From: Escherichia coli
Lineage (GTDB): Bacteria > Pseudomonadota > Gammaproteobacteria > Enterobacterales > Enterobacteriaceae
Assembly: GCF_002854065.1 (NCBI RefSeq)
Contig: NZ_CP024147.1
Strand: one strand, 5' to 3'
DNA: 64,000 bases
Notes under the pieces: generated by a model
What the model was told of the DNA's origin: nothing
The model's database searches: none
What the model saw: the letters and a program-made list of their open reading frames with translations, nothing else
In this document: positions 1 to 64,000 of the stretch, one piece after another
Position numbering within the stretch: position 1 is the first letter of the stretch
Layout of the letters: each line of letters opens with the position of its first letter
Program-made: the position numbers and the translations under genes

Positions 1-445
1 GCAGCGGATAAAGTTCATCCGGCCAGTCATCCGGCAGCACCAGACGGCGTTCATCCGGCAGCCCTACCGGAATCAAACCGTACATATCGCGCACTTCGCG
101 CTCGCCCCACACCGCCGCCGGAACGCGCGGCGTCACGGACGGATACTCCGGTTTGTTGGCATCAACTTCGACGCGAACCGTTACCCAACACTTGGTGCCC
201 TTCTCCATCGACAGCACGTAATAAACGGCGTAATGACCATTCAGTTTGCGTTCGTCGTTACCAAACAGTACCGACAGCCAGCCACCCTGTTTGTAGTAAA
301 GAAACTCCACCACTTCCGGCAGGTAGTTCACCTTTACGGTGACAGTCAGCTGATCTTTGGTCTGCCAGGCGTGGTCCAGCACGACGCCCGGAAATGCCTC
401 ATTCAGCGCGGCGAGATAATGTTGACCTAATTTTTCTTCAGACAT
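1..445 (-). CDS. hycE: Formate hydrogenlyase hydrogenase-3 large subunit, N-terminal part; gene continues past window start
   Basis: Reverse translation from ATG at 445 gives MSEEKLGQHYLAALNEAF..., recognised HycE N-terminus; no stop before window edge. Confidence 0.9.
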   Translation of the reverse strand, partial: MSEEKLGQHYLAALNEAFPGVVLDHAWQTKDQLTVTVKVNYLPEVVEFLYYKQGGWLSVLFGNDERKLNGHYAVYYVLSMEKGTKCWVTVRVEVDANKPEYPSVTPRVPAAVWGEREVRDMYGLIPVGLPDERRLVLPDDWPDELYPL

Positions 446-462
446 GCTCAAACTCTCTTTAA

Positions 463-1386
463 TCACGCCGCCAGCAAGGAGACGAACGCTAAAAATGCAA
501 AGCCAAACCCAGCCCAGGTAATGCGCGGAGTAATATCAAGACGCAGACGGGCCATGCTGTTTTCGAACAGCGCGATAACCAGGACGCCGACCACCAGTTT
601 GACGATGGCAATCACCAACGCCAGCAGCAGCCCACCGACGGTGAAGGTTTCCATTTGTCCCCACGGAATAAACACCCCGACGAACATCTGCAGCACCACC
701 AACTGTTTCAGGCTGATACCCCATTTCATGACGCCAAAGCCGCTGCCGCTGTACTCAGAGAGCGGACCTTCCTGCAACTCCTGCTCGGCTTCCGCCAGGT
801 CGAACGGCAGTTTTCCCATTTCGATAAAAGTGGCGAACGCACAGGCACAAAGCGCCAGCACCAGCGGGATGCTCTGGCTCAGCGGCCAGTGATAAACGGT
901 GTCGGTGATGTTGCTGATGTTGGTGGAACCGGCAACCTGTGCGGCAACCCACAGACCAAGCAGCAGCATCGGTTCGACCAGCACGCCAAGCATCGCTTCA
1001 CGGCTCGCGCCGATAGCAGTAAACGGGCTACCGGTATCCAGACCGGAAATGGCAAAGAAGAAACGCGCGATGGCAAAGAGATACAGTAAGGTGATCAAAT
1101 CGCCCAGTTGCGGCAGCGGAGAACCAACGGTCACCACCGGCAGCGCAGTAGCGATAGTCAGCATGACGCCCACCATCACATACGGCGTCAGGCGGAACAC
1201 CCAGCCGGAGGCATCCGGGCCAACGCTCTGACGCCCCAGCAGTTTGATAATGTCGCGATACTCCTGCAACACGCCCGGCCCGCGACGGTTATGCAAGCGG
1301 GCGCGCGCCACGCGGGTTATACCGGAGAGCAGCGGCGCAACGGCAAATAACACCAGCGCCTGAATTAACGGATATAAAACACTCAT
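463..1386 (-). CDS. hycD: Formate hydrogenlyase membrane subunit HycD
   Basis: 307-aa ORF, polytopic membrane protein, expected position in hyc operon. Confidence 0.9.
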   Translation of the reverse strand: MSVLYPLIQALVLFAVAPLLSGITRVARARLHNRRGPGVLQEYRDIIKLLGRQSVGPDASGWVFRLTPYVMVGVMLTIATALPVVTVGSPLPQLGDLITLLYLFAIARFFFAISGLDTGSPFTAIGASREAMLGVLVEPMLLLGLWVAAQVAGSTNISNITDTVYHWPLSQSIPLVLALCACAFATFIEMGKLPFDLAEAEQELQEGPLSEYSGSGFGVMKWGISLKQLVVLQMFVGVFIPWGQMETFTVGGLLLALVIAIVKLVVGVLVIALFENSMARLRLDITPRITWAGFGFAFLAFVSLLAA

Positions 1387-1388
1387 TC

Positions 1389-3215
1389 TCAGGCTCCTCG
1401 TGAAACAATAATCACCACCAGTACCGCCAGTTCAACCAGCGCCATCCGGCGGAACAGCAACGCACTCCCCTCGCACTGCCAGCCCGGCACCAGCGACACC
1501 GGATTCAGCCATTTGCGCAGTTTCAGCACCGGCGCAAACGCCTGTTTCACCGGCATGGCAAAACCGTGAGCGGTAATCACCATTGATTTTTCGTGGTCGT
1601 AACCGCACACCCAGGCCGCACCGCGGGAACGCGATGGCAAACGATCGCCTTTGCAAATCGCCATAATGATGAATGGCAGCAGCGGGCAGGCAATCAGCAG
1701 CAACGTGATCATCGGTTGAGAAACGGTGGTGTTAGCAGGCTCCAGCGGCAGAGGTACAGCAGCAGACAGCATCGGCAGCAGCCACGGCGCAGCAACACCG
1801 CCAATTACGCAGCAAATCGCCAGTGCCACTACGCTTACGCTCATCAGGAGCGGCGCACAGGTGGCGTTTTCGGCTTCTTTGGTACGCGGCGCGCCGAGGA
1901 ACGTGACGCCATAGACTTTCGCCATACACATAACCGCCAGCGCACCGGTAATTGCCAGCCCCACAGCGAGCAGCGGCCCCAGCAGACGTGCAACAAACGC
2001 GCCACTATTGCTCAGTTTGAAAAAGGATTGATAGATAACCCATTCCCCGGCAAACCCGTTCAGCGGCGGCAGCGCAGCCATTGCCATCAACCCGACTAAC
2101 ATGGCGATGGAGATAACCGGCATTTTCTTGCCAATACCACCGAGTTTTTCGATATCGCGATGACCGGTACGGAACCAGACGCTCCCCGCCCCGAGGAACA
2201 GTACGCTTTTGAACAGGCTATGGTTAAGCAGATGGTACAGACCACCGACCAGGCCAAGAGCAATCAGCGCCGGTTGTTCGAGCGCGATACCCGTTACGCC
2301 AGCGCCCAGCCCCAGCAGGATAATGCCGATATTTTCCAGGGTGTGGTAAGCCAGTAGACGCTGGATGTTATGCTCCATCAGCGCATACAGACCACCGACG
2401 AACGCGGTGATCATACCGAGCACCAGCAGCGCGATCCCCCACCACAGCGGTGCATTACCACCCAGCAGCGACAGGGTTAAAATGCCCAGCAGGCCAATTT
2501 TCATGACTACCGTAGAAAACAACGCGGCAGCTGGCGCAGAGGCGTTCGCATGTGCCTGCGGCACCCAGCCGTGCAGCGGAATAATCCCGGCCAGCAGGCC
2601 AAAGCCAATCACACCGAGCAGCCAGATATCGGAACCGAGCGGCAGCTGTTGCATACGCATATCCAGCAGGCGCAGATCCAGCGTGCCGTAACGCTGCCAC
2701 AGCAGCCAGCAAGCAATCGCCAGCAGCAGAGTGCCAAGACGCCCCAGCGCAAACCACAGTTTGCCCTCTTTGCTGTTGTTGGTGAGGAACACCGCACACA
2801 AGGCCATGACTTCAGCCATTACCACGAACATGCCGAGGTTGCTGGCGATGACGGCGCAGACGGCGGCAGCCATCAACATATTGATCTGCAAGCCGTTGCA
2901 CTTCACCTGCGCGTGGCGATGCCAGTCAATGTTGTAGAGGCTGACAAACAGACCGCACAGACCGAGCGTAATCAGCCAAATCGCGTTAAGCGGAGAGATT
3001 TGCACATCGTAGCTTACCAGCGACAGCGCACCGCTCACGCCAACCGCGCCAGTCAGTACTGTGAAGCCCGCTGCTGCCGTATACAGACTACCAACCGCGC
3101 CGCCAATTCCGGCTATCCAGCCGCTTAGCGCCTTTTGAAAAGAAAAGAGAAATGCCAGAACAGCGGCGGCGACAAACCACGCCACGCCGCTATTGATCAG
3201 GGAAATTGCGCTCAT
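1389..3215 (-). CDS. hycC: Formate hydrogenlyase membrane subunit HycC (NuoL/MnhA-like)
   Basis: 608-aa ORF, antiporter-like membrane protein, operon context. Confidence 0.9.
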   Translation of the reverse strand: MSAISLINSGVAWFVAAAVLAFLFSFQKALSGWIAGIGGAVGSLYTAAAGFTVLTGAVGVSGALSLVSYDVQISPLNAIWLITLGLCGLFVSLYNIDWHRHAQVKCNGLQINMLMAAAVCAVIASNLGMFVVMAEVMALCAVFLTNNSKEGKLWFALGRLGTLLLAIACWLLWQRYGTLDLRLLDMRMQQLPLGSDIWLLGVIGFGLLAGIIPLHGWVPQAHANASAPAAALFSTVVMKIGLLGILTLSLLGGNAPLWWGIALLVLGMITAFVGGLYALMEHNIQRLLAYHTLENIGIILLGLGAGVTGIALEQPALIALGLVGGLYHLLNHSLFKSVLFLGAGSVWFRTGHRDIEKLGGIGKKMPVISIAMLVGLMAMAALPPLNGFAGEWVIYQSFFKLSNSGAFVARLLGPLLAVGLAITGALAVMCMAKVYGVTFLGAPRTKEAENATCAPLLMSVSVVALAICCVIGGVAAPWLLPMLSAAVPLPLEPANTTVSQPMITLLLIACPLLPFIIMAICKGDRLPSRSRGAAWVCGYDHEKSMVITAHGFAMPVKQAFAPVLKLRKWLNPVSLVPGWQCEGSALLFRRMALVELAVLVVIIVSRGA

Positions 3216-3823
3216 TTAGCCTCTCCACTTTGAGCCTGCTGAAACAAGGTGAGATCGCCAAAGTCCGTGTTAAAGGTCAGCTCACGCTTACGTTTGCTGA
3301 CGCGGGCGATATCGGTGTTATCCACCAGATGCAGGGCTTTAGTCGGGCACATCCGCACGCAGGCCGGACCTTGTTCATCAAAGCTACAAAGGTCACATTT
3401 GACGGCGATCGCGCGAATACCTGGCACCCAGTCAAGCAATGTGCTGACACGCGCCGGAGCAGGCGGTGCCGGTGGCGCTTTCGGGGTATTGGCGTTTGCC
3501 GGAATATCCAGCGGACGGCTGCCGGAAAATTCGATTGCGCCAAACGGGCAGGCGATGCCGCACAGTTTGCAGCTTACGCACAGACTTTCATTCAACTGCA
3601 CGGCCCCATCAACGCGGGTGATGGCGTTAACCGGGCAGACCACCGCGCAGGGTGCATCTTCACAGTGGTGACAGAGCTGCGGCGCAGATTCTTTTTCATT
3701 GAGCATCACTCTCAGGCGCGGCATTGATTGCAGGCCGTGCTGGCGATGCGTCTCTGAACAGGCGGCCTCACAAGTGTGGCAACCGATACAGAGCGTGGAG
3801 TCAGCAATTACAAAACGATTCAC
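3212..3823 (-). CDS. hycB: Formate hydrogenlyase 4Fe-4S ferredoxin-type subunit HycB
   Basis: 203-aa ORF with multiple CxxCxxCxxxCP motifs; overlaps hycC start. Confidence 0.9.
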   Translation of the reverse strand: MNRFVIADSTLCIGCHTCEAACSETHRQHGLQSMPRLRVMLNEKESAPQLCHHCEDAPCAVVCPVNAITRVDGAVQLNESLCVSCKLCGIACPFGAIEFSGSRPLDIPANANTPKAPPAPPAPARVSTLLDWVPGIRAIAVKCDLCSFDEQGPACVRMCPTKALHLVDNTDIARVSKRKRELTFNTDFGDLTLFQQAQSGEAK

Positions 3824-3871
3824 CAGGCATTCCTCAGGTGATTGTCATTTTTGACGAAAACATGCCGATGA

Positions 3872-3900
3872 AATGTCATTTTCGACACTCATCGACACGC
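3872..3900. promoter_or_regulatory. Repeated TCGACA motifs, candidate FhlA upstream activating sequence
   Basis: gtcattttcgacactcatcgacacg seen in hycB-hycA spacer; resembles motif at 4512-4550. Confidence 0.3.
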
Positions 3901-3947
3901 CCATCCCCAAACAGGCGTAACGCCTGCAAAACGGGCAAAGCCTCAGC

Positions 3948-4409
3948 TCATGCTGCCGGGCTTTGTCCCTTTACCAGTTGGCTTAAATTCACCGGCACAT
4001 TGTTTTCAATGGCGGTGTATAAGCTGTCGTAAACGCCAGCGATTTTTTCGAGATAGTGTTCCAGAACCTGTTCGCGATCGCGGATGTTGACCTTGCCATC
4101 AATCATGCCGTCAATGCTCAGTTGCGCCTGCGCAATCCGCTGTTTGTCTTCGCCATCTTTTGTTTCGACGTAATACTCGATGGTGTGGCTGTTAAAGCCA
4201 TCCGCCAGGGTGACGTAAATACGAAAATGTTCAAAAAGGACGAAACAGAGTTCTTTGTCCGGCGCGCAGCTCATGGCGTGATGCAGGCGCGCTTTCGATA
4301 ACGTGATCCCCTGAACCAGCGAATTGCAGTAGATGTGCCACTGGTCCTGTAGGCGACGATGCCGCTGTGCGATGTAATCGGCTTTCTCGCTTATTTCCCA
4401 AATAGTCAT
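3948..4409 (-). CDS. hycA: Formate hydrogenlyase regulatory protein HycA
   Basis: 153-aa ORF, first gene of hyc operon, divergent from hypA. Confidence 0.9.
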   Translation of the reverse strand: MTIWEISEKADYIAQRHRRLQDQWHIYCNSLVQGITLSKARLHHAMSCAPDKELCFVLFEHFRIYVTLADGFNSHTIEYYVETKDGEDKQRIAQAQLSIDGMIDGKVNIRDREQVLEHYLEKIAGVYDSLYTAIENNVPVNLSQLVKGQSPAA

Positions 4410-4445
4410 TGTCAGGTTACCCGTTTAACAGAGATGCCAGCTTTA

Positions 4446-4461
4446 AGCATTTTTTGTGCCA
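4446..4461 (-). promoter_or_regulatory. Candidate sigma54 promoter (-24 TGGCAC / -12 TGC) for hyc operon
   Basis: Minus strand reads TGGCACAAAAAATGCT upstream of hycA. Confidence 0.45.
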
Positions 4462-4511
4462 ACTTTTAATTTATTGTTATTAAAGCGATTTTTAAGATTT
4501 TGGTGAATTTC

Positions 4512-4550
4512 GTCGCCGTGTCGACGTGTCATTTCGACATCATCGACATT
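4512..4550. promoter_or_regulatory. Candidate FhlA upstream activating sequence, palindromic TGTCGA repeats
   Basis: gtgtcgacgtgtcatttcgacatcatcgaca between divergent sigma54 promoters. Confidence 0.4.
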
Positions 4551-4574
4551 ATTCACTGCAGGGATAATCAACAC

Positions 4575-4590
4575 TGGCACAATTATTGCT
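4575..4590 (+). promoter_or_regulatory. Candidate sigma54 promoter (TGGCAC-N5-TTGCT) for hyp operon
   Basis: TGGCACAATTATTGCT, about 30 nt upstream of hypA start. Confidence 0.5.
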
Positions 4591-4620
4591 TGTAGCTGGC
4601 AATAGTTAATGGGAGGCGAT

Positions 4621-4971
4621 ATGCACGAAATAACCCTCTGCCAACGGGCACTGGAATTGATCGAACAGCAGGCCGCAAAACACGGCGCAAAACGCGTAAC
4701 TGGGGTCTGGCTCAAAATTGGCGCATTTTCTTGTGTCGAAACCAGCTCTCTTGCCTTTTGTTTTGATCTGGTTTGCCGCGGCAGCGTGGCGGAAGGTTGT
4801 AAACTGCACCTCGAAGAACAAGAGGCCGAATGCTGGTGTGAAACATGCCAACAGTATGTGACGCTACTGACCCAGCGCGTCCGCCGCTGTCCACAGTGTC
4901 ATGGTGACATGCTACAGATTGTGGCAGACGACGGTTTACAGATTCGGCGGATAGAAATAGACCAGGAGTGA
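4621..4971 (+). CDS. hypA: Hydrogenase nickel incorporation protein HypA
   Basis: Starts MHEITLCQRALELIEQ, GGGAGG RBS, CxxC zinc motifs; 116 aa. Confidence 0.9.
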   Translation: MHEITLCQRALELIEQQAAKHGAKRVTGVWLKIGAFSCVETSSLAFCFDLVCRGSVAEGCKLHLEEQEAECWCETCQQYVTLLTQRVRRCPQCHGDMLQIVADDGLQIRRIEIDQE

Positions 4972-4974
4972 GCG

Positions 4975-5847
4975 ATGTGTACAACATGCGGTTGCGGTGA
5001 AGGCAACCTGTATATCGAGGGTGATGAACATAACCCTCATTCCGCGTTTCGTAGCGCGCCATTTGCCCCGGCGGCACGCCCGAAGATGAAAATCACCGGC
5101 ATTAAAGCGCCTGAATTTATCCCCAGCCAGACTGAAGAAGGCGACCTGCATTACGGTCATGGCGAAGCGGGCACTCACGCACCGGGCATGAGCCAGCGCC
5201 GGATGCTGGAAGTCGAAATTGACGTGCTGGACAAAAACAACCGTCTGGCTGAACGCAACCGCGCGCGCTTTGCTGCCCGCAAGCAACTGGTGCTCAACCT
5301 GGTTTCCAGCCCTGGTTCCGGTAAAACCACCCTGCTGACGGAAACCTTAATGCGCCTGAAAGACAGTGTTCCGTGCGCGGTTATTGAAGGTGACCAGCAA
5401 ACCGTGAACGATGCCGCACGCATTCGCGCTACCGGCACACCAGCGATTCAGGTGAATACCGGTAAAGGCTGCCATCTTGACGCACAGATGATTGCTGACG
5501 CCGCACCGCGCCTGCCACTGGACGATAACGGTATTCTGTTTATCGAAAACGTTGGCAACCTCGTATGCCCGGCGAGCTTCGATCTCGGTGAAAAACACAA
5601 AGTGGCGGTGCTTTCCGTTACCGAAGGTGAAGACAAACCGCTGAAATATCCGCATATGTTTGCCGCCGCCTCGCTGATGCTGCTCAACAAAGTTGACCTG
5701 TTGCCGTATCTCAACTTTGACGTTGAGAAGTGCATCGCCTGCGCCCGCGAAGTCAATCCAGAAATTGAAATCATCCTTATTTCCGCCACCAGCGGCGAAG
5801 GGATGGACCAGTGGCTGAACTGGCTGGAGACACAGCGATGTGCATAG
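4975..5847 (+). CDS. hypB: Hydrogenase maturation GTPase/nickel-binding protein HypB
   Basis: 290-aa ORF with N-terminal CxxCGC metal site and GSGKTT P-loop. Confidence 0.9.
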
Positions 5848-6110
5848 GCGTTCCCGGCCAGATCCGCACCATTGACGGTAACCAGGCGAAAGTCGACGTC
5901 TGCGGCATTCAGCGCGATGTCGATTTAACGTTAGTCGGCAGCTGCGATGAAAACGGTCAGCCGCGCGTGGGCCAGTGGGTACTGGTTCACGTTGGCTTTG
6001 CCATGAGCGTAATTAATGAAGCCGAAGCACGCGACACTCTCGACGCCTTACAAAACATGTTTGACGTTGAGCCGGATGTCGGCGCGCTGTTGTATGGCGA
6101 GGAAAAATAA
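5838..6110 (+). CDS. hypC: Hydrogenase maturation chaperone HypC
   Basis: [11 protein letters not shown]-terminus; start chosen inside the longer ORF; 90 aa. Confidence 0.85.
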
Positions 6111-7231
6111 TGCGTTTTGTTGATGAATATCGCGCGCCGGAACAGGTGATGCAGTTAATTGAGCATCTGCGCGAACGTGCTTCACATCTCTCTTACACAG
6201 CCGAACGCCCTCTGCGGATTATGGAAGTGTGTGGCGGTCATACTCACGCTATCTTTAAATTCGGCCTCGACCAGTTACTGCCGGAAAACGTTGAGTTTAT
6301 CCACGGTCCGGGTTGCCCGGTGTGCGTACTGCCGATGGGTAGAATCGACACCTGCGTGGAGATTGCCAGCCATCCGGAAGTCATCTTCTGTACCTTTGGC
6401 GACGCCATGCGCGTACCAGGGAAACAGGGATCGCTGTTGCAGGCAAAAGCACGCGGTGCCGATGTGCGTATCGTTTACTCGCCGATGGATGCGTTGAAAC
6501 TGGCGCAGGAGAATCCAACCCGCAAAGTGGTGTTCTTCGGCTTAGGTTTTGAAACCACCATGCCGACCACCGCTATCACTCTGCAACAGGCGAAAGCGCG
6601 TGATGTGCAGAATTTTTACTTCTTCTGCCAGCACATTACGCTTATCCCGACGCTTCGCAGTTTGCTGGAACAGCCGAATAACGGTATCGACGCGTTCCTC
6701 GCGCCGGGGCACGTTAGTATGGTTATCGGCACTGATGCCTATAATTTTATCGCCAGCGATTTTCATCGTCCGCTGGTGGTCGCTGGTTTCGAACCCCTTG
6801 ATCTACTGCAAGGCGTGGTGATGCTGGTGGAGCAGAAAATAGCGGCCCACAGCAAGGTAGAGAATCAGTATCGTCGGGTGGTACCGGATGCCGGTAACCT
6901 GCTGGCGCAACAGGCGATTGCCGATGTGTTCTGTGTCAACGGCGACAGCGAATGGCGCGGCTTAGGCGTGATTGAATCTTCTGGCGTGCACCTGACGCCG
7001 GATTATCAACGATTCGATGCCGAAGCACATTTCCGCCCGGCACCGCAGCAGGTCTGCGATGACCCGCGCGCGCGTTGTGGTGAGGTATTAACGGGCAAAT
7101 GTAAGCCGCATCAATGCCCGCTGTTTGGTAACACCTGTAATCCTCAAACCGCATTTGGTGCACTGATGGTCTCCTCCGAAGGAGCGTGCGCCGCGTGGTA
7201 TCAGTATCGTCAGCAGGAGAGTGAAGCGTGA
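6110..7231 (+). CDS. hypD: Hydrogenase maturation Fe-S protein HypD
   Basis: 373-aa ORF, conserved CGxH and CPVC motifs. Confidence 0.9.
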   Translation: MRFVDEYRAPEQVMQLIEHLRERASHLSYTAERPLRIMEVCGGHTHAIFKFGLDQLLPENVEFIHGPGCPVCVLPMGRIDTCVEIASHPEVIFCTFGDAMRVPGKQGSLLQAKARGADVRIVYSPMDALKLAQENPTRKVVFFGLGFETTMPTTAITLQQAKARDVQNFYFFCQHITLIPTLRSLLEQPNNGIDAFLAPGHVSMVIGTDAYNFIASDFHRPLVVAGFEPLDLLQGVVMLVEQKIAAHSKVENQYRRVVPDAGNLLAQQAIADVFCVNGDSEWRGLGVIESSGVHLTPDYQRFDAEAHFRPAPQQVCDDPRARCGEVLTGKCKPHQCPLFGNTCNPQTAFGALMVSSEGACAAWYQYRQQESEA

Positions 7232-8238
7232 ATAATATCCAACTCGCCCACGGCAGCGGCGGCCAGGCGATGCAGCAATTAATCAACAGCCTGTTTTTGG
7301 AAGCCTTTGCCAACCCGTGGCTGGCAGAGCAGGAAGATCAGGCACGTCTTGATCTGGCGCAACTGATAGCGGAAGGCGACCGTCTGGCGTTCTCCACCGA
7401 CAGTTACGTTATTGACCCGCTGTTCTTCCCTGGCGGTAATATCGGCAAGCTGGCGATTTGCGGCACAGCCAATGACGTTGCGGTCAGTGGTGCCATTCCG
7501 CGCTATCTCTCCTGTGGCTTTATCCTCGAAGAAGGATTGCCGATGGAGACACTGAAAGCCGTAGTGACCAGCATGGCAGAAACCGCCCGCACGGCAGGCA
7601 TTGCCATCGTTACTGGCGATACTAAAGTGGTGCAGCGCGGCGCGGCAGATAAACTGTTTATCAACACCGCGGGCATGGGCGCAATTCCGGTGAATATTCA
7701 CTGGGGCGCACAGACGCTAACCGCAGGCGATGTATTGCTGGTTAGCGGTACACTCGGCGACCACGGGGCGACTATCCTTAACCTGCGTGAGCAGCTGGGG
7801 CTGGATGGCGAACTGGTCAGCGACTGCGCGGTGCTGACGCCCCTTATTCAGACGCTGCGTGACATTCCCGGCGTGAAAGCGCTGCGTGATGCCACCCGTG
7901 GTGGTGTAAACGCGGTGGTTCATGAGTTCGCGGCAGCCTGCGGTTGCGGTATTGAAATTTCTGAATCAGCGCTGCCGGTTAAACCTGCCGTGCGCGGCGT
8001 TTGCGAATTGCTGGGACTGGACGCCCTGAACTTTGCCAACGAAGGCAAACTGGTGATCGCCGTTGAACGCAACGCGGCAGAGCAAGTGCTGGCAGCGTTA
8101 CATTCCCATCCACTGGGGAAAGACGCGGCGCTGATTGGTGAAGTGGTGGAACGTAAAGGTGTTCGTCTTGCCGGTCTGTATGGCGTGAAACGAACCCTCG
8201 ATTTACCACACGCCGAACCGCTTCCGCGTATATGCTAA
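7228..8238 (+). CDS. hypE: Hydrogenase maturation protein HypE
   Basis: 336-aa ORF, AIR-synthase-like, overlaps hypD stop. Confidence 0.9.
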   Translation: MNNIQLAHGSGGQAMQQLINSLFLEAFANPWLAEQEDQARLDLAQLIAEGDRLAFSTDSYVIDPLFFPGGNIGKLAICGTANDVAVSGAIPRYLSCGFILEEGLPMETLKAVVTSMAETARTAGIAIVTGDTKVVQRGAADKLFINTAGMGAIPVNIHWGAQTLTAGDVLLVSGTLGDHGATILNLREQLGLDGELVSDCAVLTPLIQTLRDIPGVKALRDATRGGVNAVVHEFAAACGCGIEISESALPVKPAVRGVCELLGLDALNFANEGKLVIAVERNAAEQVLAALHSHPLGKDAALIGEVVERKGVRLAGLYGVKRTLDLPHAEPLPRIC

Positions 8239-8311
8239 TAAAATTCTAAATCTCCTATAGTTAGTCAATGACCTTTTGCACCGCTTTGCGGTGCTTTCCT
8301 GGAAGAACAAA

Positions 8312-10390
8312 ATGTCATATACACCGATGAGTGATCTCGGACAGCAAGGGTTGTTCGACATCACTCGGACACTATTGCAGCAGCCCGATCTGGCCTCGCT
8401 GTGTGAGGCTCTTTCGCAACTGGTAAAGCGTTCTGCGCTCGCCGACAACGCGGCTATTGTGTTGTGGCAAGCGCAGACTCAACGTGCGTCTTATTACGCA
8501 TCGCGTGAAAAAGACACCCCCATTAAATATGAAGACGAAACTGTTCTGGCACACGGTCCGGTACGCAGCATTTTGTCGCGCCCTGATACGCTGCATTGCA
8601 GTTACGAAGAATTTTGTGAAACCTGGCCGCAGCTGGCCGCAGGTGGGCTATACCCAAAATTTGCTCACTATTGCCTGATGCCACTGGCGGCGGAAGGGCA
8701 TATTTTTGGTGGCTGTGAATTTATTCGTTATGACGATCGCCCCTGGAGCGAAAAAGAGTTCAATCGTCTGCAAACATTTACGCAGATCGTTTCTGTCGTC
8801 ACCGAACAAATCCAGAGTCGCGTCGTTAACAATGTCGACTATGAGTTGTTATGCCGGGAACGCGATAACTTCCGCATCCTGGTCGCCATCACCAACGCGG
8901 TGCTTTCCCGCCTGGATATGGACGAACTGGTCAGCGAAGTCGCCAAAGAAATCCATTACTATTTCGATATTGACGATATCAGTATCGTCTTACGCAGCCA
9001 CCGTAAAAACAAACTCAACATCTACTCCACTCACTATCTTGATAAACAGCATCCCGCCCACGAACAGAGCGAAGTCGATGAAGCCGGAACCCTCACCGAA
9101 CGCGTGTTCAAAAGTAAAGAGATGCTGCTGATTAATCTCCACGAGCGGGATGATTTAGCCCCCTATGAACGCATGTTGTTCGATACCTGGGGCAACCAGA
9201 TTCAAACCTTGTGCCTGTTACCGCTGATGTCTGGCGACACCATGCTGGGCGTGCTGAAACTGGCGCAATGTGAAGAGAAAGTGTTTACCACTACCAATCT
9301 GAATTTACTGCGCCAGATTGCCGAACGTGTGGCAATCGCTGTCGATAACGCCCTCGCCTATCAGGAAATCCATCGTCTGAAAGAACGGCTGGTTGATGAA
9401 AACCTCGCCCTGACCGAGCAGCTCAACAATGTTGATAGTGAATTTGGCGAGATTATTGGCCGCAGCGAAGCCATGTACAGCGTGCTTAAACAAGTTGAAA
9501 TGGTGGCGCAAAGTGACAGTACCGTGCTGATCCTCGGTGAAACTGGCACGGGTAAAGAGCTGATTGCCCGTGCTATCCATAATCTCAGTGGGCGTAATAA
9601 TCGCCGCATGGTCAAAATGAACTGCGCGGCGATGCCTGCCGGATTGCTGGAGAGCGATCTGTTTGGTCATGAACGTGGGGCTTTTACTGGTGCCAGCGTC
9701 CAGCGTATCGGTCGTTTTGAACTGGCGGATAAAAGCTCCCTGTTCCTCGACGAAGTGGGCGATATGCCACTGGAGTTACAGCCGAAGTTGCTGCGTGTAT
9801 TGCAGGAACAGGAGTTTGAACGCCTCGGCAGCAACAAAATCATTCAGACGGACGTGCGTCTAATCGCCGCGACTAACCGCGATCTGAAAAAAATGGTCGC
9901 CGACCGAGAGTTCCGTAGCGATCTCTATTACCGCCTGAACGTATTTCCGATCCACCTGCCGCCACTACGCGAGCGTCCGGAAGATATTCCGCTGCTGGCG
10001 AAAGCCTTTACCTTCAAAATTGCCCGTCGTCTGGGGCGCAATATCGACAGCATTCCTGCCGAGACGCTGCGCACCTTGAGCAACATGGAGTGGCCGGGTA
10101 ACGTACGCGAACTGGAAAACGTCATTGAGCGCGCGGTATTGCTAACACGCGGCAACGTGCTGCAGCTGTCATTGCCAGATATTGCTTTACCGGAGCCTGA
10201 AACGCCGCCTGCCGCAACGGTTGTCGCTCAGGAGGGCGAAGATGAATATCAGTTGATTGTTCGCGTGCTGAAAGAAACTAACGGCGTGGTTGCCGGGCCT
10301 AAAGGCGCTGCGCAACGTCTGGGGCTGAAACGCACGACCCTGCTGTCACGGATGAAGCGACTGGGAATTGATAAATCGGCATTGATTTAA
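8312..10390 (+). CDS. fhlA: Formate hydrogenlyase transcriptional activator FhlA (sigma54-dependent)
   Basis: Start at MSYTPMSDL inside longer ORF; GETGTGKE Walker A, GAFTGA motif, C-terminal HTH; 692 aa. Confidence 0.9.
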   Translation: MSYTPMSDLGQQGLFDITRTLLQQPDLASLCEALSQLVKRSALADNAAIVLWQAQTQRASYYASREKDTPIKYEDETVLAHGPVRSILSRPDTLHCSYEEFCETWPQLAAGGLYPKFAHYCLMPLAAEGHIFGGCEFIRYDDRPWSEKEFNRLQTFTQIVSVVTEQIQSRVVNNVDYELLCRERDNFRILVAITNAVLSRLDMDELVSEVAKEIHYYFDIDDISIVLRSHRKNKLNIYSTHYLDKQHPAHEQSEVDEAGTLTERVFKSKEMLLINLHERDDLAPYERMLFDTWGNQIQTLCLLPLMSGDTMLGVLKLAQCEEKVFTTTNLNLLRQIAERVAIAVDNALAYQEIHRLKERLVDENLALTEQLNNVDSEFGEIIGRSEAMYSVLKQVEMVAQSDSTVLILGETGTGKELIARAIHNLSGRNNRRMVKMNCAAMPAGLLESDLFGHERGAFTGASVQRIGRFELADKSSLFLDEVGDMPLELQPKLLRVLQEQEFERLGSNKIIQTDVRLIAATNRDLKKMVADREFRSDLYYRLNVFPIHLPPLRERPEDIPLLAKAFTFKIARRLGRNIDSIPAETLRTLSNMEWPGNVRELENVIERAVLLTRGNVLQLSLPDIALPEPETPPAATVVAQEGEDEYQLIVRVLKETNGVVAGPKGAAQRLGLKRTTLLSRMKRLGIDKSALI

Positions 10391-10434
10391 CAGATGTGGT
10401 TATACTCGATCAACATTCAATGAAAGGAGGCAGT

Positions 10435-10863
10435 ATGGCAGTTTCAGCAAGAAATCAATTAACCGGAACAGTTAGCGCAGTAGCAATGGGCGCGGTGAAT
10501 GACGAAGTAGAACTGACGCTGGCAGGTGGTGCAAAACTGGTGGCGATTGTTACACACAGCAGCCAACAGGCTCTGGGGCTGGCAAAAGGGAAAGAAGCGA
10601 TTGCCCTGATTAAAGCCCCGTGGGTAACGCTGGCCACGGAAGACTGTGGACTGAAATTCTCTGCTCGCAACCAGTTTGCTGGCAGCGTGTCGACAATCAC
10701 CGAAGGCGCAGTGAACGCCACTGTCCATATCAAAACGGATGCGGGTTTTGAAATTGTGGCAGTGGTAACAAATGAAAGTCAGGATGAAATGAAACTTACC
10801 ACTGGCTCACGCGTTATTGCGTTGATCAAAGCATCAGCAATCCTGATTGCTACCAAAGCGTAA
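10435..10863 (+). CDS. Molbindin (Mop) protein with two tandem TOBE domains
   Basis: aaaggagg RBS before ATG at 10435; 142 aa with internal duplication of ~65-aa TOBE-like repeat (SARNQ..G.VS..). Confidence 0.7.
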   Translation: MAVSARNQLTGTVSAVAMGAVNDEVELTLAGGAKLVAIVTHSSQQALGLAKGKEAIALIKAPWVTLATEDCGLKFSARNQFAGSVSTITEGAVNATVHIKTDAGFEIVAVVTNESQDEMKLTTGSRVIALIKASAILIATKA

Positions 10864-10874
10864 GCGCCTTATTT

Positions 10875-10897
10875 GCCGGAGAGTATGGCTCTCCGGC
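10875..10897 (+). terminator. Hairpin followed by T-rich tract, likely terminator of molbindin gene
   Basis: gccggagag-tatgg-ctctccggc then agatttatttcttt. Confidence 0.4.
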
Positions 10898-10901
10898 AGA
10901 T

Positions 10902-11246
10902 TTATTTCTTTGGACGATATTTTTCTGGCAACTCCGGCACCGGACGCTTGTCATCGATGAGATGACGCACGGTTAAGATCGGATGACGCCACAGCATTCT
11001 CGGCCCGGCCCAACGCATAATCTGTTTCATCTCTTCACGCTTTGCAGGCTGGTAACAGTGCACCGGACACTGCTTACAGGCTGGCTTCTCTTCGCCGAAC
11101 ACACATTTATCCAGCCGCTTTTGCGCGTAAACAAACAACGCCTCGTAATGCTCCGGCTCCGCTGACGCCTGCGGGCATTTCGCTTGATAAAGATCGATCA
11201 TTTTTTTAATCGTCAGTTTTTCACGAGAGATACGCTTGCCGGACAT
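10902..11246 (-). CDS. ygbA: YgbA, nitrous-oxide-stimulated-promoter family protein
   Basis: 114-aa Cys-rich ORF, recognised YgbA sequence, convergent with molbindin gene. Confidence 0.8.
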   Translation of the reverse strand: MSGKRISREKLTIKKMIDLYQAKCPQASAEPEHYEALFVYAQKRLDKCVFGEEKPACKQCPVHCYQPAKREEMKQIMRWAGPRMLWRHPILTVRHLIDDKRPVPELPEKYRPKK

Positions 11247-11532
11247 ACTGCCTCCACCTCATTAAGATGCATTTATATTACAACTTAATCTTAAAGGGCA
11301 CTATGACTCTAAAGAAGAAGGGTTAGCCAACCGATACAATTTTGCGTACTTGCTTCATAAGCATCACGCAAAAGCTGCAAAACAGCATCTTTCCCGGAAC
11401 CAGCATCAAGAACTCGCCGTTCGCTTCTTCCCCTGAAATGATTAACTCCGGTATCATGTGCGCCTTATGTGATTACAACGAAAATAAAAACCATCACACC
11501 CCATTTAATATCAGGGAACCGGACATAACCCC

Positions 11533-14094
11533 ATGAGTGCAATAGAAAATTTCGACGCCCATACGCCCATGATGCAGCAGTATCTCAAGCTGAAAGCCCA
11601 GCATCCCGAGATCCTGCTGTTTTACCGGATGGGTGATTTTTATGAACTGTTTTATGACGACGCAAAACGCGCGTCGCAACTGCTGGATATTTCACTGACC
11701 AAACGCGGTGCTTCGGCGGGAGAGCCGATCCCGATGGCGGGGATTCCCTACCATGCGGTGGAAAACTACCTCGCCAAACTGGTGAATCAGGGCGAGTCCG
11801 TTGCCATCTGCGAACAAATTGGCGATCCGGCGACCAGCAAAGGTCCGGTTGAGCGCAAAGTTGTGCGTATCGTTACGCCAGGCACCATCAGCGATGAAGC
11901 CCTGTTGCAGGAGCGTCAGGACAACCTGCTGGCGGCTATCTGGCAGGACAGCAAAGGTTTCGGCTACGCGACGCTGGATATCAGCTCCGGGCGTTTTCGC
12001 CTGAGCGAACCGGCTGACCGGGAAACGATGGCGGCAGAACTGCAACGCACTAATCCTGCGGAATTGCTGTATGCAGAAGATTTTGCTGAAATGTCGTTAA
12101 TTGAAGGCCGTCGCGGCCTGCGCCGTCGCCCGCTGTGGGAGTTTGAAATCGACACCGCGCGCCAGCAGTTGAATCTGCAATTTGGGACCCGCGATCTGGT
12201 CGGTTTTGGCGTCGAGAACGCGCCGCGCGGACTTTGTGCTGCCGGTTGTCTGTTGCAGTATGCGAAAGATACCCAACGTACGACTCTGCCGCATATTCGT
12301 TCCATCACCATGGAACGTGAGCAGGACAGCATCATTATGGATGCCGCGACGCGTCGTAATCTGGAAATCACCCAGAACCTGGCGGGTGGTGCGGAAAATA
12401 CGCTGGCTTCTGTGCTCGACTGCACCGTCACGCCGATGGGCAGCCGTATGCTGAAACGCTGGCTGCATATGCCAGTGCGCGATACCCGCGTGTTGCTTGA
12501 GCGCCAGCAAACTATTGGCGCATTGCAGGATTTCACCGCCGAGTTACAGCCGGTACTGCGTCAGGTGGGCGATCTGGAACGTATTCTGGCGCGTCTGGCG
12601 TTGCGTACTGCTCGCCCGCGCGATCTGGCCCGTATGCGCCATGCTTTCCAGCAACTGCCGGAACTGCGCGCGCAGTTAGAAAATGTCGATAGTGCACCGG
12701 TACAGGCGCTGCGTGAGAAGATGGGCGAGTTTGCCGAACTGCGCGATCTGCTGGAGCGGGCAATCATCGACACACCACCAGTGCTGGTACGCGACGGTGG
12801 TGTTATCGCACCGGGCTATAACGAAGAGCTGGATGAGTGGCGGGCGCTGGCTGACGGCGCGACCGATTATCTGGAGCGTCTGGAAATCCGCGAGCGTGAA
12901 CGTACCGGCCTGGACACGCTGAAAGTCGGATTTAACGCGGTGCATGGTTATTACATTCAGATCAGCCGTGGACAAAGCCATCTGGCCCCCATCAACTACA
13001 TGCGTCGCCAGACGCTGAAAAATGCCGAGCGCTACATTATTCCAGAGCTAAAAGAGTACGAAGATAAAGTTCTCACCTCAAAAGGCAAAGCACTGGCACT
13101 GGAAAAACAGCTTTATGAAGAGCTGTTCGACCTGCTGTTGCCGCATCTGGAAGCGTTGCAACAGAGCGCAAGCGCGCTGGCAGAACTTGATGTGCTGGTT
13201 AACCTGGCGGAGCGGGCCTATACCCTGAACTACACCTGCCCGACTTTTATTGATAAACCGGGTATTCGCATCACCGAAGGCCGCCATCCGGTGGTTGAAC
13301 AGGTGCTGAATGAGCCGTTTATCGCCAACCCGCTGAACCTGTCGCCACAGCGTCGCATGTTGATCATTACCGGTCCGAATATGGGCGGTAAAAGTACCTA
13401 TATGCGCCAGACCGCACTGATTGCGCTGATGGCCTACATCGGCAGCTATGTACCGGCACAAAAAGTTGAGATTGGACCTATCGATCGCATCTTTACCCGC
13501 GTAGGGGCAGCGGATGATCTGGCATCCGGGCGTTCAACCTTTATGGTGGAAATGACCGAAACCGCCAATATTTTACATAACGCCACCGAATACAGTCTGG
13601 TGTTAATGGATGAGATCGGGCGTGGAACGTCCACTTACGATGGTCTGTCACTGGCATGGGCGTGCGCGGAAAATCTGGCGAATAAGATTAAGGCATTGAC
13701 GCTGTTTGCTACCCACTATTTCGAGCTGACCCAGTTACCGGAGAAAATGGAAGGCGTCGCCAACGTGCATCTCGATGCACTGGAGCACGGCGACACCATT
13801 GCCTTTATGCATAGCGTGCAGGATGGCGCGGCGAGCAAAAGCTACGGCCTGGCGGTTGCAGCTCTGGCGGGCGTGCCAAAAGAGGTGATTAAGCGCGCAC
13901 GGCAAAAACTGCGTGAGCTGGAAAGTATTTCGCCGAACGCCGCCGCTACACAAGTGGATGGTACGCAAATGTCTTTGCTGTCAGTACCGGAAGAAACCTC
14001 GCCAGCGGTCGAAGCTCTGGAAAATCTCGACCCGGATTCACTAACTCCGCGTCAGGCGCTGGAATGGATTTATCGCTTGAAGAGTCTGGTGTAA
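11533..14094 (+). CDS. mutS: DNA mismatch repair protein MutS
   Basis: 853-aa ORF starting [27 protein letters not shown] Walker A. Confidence 0.95.
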
Positions 14095-14199
14095 TAACAA
14101 TTCCCGATAGAAAAATACTATCGGGAATATTATCTACAGCTGACGAATCAAATAAAAATACCCTGTATAATAGGAAAGTTTATTTTACAGGGTAAAACC

Positions 14200-14856
14200 A
14201 TGCCATCTACACGCTATCAAAAAATCAATGCCCATCACTATCGCCATATATGGGTCGTTGGTGATATTCATGGTGAATATCAGTTATTACAATCCCGCTT
14301 ACATCAACTCTCTTTTTTCCCCGAAACCGACTTACTTATTTCTGTCGGCGATAATATTGATCGTGGGCCGGAGAGTCTTGACGTCCTGCGCCTGCTAAAC
14401 CAGCCCTGGTTTATCTCCGTTAAAGGCAACCACGAAGCAATGGCGCTGGATGCGTTCGCGACCGGCGATGGCAATATGTGGCTTGCCAGCGGTGGTGACT
14501 GGTTCTTTGAGTTAAATGATATGGAACAAAAAGAAGCTATAGGTCTATTGCTGAAATTTCATCAACTTCCACATATTATTGAAATTACCAACGACATTAT
14601 AAAATATGTCATCGCACATGCGGATTATCCGGGCAATGAATATCTCTTTGGCGGACAAATAGCGGAGAGCGAATTACTTTGGCCTGTTGATCGTGTGCAG
14701 AAATCTCTTAATGGCGAGTTACAACAAATAAACGGCGCTGATTATTTTATATTTGGACATATGATGCTTGATAACATTCAGACGTTCGCTAACCAGATTT
14801 ATATTGATACCGGATCGCCGAAAAGCGGGCGGCTGTCATTTTATAAAATAAAGTAG
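14200..14856 (+). CDS. pphB: Serine/threonine protein phosphatase 2
   Basis: 218-aa ORF with GDIHG and GDNIDRG metallophosphatase motifs. Confidence 0.85.
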   Translation: MPSTRYQKINAHHYRHIWVVGDIHGEYQLLQSRLHQLSFFPETDLLISVGDNIDRGPESLDVLRLLNQPWFISVKGNHEAMALDAFATGDGNMWLASGGDWFFELNDMEQKEAIGLLLKFHQLPHIIEITNDIIKYVIAHADYPGNEYLFGGQIAESELLWPVDRVQKSLNGELQQINGADYFIFGHMMLDNIQTFANQIYIDTGSPKSGRLSFYKIK

Positions 14857-14906
14857 TCTCATGCTTCTTCTGTGAAGCATGAGTAACCCGGTGTTATTGC
14901 AGGCCA

Positions 14907-15704
14907 TTATTCATTTTTCGCTACCAGCAAAGAGAGATCCTGCTTCGCCAGCGCGCGACTGGCACTCTCCGGCAAACCGTCGTCTGTAATAATCTGATCA
15001 AACTCGCTTAATGGTAACGCCAGCCATGTCGCCACCTGACCATATTTCGTCGCATCACAGACCAAAACTCGCTGGCGGCTGGCACTGGCAATCGCCCGTT
15101 TCACCGTGACTTTATCTTCCGCTGGCGTAGAAATCCCCCGCAAACTCCATGACGATGCAGAAATAAAAGCCTGATCAATCATCAGGCTGCGCAGCATGGT
15201 CGCAGCGGCTTCCCCGACACAGGAACGGTTTTCCCGACACACTGCACCGCCAGTGTGAATAATTGTGCAATTACTGTTGTCGAGCAAGTAGTCCGCAATA
15301 ACGAAATCGTTTGTGACCACAGTCAGTGACTCCATGTGAATCAGATGCTGTGCTATCGCTAACGTGGTCGTTCCCGCATCCAGATAGATACAACTTCCCG
15401 GCTGAACAAGACTTGCCGCCAGCTTGCCAATAGCCGCTTTTTGCGTCATTGCCAGCGCAGTTTTTACCTGATGAGAAGGTTCATGCGCCACGCGTCCCGG
15501 AGACTGGACGCCTCCGGATACCAGCACAACGGCTCCCTGCTGCTCCAGTTTTTGTAAATCCCGACGAATGGTCATATGTGACACATTCATTCTGTCCGTT
15601 AGTTCAGCAATACTGACAATGCCTTTTTCAGCTACCATCTCAAGGATGATTTGGCGACGCTCTACGGGTATCAACTTTTGCTCCTTCCTTTGTCCTGCTG
15701 ACAT
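14907..15704 (-). CDS. ygbI: DeoR-family transcriptional regulator YgbI
   Basis: 265-aa ORF, N-terminal HTH and DeoR C-terminal sugar-binding fold; exact start uncertain. Confidence 0.8.
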   Translation of the reverse strand: MSAGQRKEQKLIPVERRQIILEMVAEKGIVSIAELTDRMNVSHMTIRRDLQKLEQQGAVVLVSGGVQSPGRVAHEPSHQVKTALAMTQKAAIGKLAASLVQPGSCIYLDAGTTTLAIAQHLIHMESLTVVTNDFVIADYLLDNSNCTIIHTGGAVCRENRSCVGEAAATMLRSLMIDQAFISASSWSLRGISTPAEDKVTVKRAIASASRQRVLVCDATKYGQVATWLALPLSEFDQIITDDGLPESASRALAKQDLSLLVAKNE

Positions 15705-15869
15705 TCTACGCTATTTGCCTGCGAAACGTGCGCGGCGCAACTAACGCTTAGTTCACATAAAATAACACACAATGTTAATTTTTGTGAATCAGCTCACCAT
15801 ATCGTTATCTTCCAGCGCTTATATTCACAATATCAAACAAAATATCACTTAAATTAACAATGAGAGCAG

Positions 15870-16777
15870 ATGAAAACGGGATCTAGTTTCATGTCGGTAT
15901 CGTTGGCTTAGGGTCAATGGGAATGGGAGCAGCACTGTCATGTGTCCGCGCAGGTCTTTCTACCTGGGGCGCAGACCTGAACAGCAATGCCTGCGCTACG
16001 TTGAAAGAGGCAGGTGCTTGCGGGGTTTCTGATAACGCCGCGACGTTTGCCGAAAAACTGGACGCTCTGCTGGTGCTGGTGGTCAATGCGGCCCAGGTTA
16101 AACAGGTGCTGTTTGGTGAAACAGGCGTTGCACAACATCTGAAACCCGGTACGGCAGTAATGGTTTCTTCCACTATCGCTAGTGCTGATGCGCAAGAAAT
16201 TGCTACCGCTCTGGCTGGATTCGATCTGGAAATGCTGGATGCGCCAGTTTCTGGTGGTGCAGTAAAAGCCGCTAACGGTGAAATGACTGTCATGGCCTCC
16301 GGTAGCGATATTGCCTTTGAACGACTGGCACCCGTGCTGGAAGCCGTTGCCGGAAAAGTTTATCGCATAGGTGCAGAACCGGGACTAGGTTCGACCGTAA
16401 AAATTATTCACCAGTTGTTAGCGGGCGTACATATTGCTGCCGGAGCCGAAGCGATGGCACTTGCAGCCCGTGCGGGGATCCCGCTGGATGTGATGTATGA
16501 CGTCGTGACCAATGCCGCCGGAAATTCCTGGATGTTCGAAAACCGGATGCGTCATGTGGTGGATGGCGATTACACCCCGCATTCAGCCGTCGATATTTTT
16601 GTTAAGGATCTTGGTCTGGTTGCCGATACAGCCAAAGCCCTGCACTTCCCGCTGCCATTGGCCTCAACAGCATTGAATATGTTCACCAGCGCCAGTAACG
16701 CGGGTTACGGGAAAGAAGACGATAGCGCAGTTATCAAGATTTTCTCTGGCATCACTCTACCGGGAGCGAAATCATGA
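15870..16777 (+). pseudogene. ygbJ: L-threonate dehydrogenase-like gene with a frameshift at codon 6
   Basis: ATG at 15870 reads MKTGS then hits TAG at 15909; FHVGIVGLGSMG Rossmann motif continues in another frame directly after a TAG. Confidence 0.6.
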
Positions 16778-18036
16778 TCAAGATTGGCGTTATCGCCGAT
16801 GATTTTACCGGCGCGACGGATATCGCCAGTTTTCTGGTGGAAAACGGTCTACCAACGGTACAAATTAACGGTGTTCCAACAGGTAAAATGCCGGAAGCAA
16901 TCGACGCACTGGTGATCAGCCTGAAAACGCGTTCCTGTCCGGTGGTTGAAGCCACACAGCAATCGCTGGCGGCTCTGAGCTGGTTGCAACAGCAAGGTTG
17001 CAAACAGATCTATTTCAAATACTGCTCTACTTTCGACAGTACGGCTAAAGGTAATATCGGCCCGGTTACCGATGCATTAATGGATGCTCTCGACACGCCG
17101 TTTACGGTCTTCTCTCCGGCCCTGCCGGTCAACGGACGTACGGTTTATCAGGGGTATTTGTTCGTAATGAATCAACTGCTGGCCGAATCCGGGATGCGCC
17201 ATCACCCGGTAAATCCCATGACCGACAGCTATCTTCCCCGTCTGGTTGAAGCGCAATCCACAGGGCGCTGCGGCGTCGTTTCGGCACATGTTTTCGAACA
17301 AGGTGTGGATGCCGTTCGTCAAGAGCTGGCTCGCTTACAGCAAGAGGGCTACCGCTACGCGGTGCTTGATGCGCTGACCGAACACCATCTGGAAATTCAG
17401 GGAGAAGCCTTGCGCGATGCCCCACTGGTAACGGGCGGTTCTGGTCTGGCGATTGGCCTGGCCCGGCAGTGGGCGCAAGAAAACGGTAACCAGGCTCGCA
17501 AAGCAGGGCATCCGCTCGCTGGGCGCGGCGTAGTGCTCTCCGGTTCATGCTCTCAAATGACCAACCGCCAGGTGGCACATTACCGTCAAATTGCACCAGC
17601 CCGTGAAGTTGATGTGGCACGCTGCCTCTCAATTGAAACTCTGGCCGCTTATGCACACGAACTGGCAGAGTGGGTTCTGGGCCAGGAAAGTGTACTTGCT
17701 CCACTGGTTTTTGCCACCGCCAGCACTGACGCATTGGCAGCAATTCAACAGCAATACGGTGCACAAAAAGCCAGTCAGGCAGTAGAAACACTGTTTTCTC
17801 AACTAGCGGCGCGGTTAGCAGCGGAAGGCGTGACACGCTTTATTGTCGCAGGCGGTGAGACCTCCGGCGTAGTCACACAGAGCCTGGGAATAAAAGGGTT
17901 TCATATTGGCCCAACCATTTCCCCCGGCGTGCCGTGGGTAAACGCACTGGATAAGCCTGTCTCACTCGCCCTTAAATCTGGCAACTTCGGTGATGAAGCC
18001 TTTTTTTCACGAGCCCAAAGAGAGTTTTTATCATGA
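16774..18036 (+). CDS. ygbK: 3-oxo-tetronate kinase (DUF1537 family)
   Basis: 420-aa ORF starting MIKIGVIADDFTGATD; overlaps ygbJ stop and ygbL start. Confidence 0.8.
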   Translation: MIKIGVIADDFTGATDIASFLVENGLPTVQINGVPTGKMPEAIDALVISLKTRSCPVVEATQQSLAALSWLQQQGCKQIYFKYCSTFDSTAKGNIGPVTDALMDALDTPFTVFSPALPVNGRTVYQGYLFVMNQLLAESGMRHHPVNPMTDSYLPRLVEAQSTGRCGVVSAHVFEQGVDAVRQELARLQQEGYRYAVLDALTEHHLEIQGEALRDAPLVTGGSGLAIGLARQWAQENGNQARKAGHPLAGRGVVLSGSCSQMTNRQVAHYRQIAPAREVDVARCLSIETLAAYAHELAEWVLGQESVLAPLVFATASTDALAAIQQQYGAQKASQAVETLFSQLAARLAAEGVTRFIVAGGETSGVVTQSLGIKGFHIGPTISPGVPWVNALDKPVSLALKSGNFGDEAFFSRAQREFLS

Positions 18037-18671
18037 GCGATTTCGCAAAAGTAGAGCAGTCTTTGCGAGAGGAGATGACGCGGATTGCCAGTTCATTCTT
18101 TCAGCGCGGCTATGCAACCGGTTCGGCTGGCAATCTGTCGCTGCTTTTACCTGACGGGAATTTACTGGCGACACCGACAGGTTCATGCCTGGGCAATCTC
18201 GAGCCGCAGCGGCTTTCCAAAGTCGCCGCGGATGGCGAATGGTTAAGTGGTGACAAACCCTCGAAAGAGGTGCTCTTTCATCTGGCGCTGTATCGCAACA
18301 ATCCGCGCTGTAAAGCGGTGGTGCATTTGCACAGCACATGGTCGACGGCGCTTTCCTGCCTGCAAGGGCTGGACAGCAGCAACGTTATTCGTCCGTTCAC
18401 ACCATACGTGGTGATGCGGATGGGAAATGTCCCGCTGGTGCCTTATTACCGACCGGGCGATAAACGCATCGCACAGGATCTGGCGGAACTGGCAGCAGAC
18501 AATCAGGCTTTTTTACTGGCAAATCATGGCCCAGTGGTTTGCGGTGAAAGCCTGCAAGAAGCCGCCAACAATATGGAAGAGCTGGAGGAAACGGCAAAGC
18601 TGATTTTTATTCTCGGTGACCGCCCGATCCGTTATCTGACCGCAGGTGAAATTGCGGAATTAAGGAATTAA
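18033..18671 (+). CDS. ygbL: Class II aldolase/adducin-family decarboxylase
   Basis: 212-aa ORF, aldolase-II fold signature, operon context. Confidence 0.8.
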
Positions 18672-18675
18672 TGCA

Positions 18676-19452
18676 ATGCCTCGTTTTGCAGCTAATTTAT
18701 CCATGATGTTCACCGAAGTGCCTTTTATTGAACGCTTCGCCGCAGCGCGAAAAGCCGGGTTCGATGCTGTGGAATTTCTGTTTCCCTATAACTACTCCAC
18801 CCTGCAAATCCAAAAGCAACTGGAGCAAAACCATCTGACACTGGCGCTGTTCAATACCGCTCCCGGAGATATTAATGCGGGGGAATGGGGATTATCCGCC
18901 CTTCCCGGACGTGAGCACGAAGCACACGCAGACATCGACCTGGCACTGGAATATGCATTGGCGCTCAATTGTGAACAAGTCCATGTAATGGCAGGCGTCG
19001 TGCCCGCTGCCGAAGATGCTGAACGGTACCGGGCAGTATTTATCGATAATCTCCGCTACGCTGCCGACCGCTTTGCGCCACACGGCAAGCGAATATTAGT
19101 TGAAGCACTCAGCCCCGGCATTAAGCCTCATTATCTCTTCTCCAGCCAGTATCAGGCACTGGCTATTGTTGAAGAAGTTGCGCGAGATAACGTGTTTATT
19201 CAACTAGATACTTTTCATGCGCAAAAAGTAGATGGCAACCTGACGCATTTAATCCGCGACTACGCCGGGAAATATGCGCACGTACAAATTGCCGGACTAC
19301 CTGATCGACATGAACCGGACGATGGAGAAATCAACTATCCGTGGCTGTTCCGCCTGTTCGATGAGGTGGGATATCAGGGCTGGATCGGTTGTGAATATAA
19401 ACCTCGTGGCCTCACCGAAGAAGGACTTGGCTGGTTTGACGCCTGGCGCTAA
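18676..19452 (+). CDS. ygbM: Hydroxypyruvate-isomerase-like TIM-barrel isomerase
   Basis: 258-aa ORF, xylose-isomerase-like TIM barrel. Confidence 0.8.
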
Positions 19453-19540
19453 TTCGTTAAATCCCTAATTACAACGTACCCATACATCCCCCCATCTACG
19501 GATGGGGTAGGTTAACTATAACTTTCAGACAGGGTTTCCC

Positions 19541-20836
19541 ATGTCCACAATTACATTGTTATGCATTGCGTTAACTGGCGTAATCATGCTGTTGCTGCTG
19601 GTCATCAAGGCAAAGGTACAACCATTCGTTGCTCTGCTCCTCGTCAGCCTGTTAGTCGCACTTGCGGCGGGTATACCGGCGGGCGAAGTGGGTAAAGTGA
19701 TGATCGCCGGGATGGGCGGTGTGCTTGGTTCCGTCACTATTATTATTGGTCTGGGCGCTATGCTGGGGCGTATGATCGAACACTCTGGTGGTGCAGAGTC
19801 ACTGGCTAATTATTTCAGTCGCAAGTTAGGTGACAAACGAACTATCGCTGCGCTGACTCTGGCAGCGTTCTTCCTCGGTATTCCCGTCTTCTTTGATGTC
19901 GGCTTTATTATTCTTGCGCCAATCATTTACGGTTTTGCCAAGGTTGCCAAAATATCGCCACTCAAATTTGGCCTGCCTGTCGCTGGGATCATGCTAACTG
20001 TACATGTGGCGGTACCGCCGCATCCAGGCCCTGTCGCCGCAGCAGGGTTACTCCACGCAGACATCGGCTGGCTAACCATCATCGGTATTGCGATTTCTAT
20101 TCCCGTAGGGATTGTTGGCTACTTTGCAGCGAAAATAATCAATAAGCGCCAATATGCGATGTCGGTGGAAGTACTGGAACAGATGCAACTGGCTCCGGCC
20201 AGTGAGGAAGGCGCGACAAAATTAAGCGATAAAATAAATCCACCGGGCGTCGCGCTGGTCACCTCGCTAATTGTTATTCCTATCGCGATTATCATGGCGG
20301 GTACGGTTTCCGCAACACTGATGCCGCCTTCGCATCCCCTGCTTGGTACGCTACAGCTGATCGGCTCACCAATGGTAGCTCTAATGATTGCGCTGGTGCT
20401 GGCATTCTGGTTATTGGCTTTACGTCGCGGCTGGAGCTTACAACACACCAGCGACATTATGGGCTCAGCGCTTCCTACTGCGGCGGTAGTGATTTTGGTT
20501 ACTGGTGCTGGAGGGGTATTTGGCAAAGTGCTGGTGGAATCGGGCGTCGGCAAAGCCCTTGCCAACATGTTACAAATGATTGACCTGCCTCTGTTACCAG
20601 CCGCATTTATTATTTCACTGGCGCTGCGTGCATCGCAGGGGTCAGCAACCGTAGCAATACTGACAACCGGCGGGTTACTCTCAGAAGCGGTGATGGGATT
20701 GAATCCGATTCAGTGCGTATTGGTGACGCTGGCAGCCTGCTTTGGTGGGCTTGGTGCGTCACATATTAATGACTCAGGGTTCTGGATTGTGACCAAATAT
20801 CTGGGATTGTCGGTAGCAGACGGTCTGAAAACCTAG
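19541..20836 (+). CDS. ygbN: GntP-family permease, truncated by premature amber codon
   Basis: 431-aa ORF ends at TAG 20834-20836; same frame continues 22 hydrophobic codons (TVLTTILGFTGFLITWCVWAVI) to TGA at 20903-20905. Confidence 0.8.
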   Translation: MSTITLLCIALTGVIMLLLLVIKAKVQPFVALLLVSLLVALAAGIPAGEVGKVMIAGMGGVLGSVTIIIGLGAMLGRMIEHSGGAESLANYFSRKLGDKRTIAALTLAAFFLGIPVFFDVGFIILAPIIYGFAKVAKISPLKFGLPVAGIMLTVHVAVPPHPGPVAAAGLLHADIGWLTIIGIAISIPVGIVGYFAAKIINKRQYAMSVEVLEQMQLAPASEEGATKLSDKINPPGVALVTSLIVIPIAIIMAGTVSATLMPPSHPLLGTLQLIGSPMVALMIALVLAFWLLALRRGWSLQHTSDIMGSALPTAAVVILVTGAGGVFGKVLVESGVGKALANMLQMIDLPLLPAAFIISLALRASQGSATVAILTTGGLLSEAVMGLNPIQCVLVTLAACFGGLGASHINDSGFWIVTKYLGLSVADGLKT

Positions 20837-20913
20837 ACAGTGTTAACGACCATTCTCGGTTTTACCGGATTCTTAATTACCTGGTGCGTATGGGCGGTAA
20901 TTTGACCTTAATA

Positions 20914-20946
20914 AAAAGGTCCGATGAGCATCGGACCTTTTATTTA
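20914..20946. terminator. Bidirectional intrinsic terminator between ygbN and ecdD
   Basis: Perfect hairpin aaaaggtccgatg-agc-atcggacctttt flanked by A-run and T-run. Confidence 0.45.
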
Positions 20947-21180
20947 GCGCTTATCTGCCGCCAGCAGCGGCGGAATGCTCGGCACCATTGGCGCGTCATC
21001 AATATCTTTCTGCGTCATGCGGAACTCTTCGGGATAATGTTCGCGGCTGGTACGGCGCAGCGGTTCGGTATCGCGCCAGGTATAAAGGCAATGCTGGCAC
21101 TGATATACCGTCCAGACATCTTTCACCGGCGATTTCGCCATCACTTCAATCTGTTCATCGGCACAACGTGGACAAATCAT
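20944..21180 (-). CDS. ecdD: Phenolic acid decarboxylase small subunit D
   Basis: 78-aa ORF with CPRC...CQHC zinc-ribbon motifs, downstream of UbiD-like gene. Confidence 0.8.
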   Translation of the reverse strand: MICPRCADEQIEVMAKSPVKDVWTVYQCQHCLYTWRDTEPLRRTSREHYPEEFRMTQKDIDDAPMVPSIPPLLAADKR

Positions 21181-21190
21181 CTTCTTCTCC

Positions 21191-22618
21191 TTATTTACGT
21201 GCAGCCAGCATAGCGGTCAGTTTTTCAGCCCAGGCTTTGGTTTCCGGCAAATCCACCACCGGCTGGCTGTAGTGACCACGGTTGTCCGGGGCGACAGGCG
21301 TGGTGGCGTCGATAATCAGCTTGTCGGTGATCCCCGCCGGGCTTGAGCCAGGGTCGAGTTCCAGCACGGACATATTCGGCAACTGCACCAAATCCCCTGC
21401 CGGGTTCACTTTCGAGGAGAGCGCCCACATCACCTGCGGCAGGTTGAACGGATCAACGTCTTCATCGACCATAATCACCATCTTCACGTAGCCCAGACCG
21501 TGCGGCGTGGTCATCGCGCGCAGGCCCACCGCGCGGGCAAAGCCGCCGTAGCGTTTTTTGGTGGAGATAATCGCCAGCAGGCCGTGGGTGTACATGGCGT
21601 TTACCGCCTGCACTTCCGGGAACTCGGCTTTCAGTTGTTGATATAGCGGTACGCAGGTGGCTGGCCCCATCAGGTAGTCGATTTCGGTCCACGGCATGCC
21701 GAGGTACAGCGATTCGAAAATCGGCCTGGTGCGGTAAGAGACTTTATCGATGCGCACCACGGTCATGTTACGCCCGCCGGAGTAGTGTCCGGTAAACTCA
21801 CCGAACGGCCCTTCGATTTCGCGTTTACGGCTTTCGATGACCCCTTCGAGGATCGCTTCTGAACCCCACGGCACATCAAAACCGGTCAGCGGGGCGGTGG
21901 CGATCGGGTACGAGCTTTCACGCAGCGCGCCTGCCATTTCATACTCAGACTGATCGTATTTCAGCGGCGTGGCCCCCATCAGCGTGATGATCGGATCGTT
22001 ACCGAGCGTGATCGCAATCGGCAGATCTTCACCGCGCTCTTCTGCTTTATGCAGATGCAGGGCGATATCGTGCATCGGCACCGGTTGCAGGCCGAGCTTA
22101 CGCTTGCCCTTCACTTCCATGCGGTAGATGCCGACGTTCTGCTTGCCGAAGTTATCCGGGTCGAGCGGATCGCGGGAAACCACGCACGCTTTGTCGAGAT
22201 AGAAACCGCCATCACCGTCGTTTAAACGAAACAGCGGCAGGATATCGAACAGATTAATCTCGTCACCATCGACGGTGTTCTGCGCCCAGGCTGGATTGGC
22301 GCGGCGCTCCGGGGCAATCGGGAAGTTATCCCAGCGGCGGATAAACTCATCAATCTGTTTTTTAACCGGGGTGTTTGGCGGCAGGCCCAAGGAAATCGCG
22401 TGGTTCTGCCAGGAACCGATGGTATTCATCGCCACGCGGGCATCGGTAAAACCGCGAATATTATCAAACCACAGCGCCGGTGCACCATCGCCGATACGCC
22501 CGGTGGCGTTGGCAGCGGCAGCCAGATCCGGTTCCGCGTTCACCTCTTCGCTGATTTTCAGTAACTGGCCGTGGTCATCAAGCGCCTGTAAAAAGCTGCG
22601 TAAATCATCAAATGCCAT
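21191..22618 (-). CDS. ecdC: UbiD-family phenolic acid decarboxylase subunit C
   Basis: 475-aa ORF, UbiD-family decarboxylase. Confidence 0.85.
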   Translation of the reverse strand: MAFDDLRSFLQALDDHGQLLKISEEVNAEPDLAAAANATGRIGDGAPALWFDNIRGFTDARVAMNTIGSWQNHAISLGLPPNTPVKKQIDEFIRRWDNFPIAPERRANPAWAQNTVDGDEINLFDILPLFRLNDGDGGFYLDKACVVSRDPLDPDNFGKQNVGIYRMEVKGKRKLGLQPVPMHDIALHLHKAEERGEDLPIAITLGNDPIITLMGATPLKYDQSEYEMAGALRESSYPIATAPLTGFDVPWGSEAILEGVIESRKREIEGPFGEFTGHYSGGRNMTVVRIDKVSYRTRPIFESLYLGMPWTEIDYLMGPATCVPLYQQLKAEFPEVQAVNAMYTHGLLAIISTKKRYGGFARAVGLRAMTTPHGLGYVKMVIMVDEDVDPFNLPQVMWALSSKVNPAGDLVQLPNMSVLELDPGSSPAGITDKLIIDATTPVAPDNRGHYSQPVVDLPETKAWAEKLTAMLAARK

Positions 22619-23211
22619 TATTCATTCTCCTGAGAAAAATTCCGGGCCTGCGGCAATCCTTGCCAGCGCCTGGCGTAGGGATGTTCAAGGCCAAATTGAT
22701 CCAGCACGCGGGCTACCACGTGGTGGACAATGTCATCTACCGTTTCGGGATGGTTATAAAAGGCAGGCATCGGCGGCACCATCGCCACGCCCATGCGTGA
22801 AAGTGCGAGCATATTTTCGAGATGGATGGTGTTAAGCGGCATTTCACGCGGCACCAGTACCAGTTTGCGGCCTTCTTTGAGCACGACGTCCGCCGCGCGC
22901 CCTACCAGGCCATCGGCGTAACCAGCGCGGATACCGGCGAGCGTTTTCATACTGCACGGAATAACGATCATGCCGTCGGTACGAAAGGAACCTGAGGAGA
23001 TGGTCGCCGCCTGATCCGCCGGGTTATGGCTGAAGTCAGCGAGGGCAGCAACATCGCGGGCGCTGTAAGGCGTTTCCAGTTCAATGGTGGTTTTCGCCCA
23101 CTTCGACATCACCAGATGAGTCTCGATATTCGGCATCTCCTGCAGCGCTTGCAGTAATGCCACACCAAGAGGCGCACCGGTAGCCCCTGTCATCCCGACG
23201 ATCAGTTTCAT
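22618..23211 (-). CDS. ecdB: UbiX-like flavin prenyltransferase, decarboxylase subunit B
   Basis: 197-aa ORF starting MKLIVGMTGATGA, flavoprotein fold; overlaps ecdC start. Confidence 0.85.
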   Translation of the reverse strand: MKLIVGMTGATGAPLGVALLQALQEMPNIETHLVMSKWAKTTIELETPYSARDVAALADFSHNPADQAATISSGSFRTDGMIVIPCSMKTLAGIRAGYADGLVGRAADVVLKEGRKLVLVPREMPLNTIHLENMLALSRMGVAMVPPMPAFYNHPETVDDIVHHVVARVLDQFGLEHPYARRWQGLPQARNFSQENE

Positions 23212-23324
23212 TGCTTACTCTCTTAATTGTTCGTATACGAACGTTATTATTAAAATACGCCTCTGTTCTCATTGCGGCAAGCACTGAAAAGTAACAACAT
23301 CCCCTTCGTCACTGAAAAACCGCT

Positions 23325-23765
23325 ATGATAGCGGCAGATAGTTTGCCCGGAGTTTACATGGCGTTACGAAATAAAGCGTTCCATCAGTTACGACAGCTTT
23401 TTCAGCAGCACACATCTCGCTGGCAGCACGAGTTACCTGACCTGACCAAACCACAGTATGCGGTGATGCGTGCCATTGCTGATAAGCCTGGTATCGAACA
23501 GGTGGCACTGATAGAAGCAGCAGTCAGCACCAAAGCAACGCTGGCAGAAATGTTGGCAAGAATGGAAAATCGTGGCTTAGTCAGACGTGAACATGACGCC
23601 GCTGATAAGCGGCGACGCTTTGTCTGGCTGACTGCCGAAGGAGAAAAGATACTTGCTGCGGCGATACCGATTGGTGACAGCGTGGATGAGGAATTTTTGG
23701 GGCGTTTGAGTGCAGAAGAGCAGGAGCTGTTTATGCAGCTGGTGCGCAAGATGATGAACACATAG
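23325..23765 (+). CDS. MarR/SlyA-family transcriptional regulator, divergent from ecdBCD
   Basis: 146-aa ORF with winged-helix MarR signature. Confidence 0.75.
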   Translation: MIAADSLPGVYMALRNKAFHQLRQLFQQHTSRWQHELPDLTKPQYAVMRAIADKPGIEQVALIEAAVSTKATLAEMLARMENRGLVRREHDAADKRRRFVWLTAEGEKILAAAIPIGDSVDEEFLGRLSAEEQELFMQLVRKMMNT

Positions 23766-23837
23766 GATGCAAATTGCCGGGTAGGACGCTGACGTGTCTT
23801 ATCCAGGCGACAAAAACACATGCTTCCCAAACAAAAG

Positions 23838-23872
23838 AAAAAAGGCCAGCCTCGCTTGAGACTGGCCTTTCT
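23838..23872 (-). terminator. rpoS intrinsic terminator
   Basis: Minus strand: GGCCAGTCTCAAGCGAGGCTGGCC hairpin followed by TTTTTTCTTTTG. Confidence 0.5.
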
Positions 23873-23885
23873 GACAGATGCTTAC

Positions 23886-24878
23886 TTATTCGCGGAACAG
23901 CGCTTCGATATTCAGCCCCTGCGTTTGCAGGATTTCGCGCAAACGGCGCAGGCCTTCAACCTGAATCTGGCGAACACGTTCACGGGTGAGGCCAATTTCA
24001 CGACCTACATCTTCCAGTGTTGCCGCTTCGTACCCAAGCAAACCGAATCGACGTGCCAGCACTTCACGCTGTTTGGCGTTCAGTTCGAACAGCCATTTGA
24101 CGATGCTCTGCTTCATATCGTCATCTTGCGTGGTATCTTCCGGACCGTTCTCTTTTTCATCGGCCAGGATGTCCAGCAACGCTTTTTCGGAATCACCACC
24201 CAGCGGGGTGTCTACCGAGGTAATGCGCTCGTTAAGACGAAGCATACGGCTGACGTCATCAACTGGCTTATCCAGTTGCTCTGCGATCTCTTCCGCACTT
24301 GGTTCATGGTCCAGCTTATGGGACAACTCACGTGCGGTTCGCAGGTAAACGTTCAGCTCCTTTACGATGTGAATCGGCAAACGAATAGTACGGGTTTGGT
24401 TCATAATCGCCCGTTCAATCGTCTGGCGAATCCACCAGGTTGCGTATGTTGAGAAGCGGAAACCACGTTCCGGGTCAAACTTCTCTACCGCGCGGATCAG
24501 CCCCAGGTTGCCCTCTTCGATAAGGTCCAGCAACGCCAGACCACGATTGCCATAACGGCGGGCAATTTTTACCACCAGACGCAAGTTACTCTCGATCATC
24601 CGGCGGCGAGAGGCGACATCTCCACGCAGTGCGCGACGCGCAAAATAAACTTCTTCTTCGGCCGTTAACAGTGGTGAATAACCAATCTCACCAAGGTAAA
24701 GCTGAGTCGCGTCCAACACACGCTGTGTGGCTCCCTGCGATAACAGTTCCTCTTCGGCCAAATCGTTATCACTGGGTTCCTCTTCTACTAAGGCCTTTTC
24801 GTCAAAAACCTCAACTCCGTTCTCATCAAATTCCGCATCTTCATTTAAATCATGAACTTTCAGCGTATTCTGACTCAT
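23886..24878 (-). CDS. rpoS: RNA polymerase sigma factor RpoS (sigma38), full length
   Basis: Start at [17 protein letters not shown] inside longer ORF; 330 aa; codon 33 is GAG, no internal stop. Confidence 0.95.
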
Positions 24879-24940
24879 AAGGTGGCTCCTACCCGTGATC
24901 CCTTGACGGAACATTCAAGCAAAAGCCTGGTTCCGCCGAT

Positions 24941-26080
24941 TTATCGCTGCGGCAAATAACGCAGCGGGTTTACGGATTTCCCCTTGTAACGAATTTCAAA
25001 ATGCAAGCGTGTTGAACTGGTTCCGGTGCTACCCATGGTTGCTATTTTTTGCCCCGCCTTCACTTCTTGTTGTTCCCGGACCAGCATTGTGTCGTTATGG
25101 GCGTAGGCACTCAGGTAATCATCATTATGTTTGATGATAATCAGATTACCGTAGCCGCGCAGCGCGTTACCGGCATAAACAACGCGGCCATCTGCGGTCG
25201 CGATAATTGCCTGTCCTTTGCTGCCTGCGATATCAATCCCCTTGTTGCCCCCCTCAGAAGCGCCAAAGGTTTCGATCACTTTGCCCTCAGTCGGCCAGCG
25301 CCAGGTGGAGATAGGCGTACTGGTTGATGTACTGCTGACAGTCGGCTCGGTTGTGCTTGCTGTTGGTACCGTTACAGGCGCTGTGACCGTGGTCGCAGTT
25401 GGCTTGTTGTTCGGCAACATTTTGTTAGCACTCTGTTCACCCGAAGACTCAGAATACGTAATTGTCGGTTGCGACGCAACAGCAACGGTGGAATTTTGTG
25501 CAGGCTTGATCACAACTCCTTGCTCTGCTGCGTCGGCCTGGGTAATGGCATTTCCGCCAGTGATTGGCGTACCGGAAGCATTACCCACCTGTAAGGTCTG
25601 ACCGACGTTCAGCGCGTATGGTGCCTGAATATTGTTGCGCTGAGCAAGGTCACGGAAATCGTTGCCAGTAATCCAGGCGATATAGAAAAGTGTGTCGCCT
25701 TTTTTCACGGTATAGGTACTGCCGCTATAACTGCCTTTCGGAATGTTCCCATACTGACGGTTATAGACGATGCGTCCGTTTTCCATCTGTACCGGCTGCT
25801 GAGCTACTGGCTGCACTGGCTGGATTTGCGGTTGTTGAGTAGCCTGAATTTGTGGCTGCTGTACCGGCTGAATTTGCGGTTGCTGGGCTGTAGACGTCGT
25901 CCCCATTTTCGGCGGCGGCGTAATCAACATACCAGAATTGGTATTTGCAGGCGCATTGCCATTAACGGAGCTGACCGGTGCCGGTGGATTTGAAGTGTCA
26001 GAACAGCCTGCCAGCCATAGCGAAACCAGTGACAAAGCCGCAATGCGGCGAACGGTGAATTTTGGGCTTCCCGCGCTCAT
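24941..26080 (-). CDS. nlpD: Murein hydrolase activator lipoprotein NlpD
   Basis: 379-aa ORF, lipobox LAGC, QPQIQ repeats, LysM and M23 peptidase domains. Confidence 0.9.
25450..25479 (-). promoter_or_regulatory. Major rpoS promoter inside nlpD coding sequence
   Basis: Minus strand TTGCGT-18nt-TATTCT, about 565 nt upstream of rpoS ATG, consistent with the known long 5'UTR. Confidence 0.5.
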
Positions 26081-26219
26081 TTATCCCCCAGGAAAAATTG
26101 GTTAATAACCAGTGACATAATTACCGTGCAAGGCACCATACTGAACACTGGAAAAGATGTTCACGATACGCTGACCTGCGGCAAAATAACCAGGAAAAAT
26201 CCAGGTATTTCCTCACGTT

Positions 26220-27581
<1,362 letters not shown>

Positions 27582-27601
<20 letters not shown>

Positions 27602-28631
27602 AATCACCTGTTGTGTTGATAAGTTCCCTGACAACGCTGGTTGCAAAACTACCCGCCGGAAGCCAGAAACGGATCTCTACGGTGACGTCATCCCACCAAT
27701 TCCAGCTTAATTGTTGCGGATACAGCAGCATCGCTCTGCGCGCGGCTTCAACTTTTTCGCGCACCAGTAAAGCTTGTAATTCAGTTTCTGCGGCGACAGC
27801 TGCTTGTTCGAATGCCAGCGCTTCACGCTGAGTTCCCCATTCGCCACTGCCCGGCAATGCGGCTGTTATCATCAGCTCTTTATCGTTGACGCGACGCTGT
27901 AATTCCGCCAGTTCTTCGGTGGTTGCTACAAACCAGCTACCACGTCCGGCTAATTGTAGCGCATCGCCGTCAACAACTTGATTAACGTCTGCTTTTTTGA
28001 GGCGCTCAGCAACAATCTGATTAAACAACGCACTGCGGGCTGCCGACAACCAAAAACTCCGTTTATTGCGATCGCGCACCGGAGTATTGGTTTGCGCCCA
28101 GCGCAGCGCGCCCTGCAAGTTGCTACCGCCAATCCCAAAACGTTGGGCACCGAAGTAGTTCGGTACACCTTTTACGCAAATATCGATCAGACGTTGTTCA
28201 ACGTCATCGCGATTGCTCACTTCGCGCAGAACCAGGGTAAAGGCGTTACCTTTCAGCGCCCCTAAACGCAGCTTGCGCTTGTGCCGCGTATACTCCAGCA
28301 CCTGGCAGCCTTCCAATTGAAAGGCGCTCAGATCGGGCATTTCCTTGCCCGGCACGCGAGCGCATAACCACTGTTCTGTAACAGCATGTTTGTCTTTTTG
28401 CCCAGCAAAGCTGACTTCACGGGCATGAATTTTCAGGAATTTCGCCAGTGCATCCGCCACAAAACGGGTATTGCAGCCGTTTTTGAGGATTCTAACCAGA
28501 ATATGCTCACCTTCACCATCAGGCTCAAAGCCCAAATCTTCCACCACCACAAAGTCTTCCGGATTGGCTTTCAGCAGCCCGGTGCCTTGCGGTTTACCGT
28601 GGAGGTAAGTGAGATTATCAAACTCAATCAT
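27582..28631 (-). CDS. truD: tRNA pseudouridine13 synthase TruD
   Basis: 349-aa ORF, recognised TruD. Confidence 0.9.
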
Positions 28632-29107
28632 TTTGTTGCCTTAATGAGTAGCGCCACCGCTTCACAGGCAATCCCTTCCCCACGTCCGGTAAATCCAAGT
28701 TTTTCCGTAGTAGTGGCTTTCACGTTAACATCATCCATATGGCAGCCGAGATCTTCGGCAATAAACACGCGCATTTGTGGAATGTGCGGCAACATCTTCG
28801 GTGCCTGAGCGATGATAGTGACATCGACGTTGCCAAGGGTATAACCCTTCGCCTGAATACGACGCCAGGCTTCGCGTAGCAGCTCGCGGCTGTCGGCACC
28901 TTTAAATGCCGGATCGGTATCCGGGAACAGCTTGCCGATATCCCCCAGCGCCGCCGCGCCAAGCAATGCATCGGTCAACGCATGGAGCGCCACGTCGCCA
29001 TCAGAATGCGCCAGCAATCCTTTTTCGTAAGGAATGCGTACGCCACCAATGATAATTGGGCCTTCACCGCCAAAGGCGTGTACGTCAAAACCGTGTCCAA
29101 TTCGCAT
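28628..29107 (-). CDS. ispF: 2-C-methyl-D-erythritol 2,4-cyclodiphosphate synthase
   Basis: 159-aa ORF starting [14 protein letters not shown]. Confidence 0.9.
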
Positions 29108-29817
29108 TATGTATTCTCCTGATGGATGGTTCGGGTGAGGTAAAACTCGGCCAGTGCCAAATCCTCCGGGCGCGTGACTTTAATGTTATCCGCACGGCCT
29201 TCGACCAACTGAGGATGGAATCCGCAATATTCCAGCGCCGAGGCTTCGTCGGTAATAGTCGCGCCTTCATTTAGAGCGCGCGTCAGACAGTCATGTAACA
29301 GCTCACGAGGGAAAAATTGCGGCGTCAGCGCGTGCCATAAGCCGTTGCGATCAACGGTATGAGCAATGGCATTTTTGCCCGGTTCGGCACGTTTCATAGT
29401 ATCGCGCACTGGTGCGGCGAGGATCCCCCCCGTGCGGCTGGTTTCGCTCAACGCCAACAATCGCGCCAGGTCATCCTGATGCAGACAAGGACGAGCGGCG
29501 TCATGCACCAATACCCACTGCGCGTCGCCAGCGGCTTTCAAACCTGCCAGCACGGAATCGGCACGCTCATCACCGCCATCTACAACGGTGATTTGCGGAT
29601 GATTCGCCAGAGGAAGTTGTGCAAAACGGCTATCGCCAGGACTTATGGCAATGACGACACGTTTCACCCGGGGATGCGCCAGCAGCGCATGCACCGAGTG
29701 TTCAAGAATGGTTTGATTACCGATTGAGAGATATTGCTTAGGACATTCCGTTTGCATTCGACGGCCAAATCCGGCCGCCGGAACCACGGCGCAAACATCC
29801 AAATGAGTGGTTGCCAT
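29107..29817 (-). CDS. ispD: 2-C-methyl-D-erythritol 4-phosphate cytidylyltransferase
   Basis: 236-aa ORF with [11 protein letters not shown] motif. Confidence 0.9.
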
Positions 29818-29835
29818 GTTAATTCCCGGGCTGAT

Positions 29836-30147
29836 TTATCGATTGTTTTGCCCCGCAGACTGTGCGCGCTTCGACGCGTCAGGTACCAGACGATAAAAAG
29901 TTTCGCCCGGCCTGGTCATGCTGAGTTCATTACGCGCACGCTCTTCGAGCGCCTCCTGGCCGCCATTGAGATCGTCAATTTCGGCAAAAAGTTGATCGTT
30001 TCGCGCTTTAAGTTTCGCGTTTGTAGCTTGCTGTGCCGCCACATCATCATTGACGCGGGTATAGTCATGTATACCGTTCTTACCGAACCACAGCGAATAC
30101 TGTAGCCAGACCAGAATAGCCAGCAACAGCAGCGTTAGTTTACCCAT
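29836..30147 (-). CDS. ftsB: Cell division protein FtsB
   Basis: 103-aa ORF, N-terminal TM helix plus coiled coil. Confidence 0.9.
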
Positions 30148-30340
30148 CCTGCCCCCTGAAAAACGGCATCATCATCCCATGCATCCGAAGACGACTCTAC
30201 ATCCTCTGTTGGGGATACCGCGACAACGCGGGCAAATGTACCACATTTGTCCATTGTTACGTATACCCAGGGCGTGCAGAACATAATCTCATTATTAGTT
30301 ACGGTTTGAATTATGAACAGAGGAGACAAGAAAGTACAAA

Positions 30341-30664
30341 TTAGCCCAGTAGCCACATAAACAGTGCGCCAAACATAATGCCTACTGTCATCAGGGTGAA
30401 AACAATACTGTAGCGTAGCTTTCCGTCCATCAATGAATGCAGCGCAATCCCCACCACTACCGCGACAGGCATCAGTGCCAGAAAGAAAGGCCAGGTGTAG
30501 ATAAAGAAGAACAGCGTGTTAGAGCCATAAATCAACATCGGCATCGCCAGCGCAAATAACCAAGAGATAAAACCGACCACGGCACCAGGCAGTGACCATG
30601 TGGTTTCTTCATCCTCAGTAAGGCTGTCGTTATTTGTTAGTGTAATGTTATGGCTATTACGCAT
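30341..30664 (-). CDS. ygbE: Inner membrane protein YgbE
   Basis: 107-aa hydrophobic ORF at expected position. Confidence 0.8.
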   Translation of the reverse strand: MRNSHNITLTNNDSLTEDEETTWSLPGAVVGFISWLFALAMPMLIYGSNTLFFFIYTWPFFLALMPVAVVVGIALHSLMDGKLRYSIVFTLMTVGIMFGALFMWLLG

Positions 30665-30713
30665 ATTTGATCCTGTTACTTTGACGAACCGGGCATGGAA
30701 ACCCGGTGGTGTC

Positions 30714-31319
30714 TCAGGATCTGATAATATCGTTCTGTCTCAACAGATCTAATAATTGCTGTACCAAATTTGTTACTAATTGTTCACCATTGAGATGAAT
30801 TTCTGCCGATTCAGGCGCTTCGTAAACGGAATCTATTCCCGTAAAGTTGCGCAGTTCACCGGCACGCGCTTTCTTATATAAGCCTTTTGGATCGCGGGCT
30901 TCGCAAATCGCCAGCGGCGTATCGACAAACACTTCGATAAAGCGCCCTTCTCCTACGCGTTCGCGAACCATCTGGCGTTCGGCGCGGTGTGGCGAGATAA
31001 ATGCAGTCAGCACCACCAGTCCGGCTTCAACCATCAAATTCGCCACTTCACCGACGCGACGGATATTCTCTTTACGATCGGCATCGCTAAAACCGAGATC
31101 GCTGCATAATCCGTGGCGAACATTGTCGCCATCCAGCAGATACGTACTGACGCCGAGTTTATGTAACGCCTCCTCCAGCGCCCCGGCGACCGTTGATTTA
31201 CCGGACCCGGAGAGGCCGGTAAACCACAACACTACACCACGATGACCGTGGTGTAGCTCGCGTTGTTGCACAGTGACCGGATGGCTATGCCAGACGACGT
31301 TTTCGTCATGCAGCGCCAT
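30714..31319 (-). CDS. cysC: Adenylylsulfate kinase
   Basis: 201-aa ORF with [10 protein letters not shown]-loop. Confidence 0.9.
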
Positions 31320-32746
31320 TATTTATCTCCCAGCAAATCGCGCGCGCCCCAGTGCGGAAAGTGGCGGCGAACCAGAGCATTCAATTCCAGTTCGAATGCA
31401 CTGAATTCAGATGGCGCAGCAGTTGCCTGGCTAACTGGCTCGTGCACCATACCGGCGCCCACGGTCACATTGCTCAGGCGATCGATAAAAATCAGCCCAC
31501 CGGTAACCGGGTTTTGCTGATAACGATCTAACACCAGTGGCTCGTCAAAAGTGAGATCCACCAGGCCGATGCCGTTCAGCGGCAGGTTTTCAACTTCGCG
31601 TTGGGTAAGGTTATTAATATCAACCTGATAACGAATGCCATCAACACGAGCACGCGTCTTCTTACCGGCAATTTTGATGTCATAACTCTGGCCCGGGGAA
31701 AGCGGCTGTTCCGCCATCCATACCACATCCACCGACGCGCTCTGCACAGCTGGTAACGCTTCGTCTGCCGCCAGCAGCAGATCGCCACGGCTGATGTCGA
31801 TCTCATCCGTCAGCACCAGGGTGATCGCTTCTCCGGCAAAGGCTTCTTCGCGATCACCATCAAAAGTCACGATCCGCGCGACGTTTGATTCCACACCAGA
31901 GGGCAGCACTTTTACACGTTGCCCGACTTCCACGCGACCGGATGCCAGCGTTCCGGCGTAGCCACGAAAATCGAGATTTGGGCGGTTAACGTACTGCACC
32001 GGGAAGCGCATTGGCTGGGCATCCACCACTCGCTGGATCTCCACGGTTTCCAGCACTTCGAGCAGTGTCGGACCGCTGTACCACGGCATACTTTCACTTT
32101 GCGAAGCCACGTTGTCACCTTCCAGTGCGGAGAGCGGCACAAAGCGGATATCCAGATTACCCGGCAGCTGCCCGGCAAAGGTCAGATAATCTTCACGAAT
32201 ACGGGTGAACGTCTCTTCACTGTAATCCACCAGATCCATTTTGTTGATCGCCACGACCAGATGTTTGATCCCCAACAGTGTGGAGATAAAACTGTGACGA
32301 CGGGTTTGATCGAGCACGCCTTTACGGGCATCGATCAGTAAGATCGCCAGTTCACATGTCGATGCGCCAGTCGCCATATTGCGGGTGTACTGCTCGTGCC
32401 CTGGGGTGTCGGCGATAATAAATTTACGCTTCTCGGTAGAGAAATAACGGTAAGCCACGTCAATGGTGATGCCCTGTTCGCGCTCAGCTTGCAGGCCGTC
32501 CACTAGCAGTGCCAGATCCAGCTTTTCGCCCTGGGTGCCGTGACGCTTACTGTCGTTATGCAGCGATGAGAGCTGATCTTCGTAGATTTGGCGGGTATCG
32601 TGCAGCAGGCGACCAATCAGGGTACTTTTGCCGTCATCGACGCTACCACAGGTCAGAAAACGCAGCAGGCTTTTATGTTGTTGCGCAATCATCCAGGCTT
32701 CGACGCCGCCTTCATTGGCGATTTGTTGTGCAAGTGCGGTGTTCAT
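31319..32746 (-). CDS. cysN: Sulfate adenylyltransferase subunit 1 (GTPase)
   Basis: 475-aa ORF with [10 protein letters not shown]1 motif. Confidence 0.9.
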
Positions 32747-32747
32747 C

Positions 32748-33656
32748 TTAAAAATACCCCTGACGTTTTTTCAGCTCCATAGACCCCGCCTGGTCGCGAT
32801 CAATCACGCGGCCCTGACGTTCACTGGTGGTGGAAACCAGCATCTCTTCGATGATCTCCGGCAGTGTTTGTGCATTTGACTCCACCGCACCGGTCAGCGG
32901 CCAGCAGCCCAGCGTACGGAAACGCACCATCCGTTTTTTGATCACTTCGCCCGGTTGCAGGTCGATACGGTTGTCATCAATCATCATCAACATACCGTCG
33001 CGTTCCAGAACCGGACGTTCCGCAGCGAGATACAGCGGCACAATGTCGATATTTTCCAGCCAGATGTATTGCCAGATATCCTGCTCGGTCCAGTTAGAGA
33101 GCGGGAAGACGCGGATGCTTTCGCCTTTGTTAATTTGCCCGTTGTAGTTGTGCCACAGCTCCGGGCGCTGATTTTTCGGATCCCAGCGATGGAAGCGGTC
33201 ACGGAAAGAGTAGATTCGCTCTTTAGCGCGGGATTTCTCTTCGTCACGGCGCGCACCACCGAAGGCGGCATCAAAACCGTATTTATTCAGCGCCTGTTTC
33301 AGGCCTTCAGTTTTCATAATATCGGTATGTTTCGCGCTGCCGTGCACGAATGGATTAATCCCCATCGCCACGCCTTCCGGGTTTTTATGCACCAGCAGCT
33401 CGCAGCCGTAGGCTTTCGCCGTACGATCGCGGAACTCATACATCTCGCGGAATTTCCAGCCGGTATCGACATGCAGCAACGGGAAAGGCAGCGTACCTGG
33501 ATAAAACGCCTTGCGCGCCAGATGCAGCATGACGCTGGAATCTTTACCGATAGAGTAGAGCATCACCGGATTTGAGAATTCTGCCGCCACCTCGCGAATA
33601 ATGTGGATACTTTCCGCCTCCAGTTGCCGCAGGTGAGTAAGTCGTTTTTGATCCAT
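32748..33656 (-). CDS. cysD: Sulfate adenylyltransferase subunit 2
   Basis: 302-aa ORF, PAPS-reductase-like fold. Confidence 0.9.
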
Positions 33657-33907
33657 AACCGTTCCTTTGCAATACCGCTATTTTCTTGCCATCAGATGTT
33701 TCGACTATAGGGAGCGTAAGAGAACGAATGAAATTACCAATTAGAATGAGTAGTTCCTTAACGGAATAACGATTTGGCAAAGCTAATATCAAAAAGTGCT
33801 TAAGGCACCGGATTTCGGGCGTTTAGGAAGATTTGAAATTGTTTTAGCGCAGCGGCAGTTTCATACTATGGCGGTAAAAAAATTTGCATGGTATTTAAGG
33901 ACTCACT

Positions 33908-34945
33908 ATGTTTTCCGCATTGCGCCACCGTACCGCTGCCCTGGCGCTCGGCGTATGCTTTATTCTCCCCGTACACGCCTCGTCACCTAAACCTGGCGAT
34001 TTTGCTAATACCCAGGCACGACATATTGCTACTTTCTTTCCGGGACGCATGACCGGAACTCCTGCAGAAATGTTATCTGCCGATTATATTCGCCAACAGT
34101 TTCAGCAAATGGGTTATCGCAGTGATATTCGGACATTTAATAGTCGGTATATTTATACCGCCCGCGATAATCGCAAGAGCTGGCATAACGTGACGGGAAG
34201 TACGGTGATTGCCGCTCATGAAGGCAAAGCGCCGCAGCAGATCATCATTATGGCGCATCTGGATACTTACGCCCCGCTGAGCGATGCTGACGCCGATGCC
34301 AATCTCGGCGGGCTGACGTTACAAGGAATGGATGATAACGCCGCAGGTTTAGGTGTCATGCTGGAATTGGCAGAACGCCTGAAAAATACGCCTACCGAGT
34401 ATGGTATTCGATTTGTGGCGACCAGCGGCGAAGAGGAAGGGAAATTAGGCGCTGAGAATTTACTCAAGCGGATGAGTGACACCGAAAAGAAAAATACGCT
34501 GCTGGTGATTAATCTCGATAACTTAATTGTTGGCGATAAATTGTATTTCAACAGCGGTGTAAAAACCCCTGAAGCAGTAAGGAAATTAACGCGCGACAGG
34601 GCGCTGGCAATTGCGCGTAGTCATGGAATTGCCGCAACGACCAATCCGGGTTTGAATAAAAATTATCCGAAAGGCACTGGGTGTTGTAATGACGCAGAAA
34701 TATTCGACAAAGCGGGCATTGCTGTACTTTCGGTGGAAGCGACTAACTGGAATCTTGGGAATAAGGATGGTTATCAGCAACGCGCAAAAACAGCCGCATT
34801 CCCTGCGGGAAATAGCTGGCATGACGTAAGACTGGATAATCAACAGCATATTGATAAGGCACTTCCAGGAAGAATAGAACGTCGCTGCCGTGACGTTATG
34901 CGGATAATGCTACCACTGGTGAAGGAGCTGGCGAAGGCGTCTTGA
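33908..34945 (+). CDS. iap: Alkaline phosphatase isozyme conversion aminopeptidase
   Basis: 345-aa ORF with signal peptide and M28 peptidase features. Confidence 0.85.
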   Translation: MFSALRHRTAALALGVCFILPVHASSPKPGDFANTQARHIATFFPGRMTGTPAEMLSADYIRQQFQQMGYRSDIRTFNSRYIYTARDNRKSWHNVTGSTVIAAHEGKAPQQIIIMAHLDTYAPLSDADADANLGGLTLQGMDDNAAGLGVMLELAERLKNTPTEYGIRFVATSGEEEGKLGAENLLKRMSDTEKKNTLLVINLDNLIVGDKLYFNSGVKTPEAVRKLTRDRALAIARSHGIAATTNPGLNKNYPKGTGCCNDAEIFDKAGIAVLSVEATNWNLGNKDGYQQRAKTAAFPAGNSWHDVRLDNQQHIDKALPGRIERRCRDVMRIMLPLVKELAKAS

Positions 34946-35070
34946 TGGGTTTGAAATGATGACTCCCGTGCCTGCAGGAAATCAATGCCACCTGAAACAG
35001 AGAATAAAAAAGGGTGCAGGAGGCCAAACCATCACAATTCAATACGCGGGGTTTTACCCCCGCGTGGTGG

Positions 35071-35223
35071 CTACTTCTTCGATTCGTAAGCGAGAACTGC
35101 CTTAAACTCCATACCACGCTCTCTGATACTCAACTCACATAACGAGTCGCCTACCATGAGCGTGAATCCCAGTACTGTACAACACAGTACTATGATTGCC
35201 ACAAGGGCATATTTTGTTAGCAT
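35071..35223 (-). CDS. Hok-family type I toxin (hokX-like), intact 50-aa ORF
   Basis: [50 protein letters not shown]: TM helix plus conserved SLCEL...LAYES C-terminus; GGGAGG SD 6 nt upstream. Confidence 0.75.
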
Positions 35224-35430
35224 GTCTTGCCTCCCTGCAAAGAAGAGACTAACATCCGAATTGCTACGTTCGAACGCGAGCCTCAGGTTGATAGAAATAT
35301 CGCCTGGGGCTTTTGTCCATCTGGAACCTCGCGAATGCTTAACGCCAGACAGCCTCAAGCACCCGACGCCATTCTATACCTGATAATTCTTCCAGCGGCG
35401 TTCACGTTTAAAATCAGGAATGCTGCTCGC

Positions 35431-35470
35431 AAAATAAAAACGCCCCCATCATTTCTGACAGAGGCGTTTA
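35431..35470 (-). terminator. Likely cysJIH operon terminator
   Basis: Minus strand hairpin (aacgcctc...gggggcgtt) followed by TTTTTATTTT just downstream of cysH stop. Confidence 0.4.
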
Positions 35471-35486
35471 ATTTATCCGGCAATAT

Positions 35487-36221
35487 TTACCCTTCGTGTA
35501 ACCCACATTCCCTTTTTAAGCCAAAGAAACGCGTTTCTTCTTCCGCCATGCCGGGTTCCCATTTACGGGTTGTATGGGTATCGCCCACCGATAAATATCC
35601 TTCGTCCCATAATGGGTGATATTTCAGGCCATGTTTTTGCAGGTACTGATAAATAGTTCGGTTATCCCAGTCGATAATCGGCAGCACTTTAAATACGCCA
35701 CGCTGAATTGCCAGCACCGGTAAATTGGCGCGGCTGCCGGATTGTTCACGGCGCAGGCCAGCAAACCAGGTTTGCGCATTCAGTTCTTTTAGCGCCCGGT
35801 TCATCGGTTCGACTTTGTTGATGTCATTGTACTTTTCAATGCCTTCAACGCCCTGTTCCCACAGTTTTCCGTAGCGTGCTTCCTGCCAGGCTGCGCTTTC
35901 GGTAGCACGGTACACTTTCAGGTTGAGCTTGAGTTTGTCCGTTAACTCGTCAATAAAGCGGTAGGTTTCCGGGAACAAGTAACCGGTATCGGTGAGGATC
36001 ACTGGAATATCCGGGCGAATCTGATTCACCAGATGCAGGCTCACCGCCGCCTGAATGCCGAAGCTGGAAGAAAGCACATATTCACCGGGCAGATTATCCA
36101 GCGCCCAGGCTACGCGGCCTTCAGCGTCCAGTTTTTCCAGTTGGGCGTTAGTTTCCGCCAGCGCCAGAATGCGATCTACCTTCGGCAGTTCGTTCAGGGC
36201 GTTTAGATCGAGTTTGGACAT
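35487..36221 (-). CDS. cysH: Phosphoadenosine phosphosulfate reductase
   Basis: Start at [12 protein letters not shown] inside longer ORF; 244 aa; C-terminal ECGLH motif. Confidence 0.9.
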
Positions 36222-36242
36222 AGATTCCTCACTGTTTGCCTT

Positions 36243-36278
36243 GCCTGATGCGACGCTCACGCGTCTTATCAGGCCTAC
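36243..36278. repeat. REP (repetitive extragenic palindrome) element
   Basis: gcctgatgcgacgctcacgcgtcttatcaggcctac in cysH-cysI spacer. Confidence 0.5.
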
Positions 36279-36294
36279 AAGACCGGGCTGATGG

Positions 36295-38007
36295 TTAATC
36301 CCACAAATCGCGCGCCGGATCGAGCACCGGGCGAATGATGCCCGCACGCACCGTAAAGTCGCCGAAGCCTTCACCCGCTTCGCGCTCTTTCGCCCAGCGC
36401 CCTATCAGTTCATCAAGCGACGCCAGGATTTCCGGCTCGGTGATGTTTTCTTTATACATCCGTGGGATACGTGTCCCAATGCGGTTGCCGCCAAGATGCA
36501 GGTTGTAGCGACCCGGCGCTTTACCCACCAGGCCCACTTCCGCCAGCATCGCGCGACCACAACCGTTCGGGCAGCCTGTTACACGCATCACGATATGCTC
36601 ATCGCTGACACCATGTTTCGCCATTAAATTATCGATGTTGTCGATAAAAGACGGCAGGAAACGCTCCGCTTCCGCCATCGCCAGCGGGCAAGTCGGGAAT
36701 GACACGCAGGCCATTGAGTTTTCACGCTGCGGCGTGACGGCATTCATTAACCCGCTCTCTTTGGCGATCCTCTCGATCTTCGCTTTCTCACTTTCCGGCA
36801 CACCGGCGATGATCAGATTCTGGTTCGCCGTAATGCGGAAATCACCTTTGTGGATCTTTGCGATCTCCAGCAGGCCGGTTTTCAGCGGACGCCCCGGATA
36901 ATCAAGGATGCGACCATTTTCGATAAACAGCGTCAGGTGCCAGTTATCATCAATGCCCTTAACCCAGCCAATACGATCTCCGCGTCCGGTAAACTCATAC
37001 GGGCGAATCGGCTCGAATTTGATCCCCGCGCGACGTTCCACTTCCGCTTTAAATGTCTCAACACCCACGCGCTCCAGCGTGTATTTGGTTTTGGCATTTT
37101 TACGATCGGTACGGTTACCCCAATCGCGCTGAGTCGTCACGACGGCTTCCGCCACCGCCAGGGTATGCTCCAGCGGCAGATAACCAAACTCGCTCGCCGT
37201 GCGGGCGTAGGTTTTCTTATTACCGTGTTCGATGGAAAGCCCGCCGCCCACCAGCAGGTTAAAGCCTACCAGCTTGCCGTTTTCGGCGATTGCCACGAAG
37301 TTCATGTCGTTGGCGTGCAGATCGATATCGTTCTGTGGCGGGATCACTACCGTGGTTTTGAATTTACGCGGCAGGTAGGTCTGGCCGAGGATCGGTTCTT
37401 CATCAGTGGTGGCGACTTTTTCCTGATCGAGCCAGATCTCCGCATACGCGCGGGTACGCGGCAGCAGATGTTCCGAGATTTTCTTCGCCCACTCGTACGC
37501 TTCTGCGTGCAGCTGCGACTCGTAAGGGTTCGAGGTGCAGAGTACGTTACGGTTCATGTCGTTAGCGGTCGCCAGCGCATCAAGACCGACCGAGTGCAGC
37601 ATCTGGTGCACCGGTTTGACGTTCTTTTTCAGAATGCCGTGGAACTGGAATGTCTGGCGGTTGGTCAGGCGAATGCTGCCATAGATGGTGTTTTCACCGG
37701 CAAATTTATCGATCGCCTGCCACTGTTTGGTGGTGATAACTCCACCCGGCAGACGGCAGCGCAACAGCATCGCATGGCGCGGCTCCAGCTTCTGTTCAGC
37801 ACGTTCGGCGCGGATGTCGCGGTCATCCTGCTGATACATGCCGTGGAAGCGGATCAGCAGGAAGTTGTCGCCCTTAAAGCCGCCGGTCAGACCGTCGTTT
37901 AAATCTTCCGCAATGGTGCCGCGCAGGTAGTTGCTTTCAAGCTTCATGCGCTCGGCGTCTGTCAGTTTTCCTTCGACCACTAAAGGCCCTGGATGTTTTT
38001 CGCTCAT
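36295..38007 (-). CDS. cysI: Sulfite reductase hemoprotein beta subunit
   Basis: 570-aa ORF, siroheme/4Fe-4S Cys cluster. Confidence 0.9.
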
Positions 38008-39806
38008 TAGTAGACATCTCGCTGATAACGGCGCTCTACGCGCAGCTCACTTAAAAATTCATCCGCCGCTTCGGTGTCCATACCACCAAATTCGGCAATC
38101 ACTTCCAGAAGTGCCTGCTCAACGTCTTTCGCCATGCGATTAGCGTCGCCGCAGACATAAATGTGGGCACCGTCATTGATCCAGCGCCACAGCTCCGCGC
38201 CCTGTTCGCGTAGTTTGTCTTGTACGTAAACTTTTTCTTTTTGATCGCGCGACCAGGCGAGATCGATACGTGTCAGCACACCCTCTTTGACGTAGCGCTG
38301 CCACTCCACCTGGTAGAGGAAATCTTCCGTAAAATGCGGGTTGCCAAAGAACAGCCAGTTTTTACCCGGTGCTTCATCGGCAGCACGTTGCTGCATAAAG
38401 GCGCGGAACGGCGCGATACCGGTGCCTGGGCCAATCATAATCACCGGGGTTTCTGGATTGGCTGGTAGGCGGAAGTTATCGTTATGTTCGATAAATACGC
38501 GGAGTTCGCCCTCTTCTTCCACGCGGTCCGCAAGGAAGCTGGAGGCCCCCCCGGCACGGGCGCGGCCTTCCACGTCGTAACGCACCACACCAACGGTGAC
38601 GTGTACTTCGTTCTCGACTTCCGCCTGCGAGGAGGCAATGGAATAGAGACGCGGCGTCAGCGGGCGCAGCAGATTAATTAGCGCTTCGGCATCAAGCTGT
38701 GCCGGGGAGAAACGCACCATGTCAACAATCGGCGTCGTCGCGGCGTAATGCTGTAACTTCGCTTTATCGCCCACCAGCGGCAGCAGTGTTTCACTGCGGG
38801 TAAGCGTGGCATAATTCTCAACAATGTTGGCGGTGTTGACGGTCAGTTCGAAGTGCCACTGTAGCGCTTCGTTCAGAGGCAACGTTTTGCCCTCGACGGT
38901 GACAGGTTCATCGCCTTTCAGCCACAGCAGTTCGACAAGTTCTTTCACCAGTGCCGGATCGTTCTGATACCAGACACCCAGCGCGTCACCCGGCTGGTAA
39001 CGCAGGCCCGAGTCACCTAAGTCAATTTCGATATGGCGAACGTCTTTTTCAGAGTTACGCCCGGTAATTTTCTGGTTAACCGAAAGGCTCGCTACCAGCG
39101 GCGCGTCTTTGCTGTACGGGCTGGTGTGGATTTCATTTACCACGCCAGTAGCGACGGATTGCGAAGGTGCCGCGACAGGCGCACGCGATTTAAGCGCATC
39201 AACCACGCGGGCGCGCCACTCGCTGGCAGCAGCCTGGTATTCAACGTCGGCGTCGACACGGTCGAGCAGGCGTTCACCGCCCAGTTCCGCCAGCTTGCTG
39301 TCGAAATCTTTCCCGGACTGGCAGAAAAATTCATAAGAACTATCGCCGAGGCTAAACACGGCAAAAGCGGTATTTTCCAGCTTCGGCGCTTTTTTGGAGA
39401 ACAGGAACTTATGCAGCGCGACGGCTTCTTCCGGCGGTTCCCCTTCTCCTTGCGTTGACGTCACCACGATAAGCAGTTTTTCGCTGGCGATTTGTTTGAA
39501 TTTATAGTCGCCCGCGTTCACCAGCTTAACGTTCAGTTTTGCCGTCAATAAATCATCGCGTAATGCTTCAGCAACCCGGCGCGCATTGCCGGTTTGCGAA
39601 GCAGAGATAATAGTTATACCCGGCATTTCTGCGGCTGGCGCTGGCGTCGCTGCAAGCGCAGCAGGCTGCTGATTGAGCACGCCCCAGAAATAGCCAGAAA
39701 CCCAGGCAAGCTGGGGGGGAGTTAAATCGGTCGTGGCCGCCTGAAGGCGTGCCAGTTGCTCCGGGTTCAACGGAAGCAACGCGGAAGGTGGGACCTGTGT
39801 CGTCAT
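38007..39806 (-). CDS. cysJ: Sulfite reductase flavoprotein alpha subunit
   Basis: 599-aa ORF with flavodoxin and FAD/NADPH domains. Confidence 0.9.
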
Positions 39807-40120
39807 GCGTCGTTATGTTCCAGTAAGCAAAGCTGTTTCTGCGCCCTGTCAGCGCCCATAAAACAGAAGAGAAGGTAAGGTTAACGGGGTGAACGGTGTG
39901 GATTAAAGACGGGATAGCGATAACTAATAACCAAATCGACTAACCTGTTTTAGCAATAGTCTTTAACAACAAAATAGATTAACCAACCTATTGAAAAAAA
40001 ATGAATTTAGCCAATCATTAAGATAAATCAGCGATTTTGCGCAACAAAGTCGTTTTAGATAATGCGAAAAAAGAGCCTTTCCGGTACTCTACGGCGGTTT
40101 TATCGTCCTGTAGAGAAATT

Positions 40121-40486
40121 ATGATGTCCACCACGTTATTTAAAGATTTCACCTTCGAAGCCGCTCACCGCTTACCACACGTCCCGGAAGGGCATAAATG
40201 TGGTCGCCTGCACGGGCATTCCTTTATGGTGCGACTGGAAATTACCGGGGAAGTCGATCCGCATACGGGCTGGATTATCGATTTCGCTGAACTAAAAGCG
40301 GCGTTTAAGCCAACTTATGAGCGCCTCGATCACCATTATCTCAATGATATTCCAGGTCTGGAAAACCCAACTAGCGAAGTTTTAGCAAAATGGATTTGGG
40401 ATCAGGTTAAACCCGTTGTGCCGCTGTTAAGTGCGGTGATGGTAAAAGAAACCTGCACCGCTGGTTGTATCTATCGCGGCGAATGA
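40121..40486 (+). CDS. queD: 6-carboxy-5,6,7,8-tetrahydropterin synthase
   Basis: Start at [18 protein letters not shown] inside longer ORF; 121 aa. Confidence 0.9.
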
Positions 40487-40563
40487 TAAGAGTGTGGCGG
40501 CGGTCAATTTCCCTTAAGTAACGCTATGTTAGGGTGTTGTGTTCAGGATATCTGGGGCATGAC

Positions 40564-41835
40564 ATGGAAGACGACTGCGACATTATTATTATTGGTGCCG
40601 GTATTGCAGGCACCGCTTGCGCGTTACGCTGCGCGCGAGCGGGTTTATCCGTTTTGTTACTGGAACGCGCTGAAATCCCCGGCAGCAAAAATCTTTCCGG
40701 CGGGCGGTTATATACCCATGCACTCGCGGAACTCCTCCCTCAATTTCATCTGACCGCGCCTCTTGAACGACGCATCACTCACGAAAGCCTTTCCCTGTTA
40801 ACGCCGGATGGCGCAACGACGTTTTCCAGCTTACAGCCCGGCGGTGAATCCTGGAGTGTATTACGTGCACGGTTCGATCCGTGGCTGGTTGCCGAAGCCG
40901 AAAAAGAAGGTGTCGAATGCATCCCTGGTGCGACGGTGGATGCACTGTATGAAGAAAACGGCAGGGTGTGTGGTGTCATTTGTGGTGACGATATTCTCCG
41001 CGCCCGTTATGTGGTGCTGGCAGAAGGTGCCAACAGCGTCCTGGCTGAACGTCACGGGTTAGTGACTCGTCCTGCTGGCGAAGCGATGGCGTTGGGGATC
41101 AAAGAAGTGCTGTCGCTGGAAACATCCGCTATTGAAGAACGTTTTCATCTGGAGAATAACGAAGGCGCAGCGTTGCTGTTCAGCGGCGGAATCTGTGATG
41201 ACTTACCCGGCGGCGCATTTCTTTATACTAATCAACAAACGCTCTCGTTAGGGATTGTTTGCCCACTCTCTTCCCTTACGCAAAGTCGTGTTCCGGCAAG
41301 CGAGCTGCTTGCTCGCTTTAAAACGCATCCGGCAGTGCGCCCGCTTATCAAAAACACGGAATCACTGGAGTATGGTGCGCATCTGGTGCCAGAAGGTGGC
41401 TTGCACAGTATGCCGGTACAATACGCCGGTAACGGCTGGCTGCTGGTGGGCGATGCGTTGCGCAGTTGCGTCAATACCGGAATTTCTGTGCGCGGCATGG
41501 ATACGGCGCTAACTGGCGCGCAGGCGGCGGCACAAACACTGATAAGCGCCTGCCAGCACCGCGAGCCGCAAAATCTGTTTCCGCTTTATCATCACAACGT
41601 AGAGCGCAGCCTACTGTGGGATGTTCTACAGCGTTATCAGCATGTTCCGGCGCTTTTGCAACGCCCGGGATGGTACCGTACGTGGCCTGCGTTAATGCAG
41701 GATATTTCCCGCGATTTATGGGATCAGGGTGATAAACCTGTTCCACCGCTGCGCCAGTTACTCTGGCGTCATTTACGTCGTCATGGCTTGTGGAATCTGG
41801 CGGGCGATGTTATCAGGAGTGTTCGATGTCTGTAG
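40564..41835 (+). CDS. ygcN: FAD-dependent oxidoreductase, FixC/ETF-QO-like
   Basis: Start at MEDDCDIIIIGAGIAGTACA (Rossmann GxGxxG); 423 aa. Confidence 0.85.
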   Translation: MEDDCDIIIIGAGIAGTACALRCARAGLSVLLLERAEIPGSKNLSGGRLYTHALAELLPQFHLTAPLERRITHESLSLLTPDGATTFSSLQPGGESWSVLRARFDPWLVAEAEKEGVECIPGATVDALYEENGRVCGVICGDDILRARYVVLAEGANSVLAERHGLVTRPAGEAMALGIKEVLSLETSAIEERFHLENNEGAALLFSGGICDDLPGGAFLYTNQQTLSLGIVCPLSSLTQSRVPASELLARFKTHPAVRPLIKNTESLEYGAHLVPEGGLHSMPVQYAGNGWLLVGDALRSCVNTGISVRGMDTALTGAQAAAQTLISACQHREPQNLFPLYHHNVERSLLWDVLQRYQHVPALLQRPGWYRTWPALMQDISRDLWDQGDKPVPPLRQLLWRHLRRHGLWNLAGDVIRSVRCL

Positions 41836-42086
41836 CCCGTAATCTCTGGCGCGCTGCTGATGCGCCGCATATTGTTCCGGCTGACTCCGTTGAGCGCCAG
41901 ACGGCAGAACGATTAATTAACGCCTGCCCGGCAGGTCTTTTTGCGCTCACGCCGGAAGGCGACTTGCGTGTTGATTATCGCGGTTGCCTTGAGTGTGGCA
42001 CCTGCCGTTTGCTGTGCGACGAATCAACACTACAACAGTGGCGCTATCCACCTTCCGGATTCGGCATCACCTACCGCTTTGGATAA
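41826..42086 (+). CDS. ygcO: Ferredoxin-like protein, FixX-like
   Basis: 86 aa with CLECGTCRLLC motif; overlaps ygcN end. Confidence 0.8.
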   Translation: MSVARNLWRAADAPHIVPADSVERQTAERLINACPAGLFALTPEGDLRVDYRGCLECGTCRLLCDESTLQQWRYPPSGFGITYRFG

Positions 42087-42102
42087 ATAATAAGGATAAT
42101 TT

Positions 42103-42678
42103 ATGCCCCTCTTACACCTGCTCCGCCAGAATCCGGTGATTGCTGCCGTTAAAGATAATGCCAGCCTGCAACTGGCAATCCATTCTGAATGCCAATTTAT
42201 TTCCGTGTTGTACGGCAATATCTGCACCATCAGTAATATCGTTAAAAAGATTAAGAACGCCGGGAAATATGCTTTTATTCATGTTGATTTGCTGGAAGGC
42301 GCGTCAAATAAAGAAGTCGTGATTCAGTTTTTGAAACTGGTGACCGAGGCGGACGGCATTATCAGTACCAAAGCCTCAATGTTGAAAGCGGCAAGAGCGG
42401 AAGGTTTTTTCTGTATTCATCGCCTGTTTATTGTTGATTCAATTTCGTTTCACAACATTGATAAGCAAGTTGCGCAATCGAATCCGGATTGTATTGAGAT
42501 CCTGCCAGGCTGTATGCCCAAAGTGCTGGGCTGGGTGACGGAAAAAATCCGCCAACCGCTGATTGCTGGCGGGCTGGTATGCGATGAAGAAGATGCGCGT
42601 AATGCGATTAACGCGGGTGTCGTGGCGCTTTCCACCACGAATACCGGAGTCTGGACGTTAGCGAAAAAATTGCTTTGA
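42103..42678 (+). CDS. ygcP: GlpP-family antiterminator-like regulator
   Basis: 191-aa ORF, GlpP/G3P-antiterminator family. Confidence 0.8.
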   Translation: MPLLHLLRQNPVIAAVKDNASLQLAIHSECQFISVLYGNICTISNIVKKIKNAGKYAFIHVDLLEGASNKEVVIQFLKLVTEADGIISTKASMLKAARAEGFFCIHRLFIVDSISFHNIDKQVAQSNPDCIEILPGCMPKVLGWVTEKIRQPLIAGGLVCDEEDARNAINAGVVALSTTNTGVWTLAKKLL

Positions 42679-42712
42679 CGGGATAATCGTAACCAATTGA
42701 ATTTGGTTTGAT

Positions 42713-42781
42713 TTGTAGGCCGCACGCCACATCCGACATTCAGCGCCTGATGCGACGCTTAACACGTCTTATCAGGCCTAC
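42713..42781. repeat. REP element(s) between convergent ygcP and ygcQ
   Basis: tgtaggccg... and gcctgatgcgacgcttaacacgtcttatcaggcctac. Confidence 0.5.
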
Positions 42782-42825
42782 AGGTCCCCAGTCCAGAACC
42801 GTAGGCAGGATCATCCGGCAACACG

Positions 42826-43686
42826 TTATTGGCAATCTGCGTGAATGTTTGTCACCAGTGCCTCCAGCACCACTTTCCAGTCATCAACCACGCCAACATC
42901 TGCCTGTGAAAATACCGCTGCGCTGGCGTCATGATTAATCGCCACCACAAACTTGCTATTGCGTACGCCCGCCATTAACGCTGCTGCGCCAGAAGCGCCA
43001 ACAACAATACACACCTCAGGTGCCAGCAGATGTCCGGAAATACCAATCACTTTTTCAGCATCAACGCCACCGTTCATCACTCGCGCCCGACTGTAGCCCA
43101 CTTCGGCTCCCAGCTTTTCTGCCAGCATAGCGATTTCCTGGTTATCTGCCTCTCCGCCCTGCCCCACCACCAACACCCGTCTGGCCTCAGCTAATGGGTC
43201 GCGGGTAACATTTTTCAGGTTCTCTATACTAACCAGCCAGTCCGGAAGCGCACCTGGGACTATGTTCAGTTGCTGCATACCAGAGGGCAAAGTGGCATTT
43301 TTATCTGCTCCCGCCTGGCGCGCCAGGGAAAGACATAGCGGGCGTTTTTCTGTTTGCAGCGTCGCCGTTAGCGCATTTCCCCAGTGGGATTTGCGCACGC
43401 TTACGATTGGAATCTCTAACGAAGTCACCTGGCAGATGCTTGCACCATGTAAACGCCAGGCCAGCCGAGTCGACAGTTCATCGCCAAACGTTCCCGGCGG
43501 AAAGAGAACAACGTTCGCAGGCGTTCGCTGCCACTGTTCCACCAGCGCATCCAGCACCTGTTCCACCACTACGGGCTGTGGTTCTATTTGCCAGTGCGCC
43601 AGGGTACAACCGCTGAAATCCTGCGCCGCCAGCCAGCCCGCTAATGCGGCATTCTCCTGATTTATTGTCACAATTGCGATATTCAT
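42826..43686 (-). CDS. ygcQ: Electron transfer flavoprotein alpha-subunit-like (FixB-like)
   Basis: Start at MNIAIVTINQ inside longer ORF; 286 aa. Confidence 0.8.
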   Translation of the reverse strand: MNIAIVTINQENAALAGWLAAQDFSGCTLAHWQIEPQPVVVEQVLDALVEQWQRTPANVVLFPPGTFGDELSTRLAWRLHGASICQVTSLEIPIVSVRKSHWGNALTATLQTEKRPLCLSLARQAGADKNATLPSGMQQLNIVPGALPDWLVSIENLKNVTRDPLAEARRVLVVGQGGEADNQEIAMLAEKLGAEVGYSRARVMNGGVDAEKVIGISGHLLAPEVCIVVGASGAAALMAGVRNSKFVVAINHDASAAVFSQADVGVVDDWKVVLEALVTNIHADCQ

Positions 43687-44462
43687 GGCTGCATCCTTTG
43701 GCGTAAATAGTCCTGCCATAGCTTTTGCGCTTTTTCTGCTACCGTTTGCCCATCAATCAGCGTCGCTCCGCGTCGTTGCTCTGCTCTTGCCAGTTGCAGA
43801 CACTGCATCGCTGGCAATTCGGCAGCAACAGTTTTACGGATAATTTCCGCTTTCCCCGCAGCCATTCGCTGGCGCATTCCCGGTACTGGCAAGGCCACTT
43901 CACCGCACTGACGCACGGCAATCACCGCAGGCAAGCGAATCCGACAACAGCGCAGCCCATGTTCAGTACGCTGTTCGAGGGTGATAAACGGCGCGTCGAG
44001 AGTGAAACGCTCCACCTGGGTGAAGCATGGCCAGCCCAGCATTTCCGCCAGCAAAAATGGCGTTTGCCCATTCTGCCCTTCGCTGCTTTGGCAGCCGGTA
44101 ATTATCAGATCCAGCGGATTCTGACGCTGCCATTCGGCAATATGGCGAGCGACAAATTCCGACGCAAAGCGCAGATCTGCCGCCGTCTCCAGCAATACAG
44201 CTTCCTCAAACCCAAGAGCCATGAGATAGAGCAGCCAGTGTAACGCCCGTTCATCCCCCATGCTCAACGCGGTTAAAGACATCGGCGTACCGTTTTTTCT
44301 CTGCGCCAACAGCAGCGCGGCGGCAGCCTGTTCATCAGCACCGAGTAAACTTCGCAGTAGCGAAACATCCGGTCCGCTATTACCCTGAGCCGCCGCCTGC
44401 CACTCTTTTTCCGCCAGCATTCCGGCATCCGGTTCGGCTTTAAACGCTAACAGAATGTTCAT
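43683..44462 (-). CDS. ygcR: Electron transfer flavoprotein beta-subunit-like (FixA-like)
   Basis: 259-aa ORF, overlaps ygcQ start. Confidence 0.8.
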   Translation of the reverse strand: MNILLAFKAEPDAGMLAEKEWQAAAQGNSGPDVSLLRSLLGADEQAAAALLLAQRKNGTPMSLTALSMGDERALHWLLYLMALGFEEAVLLETAADLRFASEFVARHIAEWQRQNPLDLIITGCQSSEGQNGQTPFLLAEMLGWPCFTQVERFTLDAPFITLEQRTEHGLRCCRIRLPAVIAVRQCGEVALPVPGMRQRMAAGKAEIIRKTVAAELPAMQCLQLARAEQRRGATLIDGQTVAEKAQKLWQDYLRQRMQP

Positions 44463-45777
44463 TCGCACCTCCTACATTTCCCGCCGCCACCAGCGGGAGG
44501 GCTTTGGTTTCTGGTGCCCATAGCCAGGTCACAACAAAACCAACCAACAACACTGCCGCCAGGAGCAATAAGGTGACTTGCATTCCCCACTGCGCCAGCA
44601 CCCACGGCAGCAGGCCAGTACTTACCGCCGCCCCCAACCGACTCATGGCGGTGGCAAAACCGACACCCAGCGAGCGAATGTCAGTAGGAAAACTTTCCGC
44701 AGGCAAAATGCCCACCAGATTACTGACTGCCGAAATGGTGGTGCTGAAGAGAACAAAAAGCAGTAGCGTTAATGAACTGCCGGAAGGCAAACAGGCCATC
44801 ACTACCAGCGTTGCCGCCAGCAGCAAAAAACTTCCCAGCAAAAACTTGCGATGTGCCAGCAGGTGCGTCAGAACTAATCCCAGCAGCGCGCCCACAATTA
44901 ACAACGCATTAAGCATCAGGCTGGCAGTCAGCGCATCTTCCAGTCCAATAGTCTGGGCGATAGTTGGCAGCCAGGTATAAATCACAAACCATGGGATTAC
45001 GAGGCAGACAAAGAAGACGCTGTTAAACGCCGTGCGCCGCCAGTAGCGCAAAGAGAACAAGGTTTTGATGTGTTTATGGGTCGCCGTTGCCACTTCATCG
45101 CCCAGTAAAACATGGGGACCAAAATAGCGATGCACGATAGCGTGAGCTTCTGCAAAACGCCCCTGGCGCAGTAGCCAGCGTGGCGATTCTGGCGTTCCCC
45201 AGCGTAATAACGTAATCAACAACGCGGGCAGAGCTGCCGATGCCAGCAGCCAGCGCCAGGCCTCCGGGTTTTCGGAAATAAAGTGATGTCCGGCAATACT
45301 TGCCAACACATAGCCTACGGTCCACACCACGCTGAATGCGCCCAGCAAAATACCGCGATGGCGGCGCGGGGAAAATTCAGCCAGCAAGGTGTGACCTACT
45401 GAGTAATCGCCTCCCAGACCAATGCCGATCAAAATGCGCAGCCCAATAAGATGCTCTGGCGTGGTGGCAAAAAATTGCAAGAACGAAGCGAGCGTAATCA
45501 GCAAAAAGCTGAAGGTGAAGATTTTTTGCCGACCAATATGGTCGGAGATCCACCCAAGAACCAGGCTGCCAAGAAACAAACCAAGGAGCGCCGAGCCGCC
45601 GATCATTCCCGCCATAAACGGCGTCAGTTGCATGGCGGGCGTAAGTTGAATAATGGCGTAACCAATGACGCCGAGAACATAACCGTCGGTCAGGTGTGCG
45701 CCGAAAGTGAGCGCAGCAATTCGACAGTGAAAACGGTTAAGCGGTAAATCATCCATTCGCACCGGTGAAGTGTTCAT
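44440..45777 (-). CDS. ygcS: MFS sugar-porter-family transporter
   Basis: Start at MNTSPVRMDDLPLNRFH inside longer ORF; 445 aa, 12 TM. Confidence 0.8.
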   Translation of the reverse strand: MNTSPVRMDDLPLNRFHCRIAALTFGAHLTDGYVLGVIGYAIIQLTPAMQLTPFMAGMIGGSALLGLFLGSLVLGWISDHIGRQKIFTFSFLLITLASFLQFFATTPEHLIGLRILIGIGLGGDYSVGHTLLAEFSPRRHRGILLGAFSVVWTVGYVLASIAGHHFISENPEAWRWLLASAALPALLITLLRWGTPESPRWLLRQGRFAEAHAIVHRYFGPHVLLGDEVATATHKHIKTLFSLRYWRRTAFNSVFFVCLVIPWFVIYTWLPTIAQTIGLEDALTASLMLNALLIVGALLGLVLTHLLAHRKFLLGSFLLLAATLVVMACLPSGSSLTLLLFVLFSTTISAVSNLVGILPAESFPTDIRSLGVGFATAMSRLGAAVSTGLLPWVLAQWGMQVTLLLLAAVLLVGFVVTWLWAPETKALPLVAAGNVGGANEHSVSV

Positions 45778-45870
45778 CTTTACCCCTTCATTGTCCGGTA
45801 ATAAGAACGGCTTCTCGCCTGAGAAGCCGAAAAGGCAACGCCCCATCATCGCAGAACGCTGCCTGACACA

Positions 45871-47325
45871 TTATTTTTCAATCGGATAGATAGTACCCGT
45901 ATTCATAATGCCGTTAGGATCGAACTGCTTTTTCAGCCCTTCCAGCAACGCCCACGCGCTGCCGTGTTCCAGCTTGCTCCAGTGAACGCGATGTTTACCG
46001 ATACCGTGGTGGTGCACCATCGAACCACCGAGGCGAATGGTTTCTTCGCAAATGATTTTGTTGAGCGGATTGTGGTACTTGTCGATTTCCTCTTCCGGCT
46101 TACAGTTGACAACGTTGTAGTCGTAGACGAAGTACATGTTGGTGCCGTTCTGATAGCTATGAGAGGAGTGACCGCCCAGCATAGTGATGTCGTCGGCGTG
46201 CGGGAACTCGGTACGAATACGGTTAATAACGCTTTCGTAGATTTCGTGGATGCAGCTCCAGCAGCCGGACACTTCGGTAGTAAAGCCCATGTTGCCGGTT
46301 TTGAGGATCTGCACACGTTCGGCAGCCACTTTATCCGGTCCCCAGTTCAGGTTGTTAAACCAGGTTTCGATCAGCTTGCTGTCCACGCGTTGGCATTGCG
46401 GGTAGCGGGCAACGATTTCCGCAATCCCTTCGCCCGTCGCCTTCGCAATGCGAGGGTTACCTTCAGCCATAAAGATCAGCACGCATTTTCCGTCGGCAAA
46501 ATGGGTGAAGTGTTGGGTGCCATCTTCAGCGTCATACAAACGAGCGATCGACGGACGATACCCTTCCACCATGATTTCACGCAGGATGTTGAAGCCGGTT
46601 TTCATGTCTTCCAGGATATAGCCGTAGAAGAGGTTGTTTTCCGGGGTGAATTTAAAGATTTTCACTGTTACTTCAGTGATATAGCACAATGCACCTTCGT
46701 TGCCGATGATGATGTGACGAATGTCCGGGCCAGCCGCGCGGCGTGGCACGTTTTTAATGCGTGTGACGGTGCCATCAGCCAATACTGCTTCCAGACCAAC
46801 GACCATATCTTCGATTGCGCCGTAGAGTGTGGAGAACTGCCCGATACTGCGGGTTGCTACCAGGCCGCCCATCTGCGCCAGCGGCTTTGACTGCGGAGAA
46901 TGCCCCGTGGTGTAACCTTTTTCACGCAACGCGTTTTCCAGCACTTCCAGGGGAACGCCACATTGCGCCGTCGCCTGCATATTCTCAATATCAATATTAA
47001 TGATTTGATTCATGGCGGAGCCGTCGAGCACCACCGAGTTTTCTACAACAGTTTCCAGCCCACCTTCGGTGGCGGAAGCACCGGTACGCGGCACACCGTT
47101 AATTTTGTGCGCATTCATAAAATTCAGCACACGGGATATTTGCTCTGTGGAACCGAGTTTTACGACCGCTGCCGGAATCGGCAAAGTATAAATGCCATGA
47201 ATATCCGGAAATTTACGAAAACGGTCAATACTGTTCTTCTTTAATACTGTTTCATCGGTAATTACGCGATCTGCACCAACAATTTCCTTTAGCTGGTCGA
47301 CAATCGCTGCGCGAGATAAAGACAT
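45871..47325 (-). CDS. ygcU: FAD-linked oxidase
   Basis: 484-aa ORF, FAD-binding PCMH-type domain. Confidence 0.85.
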   Translation of the reverse strand: MSLSRAAIVDQLKEIVGADRVITDETVLKKNSIDRFRKFPDIHGIYTLPIPAAVVKLGSTEQISRVLNFMNAHKINGVPRTGASATEGGLETVVENSVVLDGSAMNQIINIDIENMQATAQCGVPLEVLENALREKGYTTGHSPQSKPLAQMGGLVATRSIGQFSTLYGAIEDMVVGLEAVLADGTVTRIKNVPRRAAGPDIRHIIIGNEGALCYITEVTVKIFKFTPENNLFYGYILEDMKTGFNILREIMVEGYRPSIARLYDAEDGTQHFTHFADGKCVLIFMAEGNPRIAKATGEGIAEIVARYPQCQRVDSKLIETWFNNLNWGPDKVAAERVQILKTGNMGFTTEVSGCWSCIHEIYESVINRIRTEFPHADDITMLGGHSSHSYQNGTNMYFVYDYNVVNCKPEEEIDKYHNPLNKIICEETIRLGGSMVHHHGIGKHRVHWSKLEHGSAWALLEGLKKQFDPNGIMNTGTIYPIEK

Positions 47326-47394
47326 AGTAATTCCTTCCTGATAATAAAAATGGAATAATCATTAATAAGAGAAAACAGAAACCACCGTTATGGG

Positions 47395-48180
47395 TTAGCG
47401 CACTAAATAACCGCCATCAACTACTAATAAATGCCCGTTGACATAATTCGATGCCGGACTTGCGAGGAATACGGCTGCGCCCATTAAATCCTGAGTATCG
47501 CCCCAACGGTTTGCCGGAATATGATCAAGAACGCGCTGATTGGTTTCTGGATTACTACGTGTCGCCAGCGTAATATCTGTTGCATAATAGCCAGGGGCGA
47601 TACCATTTACCTGAATATTATATTGACCTAGTTCATCACAATAAGCTTTGGTGAACCCGGCAAGAGCATGTTTAGTGGCAGAATATGCAGGTGACCATTG
47701 TCCACCTAAGTAAGAGAATAATGAACAGATATTAATTATTTTACCGCTTTTCTGCGGGATCATAATTTTTGCCGCTTCATAGCTTAACTCGAATGCGGCG
47801 GTCAGGTTCACATCAATCATCGGGTCCCAGTCGGCACGACCGAAGTCCAGCACCTTATTCAGCTTACAAATACCGGCATTGTTAACCAGAATATCGACGG
47901 TACCGAAACGTTCGCAACAGGCGGCGATTATCTTCTGCGGCGCGCCTTCTGCGGTGATATCCACCTGCATGAAGTCCACCTCAACACCCTGTTTTTCAAT
48001 CATTTCCTTTGTTTCGCCGTTATCTTTGACGAAGCTAGGAATAAAGACATTTGCGCCTGCTTTGGCCAACGCCATGGCAAATGCCTGGCCTAAACCGCTA
48101 TTCCCGCCGGTAACAATTGCGGTTTTACCTTTCAGGGAGAAAAAATCCATTGAGAACGCATTGAGAGATTCGATTGACAT
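47395..48180 (-). CDS. ygcW: Short-chain dehydrogenase/reductase
   Basis: Start at MSIESLNAF inside longer ORF; TGGNSGLG cofactor motif; 261 aa. Confidence 0.8.
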   Translation of the reverse strand: MSIESLNAFSMDFFSLKGKTAIVTGGNSGLGQAFAMALAKAGANVFIPSFVKDNGETKEMIEKQGVEVDFMQVDITAEGAPQKIIAACCERFGTVDILVNNAGICKLNKVLDFGRADWDPMIDVNLTAAFELSYEAAKIMIPQKSGKIINICSLFSYLGGQWSPAYSATKHALAGFTKAYCDELGQYNIQVNGIAPGYYATDITLATRSNPETNQRVLDHIPANRWGDTQDLMGAAVFLASPASNYVNGHLLVVDGGYLVR

Positions 48181-48499
48181 AGTTAGCTCCAATTTCCGTA
48201 AGGCAAAAAAAAAAGAAAGGTAACTTCCCCCGCGAGAGGGAAGTTACCTTTCTCATTATCTCTGGTAACTGGAGATAATTTTTAGCATAAGGGCATAACT
48301 GCTAATGTGATCGTAATCACAGTGTGATATTCGCATTATCAAATAGTTTTAAAAAGCAGAAGCGTGATTACTCTCACACAACACCTCTGCTTTCCATGTT
48401 ATTTCTTATTGCAATTACTAGAGACCTGAGAAAAGTAATCCACCTGAAAGGGCGGCTTACTTTTCTCTTTTTTTTGTCTATTACAAATGGGAATACGAT

Positions 48500-49777
48500 A
48501 TGCAACACAACTCATATCGCCGTTGGATAACCCTCGCGATAATTAGTTTTAGCGGCGGCGTTAGTTTCGACCTGGCTTATTTACGTTATATTTATCAAAT
48601 TCCCATGGCGAAATTTATGGGATTCAGCAATACCGAGATAGGCTTAATAATGAGTACCTTTGGTATTGCTGCTATTATTCTTTATGCCCCCAGCGGCGTT
48701 ATTGCCGATAAATTTTCACACCGCAAAATGATTACTTCCGCGATGATCATTACCGGATTACTGGGTCTGTTAATGGCAACGTATCCACCGCTGTGGGTAA
48801 TGCTCTGTATTCAGGTCGCCTTTGCGATAACAACGATTTTAATGCTGTGGTCGGTGTCGATTAAAGCCGCATCGTTGCTTGGCGATCATAGCGAGCAAGG
48901 GAAAATTATGGGCTGGATGGAAGGGCTGCGCGGCGTCGGTGTAATGTCGCTGGCGGTGTTTACCATGTGGGTCTTTTCTCGCTTTGCACCGGATGACAGC
49001 GCCAGCCTGAAAACGGTCATTATCATCTACAGTGTGGTTTACATCTTGTTGGGGCTTCTGTGCTGGTTTTTTGTTAGCGATAACAACAACCTGCGCAGTG
49101 CCAATAACGAAGAAAAACAGTCATTCCAGCTTAGCGATATCCTGGCCGTTTTGCGTATCAGTACCACCTGGTATTGCAGCATGGTGATTTTTGGTGTCTT
49201 CACCATCTACGCCATTCTGAGTTACTCCACCAACTATCTGACCGAAATGTACGGCATGTCGCTGGTGGCGGCGAGCTACATGGGGATTGTGATCAACAAA
49301 ATCTTCCGCGCGCTGTGCGGCCCACTTGGCGGCATAATCACCACCTACAGCAAAGTGAAATCCCCTACCCGCGTGATCCAAATCCTTTCCGTACTCGGCC
49401 TGCTGGCGTTAACTGCCCTGCTCGTCACGAACTCTAACCCGCAATCGGTCGCGATGGGGATTGGCCTGATTTTACTGCTGGGATTCACCTGTTACGCCTC
49501 ACGCGGGCTGTACTGGGCCTGCCCTGGCGAAGCGAGAACACCGTCTTACATTATGGGCACCACGGTAGGTATTTGCTCGGTGATTGGATTCCTGCCGGAT
49601 GTCTTCGTTTACCCAATTATCGGCCACTGGCAAGACACCCTGCCCGCAGCAGAAGCCTACCGCAATATGTGGCTGATGGGCATGGCGGCGCTTGCCATGG
49701 TGATTGTCTTTACCTTTTTGCTGTTCCAAAAAATTCGTACTGCTGATAGCGCCCCCGCAATGGCTAGCAGCAAGTAA
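48500..49777 (+). CDS. yqcE: MFS transporter
   Basis: 425-aa polytopic membrane ORF. Confidence 0.8.
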   Translation: MQHNSYRRWITLAIISFSGGVSFDLAYLRYIYQIPMAKFMGFSNTEIGLIMSTFGIAAIILYAPSGVIADKFSHRKMITSAMIITGLLGLLMATYPPLWVMLCIQVAFAITTILMLWSVSIKAASLLGDHSEQGKIMGWMEGLRGVGVMSLAVFTMWVFSRFAPDDSASLKTVIIIYSVVYILLGLLCWFFVSDNNNLRSANNEEKQSFQLSDILAVLRISTTWYCSMVIFGVFTIYAILSYSTNYLTEMYGMSLVAASYMGIVINKIFRALCGPLGGIITTYSKVKSPTRVIQILSVLGLLALTALLVTNSNPQSVAMGIGLILLLGFTCYASRGLYWACPGEARTPSYIMGTTVGICSVIGFLPDVFVYPIIGHWQDTLPAAEAYRNMWLMGMAALAMVIVFTFLLFQKIRTADSAPAMASSK

Positions 49778-49803
49778 GCCAGGAAAATTACAGGAGAAAA
49801 ATC

Positions 49804-51282
49804 ATGTCGAAGAAATACATCATAGGGATTGATGGCGGAAGTCAGAGCACAAAAGTGGTGATGTACGATCTGGAAGGTAACGTGGTTTGCGAAGGCAAAG
49901 GTTTATTGCAGCCGATGCACACGCCAGATGCCGATACCGCAGAACATCCTGACGACGATTTATGGGCATCATTATGTTTTGCCGGTCACGATTTGATGAG
50001 TCAGTTTGCCGGGAATAAAGAAGATATTGTCGGTATTGGTCTGGGATCCATCCGTTGCTGCCGTGCGTTATTGAAAGCCGATGGCACGCCTGCTGCGCCG
50101 TTGATTAGCTGGCAGGATGCACGCGTAACGCGTCCCTACGAACACACTAATCCTGACGTGGCCTATGTCACCTCTTTTTCGGGTTATCTGACGCATCGCT
50201 TAACCGGCGAGTTTAAAGACAATATCGCCAACTATTTTGGTCAGTGGCCGGTGGATTATAAGACCTGGGCATGGAGTGAAGATGCTGCGGTAATGGATAA
50301 GTTTAATATCCCCCGTCATATGCTGTTTGATGTGCAAATGCCTGGCACCGTCCTCGGACATATCACACCACAAGCCGCACTGGCGACACATTTCCCGGCA
50401 GGACTGCCGGTTGTTTGTACCACCAGTGATAAACCGGTAGAAGCTCTGGGGGCCGGATTACTGGATGATGAAACGGCGGTAATTTCTCTTGGCACCTACA
50501 TCGCGCTGATGATGAACGGCAAAGCACTGCCGAAAGATCCGGTGGCGTACTGGCCGATTATGTCTTCTATTCCGCAAACATTGCTGTATGAAGGTTACGG
50601 TATCCGTAAAGGCATGTGGACGGTGAGCTGGCTGCGCGACATGCTAGGCGAGTCGTTAATTCAGGATGCCAGGGCGCAGGATCTTTCACCGGAAGATTTA
50701 CTCAACAAAAAAGCTTCTTGTGTGCCGCCAGACTGTAATGGTCTGATGACGGTGCTGGACTGGCTGACCAATCCGTGGGAACCGTACAAACGCGGGATTA
50801 TGATCGGCTTTGATTCCAGCATGGATTACGCATGGATATATCGTTCGATACTGGAAAGCGTGGCGCTGACGCTGAAGAACAATTACGACAATATGTGTAA
50901 TGAAATGAATCACTTTGCGAAGCATGTGATCATTACTGGCGGCGGTTCGAACAGCGATCTGTTTATGCAGATTTTTGCCGACGTGTTCAACCTTCCGGCA
51001 CGACGTAACGCCATTAACGGTTGTGCAAGTCTGGGGGCAGCGATTAATACCGCGGTAGGTCTGGGGCTATACCCGGATTACGCAACGGCTGTCGATAAAA
51101 TGGTTCGCGTGAAAGATATCTTTATACCGATTGAGAGCAATGCCAAACGCTACGACGCGATGAATAAAGGCATTTTCAAAGACCTAACCAAACATACTGA
51201 TGTGATTCTGAAAAAATCGTATGAAGTGATGCATGGGGAATTGGGAAATGCGGATTCGATCCAGAGCTGGTCGAATGCGTAA
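49804..51282 (+). CDS. ygcE: FGGY-family carbohydrate kinase
   Basis: 492-aa ORF starting MSKKYIIGIDGGSQSTK. Confidence 0.85.
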   Translation: MSKKYIIGIDGGSQSTKVVMYDLEGNVVCEGKGLLQPMHTPDADTAEHPDDDLWASLCFAGHDLMSQFAGNKEDIVGIGLGSIRCCRALLKADGTPAAPLISWQDARVTRPYEHTNPDVAYVTSFSGYLTHRLTGEFKDNIANYFGQWPVDYKTWAWSEDAAVMDKFNIPRHMLFDVQMPGTVLGHITPQAALATHFPAGLPVVCTTSDKPVEALGAGLLDDETAVISLGTYIALMMNGKALPKDPVAYWPIMSSIPQTLLYEGYGIRKGMWTVSWLRDMLGESLIQDARAQDLSPEDLLNKKASCVPPDCNGLMTVLDWLTNPWEPYKRGIMIGFDSSMDYAWIYRSILESVALTLKNNYDNMCNEMNHFAKHVIITGGGSNSDLFMQIFADVFNLPARRNAINGCASLGAAINTAVGLGLYPDYATAVDKMVRVKDIFIPIESNAKRYDAMNKGIFKDLTKHTDVILKKSYEVMHGELGNADSIQSWSNA

Positions 51283-51329
51283 GTGAGGAAGGCCGGGCGG
51301 GAAACAGCACGGCCTGAACATACCTGAAT

Positions 51330-51500
51330 GGTTATCCCCGCTGACGCGGGGAACTCTCTAAACATAACCTATTATTAATTAATGATTTTTTAAGCCAGTC
51401 ACAATCTACCAACTTTACAGTATCACACAAACAACACATCCATCATGTTAAAGAGCACTTAACCCATTGATTAAAAAGGTAAATATTTAAAATAACTCTA
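51330..51500 (-). CDS. placeholder
   Basis: placeholder. Confidence 0.
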
Positions 51501-51694
51501 TACAAACTAAAATCTACCAAACTTTACCGCAATAATTTTCACTCCAGCGAAAAATTAACGCCACAGAATTTGTAGAGAATGATAATGATTAGTTCAGGAT
51601 GGGCAAAATGGAGGTTTTTCAGAGACGACAAAGAATATAAATGAGTAGAAGTCTTTACAGGTTCCACCCATTTATAACGCTTATAAATGTTTAA

Positions 51695-52366
51695 TCAGGC
51701 AATATTTAAATATTTATGGGTTTGCATCGACAAACGCCAATTACGCGCAATGCAGGTTTCAATGCACAAACGTGTGGCATCATCCTTTTGGCTAATCGGC
51801 TGCAGTGCAATGACTCGCGGTTTATCATCGGTCAGCGTCGCCAAAAGTTCATCCAGTGCTTCAATATCACGTACGCGTCCCACTGGATGCTTGATTTCGT
51901 TGGCTCGCTCCAGTGCCTGTGACAACACTTCATAGCCGCCGCGCATGTTCAGCTTTGGCGATACGGTAACCCAGGTATTCGGTGTACAGCGTACTTCATG
52001 AGTACCACTGGTTTCGATCTGGCAGCTAAAACCGTTCTTTTCGAGCAGGTCAGTCAGTGGTAGCAAATCATGAATGCAAGGCTCACCACCCGTAATCACC
52101 ACATGCCGCGCGGTGTATCCCTGGCGACCAATGACAGCCAGCAAGTCTTCACTGCTCGCCGCCCCCCACTTATCACTCTCTTTGGTCTTCGCCAGAATGC
52201 TGAAAAGGGAGACTTCCCGATCCTCAAGCTTTTCCCAGGTGTGTTTGGTGTCGCACCAGGCACAGCCAACCGGGCATCCCTGTAAACGAATAAAAATGGC
52301 GGGGACGCCGGTAAAGTAACCCTCACCTTGCAGGGTCTGGAACATCTCGTTAATCGGGTACTGCAT
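51695..52366 (-). CDS. queE: 7-carboxy-7-deazaguanine synthase (radical SAM)
   Basis: 223-aa ORF with CxxxCxxC-type radical-SAM cysteine cluster. Confidence 0.9.
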   Translation of the reverse strand: MQYPINEMFQTLQGEGYFTGVPAIFIRLQGCPVGCAWCDTKHTWEKLEDREVSLFSILAKTKESDKWGAASSEDLLAVIGRQGYTARHVVITGGEPCIHDLLPLTDLLEKNGFSCQIETSGTHEVRCTPNTWVTVSPKLNMRGGYEVLSQALERANEIKHPVGRVRDIEALDELLATLTDDKPRVIALQPISQKDDATRLCIETCIARNWRLSMQTHKYLNIA

Positions 52367-52520
52367 AGCATTCTCTGTGAAGTGGATAATTGTTAATTAT
52401 TGCAGATCCTGCCGCAACAATCATGTCTTATTAACATTCTGTTACAGGCAGGTTTAAGGCAAAAAGTGCATTAGATCATAAAGAATAAAATGAAGCGGCG
52501 TATTATGTTTTAAGGAATTA

Positions 52521-52692
52521 ATGAAAAAGGATTTAAACATGCTCAGGATATTCATCGTAATTATATTTATTTTCAATTTATCAGGCTGTGGATATAACGA
52601 TATTCAAACCTATGATGAGCAGGTTAACGCCTCCTGGTCTGAGGTATTAAATCAATATCAACGTCGCGCCGATCTTATTCCTAATCTTGTCG
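52521..52692 (+). pseudogene. LemA-family lipoprotein gene, 5' fragment truncated by IS1
   Basis: AAGGA RBS; MKKDLNMLRIFIVIIFIFNLSGCGYN... with LSGC lipobox; reading frame runs into IS1 left end after 57 codons. Confidence 0.6.
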
Positions 52693-52747
52693 GGTGATGC
52701 TGCCAACTTACTGATTTAGTGTATGATGGTGTTTTTGAGGTGCTCCA

Positions 52748-53023
52748 GTGGCTTCTGTTTCTATCAGCTGTCCCTCCTGTTCAGCTACTGACGGGGTGGT
52801 GCGTAACGGCAAAAGCACTGCCGGACATCAGCGCTATCTCTGCTCTCACTGCCGTAAAACATGGCAACTGCAGTTCACTTACACCGCTTCTCAACCCGGT
52901 ACGCACCAGAAAATCATTGATATGGCCATGAATGGCGTTGGATGCCGGGCAACCGCCCGCATTATGGGCGTTGGCCTCAACACGATTTTCCGCCATTTAA
53001 AAAACTCAGGCCGCAGTCGGTAA
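52748..53023 (+). CDS. insA: IS1 InsA
   Basis: 91 aa [21 protein letters not shown]..., GTG start. Confidence 0.9.
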
Positions 53024-53445
53024 CCTCGCGCATACAGCCGGGCAGTGACGTCATCGTCTGCGCGGAAATGGACGAACAGTGGGGATACGTCGGGGCTAAA
53101 TCGCGCCAGCGCTGGCTGTTTTACGCGTATGACAGGCTCCGGAAGACGGTTGTTGCGCACGTATTCGGTGAACGCACTATGGCGACGCTGGGGCGTCTTA
53201 TGAGCCTGCTGTCACCCTTTGACGTGGTGATATGGATGACGGATGGCTGGCCGCTGTATGAATCCCGCCTGAAGGGAAAGCTGCACGTAATCAGCAAGCG
53301 ATATACGCAGCGAATTGAGCGGCATAACCTGAATCTGAGGCAGCACCTGGCACGGCTGGGACGGAAGTCGCTGTCGTTCTCAAAATCGGTGGAGCTGCAT
53401 GACAAAGTCATCGGGCATTATCTGAACATAAAACACTATCAATAA
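52942..53445 (+). CDS. insB: IS1 InsB (transposase C-terminal part, expressed as InsAB' by -1 frameshift)
   Basis: 167-aa ORF in -1 frame relative to insA, recognised IS1 InsB. Confidence 0.85.
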
Positions 53446-53462
53446 GTTGGAGTCATTACCTG

Positions 53463-53846
53463 ATGCTGGCCCCAAAAAATAAAAACGCTAAAGTGAAAAA
53501 ACAAAAGAAGACTCCGCAGGTTCGTGAATCAGGACGAAATTCATTGTTTGTCGTGATGCTGATAATTATTGTGGGATGGTGCCTGGTGTTCGCCAGTATT
53601 AAAGATATTGCATTCATCTCAACAATTATTGGGTTAATTGATCATTTTATCGGTCCAATAACCATTGCTGGCATCGTTCTGCTGATCATTGTGGCCAAAT
53701 TTACTGGCAATCTTAAGCTGGGATCAGGAGAAAAAAGCAACAGGAAAACGGGGAATCGTAATGCTCACTCTCGCTCTTCGTCGAGAAATTCTTTCCGCGG
53801 TGGTGGCGGTTCTTCAGGAGGCGGCGGTTCATCCGGCCGTTGGTGA
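53463..53846 (+). pseudogene. 3' fragment of a TPM-domain/YgcG-like membrane protein gene, lacking its 5' end
   Basis: Begins immediately after IS1 right end; two TM helices and GGGGSSGGGGSSGRW tail paralogous to ygcG C-terminus. Confidence 0.5.
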
Positions 53847-53851
53847 TCGTA

Positions 53852-54745
53852 ATGCGCTTAATCTTTATTCTATTCACTTTGTGGTGTCTTCCTGGGCTTG
53901 CCCAGCAAATTGCTGTGCCAGAACTGCGCCAACAGGTGACCGATATTACTGGTACGTTAAGCACTTCTGAACAACAATCACTGACACAGCAACTGCAGGA
54001 TATTACACATAAAACACGGGCGCAGGTCGCTGTATTAGTAGTGCCGTCTACCGGAGACGATTCCATTGAACAATATGCTACAAGGGTTTTTGATAGCTGG
54101 AAACTGGGAGATAAGCAGAGAAACGATGGTATTTTACTTCTGGTTGCCTGGGAGGATCATGCTGTTCGTATTGAGGTTGGCTACGGGCTGGAAGGGGTGG
54201 TTACCAACCTGCAAGCGGCGAAGATTATCAGGGATATATTGATCCCTGCCTTCAAAAGTGATGACCTGATGGGTGGATTAACACTGGCAAGCGAAAATAT
54301 CGGCGCACTTCTGTTGAATGGTGAATTACCGGAAGACAGGGGGGATTATTACAGTATCAATCCCCCTATTCCATTATCGCTTGCTGTAATTATATTGCTG
54401 GCGGTACTTTCATATTTTATTGTTTTTACCGATCCGTCGAATTTACCCTGGATCACTCTCACTGGCGCCATTTACGGGATGGTATTCCTCTATGTTGCCG
54501 AGCCAGGACCATGGACCAATTTAATCGTTGCCTGCGGTATGTTAACGCCTTTTGCGATCGTACCACTGGTTATTTTTTGGCTTATCGTCAATAAAAAGCT
54601 ACGCGCCAAATACAAAAAACTCAGTAAAGAAAGAGCTACAAGAAAAGGTTCTTCTTCATCCTCTTCCGGTGGAGGCTCAAGTGGCGGCGGATTTAGCGGC
54701 GGGGGCGGTTCTTCTGGAGGTGGCGGCGCATCCGGCCGCTGGTAA
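53852..54745 (+). CDS. ygcG: TPM-domain protein YgcG with signal peptide and Gly/Ser-rich C-terminal tail
   Basis: Start at MRLIFILFTLWCLPGLAQQ; TPM domain, TM helices, ends GGGSSGGGFSGGGGSSGGGGASGRW. Confidence 0.75.
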   Translation: MRLIFILFTLWCLPGLAQQIAVPELRQQVTDITGTLSTSEQQSLTQQLQDITHKTRAQVAVLVVPSTGDDSIEQYATRVFDSWKLGDKQRNDGILLLVAWEDHAVRIEVGYGLEGVVTNLQAAKIIRDILIPAFKSDDLMGGLTLASENIGALLLNGELPEDRGDYYSINPPIPLSLAVIILLAVLSYFIVFTDPSNLPWITLTGAIYGMVFLYVAEPGPWTNLIVACGMLTPFAIVPLVIFWLIVNKKLRAKYKKLSKERATRKGSSSSSSGGGSSGGGFSGGGGSSGGGGASGRW

Positions 54746-54754
54746 CTCAACCAT

Positions 54755-54785
54755 AAAAAATGCCAGCCCGGAGGCTGGCATTTTT
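54755..54785. terminator. Bidirectional intrinsic terminator between ygcG and eno
   Basis: aaaaaatgccagcc-cgga-ggctggcattttt. Confidence 0.45.
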
Positions 54786-54804
54786 AAATCAGATAAAGTC
54801 AGTC

Positions 54805-56118
<1,314 letters not shown>

Positions 56119-56190
56119 TCACTAGTTAAACTGAAACTCCAGACAAACAACGCGTACCCAGGGTACGCGTTGCCGTTCTAACTTTTTTAC

Positions 56191-57843
<1,653 letters not shown>

Positions 57844-58055
57844 TTAGGTTGAAAAGACGATGGAATAACCAGGACGGGAAAGCAGTATACCCGAACATGA
57901 CCTGTGCCACAAACTTTCATTATCCCTCCTCTTCGCCAGCGCACTATTGAAATCAGGAGTGAGAAAATAGCCCCTTTGGGGTAAATGTTTTTGACGCAAA
58001 TCAAGCGCTTGTCATTTAAAAAATGACACAAATGGCGCTTGACCGCGTAATTCCC

Positions 58056-58847
58056 TTAGAGATCAATTTCCTGCCGTTTTACCTGTTGCCAGACTTCTTC
58101 CATTGTTTCGAGGTCAACACCTGTCATTTCCAGTCCACGCGCGGCAACAATACGCTCCACTTCGCGAAAACGACGCTCGAATTTTTCGTTCGCTTTTTGC
58201 AATGCGATTTCCGCTTTTGTCCCTAAATGACGAGCCAGATTGACCGTGGCAAACAGCAGGTCCCCCATTTCCTCCTCCAGTTTAGCCTGGTCGACAACAG
58301 CCTGCCGCGCTTCGTACATCACCTCGTCGATCTCTTCGTAGACTTTATCGACTACCGGACCAAGCGTCGTCCAATCGAAGCCAACGTTGGCGCAACGTTT
58401 CTGGATTTTTTGCGCACGCATTAAAGCCGGTAAACTACGAGGAATATCGTCCAGCGCCGAATGCTGCGCTTTCTGCGCGCGCTCTCCGGTTTTGATTTGC
58501 TCCCAACGGGCAAGCACTTCACTACTGTTTTCGGCAGAACTGTCAGCAAAAACATGCGGATGGCGACGCTCTAATTTATCGCTAATCGCAGCGCAAATAT
58601 CATTAAAGTCAAAGCGCCCTTCTTCCTGAGCCATTTGTGCGTAAAACACCACCTGGAACAGCAGATCGCCGAGTTCACCGCGCAGATCGTCAAAATCTTC
58701 ACGGGCGATGGCGTCCAGCACTTCGTAGGTTTCTTCAAGGGTGTAAGGCGCAATGGTGGCAAATGTCTGCTCTTTATCCCACGGGCAGCCGTTTTCCGGG
58801 TCGCGCAGGCGCTGCATAATAGTGAGCAAACGGTCGATTTGATTCAT
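58056..58847 (-). CDS. mazG: Nucleoside triphosphate pyrophosphohydrolase MazG
   Basis: 263-aa ORF, tandem MazG domains. Confidence 0.9.
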   Translation of the reverse strand: MNQIDRLLTIMQRLRDPENGCPWDKEQTFATIAPYTLEETYEVLDAIAREDFDDLRGELGDLLFQVVFYAQMAQEEGRFDFNDICAAISDKLERRHPHVFADSSAENSSEVLARWEQIKTGERAQKAQHSALDDIPRSLPALMRAQKIQKRCANVGFDWTTLGPVVDKVYEEIDEVMYEARQAVVDQAKLEEEMGDLLFATVNLARHLGTKAEIALQKANEKFERRFREVERIVAARGLEMTGVDLETMEEVWQQVKRQEIDL

Positions 58848-58917
58848 TAGAATGTCCTGAAAATTGCAGGTCCGTCAGGTGGAAACCTGTGACCAGAATA
58901 GAAGTGAGTTAGTAACA

Positions 58918-59253
58918 CTACCCAATCAGTACGTTAATTTTGGCTTTAATGAGTTGTAATTCCTCTGGGGCAACTGTTCCTTTCTTCGTTGCTCCTCTTG
59001 CCCGCCAGGCGATACTTTTTACCTGATCAGCTAACGCTACGCCATCACGTTCCTGACCGGATAAAACAACTTCGAACGGATATCCTTTTGATTGCGTTGT
59101 ACAAGGAACACACAGACACATACCTGTTTTGTTGTTGTACATGAACGGACTCAGGACAACAGCCGGACGATGTCCGGCTTGCTCGCTACCTTTTGTCGGG
59201 TCAAAATCAACCCAAATCAGATCGCCCATATCGGGTACGTATCGGCTTACCAT
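58918..59253 (-). CDS. mazF: Endoribonuclease toxin MazF
   Basis: 111-aa [28 protein letters not shown]. Confidence 0.9.
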   Translation of the reverse strand: MVSRYVPDMGDLIWVDFDPTKGSEQAGHRPAVVLSPFMYNNKTGMCLCVPCTTQSKGYPFEVVLSGQERDGVALADQVKSIAWRARGATKKGTVAPEELQLIKAKINVLIG

Positions 59254-59501
59254 TACCAGACTTCCTTATCTTTCGGCTCTCCCCAGTCGATATTCTCGTG
59301 GAGGTTTTCCGGCGTGATGTCGTTGACCAGTTCAGCAAGCGTAAATACGGGCTCTTTACGCACTGGCTCAATAATTAATTTGCCATCCACCAGGTCAATC
59401 TTCACTTCATCATCAATATTCAGATTGAGCGCCTGCATTAACGTAGCCGGGATCCGCACCGCCGGTGAATTTCCCCAACGCTTTACGCTACTGTGGATCA
59501 T
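59253..59501 (-). CDS. mazE: Antitoxin MazE
   Basis: 82-aa [21 protein letters not shown]; overlaps mazF start. Confidence 0.9.
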
Positions 59502-59507
59502 AACCCT

Positions 59508-59560
59508 TTCCTCAAACCGCTATCATATGTAGATACAGTATATATCAATCTACATTGTAG
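59508..59560 (-). promoter_or_regulatory. mazEF promoter region with alternating palindrome operator
   Basis: ttgatatatactgtatctacatatgatagc on minus strand just upstream of mazE. Confidence 0.45.
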
Positions 59561-59578
59561 ATACGAGCAAATTTCTGC

Positions 59579-61813
59579 CTAACTCCCGTGCAACCGACGC
59601 GCGTCGATAACATCCGGCACCTGGTTGAGTTTACCCAGCACGCGACCCAGCACCTGCAGGTTGTAAATCTCAATGGTCATGTCGATGGTCGCCAGTTGCT
59701 GTTTGGTGTCGCTACGGCTGGCAACGCCAAGTACGTTCACCTTCTCGTTGGCGAGAATGGTCGTGATATCACGTAACAACCCACTACGATCATTAGCCAC
59801 CACGCGGACCACCAGCGAATATCCGGCGGAGTAGCTCTCGCCCCATACCGCGTCAACAATGCGTTCTGGCGCATGGGAGCGCAGTTCCGCCAGTTGTTCG
59901 CAATCGGCGCGGTGTACTGAAATACCGCGTCCCTGGGTAATGAAGCCGACAATCTCATCTCCAGGAATCGGCTGGCAGCAGCGCGCGATGTGGTGCATCA
60001 GGTTACCAACACCTTCAACCACCACACGACCGTTATCTTTACTGCGGTTTTGCGGCGTGTAGCTTTTTTGCTGAAGCTGTTTCAGCGCGGCGGCGTCCTG
60101 CTCTTCGGCACTCGGCTTATTAAATTGCGATTGCAGGAAGTTCACCATCTGATTGAGACGGATATCCCCGCCACCAATCGCCGCCAGCAACTCGTCGACA
60201 TCATTGAAGTTGTAACGCGGCAGCAGATGTTTTTCTGCTTCTTTCAGGCTGATCCCCAGATGTTCCAGCTCGTCGTCAAGGATTTGCCGCCCAGCCAGAA
60301 TGTTTTTGTCACGGTCCTGTTTACGGAACCAGGCGTGAATTTTCGAACGCCCACGGCTGGTTGTGACGTAACCGAGGTTTGGGTTTAACCAGTCACGGCT
60401 GGGGTTCGGCTGTTTCTGGGTGATAATTTCAATCTGGTCGCCCATCTGCAGCTGGTAGGTGAACGGCACAATGCGCCCGCCAATTTTTGCCCCGATGCAG
60501 CGGTGTCCGACATCACTGTGGATGTGGTAAGCGAAGTCCAGCGGCGTTGATCCCGCAGGCAAATCAACGACATCACCTTTCGGCGTAAAGACATACACCC
60601 GGTCGTCAAACACCTGACTACGTACTTCGTCGAGCATTTCGCCGGAATCAGCCATCTCTTCCTGCCACGCAATCAGTTTACGCAGCCAGGCAATCCGGTC
60701 TTCATGTCCCGAACGTGCGCCGCCAGCTGCCGCGCCCTCTTTATATTTCCAGTGCGCAGCAACACCCAACTCTGCATCTTCATGCATCTGTTTGGTGCGG
60801 ATTTGGATCTCAACGGTTTTTCCACCCGGCCCCAGAACCACGGTATGAATAGACTGATAACCGTTTGGTTTCGGGTTAGCGACGTAATCGTCAAACTCAT
60901 CCGGCAGGTGGCGATAGTGAGTGTGCACTATCCCCAGTGCGGCATAACAATCCTGTAAACGCTCGGCGACAATACGTACCGCACGCACATCAAACAGCTC
61001 ATCGAAGGCGAGGTTCTTTTTCTGCATTTTGCGCCAGATGCTGTAGATGTGTTTCGGACGACCATACACTTCAGCTTTAACGCCTTCAGCTTTCATCTCA
61101 GCGCGCAGATGGCCGACAAACTCTTCGATATAGTGTTCGCGGTCGAGACGGCGTTCATGCAACAGTTTTGCGATGCGTTTGTATTCGGTCGGGTGGAGAT
61201 AACGGAAGCAGTAATCTTCCAGCTCCCATTTCAGTTGCCCAATCCCAAGACGGTTTGCCAACGGCGCGTAGATATTGGTGCACTCTTTTGCCGCCAGTAC
61301 GCGTTCATCTTCCGGCGCATCTTTTACTTCACGCAGATGAGCAATACGCTCCGCCAGTTTGATGACCACGCAGCGAAAATCATCGACCATCGCCAATAAC
61401 ATCCGGCGAACGTTATCGACCTGTTCGGAGGAAACAGAATCAGTGTGCGTCGCTTTCAGCTGGCGGATCGCCGCCATATCACGCACGCCGTGAATAAGGT
61501 TAACGACCGACTTACCGACGCTCTCACGCAGCACATCTTCGCTGACTACGTTGGCATCCGCCAGAGGGAAAAGCAGCGCCGCCCGCAGCGTGTCAATGTC
61601 CATACTTAATGTCGAGAGGATCTCCACCATCTCAACACCACGCCACAATAACAGACTGGCATCCGGATGCCCCTGCGTCTGTTGCAGACAATACGCCCAG
61701 GTTTCGGCTAAGCACTCACACGACTTCTGGCTGGTAATACCCAGACTTGCGATCCATTTTTCCGGATCAAATTCACCAGCCTTATTGATATGTGCACTTC
61801 TTACCGCAACCAT
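59579..61813 (-). CDS. relA: GTP pyrophosphokinase, (p)ppGpp synthetase I
   Basis: 744-aa ORF, recognised RelA. Confidence 0.95.
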   Translation of the reverse strand: MVAVRSAHINKAGEFDPEKWIASLGITSQKSCECLAETWAYCLQQTQGHPDASLLLWRGVEMVEILSTLSMDIDTLRAALLFPLADANVVSEDVLRESVGKSVVNLIHGVRDMAAIRQLKATHTDSVSSEQVDNVRRMLLAMVDDFRCVVIKLAERIAHLREVKDAPEDERVLAAKECTNIYAPLANRLGIGQLKWELEDYCFRYLHPTEYKRIAKLLHERRLDREHYIEEFVGHLRAEMKAEGVKAEVYGRPKHIYSIWRKMQKKNLAFDELFDVRAVRIVAERLQDCYAALGIVHTHYRHLPDEFDDYVANPKPNGYQSIHTVVLGPGGKTVEIQIRTKQMHEDAELGVAAHWKYKEGAAAGGARSGHEDRIAWLRKLIAWQEEMADSGEMLDEVRSQVFDDRVYVFTPKGDVVDLPAGSTPLDFAYHIHSDVGHRCIGAKIGGRIVPFTYQLQMGDQIEIITQKQPNPSRDWLNPNLGYVTTSRGRSKIHAWFRKQDRDKNILAGRQILDDELEHLGISLKEAEKHLLPRYNFNDVDELLAAIGGGDIRLNQMVNFLQSQFNKPSAEEQDAAALKQLQQKSYTPQNRSKDNGRVVVEGVGNLMHHIARCCQPIPGDEIVGFITQGRGISVHRADCEQLAELRSHAPERIVDAVWGESYSAGYSLVVRVVANDRSGLLRDITTILANEKVNVLGVASRSDTKQQLATIDMTIEIYNLQVLGRVLGKLNQVPDVIDARRLHGS

Positions 61814-61860
61814 CGTCCTCTCCTTTAGGGACCAGACCTACCGAAATCGGCAAATCGCAA

Positions 61861-63162
61861 CTATTTAACGCGCGAGAAAAGTACCATCGATTCCAGATGT
61901 CCCGTGTGTGGGAACATATCCAGCATCGCCAGTCGCGCAATGGTATATCCTGCTTTTAATAACGCTTCGCTATCCCGAGCCAGCGTTGCAGGGTTACAGG
62001 ATACATAAACTATACGAATAGGTTCCAGTTTTATAATTTGCTGCATAACACCTGCGGCACCTGCTCGCGCCGGGTCCAGCAACACTTTATCGAAGCCGTT
62101 TTTCGCCCACGGCTGCTTTGTGACATCTTCTTCAAGATTTTCGTGATAAAACGTCACATTCTGTAAGCCATTAAGACGCGCATTCTGCTGGCCTTTTTCC
62201 ACCAGCGCCGGAACACCTTCTACACCGACCACACTGGCAGCTTGTGTCACCAATGGCAGTGTAAAGTTGCCCATACCGCAGAACAGATCCAGTACGCGAT
62301 CTTCAGGTTGCACATCCAGCCATTCCAACGCACGCGCTACCATTTTTTGGTTCACACCCGCATTGACCTGAATAAAATCGCGCGGGCTAAAAGTTAAGCG
62401 CAACCCGTTTGAGTCATACCAGGGCATCTCACCAGAGACGGTTTCGAGTATCTCACTATCGGGGGCGAGATACAGATCCAGGCCTTCAGAATGCGAAAAG
62501 CGTTCCAGTTTTTCGCGATCTGCCGAACTTAGCGGTGCGGTATGGCGCAAAATCATCAGCGTGCCGCTGGTTGCCTGTACCAGTTCAACATGACCAAGAT
62601 GGCGCATAGCTTGTAAGCTGCCCAGGCATGCCCTGACTTTGGGCAGCAATGCTTCAAGTTGGGGCACTAAAATGGGGCATTGTTTAACGTCGACAATGTC
62701 ACTGGAGCCCGCTTTGCGAAACCCCATCTGAAGTTGCTGTGTTTTCGGTAAGTAATTCAGACTTAAACGCGCGCGACGGCGATAGCCCCAGGGAACATCG
62801 GCGATCACTTCAGAGACTTCGTGTTTCATTAATCGGGCGAGTGCCGCACTTTTGCTTCGCTGCTGTAAATCCACGCTGGCGTGTTGTTGCTGACAGCCGC
62901 CGCATACGCCAAAATGAGGACAGCGTGGCGTTTCGCGTTCCGGGCTATCGCTTAACCGGCGTACGACTTTAGCGCGGGCATACTGTTTTTTATCTTCAGT
63001 AACAGTAACTTCCGCGTTTTCCTGCGGCAATAATCCGGGGATAAATAGCGTTTTGCCGTTATGTCGCGCCACGCCCTGACCAAAAGAGTCGAGGTCGTTG
63101 ACTGAAACGGTTATGATCTGACGCGTCGTCGTGCGTCGTTTTGCAGAGTAGAATTGCGCCAT
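61861..63162 (-). CDS. rlmD: 23S rRNA (uracil1939-C5)-methyltransferase
   Basis: 433-aa ORF, TRAM domain plus Fe-S cysteines and SAM-MTase fold. Confidence 0.9.
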
Positions 63163-63218
63163 TGGCGAGACTTTCTCAATTTAACAGTGTGACCTTAATT
63201 GTCCCATAACGGAACTCC

Positions 63219-64000
63219 ATGACCAACTACAGCCTGCGCGCACGCATGATGATTCTGATCCTGGCACCGACCGTCCTTATTGGTTTATTGCTGAGTATCT
63301 TTTTCGTCGTGCATCGCTATAACGACTTGCAGCGTCAACTGGAAGATGCCGGTGCCAGCATTATTGAGCCGCTTGCAGTTTCTACTGAATATGGCATGAG
63401 CCTGCAAAATCGCGAATCTATCGGTCAGTTAATAAGCGTACTGCATCGTCGCCATTCCGATATTGTTCGCGCGATTTCGGTTTATGATGAAAATAACCGA
63501 CTCTTTGTCACCTCCAATTTTCATCTTGATCCCTCATCAATGCAGCTCGGCAGCAACGTGCCGTTTCCTCGCCAGCTCACTGTCACTCGTGACGGCGATA
63601 TTATGATCCTCCGCACGCCGATTATTTCTGAGAGTTACTCCCCTGACGAATCGCCCAGTAGCGATGCCAAAAATAGTCAAAATATGTTGGGATATATTGC
63701 GCTTGAGCTGGATCTTAAATCGGTTCGCTTGCAGCAATATAAAGAGATCTTTATTTCCAGCGTGATGATGCTGTTTTGTATCGGTATTGCGCTTATTTTT
63801 GGCTGGCGCTTAATGCGCGATGTAACCGGTCCGATTCGCAACATGGTGAATACCGTAGACCGCATCCGTCGCGGGCAACTCGACAGCCGGGTGGAAGGAT
63901 TTATGCTTGGTGAGCTGGATATGCTCAAAAACGGTATCAACTCGATGGCAATGTCGCTGGCTGCTTATCACGAAGAGATGCAGCACAATATCGACCAGGC
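63219..64000 (+). CDS. barA: Sensor histidine kinase BarA, N-terminal part; continues past window end
   Basis: ATG at 63219 gives [29 protein letters not shown]...; no stop before window edge. Confidence 0.85.

Follow-up and report, generated by a model that had tools for sequence, protein, structure and literature searches.

A deletion beside an IS1 element in the lemA-TPM cluster of Escherichia coli, most likely enlarged stepwise from one end of the element

In the window, by which we mean the whole 64,000-nucleotide stretch of Escherichia coli DNA analysed here, a complete IS1 without a target-site duplication marks a deletion that removed most of a lemA-TPM gene cluster between queE and eno. 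It is near certain that the deletion was mediated by IS1 in the broad sense. Transposase-mediated intramolecular (replicative, cointegrate-type) transposition, i.e., an adjacent deletion, is the best explanation and in our view the probable one. Adjacent deletions by IS1 are textbook knowledge; the event is of an already known kind and involves no new type of element.

The locus was compared with 5,426 complete RefSeq E. coli genomes, plus draft and metagenome contigs. The closest of the complete genomes were CUWW06 (NZ_CP182139; Thailand, wastewater) and 100416 (NZ_CM128593; Gambia, human stool), both 100.0% identical to the window over 25 kb leftward of the locus. Isolate GPT24-02 (L006) and CFT073 (L007) served as intact reference alleles. 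The features of the locus in the window are as follows.

51695-52366, minus strand: queE, the conserved left anchor, a 223-aa ORF annotated as queE in the 100%-identical CUWW06
52521-52692, plus strand: lemA 5' remnant of 57 codons, with signal peptide and LSGC lipobox
52684-52692: 9-bp sequence first targeted by IS1, ATCTTGTCG, of which the left copy alone survives (from the duplication in strain PK-F-10132 and the empty site in drafts L025 and L026)
52693-53460, plus strand: complete IS1 of the IS1B type, 768 bp
52693-52715: IRL, the left IS1 terminus
52748-53023, plus strand: insA, an ORF inside IS1
52942-53445, plus strand: ORF of the insB' frame; the insAB' CDS ends at 53445
52996-53005: A6C frameshift motif TTTAAAAAAC in IS1
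53438-53460: IRR, the right IS1 terminus
53460/53461: deletion junction, where the last base of IS1 meets DNA situated 1,928 bp (CUWW06) or 2,133 bp (intact allele) further right
53461-53469: new 9 bp abutting IRR, TGATGCTGG, the presumed target of intramolecular strand transfer
53463-53846, plus strand: TPM2 3' remnant of 127 aa, residues 256-382 of the 382-aa TPM2
53840-54745, plus strand: third TPM gene (TPM3, ygcG-like), intact, 300-301 aa, its start overlapping the TPM2 stop
54805-56103, minus strand: eno, the conserved right anchor

The IS1 element and its missing target-site duplication

The 768-bp element has the length of the IS1 family and its imperfect inverted repeats of about 23 bp (GGTGATGCTGCC... 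and GGTAATGACTCC...). The left end reads GGTGATGCTGCCAACTTACTGAT and the right end, reverse-complemented, GGTAATGACTCCAACTTATTGAT; the two agree at 18 of their 23 positions. A -1 frameshift at the A6C motif joins insA and insB' into the InsAB' DDE transposase, and the Pfam domains Zn_ribbon_InsA, HTH_Tnp_IS1, and DDE_Tnp_IS1 were detected on products identical to those of the window IS1. Furthermore, the element is identical at 768/768 positions to two CUWW06 copies annotated as 'IS1-like element IS1B' (transposase WP_095033700.1), and the RefSeq annotation of the CUWW06 IS1B copy carries a 'programmed frameshift' note. The ends, the reading frames, and the identity to annotated IS1B thus bear out the preliminary description, which had placed a complete 768-bp IS1 at these positions.

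No 8-9 bp target-site duplication surrounds the window IS1, while one is present at the same site in PK-F-10132. The 9-mers immediately outside the element differ, with ATCTTGTCG at 52684-52692 and TGATGCTGG at 53461-53469, and no direct repeat of 7-14 bp was found at the canonical IS1 boundaries in the window. The unlike flanks had been remarked on before, and re-inspection disclosed no concealed duplication. In PK-F-10132 a copy of ATCTTGTCG stands at each end of the IS1, which confirms the boundaries of the element and its original target. The missing duplication marks a rearrangement after insertion and does not speak against IS1 identity.

The intact gene cluster and the remnants in the window

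In both intact alleles the queE-eno interval holds four genes, lemA, TPM1, TPM2, and TPM3. The intact LemA of L006 has 206 aa (Pfam LemA, E=1.2e-48, residues 38-199), TPM1 is a 307-aa ORF, the intact TPM2 has 382 aa (Pfam TPM domain, E=3e-21, residues 23-149), and the ygcG-like TPM3 has 300 aa in the intact allele. A look at the queE-eno region of other E. coli, which had been suggested as a check, therefore recovered the uninterrupted lemA and TPM genes, and it corrected the proposed lemA-TPM-TPM module to lemA plus three TPM genes. The left flank of IS1 had been read as the first 57 codons of a LemA-family gene and the right flank as the C-terminal ~127 codons of a TPM protein. Both readings hold, the former by alignment with the intact 206-aa homologue and the latter as TPM2 residues 256-382. 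The flanking genes are not naturally this short, as relatives have full-length versions.

The reading frame of the lemA remnant continues into IS1 and ends with Gly-stop at 52697. About 20 residues of the LemA domain (PF04011) are left in this remnant, too little to count as that domain. The TPM2 remnant consists of membrane segments and a Gly/Ser tail; the TPM domain (PF04536) is wholly gone, and no part of it was found on the 127-aa remnant. An NCBIfam search with both remnants returned a weak MamQ (LemA-like) match for the 58-aa piece and no match for the 127-aa piece. Judged from their sequences, the lemA and TPM2 remnants are probably non-functional pseudogene fragments. A promoter scan for a hybrid outward promoter at the right end of IS1, which could serve the 127-aa remnant, gave no site at the junction, and the overall count of sites was at shuffle level. 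TPM3, on whose product Pfam TPM_phosphatase was found, is intact yet lies downstream of IS1, which may be polar on it.

It should be noted that in all genomes inspected, CFT073 among them (L007 2758-3429), the PGAP annotation of TPM1 spans 672 bp and is labelled 'incomplete, missing C-terminus'. An uninterrupted 307-aa TPM1 ORF with the family's usual Gly/Ser-GRW tail is found at L001 (the CUWW06 locus) 3494-4417 and at L006 2728-3651, and the label is probably a quirk of the annotation model and not a true truncation.

Extent and breakpoints of the deletion

Window positions 51695-53460 correspond to L001 1501-3266, and positions 53461-54805 correspond to L001 5195-6539. The window is thus CUWW06 minus 1,928 bp, with the gap opening at the first base past IS1 and the breakpoint lying exactly at the terminal IS1 nucleotide (window 53460 = L001 3266). 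Compared with the intact L006, the window is without positions 2296-4428, that is 2,133 bp, which comprise lemA codons 58-206, the entire TPM1, and TPM2 codons 1-255. On both sides of IS1 the window is colinear with CUWW06 and with the intact L006, as an adjacent deletion requires. The loss had previously been put at ~0.9 kb or more; comparison with the intact allele replaces this figure, since 0.9 kb results only when O157 strains like FORC_044, which have separately lost the middle TPM gene, are taken as the reference.

No microhomology was found between the two deletion ends. The first eight bases beyond IS1, TGATGCTG (window 53461-53468), are identical to IRL positions 3-10 (52695-52702). 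Among 3,264 candidate 9-bp targets on the right side of IS1, only 9 have 8 nt or more in common with one of its two ends. The observation was made post hoc, and the match may be due to a target preference or to chance. Galas, Calos and Miller reportedly noted in 1980 that IS1 ends and insertion sites show homology. Microhomology-mediated slippage was considered and rejected: the deletion ends share no repeat, and the TGATGCTG match is to the far (left) end of IS1, so recombination there would remove the element.

Relatives with an empty site and with a smaller deletion

CUWW06 and 100416 carry the same IS1B in the same orientation and share the left junction with the window. The right IS1 flank in these genomes is GGCTCAAGA, which means that they too are without a target duplication. 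They keep TPM1, the 3' end of lemA, and TPM2, the last interrupted by a stop codon, and what is missing to the right of IS1 in this allele is 204 bp together with the duplicated target copy. The NCTC strain GCA_900449015.1 (L031) is also in this intermediate 204-bp state. The left junction, present in 3 of the 5,426 complete genomes, does not differ by a single base between the window, CUWW06, 100416, L031, and many draft contigs. A parental IS at the same position, expected for an IS-adjacent deletion, is thus provided by CUWW06, 100416, and L031, where it borders a smaller deletion.

The state before the insertion is represented by the drafts GCA_014399945.1 (L025) and GCA_002631365.1 (L026), which are 99.8-100% identical to CUWW06 on both sides and have no IS1. 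Their empty site has 204 bp where CUWW06 has IS1. The lemA gene of L025 (1898-2221) carries a 1-bp deletion and is frameshifted to a 107-aa ORF, and the lemA frameshift is also found in L026. In addition, L025 is 100% identical to CUWW06 across the position of the TPM2 stop codon (L001 5038-5040), so this nonsense codon is older than the IS1 insertion. The lemA frameshift and the TPM2 stop in an IS1-free allele indicate that the cluster already consisted of pseudogenes before IS1 arrived.

The alleles form a series from a decayed IS-free locus, through IS1 with 204 bp and the right target copy lost, to IS1 with 2,132-2,133 bp lost. An IS1 with its target duplication, as a simple insertion would leave it, was found only in an unrelated lineage and not in that of the window. 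Since the intermediate deletion of 204 bp starts from the end of IS1 at which the window's deletion also starts, growth of the scar in two or more steps is most likely.

Proposed mechanism

IS1 transposes mainly replicatively, both intra- and intermolecularly, by means of the InsAB' DDE transposase (PMC12903888). We propose that an IS1B inserted into lemA at ATCTTGTCG, in a lineage where the lemA frameshift and the TPM2 stop codon would already have been in place. The 3'-OH of the resident element's IRR would then have attacked nearby DNA in the same chromosome, and everything from IRR up to this new target would have been excised and lost, classically as a non-replicating circle with a copy of IS1. 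The chromosome would be left with one intact IS1, its left flank as before and its right flank new. This would most likely have happened twice: a first event may have removed the 204 bp and the right target copy, giving the state of CUWW06, 100416, and GCA_900449015, and a second event may have taken out another 1,928 bp up to TGATGCTGG, giving the state of the window. The intact IS, the one invariant flank, the nested deletions from the other end, and the breakpoints at the terminal nucleotide without microhomology are what intramolecular replicative transposition predicts. From the alleles compared, serial deletions appear more plausible than parallel ones, and the transposase, not RecA, is the likely maker of the deletions.

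IS1 is active in the window's lineage. In CUWW06 a further IS1B of identical sequence interrupts ygcW (L009, another CUWW06 segment, 20337-21104), a gene that is intact in the window (47395-48192), and this private insertion indicates that the sister genomes each hold IS1 events of their own. At least 39-40 matching places, mostly IS1, were counted per genome. The same abundance lends some credit to a two-step course, in which a second IS1 in direct orientation entered TPM2 at TGATGCTGG and RecA-dependent recombination between the two 768-bp copies then removed one IS1 and the DNA between them. The lineage has ~40 IS1 places and gains new copies (e.g., ygcW::IS1 in CUWW06), and IS1 is found repeatedly at this locus in other strains. 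The product would equal the observed sequence, so that sequence alone cannot tell this course from a one-step deletion, and because all IS1B copies examined in the lineage are identical, a chimeric element could not betray it either.

What the two-step course does predict is an IRL junction at the TPM2 site, ...TTTCCTATGATGCTGG joined to GGTGATGCTGCC (pattern CCTATGATGCTGGGGTGATGCTGCC). No IS1 occurs at the TPM2 site among the 5,426 complete genomes, and the predicted truncated TPM2::IRL product is absent from a 153-billion-gene index by exact look-up; within these limited look-ups (5,426 genomes and the exact-protein index), no genome or contig with a second IS1 at the distal endpoint was found. 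Moreover, the nested losses of 204 bp and 1,928 bp would need two extra insertions and two recombinations, whereas intramolecular transposition needs no extra insertions. We therefore regard two-step recombination as unlikely and favour transposase-mediated adjacent deletion. The preliminary description had named both, as IS1-mediated adjacent deletion or inter-IS1 recombination, and its general attribution stands on the conserved left junction, the intact IS1, and the loss that begins at the terminal right base of IS1.

Authenticity and polarity of the junction

The right junction of the window, IRR followed by TGATGCTGG, was found in 0 of the 5,426 complete RefSeq E. coli genomes. The 127-aa remnant is present on 12 contigs, and contigs from five samples (L013-L017) start inside the right end of IS1 and have base-for-base the same right junction. 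The samples that bear it are listed below.

NCBI GCA_035821435.1
ENA ERZ27255804
ENA ERZ28667097
Logan ERR15740533
Logan DRR831865

In GCA_035821435.1, another contig ends at the left junction. Recurrence in at least five independent short-read assemblies indicates that the right junction is real. The samples listed with the deletion junction and those listed with the exact CUWW06-type TPM1 protein do not overlap, from which it follows that the deletion allele circulates in nature.

Since IS1 is a high-copy repeat, one could suppose that the assembly collapsed two IS1 copies flanking a 1.9-kb segment into one. The short-read contigs with the junction all break inside IS1, which taken alone would be compatible with a second copy. 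However, the window is continuous through IS1, the junction was seen again in independent assemblies, none of the samples with it is listed with the CUWW06-type TPM1 protein, and the IRL junction that a second copy would create at the TPM2 site is not on record. An artefact of this kind is very improbable.

IS1 adjacent deletions may start from either end of the element, but the reverse polarity, in which IS1 first entered TPM2 at TGATGCTGG and a leftward deletion ran from IRL to lemA codon 57, is effectively refuted by the common left junction, which would have to match the CUWW06-type junction and the target of an independent insertion to the base by chance, and by the fact that the right junction and not the left varies among relatives.

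Other lesions and variation at the locus

The IS1A of PK-F-10132 (L003 5999-6766) occupies the identical 9-bp target in lemA, has the orientation of the window's IS1, and is bordered by a perfect duplication of ATCTTGTCG. It has 9 differences, and its left flank carries the 16 SNPs of the IS1-free sister alleles L004, L005, and L008. The IS1A variant and the sister-allele SNPs show that this insertion is independent and belongs to an unrelated lineage, so the target ATCTTGTCG has been struck at least twice.

Further IS1 copies in or near the locus were seen in other strains (L005 6472-7239; L008 3647-4414; L004 5001-5768; L010 301-1068; L011 2010-2777). They lie between lemA and TPM1 with the duplication GAAAAATTT, late in lemA in reverse orientation, within a CRISPR array with the duplication TGTATCGGT, between ygcU and queE where ygcW-ygcE is missing, and at the ygcG 3' end.

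A subset of O157:H7 genomes is without the middle TPM gene (~1,163 bp; FORC_044, L002 3805-3832). This loss runs via a 28-bp repeat (L001 4368-4395 and 5531-5558) that encodes the GGGGSSGGGG-SGRW C-termini common to TPM1 and TPM2. The O157 loss of TPM2 is paralogue recombination, a deletion mechanism distinct from that proposed for the window.

At least 80% of the segment from the lemA 3' end through TPM1 and TPM2 is held by only 1,103 of the 5,426 genomes, and ~340 genomes have a diverged lemA-TPM1 version (80-90% identity). In most of the 5,426 the segment is absent, and a K-12-type yqcG-ygcG allele is found instead. The K-12-type and four-gene alleles cease to be homologous ~35-50 bp past the lemA start (L010 1069-2057 versus L006 1188-2176), and the identity of K-12 ygcG to TPM3 is only ~70%. 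The early end of homology and the low ygcG identity suggest that the queE-eno interval holds deeply diverged alternative cassettes. We also considered whether K-12 yqcG is a lemA remnant of an older deletion; this was rejected, as the yqcG protein is unrelated.

Independent lesions of the cluster thus include the lemA frameshift, the TPM2 nonsense codon, three separate lemA IS1 insertions (two at the identical 9-bp target), IS1 between lemA and TPM1, IS1 in ygcG, the O157 paralogue recombination, and the nested IS1-adjacent deletions. One could read this list as recurrent, possibly selected inactivation of the lemA-TPM cluster with IS1 as its main tool, and the endpoint at TGATGCTG as end-mimicry that guided target capture by InsAB'; we find this reading doubtful. 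Most simply, the deletion is neutral decay.

Two other differences were seen elsewhere in the window. A solitary degenerate type I-E CRISPR repeat, GGTTATCCCCGCTGACGCGGGGAAC, with 2 mismatches, lies at 51330-51354 between ygcE and queE. At that position L003-L006 and L008 have a CRISPR array of 0.3-1.4 kb, and the solitary repeat looks like the remnant of a lost array. The iap-cysH interval has a Hok/Gef-family toxin gene at window ~35071-35223 (from colinearity with L009 7372-7524), where many E. coli have a type I-E cas operon and the CRISPR-1 array instead.

Comparison with known IS-adjacent deletions

The classical IS1 deletions in the gal/chl region were reportedly described by Reif and Saedler in 1975, and IS1-mediated adjacent (replicative) deletions are said to have been characterised by Turlan and Chandler in 1995. 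As in the window, the IS remains intact in such deletions, one flank is unchanged, the loss starts at the terminal IS base, and there is no target duplication; as at this locus, their lengths vary and are nested from the same end. Nothing mechanistic differs from the classical cases, except that the DNA lost here is a 2.1-kb part of a pseudogenised lemA-TPM cluster and not a selectable marker or a region of tens of kilobases.

In clinical E. coli, deletions directly adjoining IS1 have been documented, those at nfsB being a comparable IS1-adjacent case (PMC10569738). In the LTEE, adjacent deletions at IS150 were often small initially and larger over time, and 14 of the 14 IS150-associated deletions examined were without target duplications (PMC11708052). 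The likeness goes further, in that an earlier time point there already showed an IS at the position concerned, and the growth of those deletions matches the series seen here, from empty site to 204-bp loss to 2.1-kb loss. In contrast, IS150 belongs to the IS3 family and was followed in time-resolved laboratory populations, whereas here the element is IS1 and the order of events is deduced from natural isolates.

The nearest counterparts are the RefSeq lemA::IS1 alleles of CUWW06, 100416, and PK-F-10132, whose insertion site and orientation are those of the window. The CUWW06 and 100416 alleles have an IS1B and flanks identical to the window and have lost only 204 bp, while the allele of PK-F-10132 (NZ_CM148383) is an independent simple insertion of IS1A with target duplication.

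Implications

The locus offers a clean, naturally occurring illustration of a textbook process, in which the series of alleles is unusually complete and is joined by an independent insertion at the same target. The junction of IRR with TGATGCTGG can serve as a lineage marker, given its occurrence in none of the complete genomes and in several draft or metagenome assemblies. When pseudogenes are annotated, an IS that lacks a target duplication should be treated as the scar of a rearrangement. Finally, the lemA-TPM cluster is dispensable and often degraded in E. coli, which bears on the assignment of its function.

Follow-up and report, generated by a model that had tools for sequence, protein, structure and literature searches.

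The window, i.e., the entire stretch of 64,000 nucleotides of Escherichia coli DNA analyzed here, holds an accessory E. coli operon in a decayed state, in the slot between queE and eno, as found by sequence comparison with the O157 locus. On the plus strand, this slot contains a lemA 5' stub of 57 codons (positions 52521 to 52692, in an ORF spanning 52521-52697), an IS1B-like IS1 element of 768 bp (52693 to 53460), the 3' remnant of a second TPM gene (TPM2; from within codon 255 through codon 382 and the stop; 53461 to 53846) and an intact third TPM paralogue (TPM3, i.e., ygcG, of the YgcG family; 53843 to 54745). Between the convergent genes ygcG and eno lies a hairpin with no assigned strand (54756 to 54785), whose 13-bp stem stands between an A-run and a T-run; with a minimum free energy of -20.3 kcal/mol (z = -5.7; none of 200 shuffles folded equally well), it is probably a bidirectional intrinsic terminator for both genes. 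RefSeq already lists the genes under the names LemA family, TPM domain-containing or YgcG family protein, and the damage to them is ordinary genome decay.

The lemA stub is collinear with O157 lemA, and the DNA at 52300-52692 aligns with positions 475-867 of the O157 locus (L002) at 97.5% identity. The stub encodes a lipoprotein signal peptide with the lipobox LSGC, followed by the first 20 residues of the LemA domain; its frame reads two codons into IS1 and ends at a TGA at 52695-52697. Its score against the Pfam LemA profile PF04011 (23.8 bits, profile positions 1-20 only) is below the cut-off of 26.2, and it is assigned as the 5' end of lemA by its collinearity with the intact gene, which reaches 163 bits. 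The adjoining IS1 is bounded by terminal inverted repeats and contains insA (52748-53023) and the insAB' frameshift coding sequence (52748-53445), with Pfam matches to InsA (E = 1.7e-30 and 3e-21) and DDE_Tnp_IS1 (E = 2.3e-78). Thousands of element-length matches annotated as IS1B are present in E. coli genomes at 99-100% identity, and cover query positions 294-1061, which correspond to window positions 52693-53460.

From position 53461 onward, the window is again collinear with the O157 locus, from position 3001 onward of the latter (97.7% identity; window 53461-54900 corresponds to positions 3001-4452). The ORF at 53463-53846 starts with ATG at 53463 and encodes 127 amino acids ending in ...NSFRGGGGSSGGGGSSGRW before the stop; it represents residues 256-382 of the 382-amino-acid O157 protein WP_001217990, to which it is identical at 124 of 127 positions (three substitutions). 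Its product has a basic N-terminus, two hydrophobic helices and a basic/Ser-rich linker, followed by GGGGSSGGGGSSGRW; the terminal motif itself, RGGGGSSGGGGSSGRW, is encoded at 53796 to 53843 on the plus strand. Pfam and NCBIfam profile searches found no TPM domain in this ORF, because the part encoding it has been deleted; in the full-length O157 orthologue, Pfam places the domain at residues 23-149 (76.6 bits; E = 2.1e-21). Fusion of the remnant with the IS1 transposase was ruled out by an in-frame stop at 53400-53402 inside IS1.

The downstream gene, ygcG, can be read from an ATG at 53852; RefSeq places the start at a GTG at 53843, where it and the remnant's TGA stop overlap as GTGA, and the stop codon of ygcG occupies 54743-54745. 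Counted from the GTG, YgcG has 300 amino acids and ends in ...FSGGGGSSGGGGASGRW. Its signal peptide is followed by the TPM domain (residues 29-152 when numbered from the ATG) and three transmembrane helices; a basic/Ser-rich linker then leads to the terminal motif SGGGGSSGGGGASGRW (plus strand, 54695 to 54742). The match to Pfam TPM_phosphatase (PF04536) covers profile positions 1-124 of 125 and, at 128.8 bits (E = 1.5e-37), is well above the cut-off of 22.1. The gene differs from the coding sequence of the 300-amino-acid RefSeq protein WP_136747877.1 of strain CUWW06 by one synonymous base (53920). The earlier note had held that only the downstream copy is intact and that both ORFs end in a transmembrane segment followed by GGGGSSGGGG(S/A)SGRW, and translation confirmed the endings as well as the difference in completeness. 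It had further described the two ORFs as tandem TPM-domain paralogues to be recognized by a Pfam search; the search detected the domain in ygcG and none in the remnant. As TPM_phosphatase was detected in ygcG, a lack of the domain from both ORFs can be set aside, and the description as paralogues stands; as the remnant has no TPM match of its own and its orthologue has one, this description draws on comparison with another genome rather than on the ORF itself.

The intact locus has the order queE-lemA-TPM1-TPM2-TPM3-eno, with TPM1, TPM2 and TPM3 proteins of 297, 382 and 300-304 amino acids, respectively. In O157, LemA (206 amino acids; 163 bits, E = 5.1e-48) and the three TPM proteins (E = 1.2e-40, 2.1e-21 and 3e-38) all match their Pfam profiles. 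At least 80% of this four-gene locus was found in 1,103 of 5,426 E. coli genomes. The operon of O157:H7 and UTI89 (approx. 20% of complete E. coli genomes) is orthologous to that of the window and has the same flanking genes; the retained parts show 97-98% DNA identity, whereas the window lacks 2,133 bp, has gained IS1 and retains only TPM3 intact. The earlier note had counted one survivor among three components. The single survivor holds but the count does not, as the intact locus has four genes, of which one survives in the window; TPM1 is gone, and lemA and TPM2 are stubs. Likewise, the upstream ORF had correctly been called truncated, while the cause, IS1 plus a flanking 2,133-bp deletion, was absent from that description. 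Overall, the locus very likely represents a lemA-TPM1-TPM2-TPM3 operon wrecked by IS1 and the deletion next to it, and what is probably an assembly-type module is most likely disabled in this strain.

IS1 sits after codon 57 of lemA, i.e., at codon 58, and its two flanks differ (...AATCTTGTCG on the left, TGATGCTGG... on the right). Comparison of the flank sequences showed no target-site duplication around IS1, as is expected given that the deletion abuts its right end. Relative to the O157 locus, the deletion comprises 2,133 bp, begins exactly at the right end of IS1 and took codons 58-206 of lemA, the whole of TPM1 and the first 254 codons of TPM2. Strain CUWW06, with which the window shares 99.96-99.99% identity over 33 kb, has the identical IS1 and left junction, but is missing just positions 868-1072 of the O157 locus (205 bp); here, a second complete genome (strain 100416) shows no difference from CUWW06. 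The junction between IS1 and the remnant was absent among 5,426 complete E. coli genomes, but five further public contigs contain it with 100% identity, and an assembly artefact or a unique event was rejected. The same IS1 and left junction with different right ends means that one end is fixed while the other varies, a pattern that points to IS1-mediated adjacent deletion through intramolecular transposition. IS1 inserted after lemA codon 57 and probably itself, by intramolecular transposition, deleted DNA flush with its right end; either a CUWW06-like state was followed by a further deletion of 1,928 bp, or two independent deletions arose from a simple insertion.

IS1-mediated adjacent deletions are known from the classical deletions of the gal region in E. 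coli K-12. The window resembles these in that the deletion starts at an IS1 end, IS1 is retained and there is no target-site duplication, and the nested series with one fixed end (the window, CUWW06 and 100416) also has its classical counterpart, so that nothing about it is unusual. The locus is one more case of IS1 eroding a dispensable, strain-variable operon, and provides clean, datable nested IS1-adjacent deletions at a reported hotspot of mobile-element insertion.

The same junction, again with a lone IS1 that lacks a target-site duplication, would result from homologous recombination of an IS1 in lemA with a second, directly repeated copy in TPM2. The region between queE and eno is indeed a recurrent IS1 target, with many independent IS1A and IS1B insertions in complete genomes, and ygcG has been listed as a replicated mobile-element insertion hotspot (bioRxiv 10.1101/527788). 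We nevertheless regard recombination as distinctly unlikely, because the same IS1 and left junction accompany two different right junctions (that of CUWW06 and 100416, and that of the window), recombination would require a separate second insertion for each deletion variant, and an IS1 at the TPM2 position was not found in any of the 5,426 complete E. coli genomes searched. A different question is whether the 127-amino-acid ORF left behind by the adjacent deletion is still alive, as a two-helix membrane protein that is expressed through read-through from IS1, carries the family's C-terminal motif and is coupled to ygcG through the GTGA overlap. The ORF is open, its ATG at 53463 has a GGAG 10 nt upstream (within the IS1 end), the overlap of its stop with the ygcG start has been kept, and the IS1/remnant junction is 100% identical in several independent assemblies. 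Such identity, however, reflects recent shared ancestry, not selection, and the ORF is simply an in-frame leftover of TPM2 that is matched by no family model in Pfam or NCBIfam; moreover, its precursor in the sister strain CUWW06 is a pseudogene already, as TPM2 carries the nonsense codon W203* there. A functional remnant therefore seems very unlikely, and the ORF is better read as debris of the deleted TPM2 gene.

As for ygcG, the surviving gene is left without its LemA partner, both paralogues and the native promoter, as IS1 now stands between promoter and ygcG. A promoter scan for ygcG yielded 4 sites, as compared to 3.9 expected from shuffled sequence. The LemA-TPM module is probably disabled in the window.

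Pairs of LemA and TPM-domain genes had been called a widespread module in the earlier note, and this was borne out: of 8 distant loci (representatives approx. 32-42% identical to the window protein), 7 have lemA next to the YgcG-type TPM gene, the exception being L019, and about 21,900 cluster representatives gave a match at E <= 0.001. LemA is predicted to be a lipoprotein whose helical bundle faces the periplasm, and the TPM proteins to consist of a signal peptide, a periplasmic alpha/beta TPM domain, three membrane helices (five in TPM2), a basic/Ser-rich cytoplasmic linker and the almost invariant C-terminal motif. Intact O157 LemA matches the structure of Thermotoga maritima TM0961 (PDB 2etd; E = 8e-32); its similarity to MamQ is weak, and at 89.8 bits against the equivalog cut-off of 250 for NCBIfam MamQ (NF040966), it is not a MamQ equivalog. 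Compared to other members of its family (TM0961, Listeria LemA and the magnetosome protein MamQ), E. coli LemA has a lipobox instead of a transmembrane anchor, and only 57 codons of it are left in the window. MamQ is the sole LemA-family member tied to a cellular process (PMC4902198), and no functional study of E. coli LemA or YgcG was found in the literature searched for LemA plus TPM and for ygcG. Modules of LemA and YgcG-type TPM proteins are very common, with lemA tightly linked to the TPM gene and a strikingly conserved motif; natural partial knock-outs such as this strain, together with relatives that have 4, 2 or 1 genes, are thus handy material for investigating the role of the module.

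The TPM core of YgcG was modelled by AlphaFold with a pLDDT of 94-98, and Foldseek matched the fold to BA41 (5anp; target-normalised TM-score 0.92, 28% identity) and 7tbr (0.90, 34% identity), and also to TLP18.3 and Psb32; further matches were PG0361, BA42, LMTP1 and, in the mycobacterial supercomplex, its TPM subunit (8hcr_J, 6adq_J, 6hwh_O). With NCBIfam Psb32 (NF047379), YgcG shares the fold only (29.9 bits; equivalog cut-off 160). TPM proteins have been argued to be chaperone-like factors in the assembly of membrane complexes rather than phosphatases (Ravi et al. 2024, PMC11237479; Burroughs et al. 2025, PMC12419801); the Campylobacter jejuni TPM protein CcoZ is required for full activity of the cbb3 oxidase (PMC8267372), and Psb32 binds a late assembly intermediate of photosystem II (bioRxiv 10.1101/2025.05.08.652833). 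By analogy with solved TPM proteins, which occupy the lumenal or periplasmic side in photosystem II (Psb32/TLP18.3) and in the mycobacterial CIII2CIV2 supercomplex, the intact module is probably an extracytoplasmic, membrane-anchored factor that acts, with LemA, in the assembly or maintenance of membrane protein complexes or of the envelope. Psb32/TLP18.3, the CIII2CIV2 subunit and CcoZ share the TPM fold (Foldseek probability 1.0), the extracytoplasmic site and the membrane anchor with YgcG, but they are only 17-20% identical to it, and none has been reported with a Gly-rich terminal motif or a LemA partner.

The closest solved bacterial TPM structures, i.e., BA41 and BA42 of Bizionia argentinensis, PG0361 and Rhom172_1776, are soluble domains only, with in vitro phosphatase or ATPase activities of uncertain relevance. 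They bring into play the alternative that TPM proteins are periplasmic acid phosphatases or nucleotidases, and that the module hydrolyses a phosphorylated envelope substrate and has no role in assembly. This would agree with the Pfam name and with reported in vitro activities (phosphatase for TLP18.3 and BA42, ATPase/ADPase for BA41); BA41 is also the structure closest to YgcG, and a 68-sequence alignment shows invariant polar residues in the TPM core (D31, E73, R106, E108, E114 and D119). The reported activity of the plant homologue is low, however, both papers cited above judged a phosphatase role unlikely, and the TPM proteins solved within complexes are non-catalytic accessory subunits. 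An enzymatic role thus appears unlikely, and assembly or maintenance remains our preferred role for the module.

Both window ORFs end in hydrophobic helices (two in the remnant and three in YgcG, according to hydropathy and AlphaFold helices) and a basic stretch, followed by GGGGSSGGGG(S/A)SGRW; they thus carry, after membrane helices, the ending FSGGGGxxGGGGASGxW-COOH that characterizes YgcG-type proteins. Their last 16 residues are identical at 14 positions. TPM1 likewise ends in GGGGSSGGGGASGRW, so the tail is common to all three TPM paralogues. Of 139 family representatives (50%-identity clusters), 128 end in W, mostly as ...GGGGASG(S/R/G)W, and in the 68-sequence alignment (29-55% identity) the residues G283-G286, G289-G292, S294, G295 and W297 are at least 90% conserved. 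By this distribution, the Gly/Ser tail marks YgcG-family proteins in general and is not peculiar to the two copies in the window. Gene conversion between tandem copies, or a chance likeness of low-complexity sequence, would account for the shared tail without functional constraint; consistent with this, the tail DNA of the paralogues is more similar (79-85%; 85% between the 48 nt at 53797-53844 in the remnant and at 54696-54743 in ygcG) than their TPM-domain DNA (69-73%), and the copy number of the Gly/Ser repeat differs between alleles (300 vs. 304 amino acids). Neither process fits a 17-residue motif ending in W that recurs in unrelated lineages (the 128 representatives above) and holds its conservation at each position even though the sequences are only about 30% identical overall, while the Ser/Gly-rich linker preceding it is not conserved. 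We therefore regard conversion or chance as extremely unlikely, and functional constraint on the tail as the better reading.

One highly tentative idea, drawn from structure models, is that FSGGGGxxGGGGASGxW-COOH may act as a docking peptide and contribute an extra beta-strand to the sheet of a TPM domain, i.e., that the TPM domain may bind C-terminal peptides in a PDZ-like manner. When YgcG was modelled with its TPM domain, AlphaFold placed the last 8 residues in a beta-strand (pLDDT of about 95), all other strands being within the TPM domain; in a model without the domain, the same residues were coil (pLDDT 44-55). The predicted topology, with a cytoplasmic tail and a periplasmic TPM domain, contradicts such docking; a crude hydropathy count across homologues (3 peaks in 51 sequences and 2 in 17) is too rough to place the tail. 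If docking were true, tandem paralogues could assemble or auto-regulate through contacts between tail and domain, and the TPM-less 127-amino-acid remnant, if expressed, would represent a free tail that could disturb such contacts. No description of the terminal motif (including "GGGASG") was found in the literature searched.

The locus is polymorphic among E. coli strains, and lies near a CRISPR array in some of them; no CRISPR array was found in the window between 48000 and 53000. PADLOC gave no match for LemA, TPM1, TPM2, TPM3 or the 120-amino-acid ORF of L004, and an anti-phage defence island was thus rejected. In O157, TPM1 has an in-frame TGA that is followed by 73 in-frame codons ending in the tail. 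Programmed read-through or selenocysteine incorporation was rejected for this codon, as the codon at this position encodes Leu in UTI89, CUWW06 and two other strains; judged from these alleles, the TGA is a nonsense mutation of the O157 lineage. The "missing C-terminus" flags that RefSeq attaches to full-length TPM1 look like an annotation artefact.

The K-12 protein YgcG (b2778; "YgcG family protein" at NCBI) occupies the same slot between queE and eno and has the same RefSeq names as the window gene. It also has the same architecture, with a signal peptide, a TPM domain, three hydrophobic helices and a Gly-rich tail ending in GGGGASGRW. The K-12-type allele, however, lacks lemA and has yqcG ahead of its only TPM gene, whereas the window gene is the third TPM gene of the allele with lemA and three TPM genes. 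Compared to the common 290-amino-acid E. coli allele (P0099), whose C-terminal half is K-12-like, window YgcG shows 59% identity overall and 73% over the first 160 residues. An envelope-stress entry given as "ygcG" in a sigma-S ChIP-seq paper probably refers to the neighbouring small gene yqcG, as judged from the yqcG annotation.

The open reading frame (ORF) at 53463-53846 (127 aa) ends in ...NSFRGGGGSSGGGGSSGRW, and the ygcG-like gene that follows it, which runs from 53852 (ATG) or 53843 (GTG, the RefSeq start) to 54745 and encodes 297 or 300 aa, respectively, ends in ...FSGGGGSSGGGGASGRW. In both ORFs, this Gly/Ser-rich tail follows hydrophobic helices and a stretch rich in Lys/Arg, as the earlier note had accurately described and located. 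The 48 nt encoding the tail (53796-53843 in the upstream ORF and 54695-54742 in ygcG) are 85% identical, as compared to just 69-73% DNA identity for the TPM-domain regions of the paralogues. Pfam searches detected a complete TPM domain in the downstream gene (residues 29-152; 128.8 bits, E = 1.5e-37), and neither Pfam nor NCBIfam detected a TPM domain in the upstream ORF. This ORF represents residues 256-382 of O157 TPM2, the second of three tandem TPM-domain paralogues, with 124 of the 127 residues identical; since these residues start downstream of the TPM domain, the remnant is a TPM paralogue by descent, with two helices and the tail left. The proposal of two TPM paralogues thus holds for the downstream gene by domain content and for the upstream ORF by ancestry only. 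The statement that only the downstream copy is intact was confirmed, as it encodes exactly the RefSeq protein WP_136747877.1 (the gene shows one synonymous difference at 53920) and the upstream ORF is a TPM2 fragment. Overall, the earlier interpretation is right in substance, with three corrections, i.e., to the number of genes, the cause of the truncation and the distribution of the tail, which is family-wide.

In the queE-eno interval of O157:H7 strain NE92, four genes in one orientation, lemA-TPM1-TPM2-TPM3, encode products of 206, 224, 382 and 304 aa, all of which exceed the Pfam cut-offs by a wide margin (LemA, E = 5.1e-48; TPM, E = 1.2e-40, 2.1e-21 and 3e-38, respectively). The three TPM paralogues show 37-48% overall identity to one another and have the tail in common; in O157, TPM1 (2002-2224 of the O157 reference locus, L002) has lost it through an in-frame TGA. 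UTI89 and three other alleles carry a Leu codon at this position, and the resulting 297-aa TPM1 ends in GGGGSSGGGGASGRW. The O157 comparison and the TPM1 tail in other alleles indicate that the ancestral module comprises lemA and three tandem TPM paralogues, four genes rather than the three components initially proposed. Full-length TPM1 proteins from UTI89 and elsewhere (comparison loci L006, 1001-1894, L005 and L004) are labelled "incomplete, missing C-terminus" in RefSeq, which looks like an annotation artefact derived from the truncated O157 protein model.

Truncation of the upstream ORF was borne out, and its cause, an IS1 with an adjacent deletion, can be added. The 768-bp IS1 at 52693-53460 encodes InsA domains and DDE_Tnp_IS1 (E = 2.3e-78), has terminal inverted repeats and is matched at 99-100% identity by thousands of IS1B copies. 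Its left flank (52300-52692) corresponds to the O157 locus through lemA codon 57 (L002 475-867) and its right flank, from 53461, to L002 from 3001 onward; the element thus stands in for 2,133 bp, i.e., lemA codons 58-206, TPM1 and TPM2 codons 1-254. Comparison of the junction sequences revealed no target-site duplication at the IS1 flanks. Two complete E. coli genomes, CUWW06 (99.96-99.99% identity with the window across 33 kb) and 100416, carry the same IS1 with the same left junction, and their loss on the right is 205 bp of lemA (L002 868-1072). When an IS1 deletes adjacent DNA by intramolecular transposition, it characteristically leaves deletions of differing length flush with one of its ends. 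As the two unequal deletions, whose junctions can be read directly, both start flush at the same IS1 end, we infer that, after IS1 had inserted in lemA, intramolecular transposition removed adjoining DNA from its right end. Recombination between two IS1 copies could also have made the deletion; this is improbable, as it requires additional insertions, none of which were seen.

The junction that we attribute to adjacent deletion is real, as five other public contigs carry it at 100% identity; it was found in 0 of 5,426 complete E. coli genomes. The operon was in any case degenerating in this lineage, as TPM2 of CUWW06 is already interrupted by a nonsense mutation (W203*). CUWW06 also contains a second IS1, within an SDR oxidoreductase gene upstream of ygcU (which we take to be ygcW), at a site that is empty in the window (48027-48035). 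These positions form a 9-bp overlap of two BLAST segments against CUWW06, which would be the target duplication of the second IS1. The two are thus sister strains with one private IS1 event each after the shared lemA insertion. Among complete genomes, many independent IS1A or IS1B insertions in or beside lemA, yqcG or ygcG (genomes H73-H95) mark a recurrent IS1 target, in agreement with the published description of ygcG as a replicated mobile-element insertion hotspot in E. coli collections (bioRxiv 10.1101/527788). The feature represents ordinary IS-driven gene decay in a strain-variable operon that is already annotated.

Overlap of the ygcG GTG start with the TGA stop of the remnant points to translational coupling in the intact operon. 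IS1 now sits between ygcG and the native promoter upstream of lemA, and a promoter scan addressing ygcG expression did not outperform its shuffled controls. A remnant-transposase fusion was ruled out by an in-frame stop at 53400-53402. Between the convergent ygcG and eno genes, a strong hairpin at 54756-54785 has a 13-bp stem flanked by an A-run and a T-run (minimum free energy -20.3 kcal/mol, z = -5.7). It probably terminates transcription in both directions and is absent from the output of a consensus terminator scan.

A whole-library HMMER search of representatives of 50%-identity clusters yielded 21,906 representatives at E <= 0.001. Among the best 139 of these with at least 240 aa, 128 showed a terminal Trp, their usual ending being ...FSGGGG(S/F/R)(S/F)GGGGASG(S/R/G)W. 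In an alignment of 68 sequences (29-55% identity), G283-286, G289-292, S294, G295 and W297 were at least 90% conserved; conservation of the motif equals that of the TPM core, while the preceding Ser/Gly-rich linker is not conserved. The terminal Trp and this positional conservation indicate that the tail, which had been considered as shared between the two window paralogues, is a feature of the entire YgcG family. A literature search found no paper describing an FSGGGGxxGGGGASGxW-COOH motif.

LemA carries a lipobox (LSGC), and its helical bundle should therefore face the periplasm. In the TPM proteins, a signal peptide is followed by the TPM domain (AlphaFold pLDDT 94-98), three helices (3 + 2 in TPM2, with a loop bearing 11 Lys/Arg) and, after the last helix, 7-9 Lys/Arg in the tail; the positive-inside rule predicts a periplasmic TPM domain and a cytoplasmic tail. 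A crude survey found three hydrophobic peaks in 51 of 68 homologues. AlphaFold models the YgcG linker (260-283) as disordered and the last 8 residues as a beta-strand (pLDDT ~95), all other strands belonging to the TPM domain; when residues 165-297 were modelled alone, the same 8 residues formed a coil (pLDDT 44-55). As the strand appears only with the TPM domain present, AlphaFold appears to dock the end of the tail against the sheet of the TPM domain, a placement that conflicts with the predicted topology. The model leaves a small chance that TPM may bind C-terminal peptides.

LemA-TPM pairs are widespread, as previously noted; in 7 of the 8 distant loci compared, lemA lies directly beside a gene of the YgcG type, and the two families almost certainly act together. 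Locus L016 (GCA_000302695.1, 2310-6118) contains lemA (lipobox LTGC) and three TPM genes, each encoding the tail, beside pmbA and darP, a chromosomal site different from the E. coli queE-eno site; the four-gene module thus either predates its E. coli location or moved. Two other distant loci (L014, 3345-4004; L015, 5033-5689) include a third gene (218-219 aa) with a weak TPM match; its product has no signal peptide, is thus presumably cytoplasmic and could be a cytoplasmic partner of the tail.

Fold searches with the YgcG TPM domain matched BA41 (target-normalised TM-score 0.92), Rhom172_1776 and PG0361, as well as TLP18.3, Psb32, BA42, LMTP1 and the TPM subunit of the mycobacterial CIII2CIV2 supercomplex. 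TPM proteins of known cellular context serve membrane complexes as accessory or assembly factors on their extracytoplasmic side; Psb32 binds a late intermediate of photosystem II assembly (bioRxiv 10.1101/2025.05.08.652833) and CcoZ is required for full cbb3 oxidase activity (PMC8267372). Within the LemA family, only MamQ has been connected with a cellular process, magnetosome membrane biogenesis (PMC4902198). None of the module proteins matched PADLOC defence models. By analogy, our best inference is that the module, facing the periplasm, would serve in the assembly or maintenance of membrane complexes or the envelope. An enzymatic action of the module is possible; two comparative-genomics papers favour a chaperone-like assembly role and dispute a phosphatase role (PMC11237479; PMC12419801).

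The queE-eno interval is polymorphic in E. coli. The form with lemA and three TPM genes occurs, at >=80% coverage, in 1,103 of 5,426 complete genomes (~20%); other forms carry lemA and TPM1 upstream of an unrelated membrane ORF of 120 aa (L004) or, in the K-12 type, yqcG and ygcG with no lemA (L003). Mosaic alleles also exist, e.g., P0099, a YgcG allele in which the N-terminal ~80 residues resemble TPM3 and the remainder resembles the K-12 form. A sigma-S ChIP-seq peak was reported in the K-12 queE/ygcG intergenic region, with "ygcG" described as a small envelope-stress protein (PMC4447067); as RefSeq annotates yqcG as a cell envelope stress response protein, the gene meant is probably the adjacent small gene yqcG.

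Follow-up and report, generated by a model that had tools for sequence, protein, structure and literature searches.

Gene organization of the relA-mazEF-mazG region and its products

The window, which here denotes the whole stretch of 64,000 nucleotides of Escherichia coli DNA that was analysed (contig NZ_CP024147.1), carries on its minus strand the gene order pyrG-mazG-mazF-mazE-relA-rlmD, with gene annotations transferred from 100%-identical genome records and from K-12. The outer genes pyrG and rlmD correspond in the list of open reading frames to positions 56191-57828 and 61861-63162, respectively, both on the minus strand. The relA gene, encoding GTP pyrophosphokinase and named as such in matching genomes, occupies 59579..61813 on the minus strand and ends in a TAG stop codon at 59581-59579. 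From this stop codon up to the mazE start codon extends a 77-bp intergenic spacer (59502..59578, minus strand), which contains the mazEF promoter-operator region. On the same strand follow mazE (59253..59501), whose ORF encodes the antitoxin of 82 amino acids, mazF (58918..59253) encoding the endoribonuclease toxin of 111 amino acids, and the downstream operon gene mazG (58056..58847) encoding an NTP pyrophosphohydrolase, whose ORF carries an E121G exchange at codon 121 as compared to K-12. A Shine-Dalgarno-like GAGG can be read in the sequence at 59510..59513 (minus strand), 8 nt before the mazE ATG.

The mazE and mazF ORFs are without frameshifts or premature stops, and the antitoxin gene is located directly upstream of the toxin gene and is translationally coupled to it. 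A preliminary description of this DNA had the two genes overlapping by one codon at the shared coordinate 59253. The shared coordinate is correct and is also found in the K-12 annotation, but the overlap amounts to a single nucleotide (TAATG), with base 59253 in TGG TAA TGG serving as the final A of the mazE TAA and as the first A of the mazF ATG. The completeness of this type II toxin-antitoxin module, also proposed there, is upheld by the intactness of both ORFs and the identity of MazE and MazF to their K-12 counterparts.

At the protein level, MazE was assigned to the Pfam family PF04014 (AbrB/SpoVT-type) with 52.9 bits (cut-off 24.7) and MazF to PF02452 (PemK-like endoribonuclease) with 84.8 bits (cut-off 23.1). 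Both proteins align with solved E. coli structures essentially from end to end, with E-values from ~5e-52 to 2e-73. Thus, in comparisons with the PDB, MazE matches 1MVF (E = 4.8e-52) and 1UB4 (E = 5.5e-52), with additional matches to 2MRN/2MRU, while MazF matches 3NFC, 5CK9 and 1UB4 at E about 1e-73. The MazF residues E24, R29 and T52, which we take to be the catalytic residues, are all present. An E24A mutant of MazF is inactive (PMC5888573). Also present in MazE are K7, R8, W9, N11 and R16, all of which are DNA contacts or anchors (PMC4333400).

Base-by-base alignment from mazG through relA with K-12 MG1655 (NC_000913.3) as the reference revealed 3758 collinear bases with 65 substitutions, distributed as 12 in mazG, 5 in the mazF-mazG spacer, 3 in mazF, none in mazE, 1 in the relA-mazE spacer and 44 in relA. 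The protein sequences of MazE, MazF and RelA are those of K-12, with all three changes in mazF being synonymous. Taken together, mazE and mazF are less diverged from K-12 (3/584 nt) than either relA (44/2235) or mazG (12/792).

On the plus strand, coordinates transferred from the MG1655 annotation place the antisense ncRNA aMEF (ameF) at 59213..59612, which takes it from a start inside mazF over mazE and the complete operator into the last 34 nt of relA. Transcription of aMEF stimulates mazEF expression (PMC8749433). The synonymous mazF substitutions map to 59146, 59164 and 59176, which correspond to -67, -49 and -37 from the annotated aMEF 5' end, and all three are located inside a 75-bp fragment with aMEF promoter activity (PMC8749433).

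Elsewhere in the window, iap (33908-34945) is immediately followed, in the interval 34946-35486, by a type I toxin-antitoxin locus of the hok/sok family, with sok at 35208-35364 on the minus strand (Rfam sok RF01794, 105 bits), and next by cysH. In K-12, iap and sokX/cysH are separated by the complete type I-E CRISPR-Cas locus (cas3 to cas2), and of 5426 complete E. coli genomes no more than 1292 share the contiguous iap-hok/sok-cysH arrangement of the window. No CRISPR-like array was found in the window. The only TRF tandem repeat of the window is a 24-nt unit repeated twice with 83% matches at 16843-16889, inside the ORF 16774-18036.

The promoter-operator region upstream of mazE

The relA-mazE spacer contains at 59518..59567 (minus strand) the full 'cab' MazE/MazEF operator, an alternating palindrome, with 50 of 50 bases matching the oligonucleotide CTCGTATCTACAATGTAGATTGATATATACTGTATCTACATATGATAGCG (PMC4333400). 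All four oligonucleotides of Zorzini et al. 2015, i.e. cab with its 50 genomic bases, c, a and b, match the window exactly. The last T of the printed 51-mer cab differs from K-12 and from the window alike, and hence belongs to the oligonucleotide and not to the genome. In the direction toward mazE, the order of sites on the minus strand is c, a and b. Site c, GTATCTACAATGTAGATTG, covers 59546..59564 and comprises the palindrome ATCTACA-A-TGTAGAT, being identified by exact oligonucleotide match and by its repeats, while site a, TTGATATATACTGT, at 59535..59548, with an ATATAT palindrome within it at 59545-59540, and site b, ATATACTGTATCTACATAT, at 59525..59543 were each identified by exact oligonucleotide match. 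Binding of MazE to operator DNA has been measured by ITC, EMSA and NMR, with three MazE dimers binding to c, a and b with a KD of about 0.5-5 µM, and site a was used for the MazE-DNA NMR/SAXS model 2MRU (PMC4333400).

A repeat search of the spacer region revealed two perfect inverted repeats, ATCTACA/TGTAGAT at 59548-59554 / 59556-59562 and ATGTAGAT/ATCTACAT at 59527-59534 / 59548-59555, along with a 9-nt direct repeat TGTAGATAC, whose copies are 28 bp apart. The middle arm ATGTAGAT (59555-59548) is complementary to the upstream ATCTACA (59562-59556) as well as to the downstream ATCTACAT (59534-59527), and the sharing of this one middle arm by both inverted repeats constitutes the c-a-b "alternating" geometry. 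The preliminary description had presented as the alternating palindrome a 30-mer, TTGATATATACTGTATCTACATATGATAGC (59548..59519, minus strand), which consists of site a, site b and GATAGC. Its location was given correctly, since it is found once in the window, within the spacer at 59502-59578 and 17 nt ahead of the mazE start codon (ATG at 59501). However, this 30-mer takes in sites a and b but omits site c and with it two of the three arms: the only complete arm inside it is the downstream ATCTACAT, the other two being located upstream at 59562-59548. The range 59502-59578 ascribed to the palindrome does hold the whole operator, site c included.

Alignment to the K-12 promoter region, proposed as a check in the same description, showed that 76 of the 77 spacer bases agree with MG1655 and that the sole difference, at 59576, falls outside the operator. 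The 50-bp operator (59567..59518) is identical to that of MG1655, and sites c, a and b are without any change. The operator is thus intact, as had been claimed; substitutions in the palindrome were looked for and none were found. This is the E. coli mazEF operator, a known element, and as far as sequence can tell it is almost certainly the promoter-operator native to the chromosomal type II toxin-antitoxin operon mazEF (chpA), in its wild-type form. No sequence features arguing against the identity of a wild-type mazEF operator were seen in the window.

P2, P3 and the Fis site were reportedly defined by Marianovsky et al. 2001 (JBC). The two promoters P2 and P3 are 13 bp apart and are located within or overlap the palindrome; MazE represses them, MazE-MazF does so to a greater extent, and a Fis site further upstream activates them (PMC4803016, PMC3879964). 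On the minus strand of the window, a promoter scan identified a -10-like TACAAT inside site c (59554..59559), which together with TAGGCA (59581-59576) and a 16-bp spacer is the sole promoter-like match upstream of site a. Reading of the sequence gave two more -10-like hexamers, TATACT inside site a (59537..59542) and TATGAT at the 3' edge of site b (59522..59527). These three hexamers are candidate elements of P2 and P3. Adjoining site c upstream is a Fis-like 15-mer, GGCAGAAATTTGCTC (GGCCGAAATTTGCTC in K-12), at 59565..59579 (minus strand), as compared to the consensus GNNYAWWWWWTRNNC. The positions of P2, P3 and the Fis site on the window are inferred. The transcription start site supplements of Kim 2012 contain no mazE entry, with the "mazE" matches in the main text referring to Methanosarcina mazei, and a literature search for the position of the Fis site at mazEF gave nothing usable.

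In comparison with characterized systems, the K-12 mazEF (chpA) operator has the same 50 bases, is likewise situated in a 77-bp spacer from the relA stop codon to the mazE start codon and comes with the same MazE and MazF and the same TAATG overlap, and the window is set apart from the K-12 locus by A in place of C at 59576 and by the three synonymous changes in mazF. The parD (kis/kid) system of plasmid R1 and the E. coli chpB system are MazEF-family modules with AbrB-type antitoxins, which share the families PF04014/PF02452 with the window and, like mazEF, are autoregulated by antitoxin-toxin complexes on palindromic repeats overlapping the promoter (PMC3879964). Kid could be detected as a MazF relative in the PDB comparison (1M1F, E = 7.6e-9). 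However, the parD operator is made up of two regions, I and II, and its sequence and geometry are unlike those of the chpA/mazEF operator of the window. The AbrB-type VapB2 of Rickettsia felis (PDB 3ZVK) recognises a central ATATATACT core, which is also present in site a (PMC4333400), but this system belongs to another organism, has the PIN-domain protein VapC as its toxin and is without the c-a-b three-site arrangement.

Distribution of mazEF and its operator among E. coli genomes

Of 5426 complete E. coli genomes, 4418 carry the mazEF region, chromosomal every time, and the other 1008 (about 19%) lack it, while relA is found in 5425. All 4418 mazEF-bearing genomes contain the operator; in 4012 of them the aligned part of the 50-bp sequence is at least 99% identical, and all 50 bases are matched in about 3500-3600 (about 80%, as estimated from the ranks of evenly spaced rows). 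The exact 77-bp spacer of the window is found in about 340-408 of the 4418 (about 8-9%). Six variant spacers, K-12 and strain A30 not counted, exhibit changes upstream of c, downstream of b and once inside c, with sites a and b unvaried in all six; the genomes were picked by a ranking of spacer divergence, and these changes show where variants fall and not how frequent they are. At 59576, C is present in all seven other spacers read, strain A30 excepted.

In the ST131 strain JJ1886, a 95-bp spacer separates relA from mazG. Homology to the window (about 58890-59578) breaks off precisely at the end of the relA stop codon. It sets in again about 40 bp short of the mazG ATG, and the roughly 50 bp in between are unrelated (positions 3000-3140 of the locus). 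These break points indicate that mazE, mazF and the operator behave as one presence/absence cassette. Strain SW07163 (NZ_CM129852.1), one of three such genomes, matches the mazEF region in part, with 53% coverage in two places, which suggests that its mazEF copy is disrupted or interrupted.

Alternative readings of the spacer and probable autoregulation of mazEF

The repeats set in 14 nt past the relA stop, and base pairs form between AUGUAGAU and AUCUACAU in the RNA centroid fold, both of which could be taken to mean that they are mainly an RNA element, be it a relA terminator or attenuator, a structured 5' leader or a 3' end. However, folding of the 106-nt transcript yielded an MFE of -18 kcal/mol against a shuffle mean of -21.8 (z = +1.31), with 186 of 200 shuffles folding as well or better, and the palindrome of site c leaves a 1-nt loop, so that its hairpin cannot form. 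Furthermore, no terminator-like site is present on either strand within 59502-59620, and the hairpin is AT-rich without a following U-run. This reading was hence rejected on the grounds of a fold no better than that of shuffled sequences and of the lack of a terminator-like site in that interval, and, with direct binding of MazE published for these exact DNA sequences (PMC4333400), it is highly improbable. A purely fortuitous symmetry, arising without function from an AT-rich spacer, could draw on the finding that an 8-nt perfect arm occurs in 116 of 5000 mononucleotide shuffles of the spacer (2.3%), but >=3 7-mer inverted pairs occur in only 29 of 5000 (0.6%), sites a and b are invariant in every variant spacer sampled and the identical 50-mer is carried by about 80% of mazEF-bearing genomes. 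Taken by itself, the symmetry of the spacer appears only modestly non-random, and it is the identity to the experimentally characterised operator that decides. As the element is base for base the operator with measured MazE binding (PMC4333400), the published binding on the identical sequence refutes a chance origin, to which we assign even less probability than to an RNA element.

A different question concerns base 59576, since the operator might be intact and regulation still be shifted with respect to K-12 by the C-to-A exchange, acting via half of a Fis site, a -35-like hexamer or both. This base, A on the mRNA strand and C in K-12, is the third past the relA stop and precedes the operator match by 9 bp. 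It occupies position 4 in the Fis-like 15-mer GGC[C/A]GAAATTTGCTC (59579-59565), the best such match within 180 bp ahead of mazE, with two mismatches to the consensus in the window and one in K-12, and reviews do put the Fis site upstream of the palindrome. At the same time it is the sixth base of the -35-like hexamer, which reads TAGGCC in K-12 and TAGGCA in the window, and only the latter, combined with the -10 TACAAT, reaches the threshold of the promoter scan. The exact spacer is moreover common to 341-408 genomes, and the other spacers read have C, except for that of A30. However, 36 matches to the degenerate Fis consensus were found in the window as compared to ~46 expected by chance, and the consensus hence has no discriminating power in this window; besides, the predicted effects are opposed, with a weaker Fis site on the one hand and a better -35 on the other. 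A regulatory effect of 59576 is therefore conceivable but unlikely to matter, and it is slightly less likely still that the A at this position alters Fis activation or the strength of P2 in such a way that the sublineage has a basal MazE:MazF set-point unlike that of K-12.

For the wild-type mazEF operator as the preferred reading, the mechanism established in K-12 provides the model of how the locus would function in this strain. As published for the identical operator sequence, three MazE dimers, each with an AbrB-type swapped-hairpin N-terminal domain, sit side by side on c, a and b with an affinity in the micromolar range, and MazF dimers, bound to the disordered C-termini of MazE, confer a higher affinity for the operator, which falls again with a large excess of MazF. 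The bound complex represses the closely spaced promoters P2 and P3, and Fis activates from a site just upstream of the palindrome. The antisense RNA aMEF, starting inside mazF and running back over this region, in turn stimulates mazEF expression (PMC4333400, PMC4803016, PMC3879964, PMC8749433). In this strain, the same would be expected. Upon degradation of MazE, repression would be lifted and free MazF would presumably cut RNA at ACA. Binding of MazE and MazE-MazF with transcriptional repression at the operator of the window is predicted from the identity of its DNA and proteins to those used in the published binding experiments (PMC4333400), and this strain probably autoregulates mazEF in the same manner as K-12.

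Given that mazEF is missing in about 19% of genomes, its intactness is an informative attribute of the strain and not a discovery. The strain carries a complete wild-type mazEF with the operator of K-12, and hence results on the autoregulation of mazEF obtained in K-12 should transfer directly to it.
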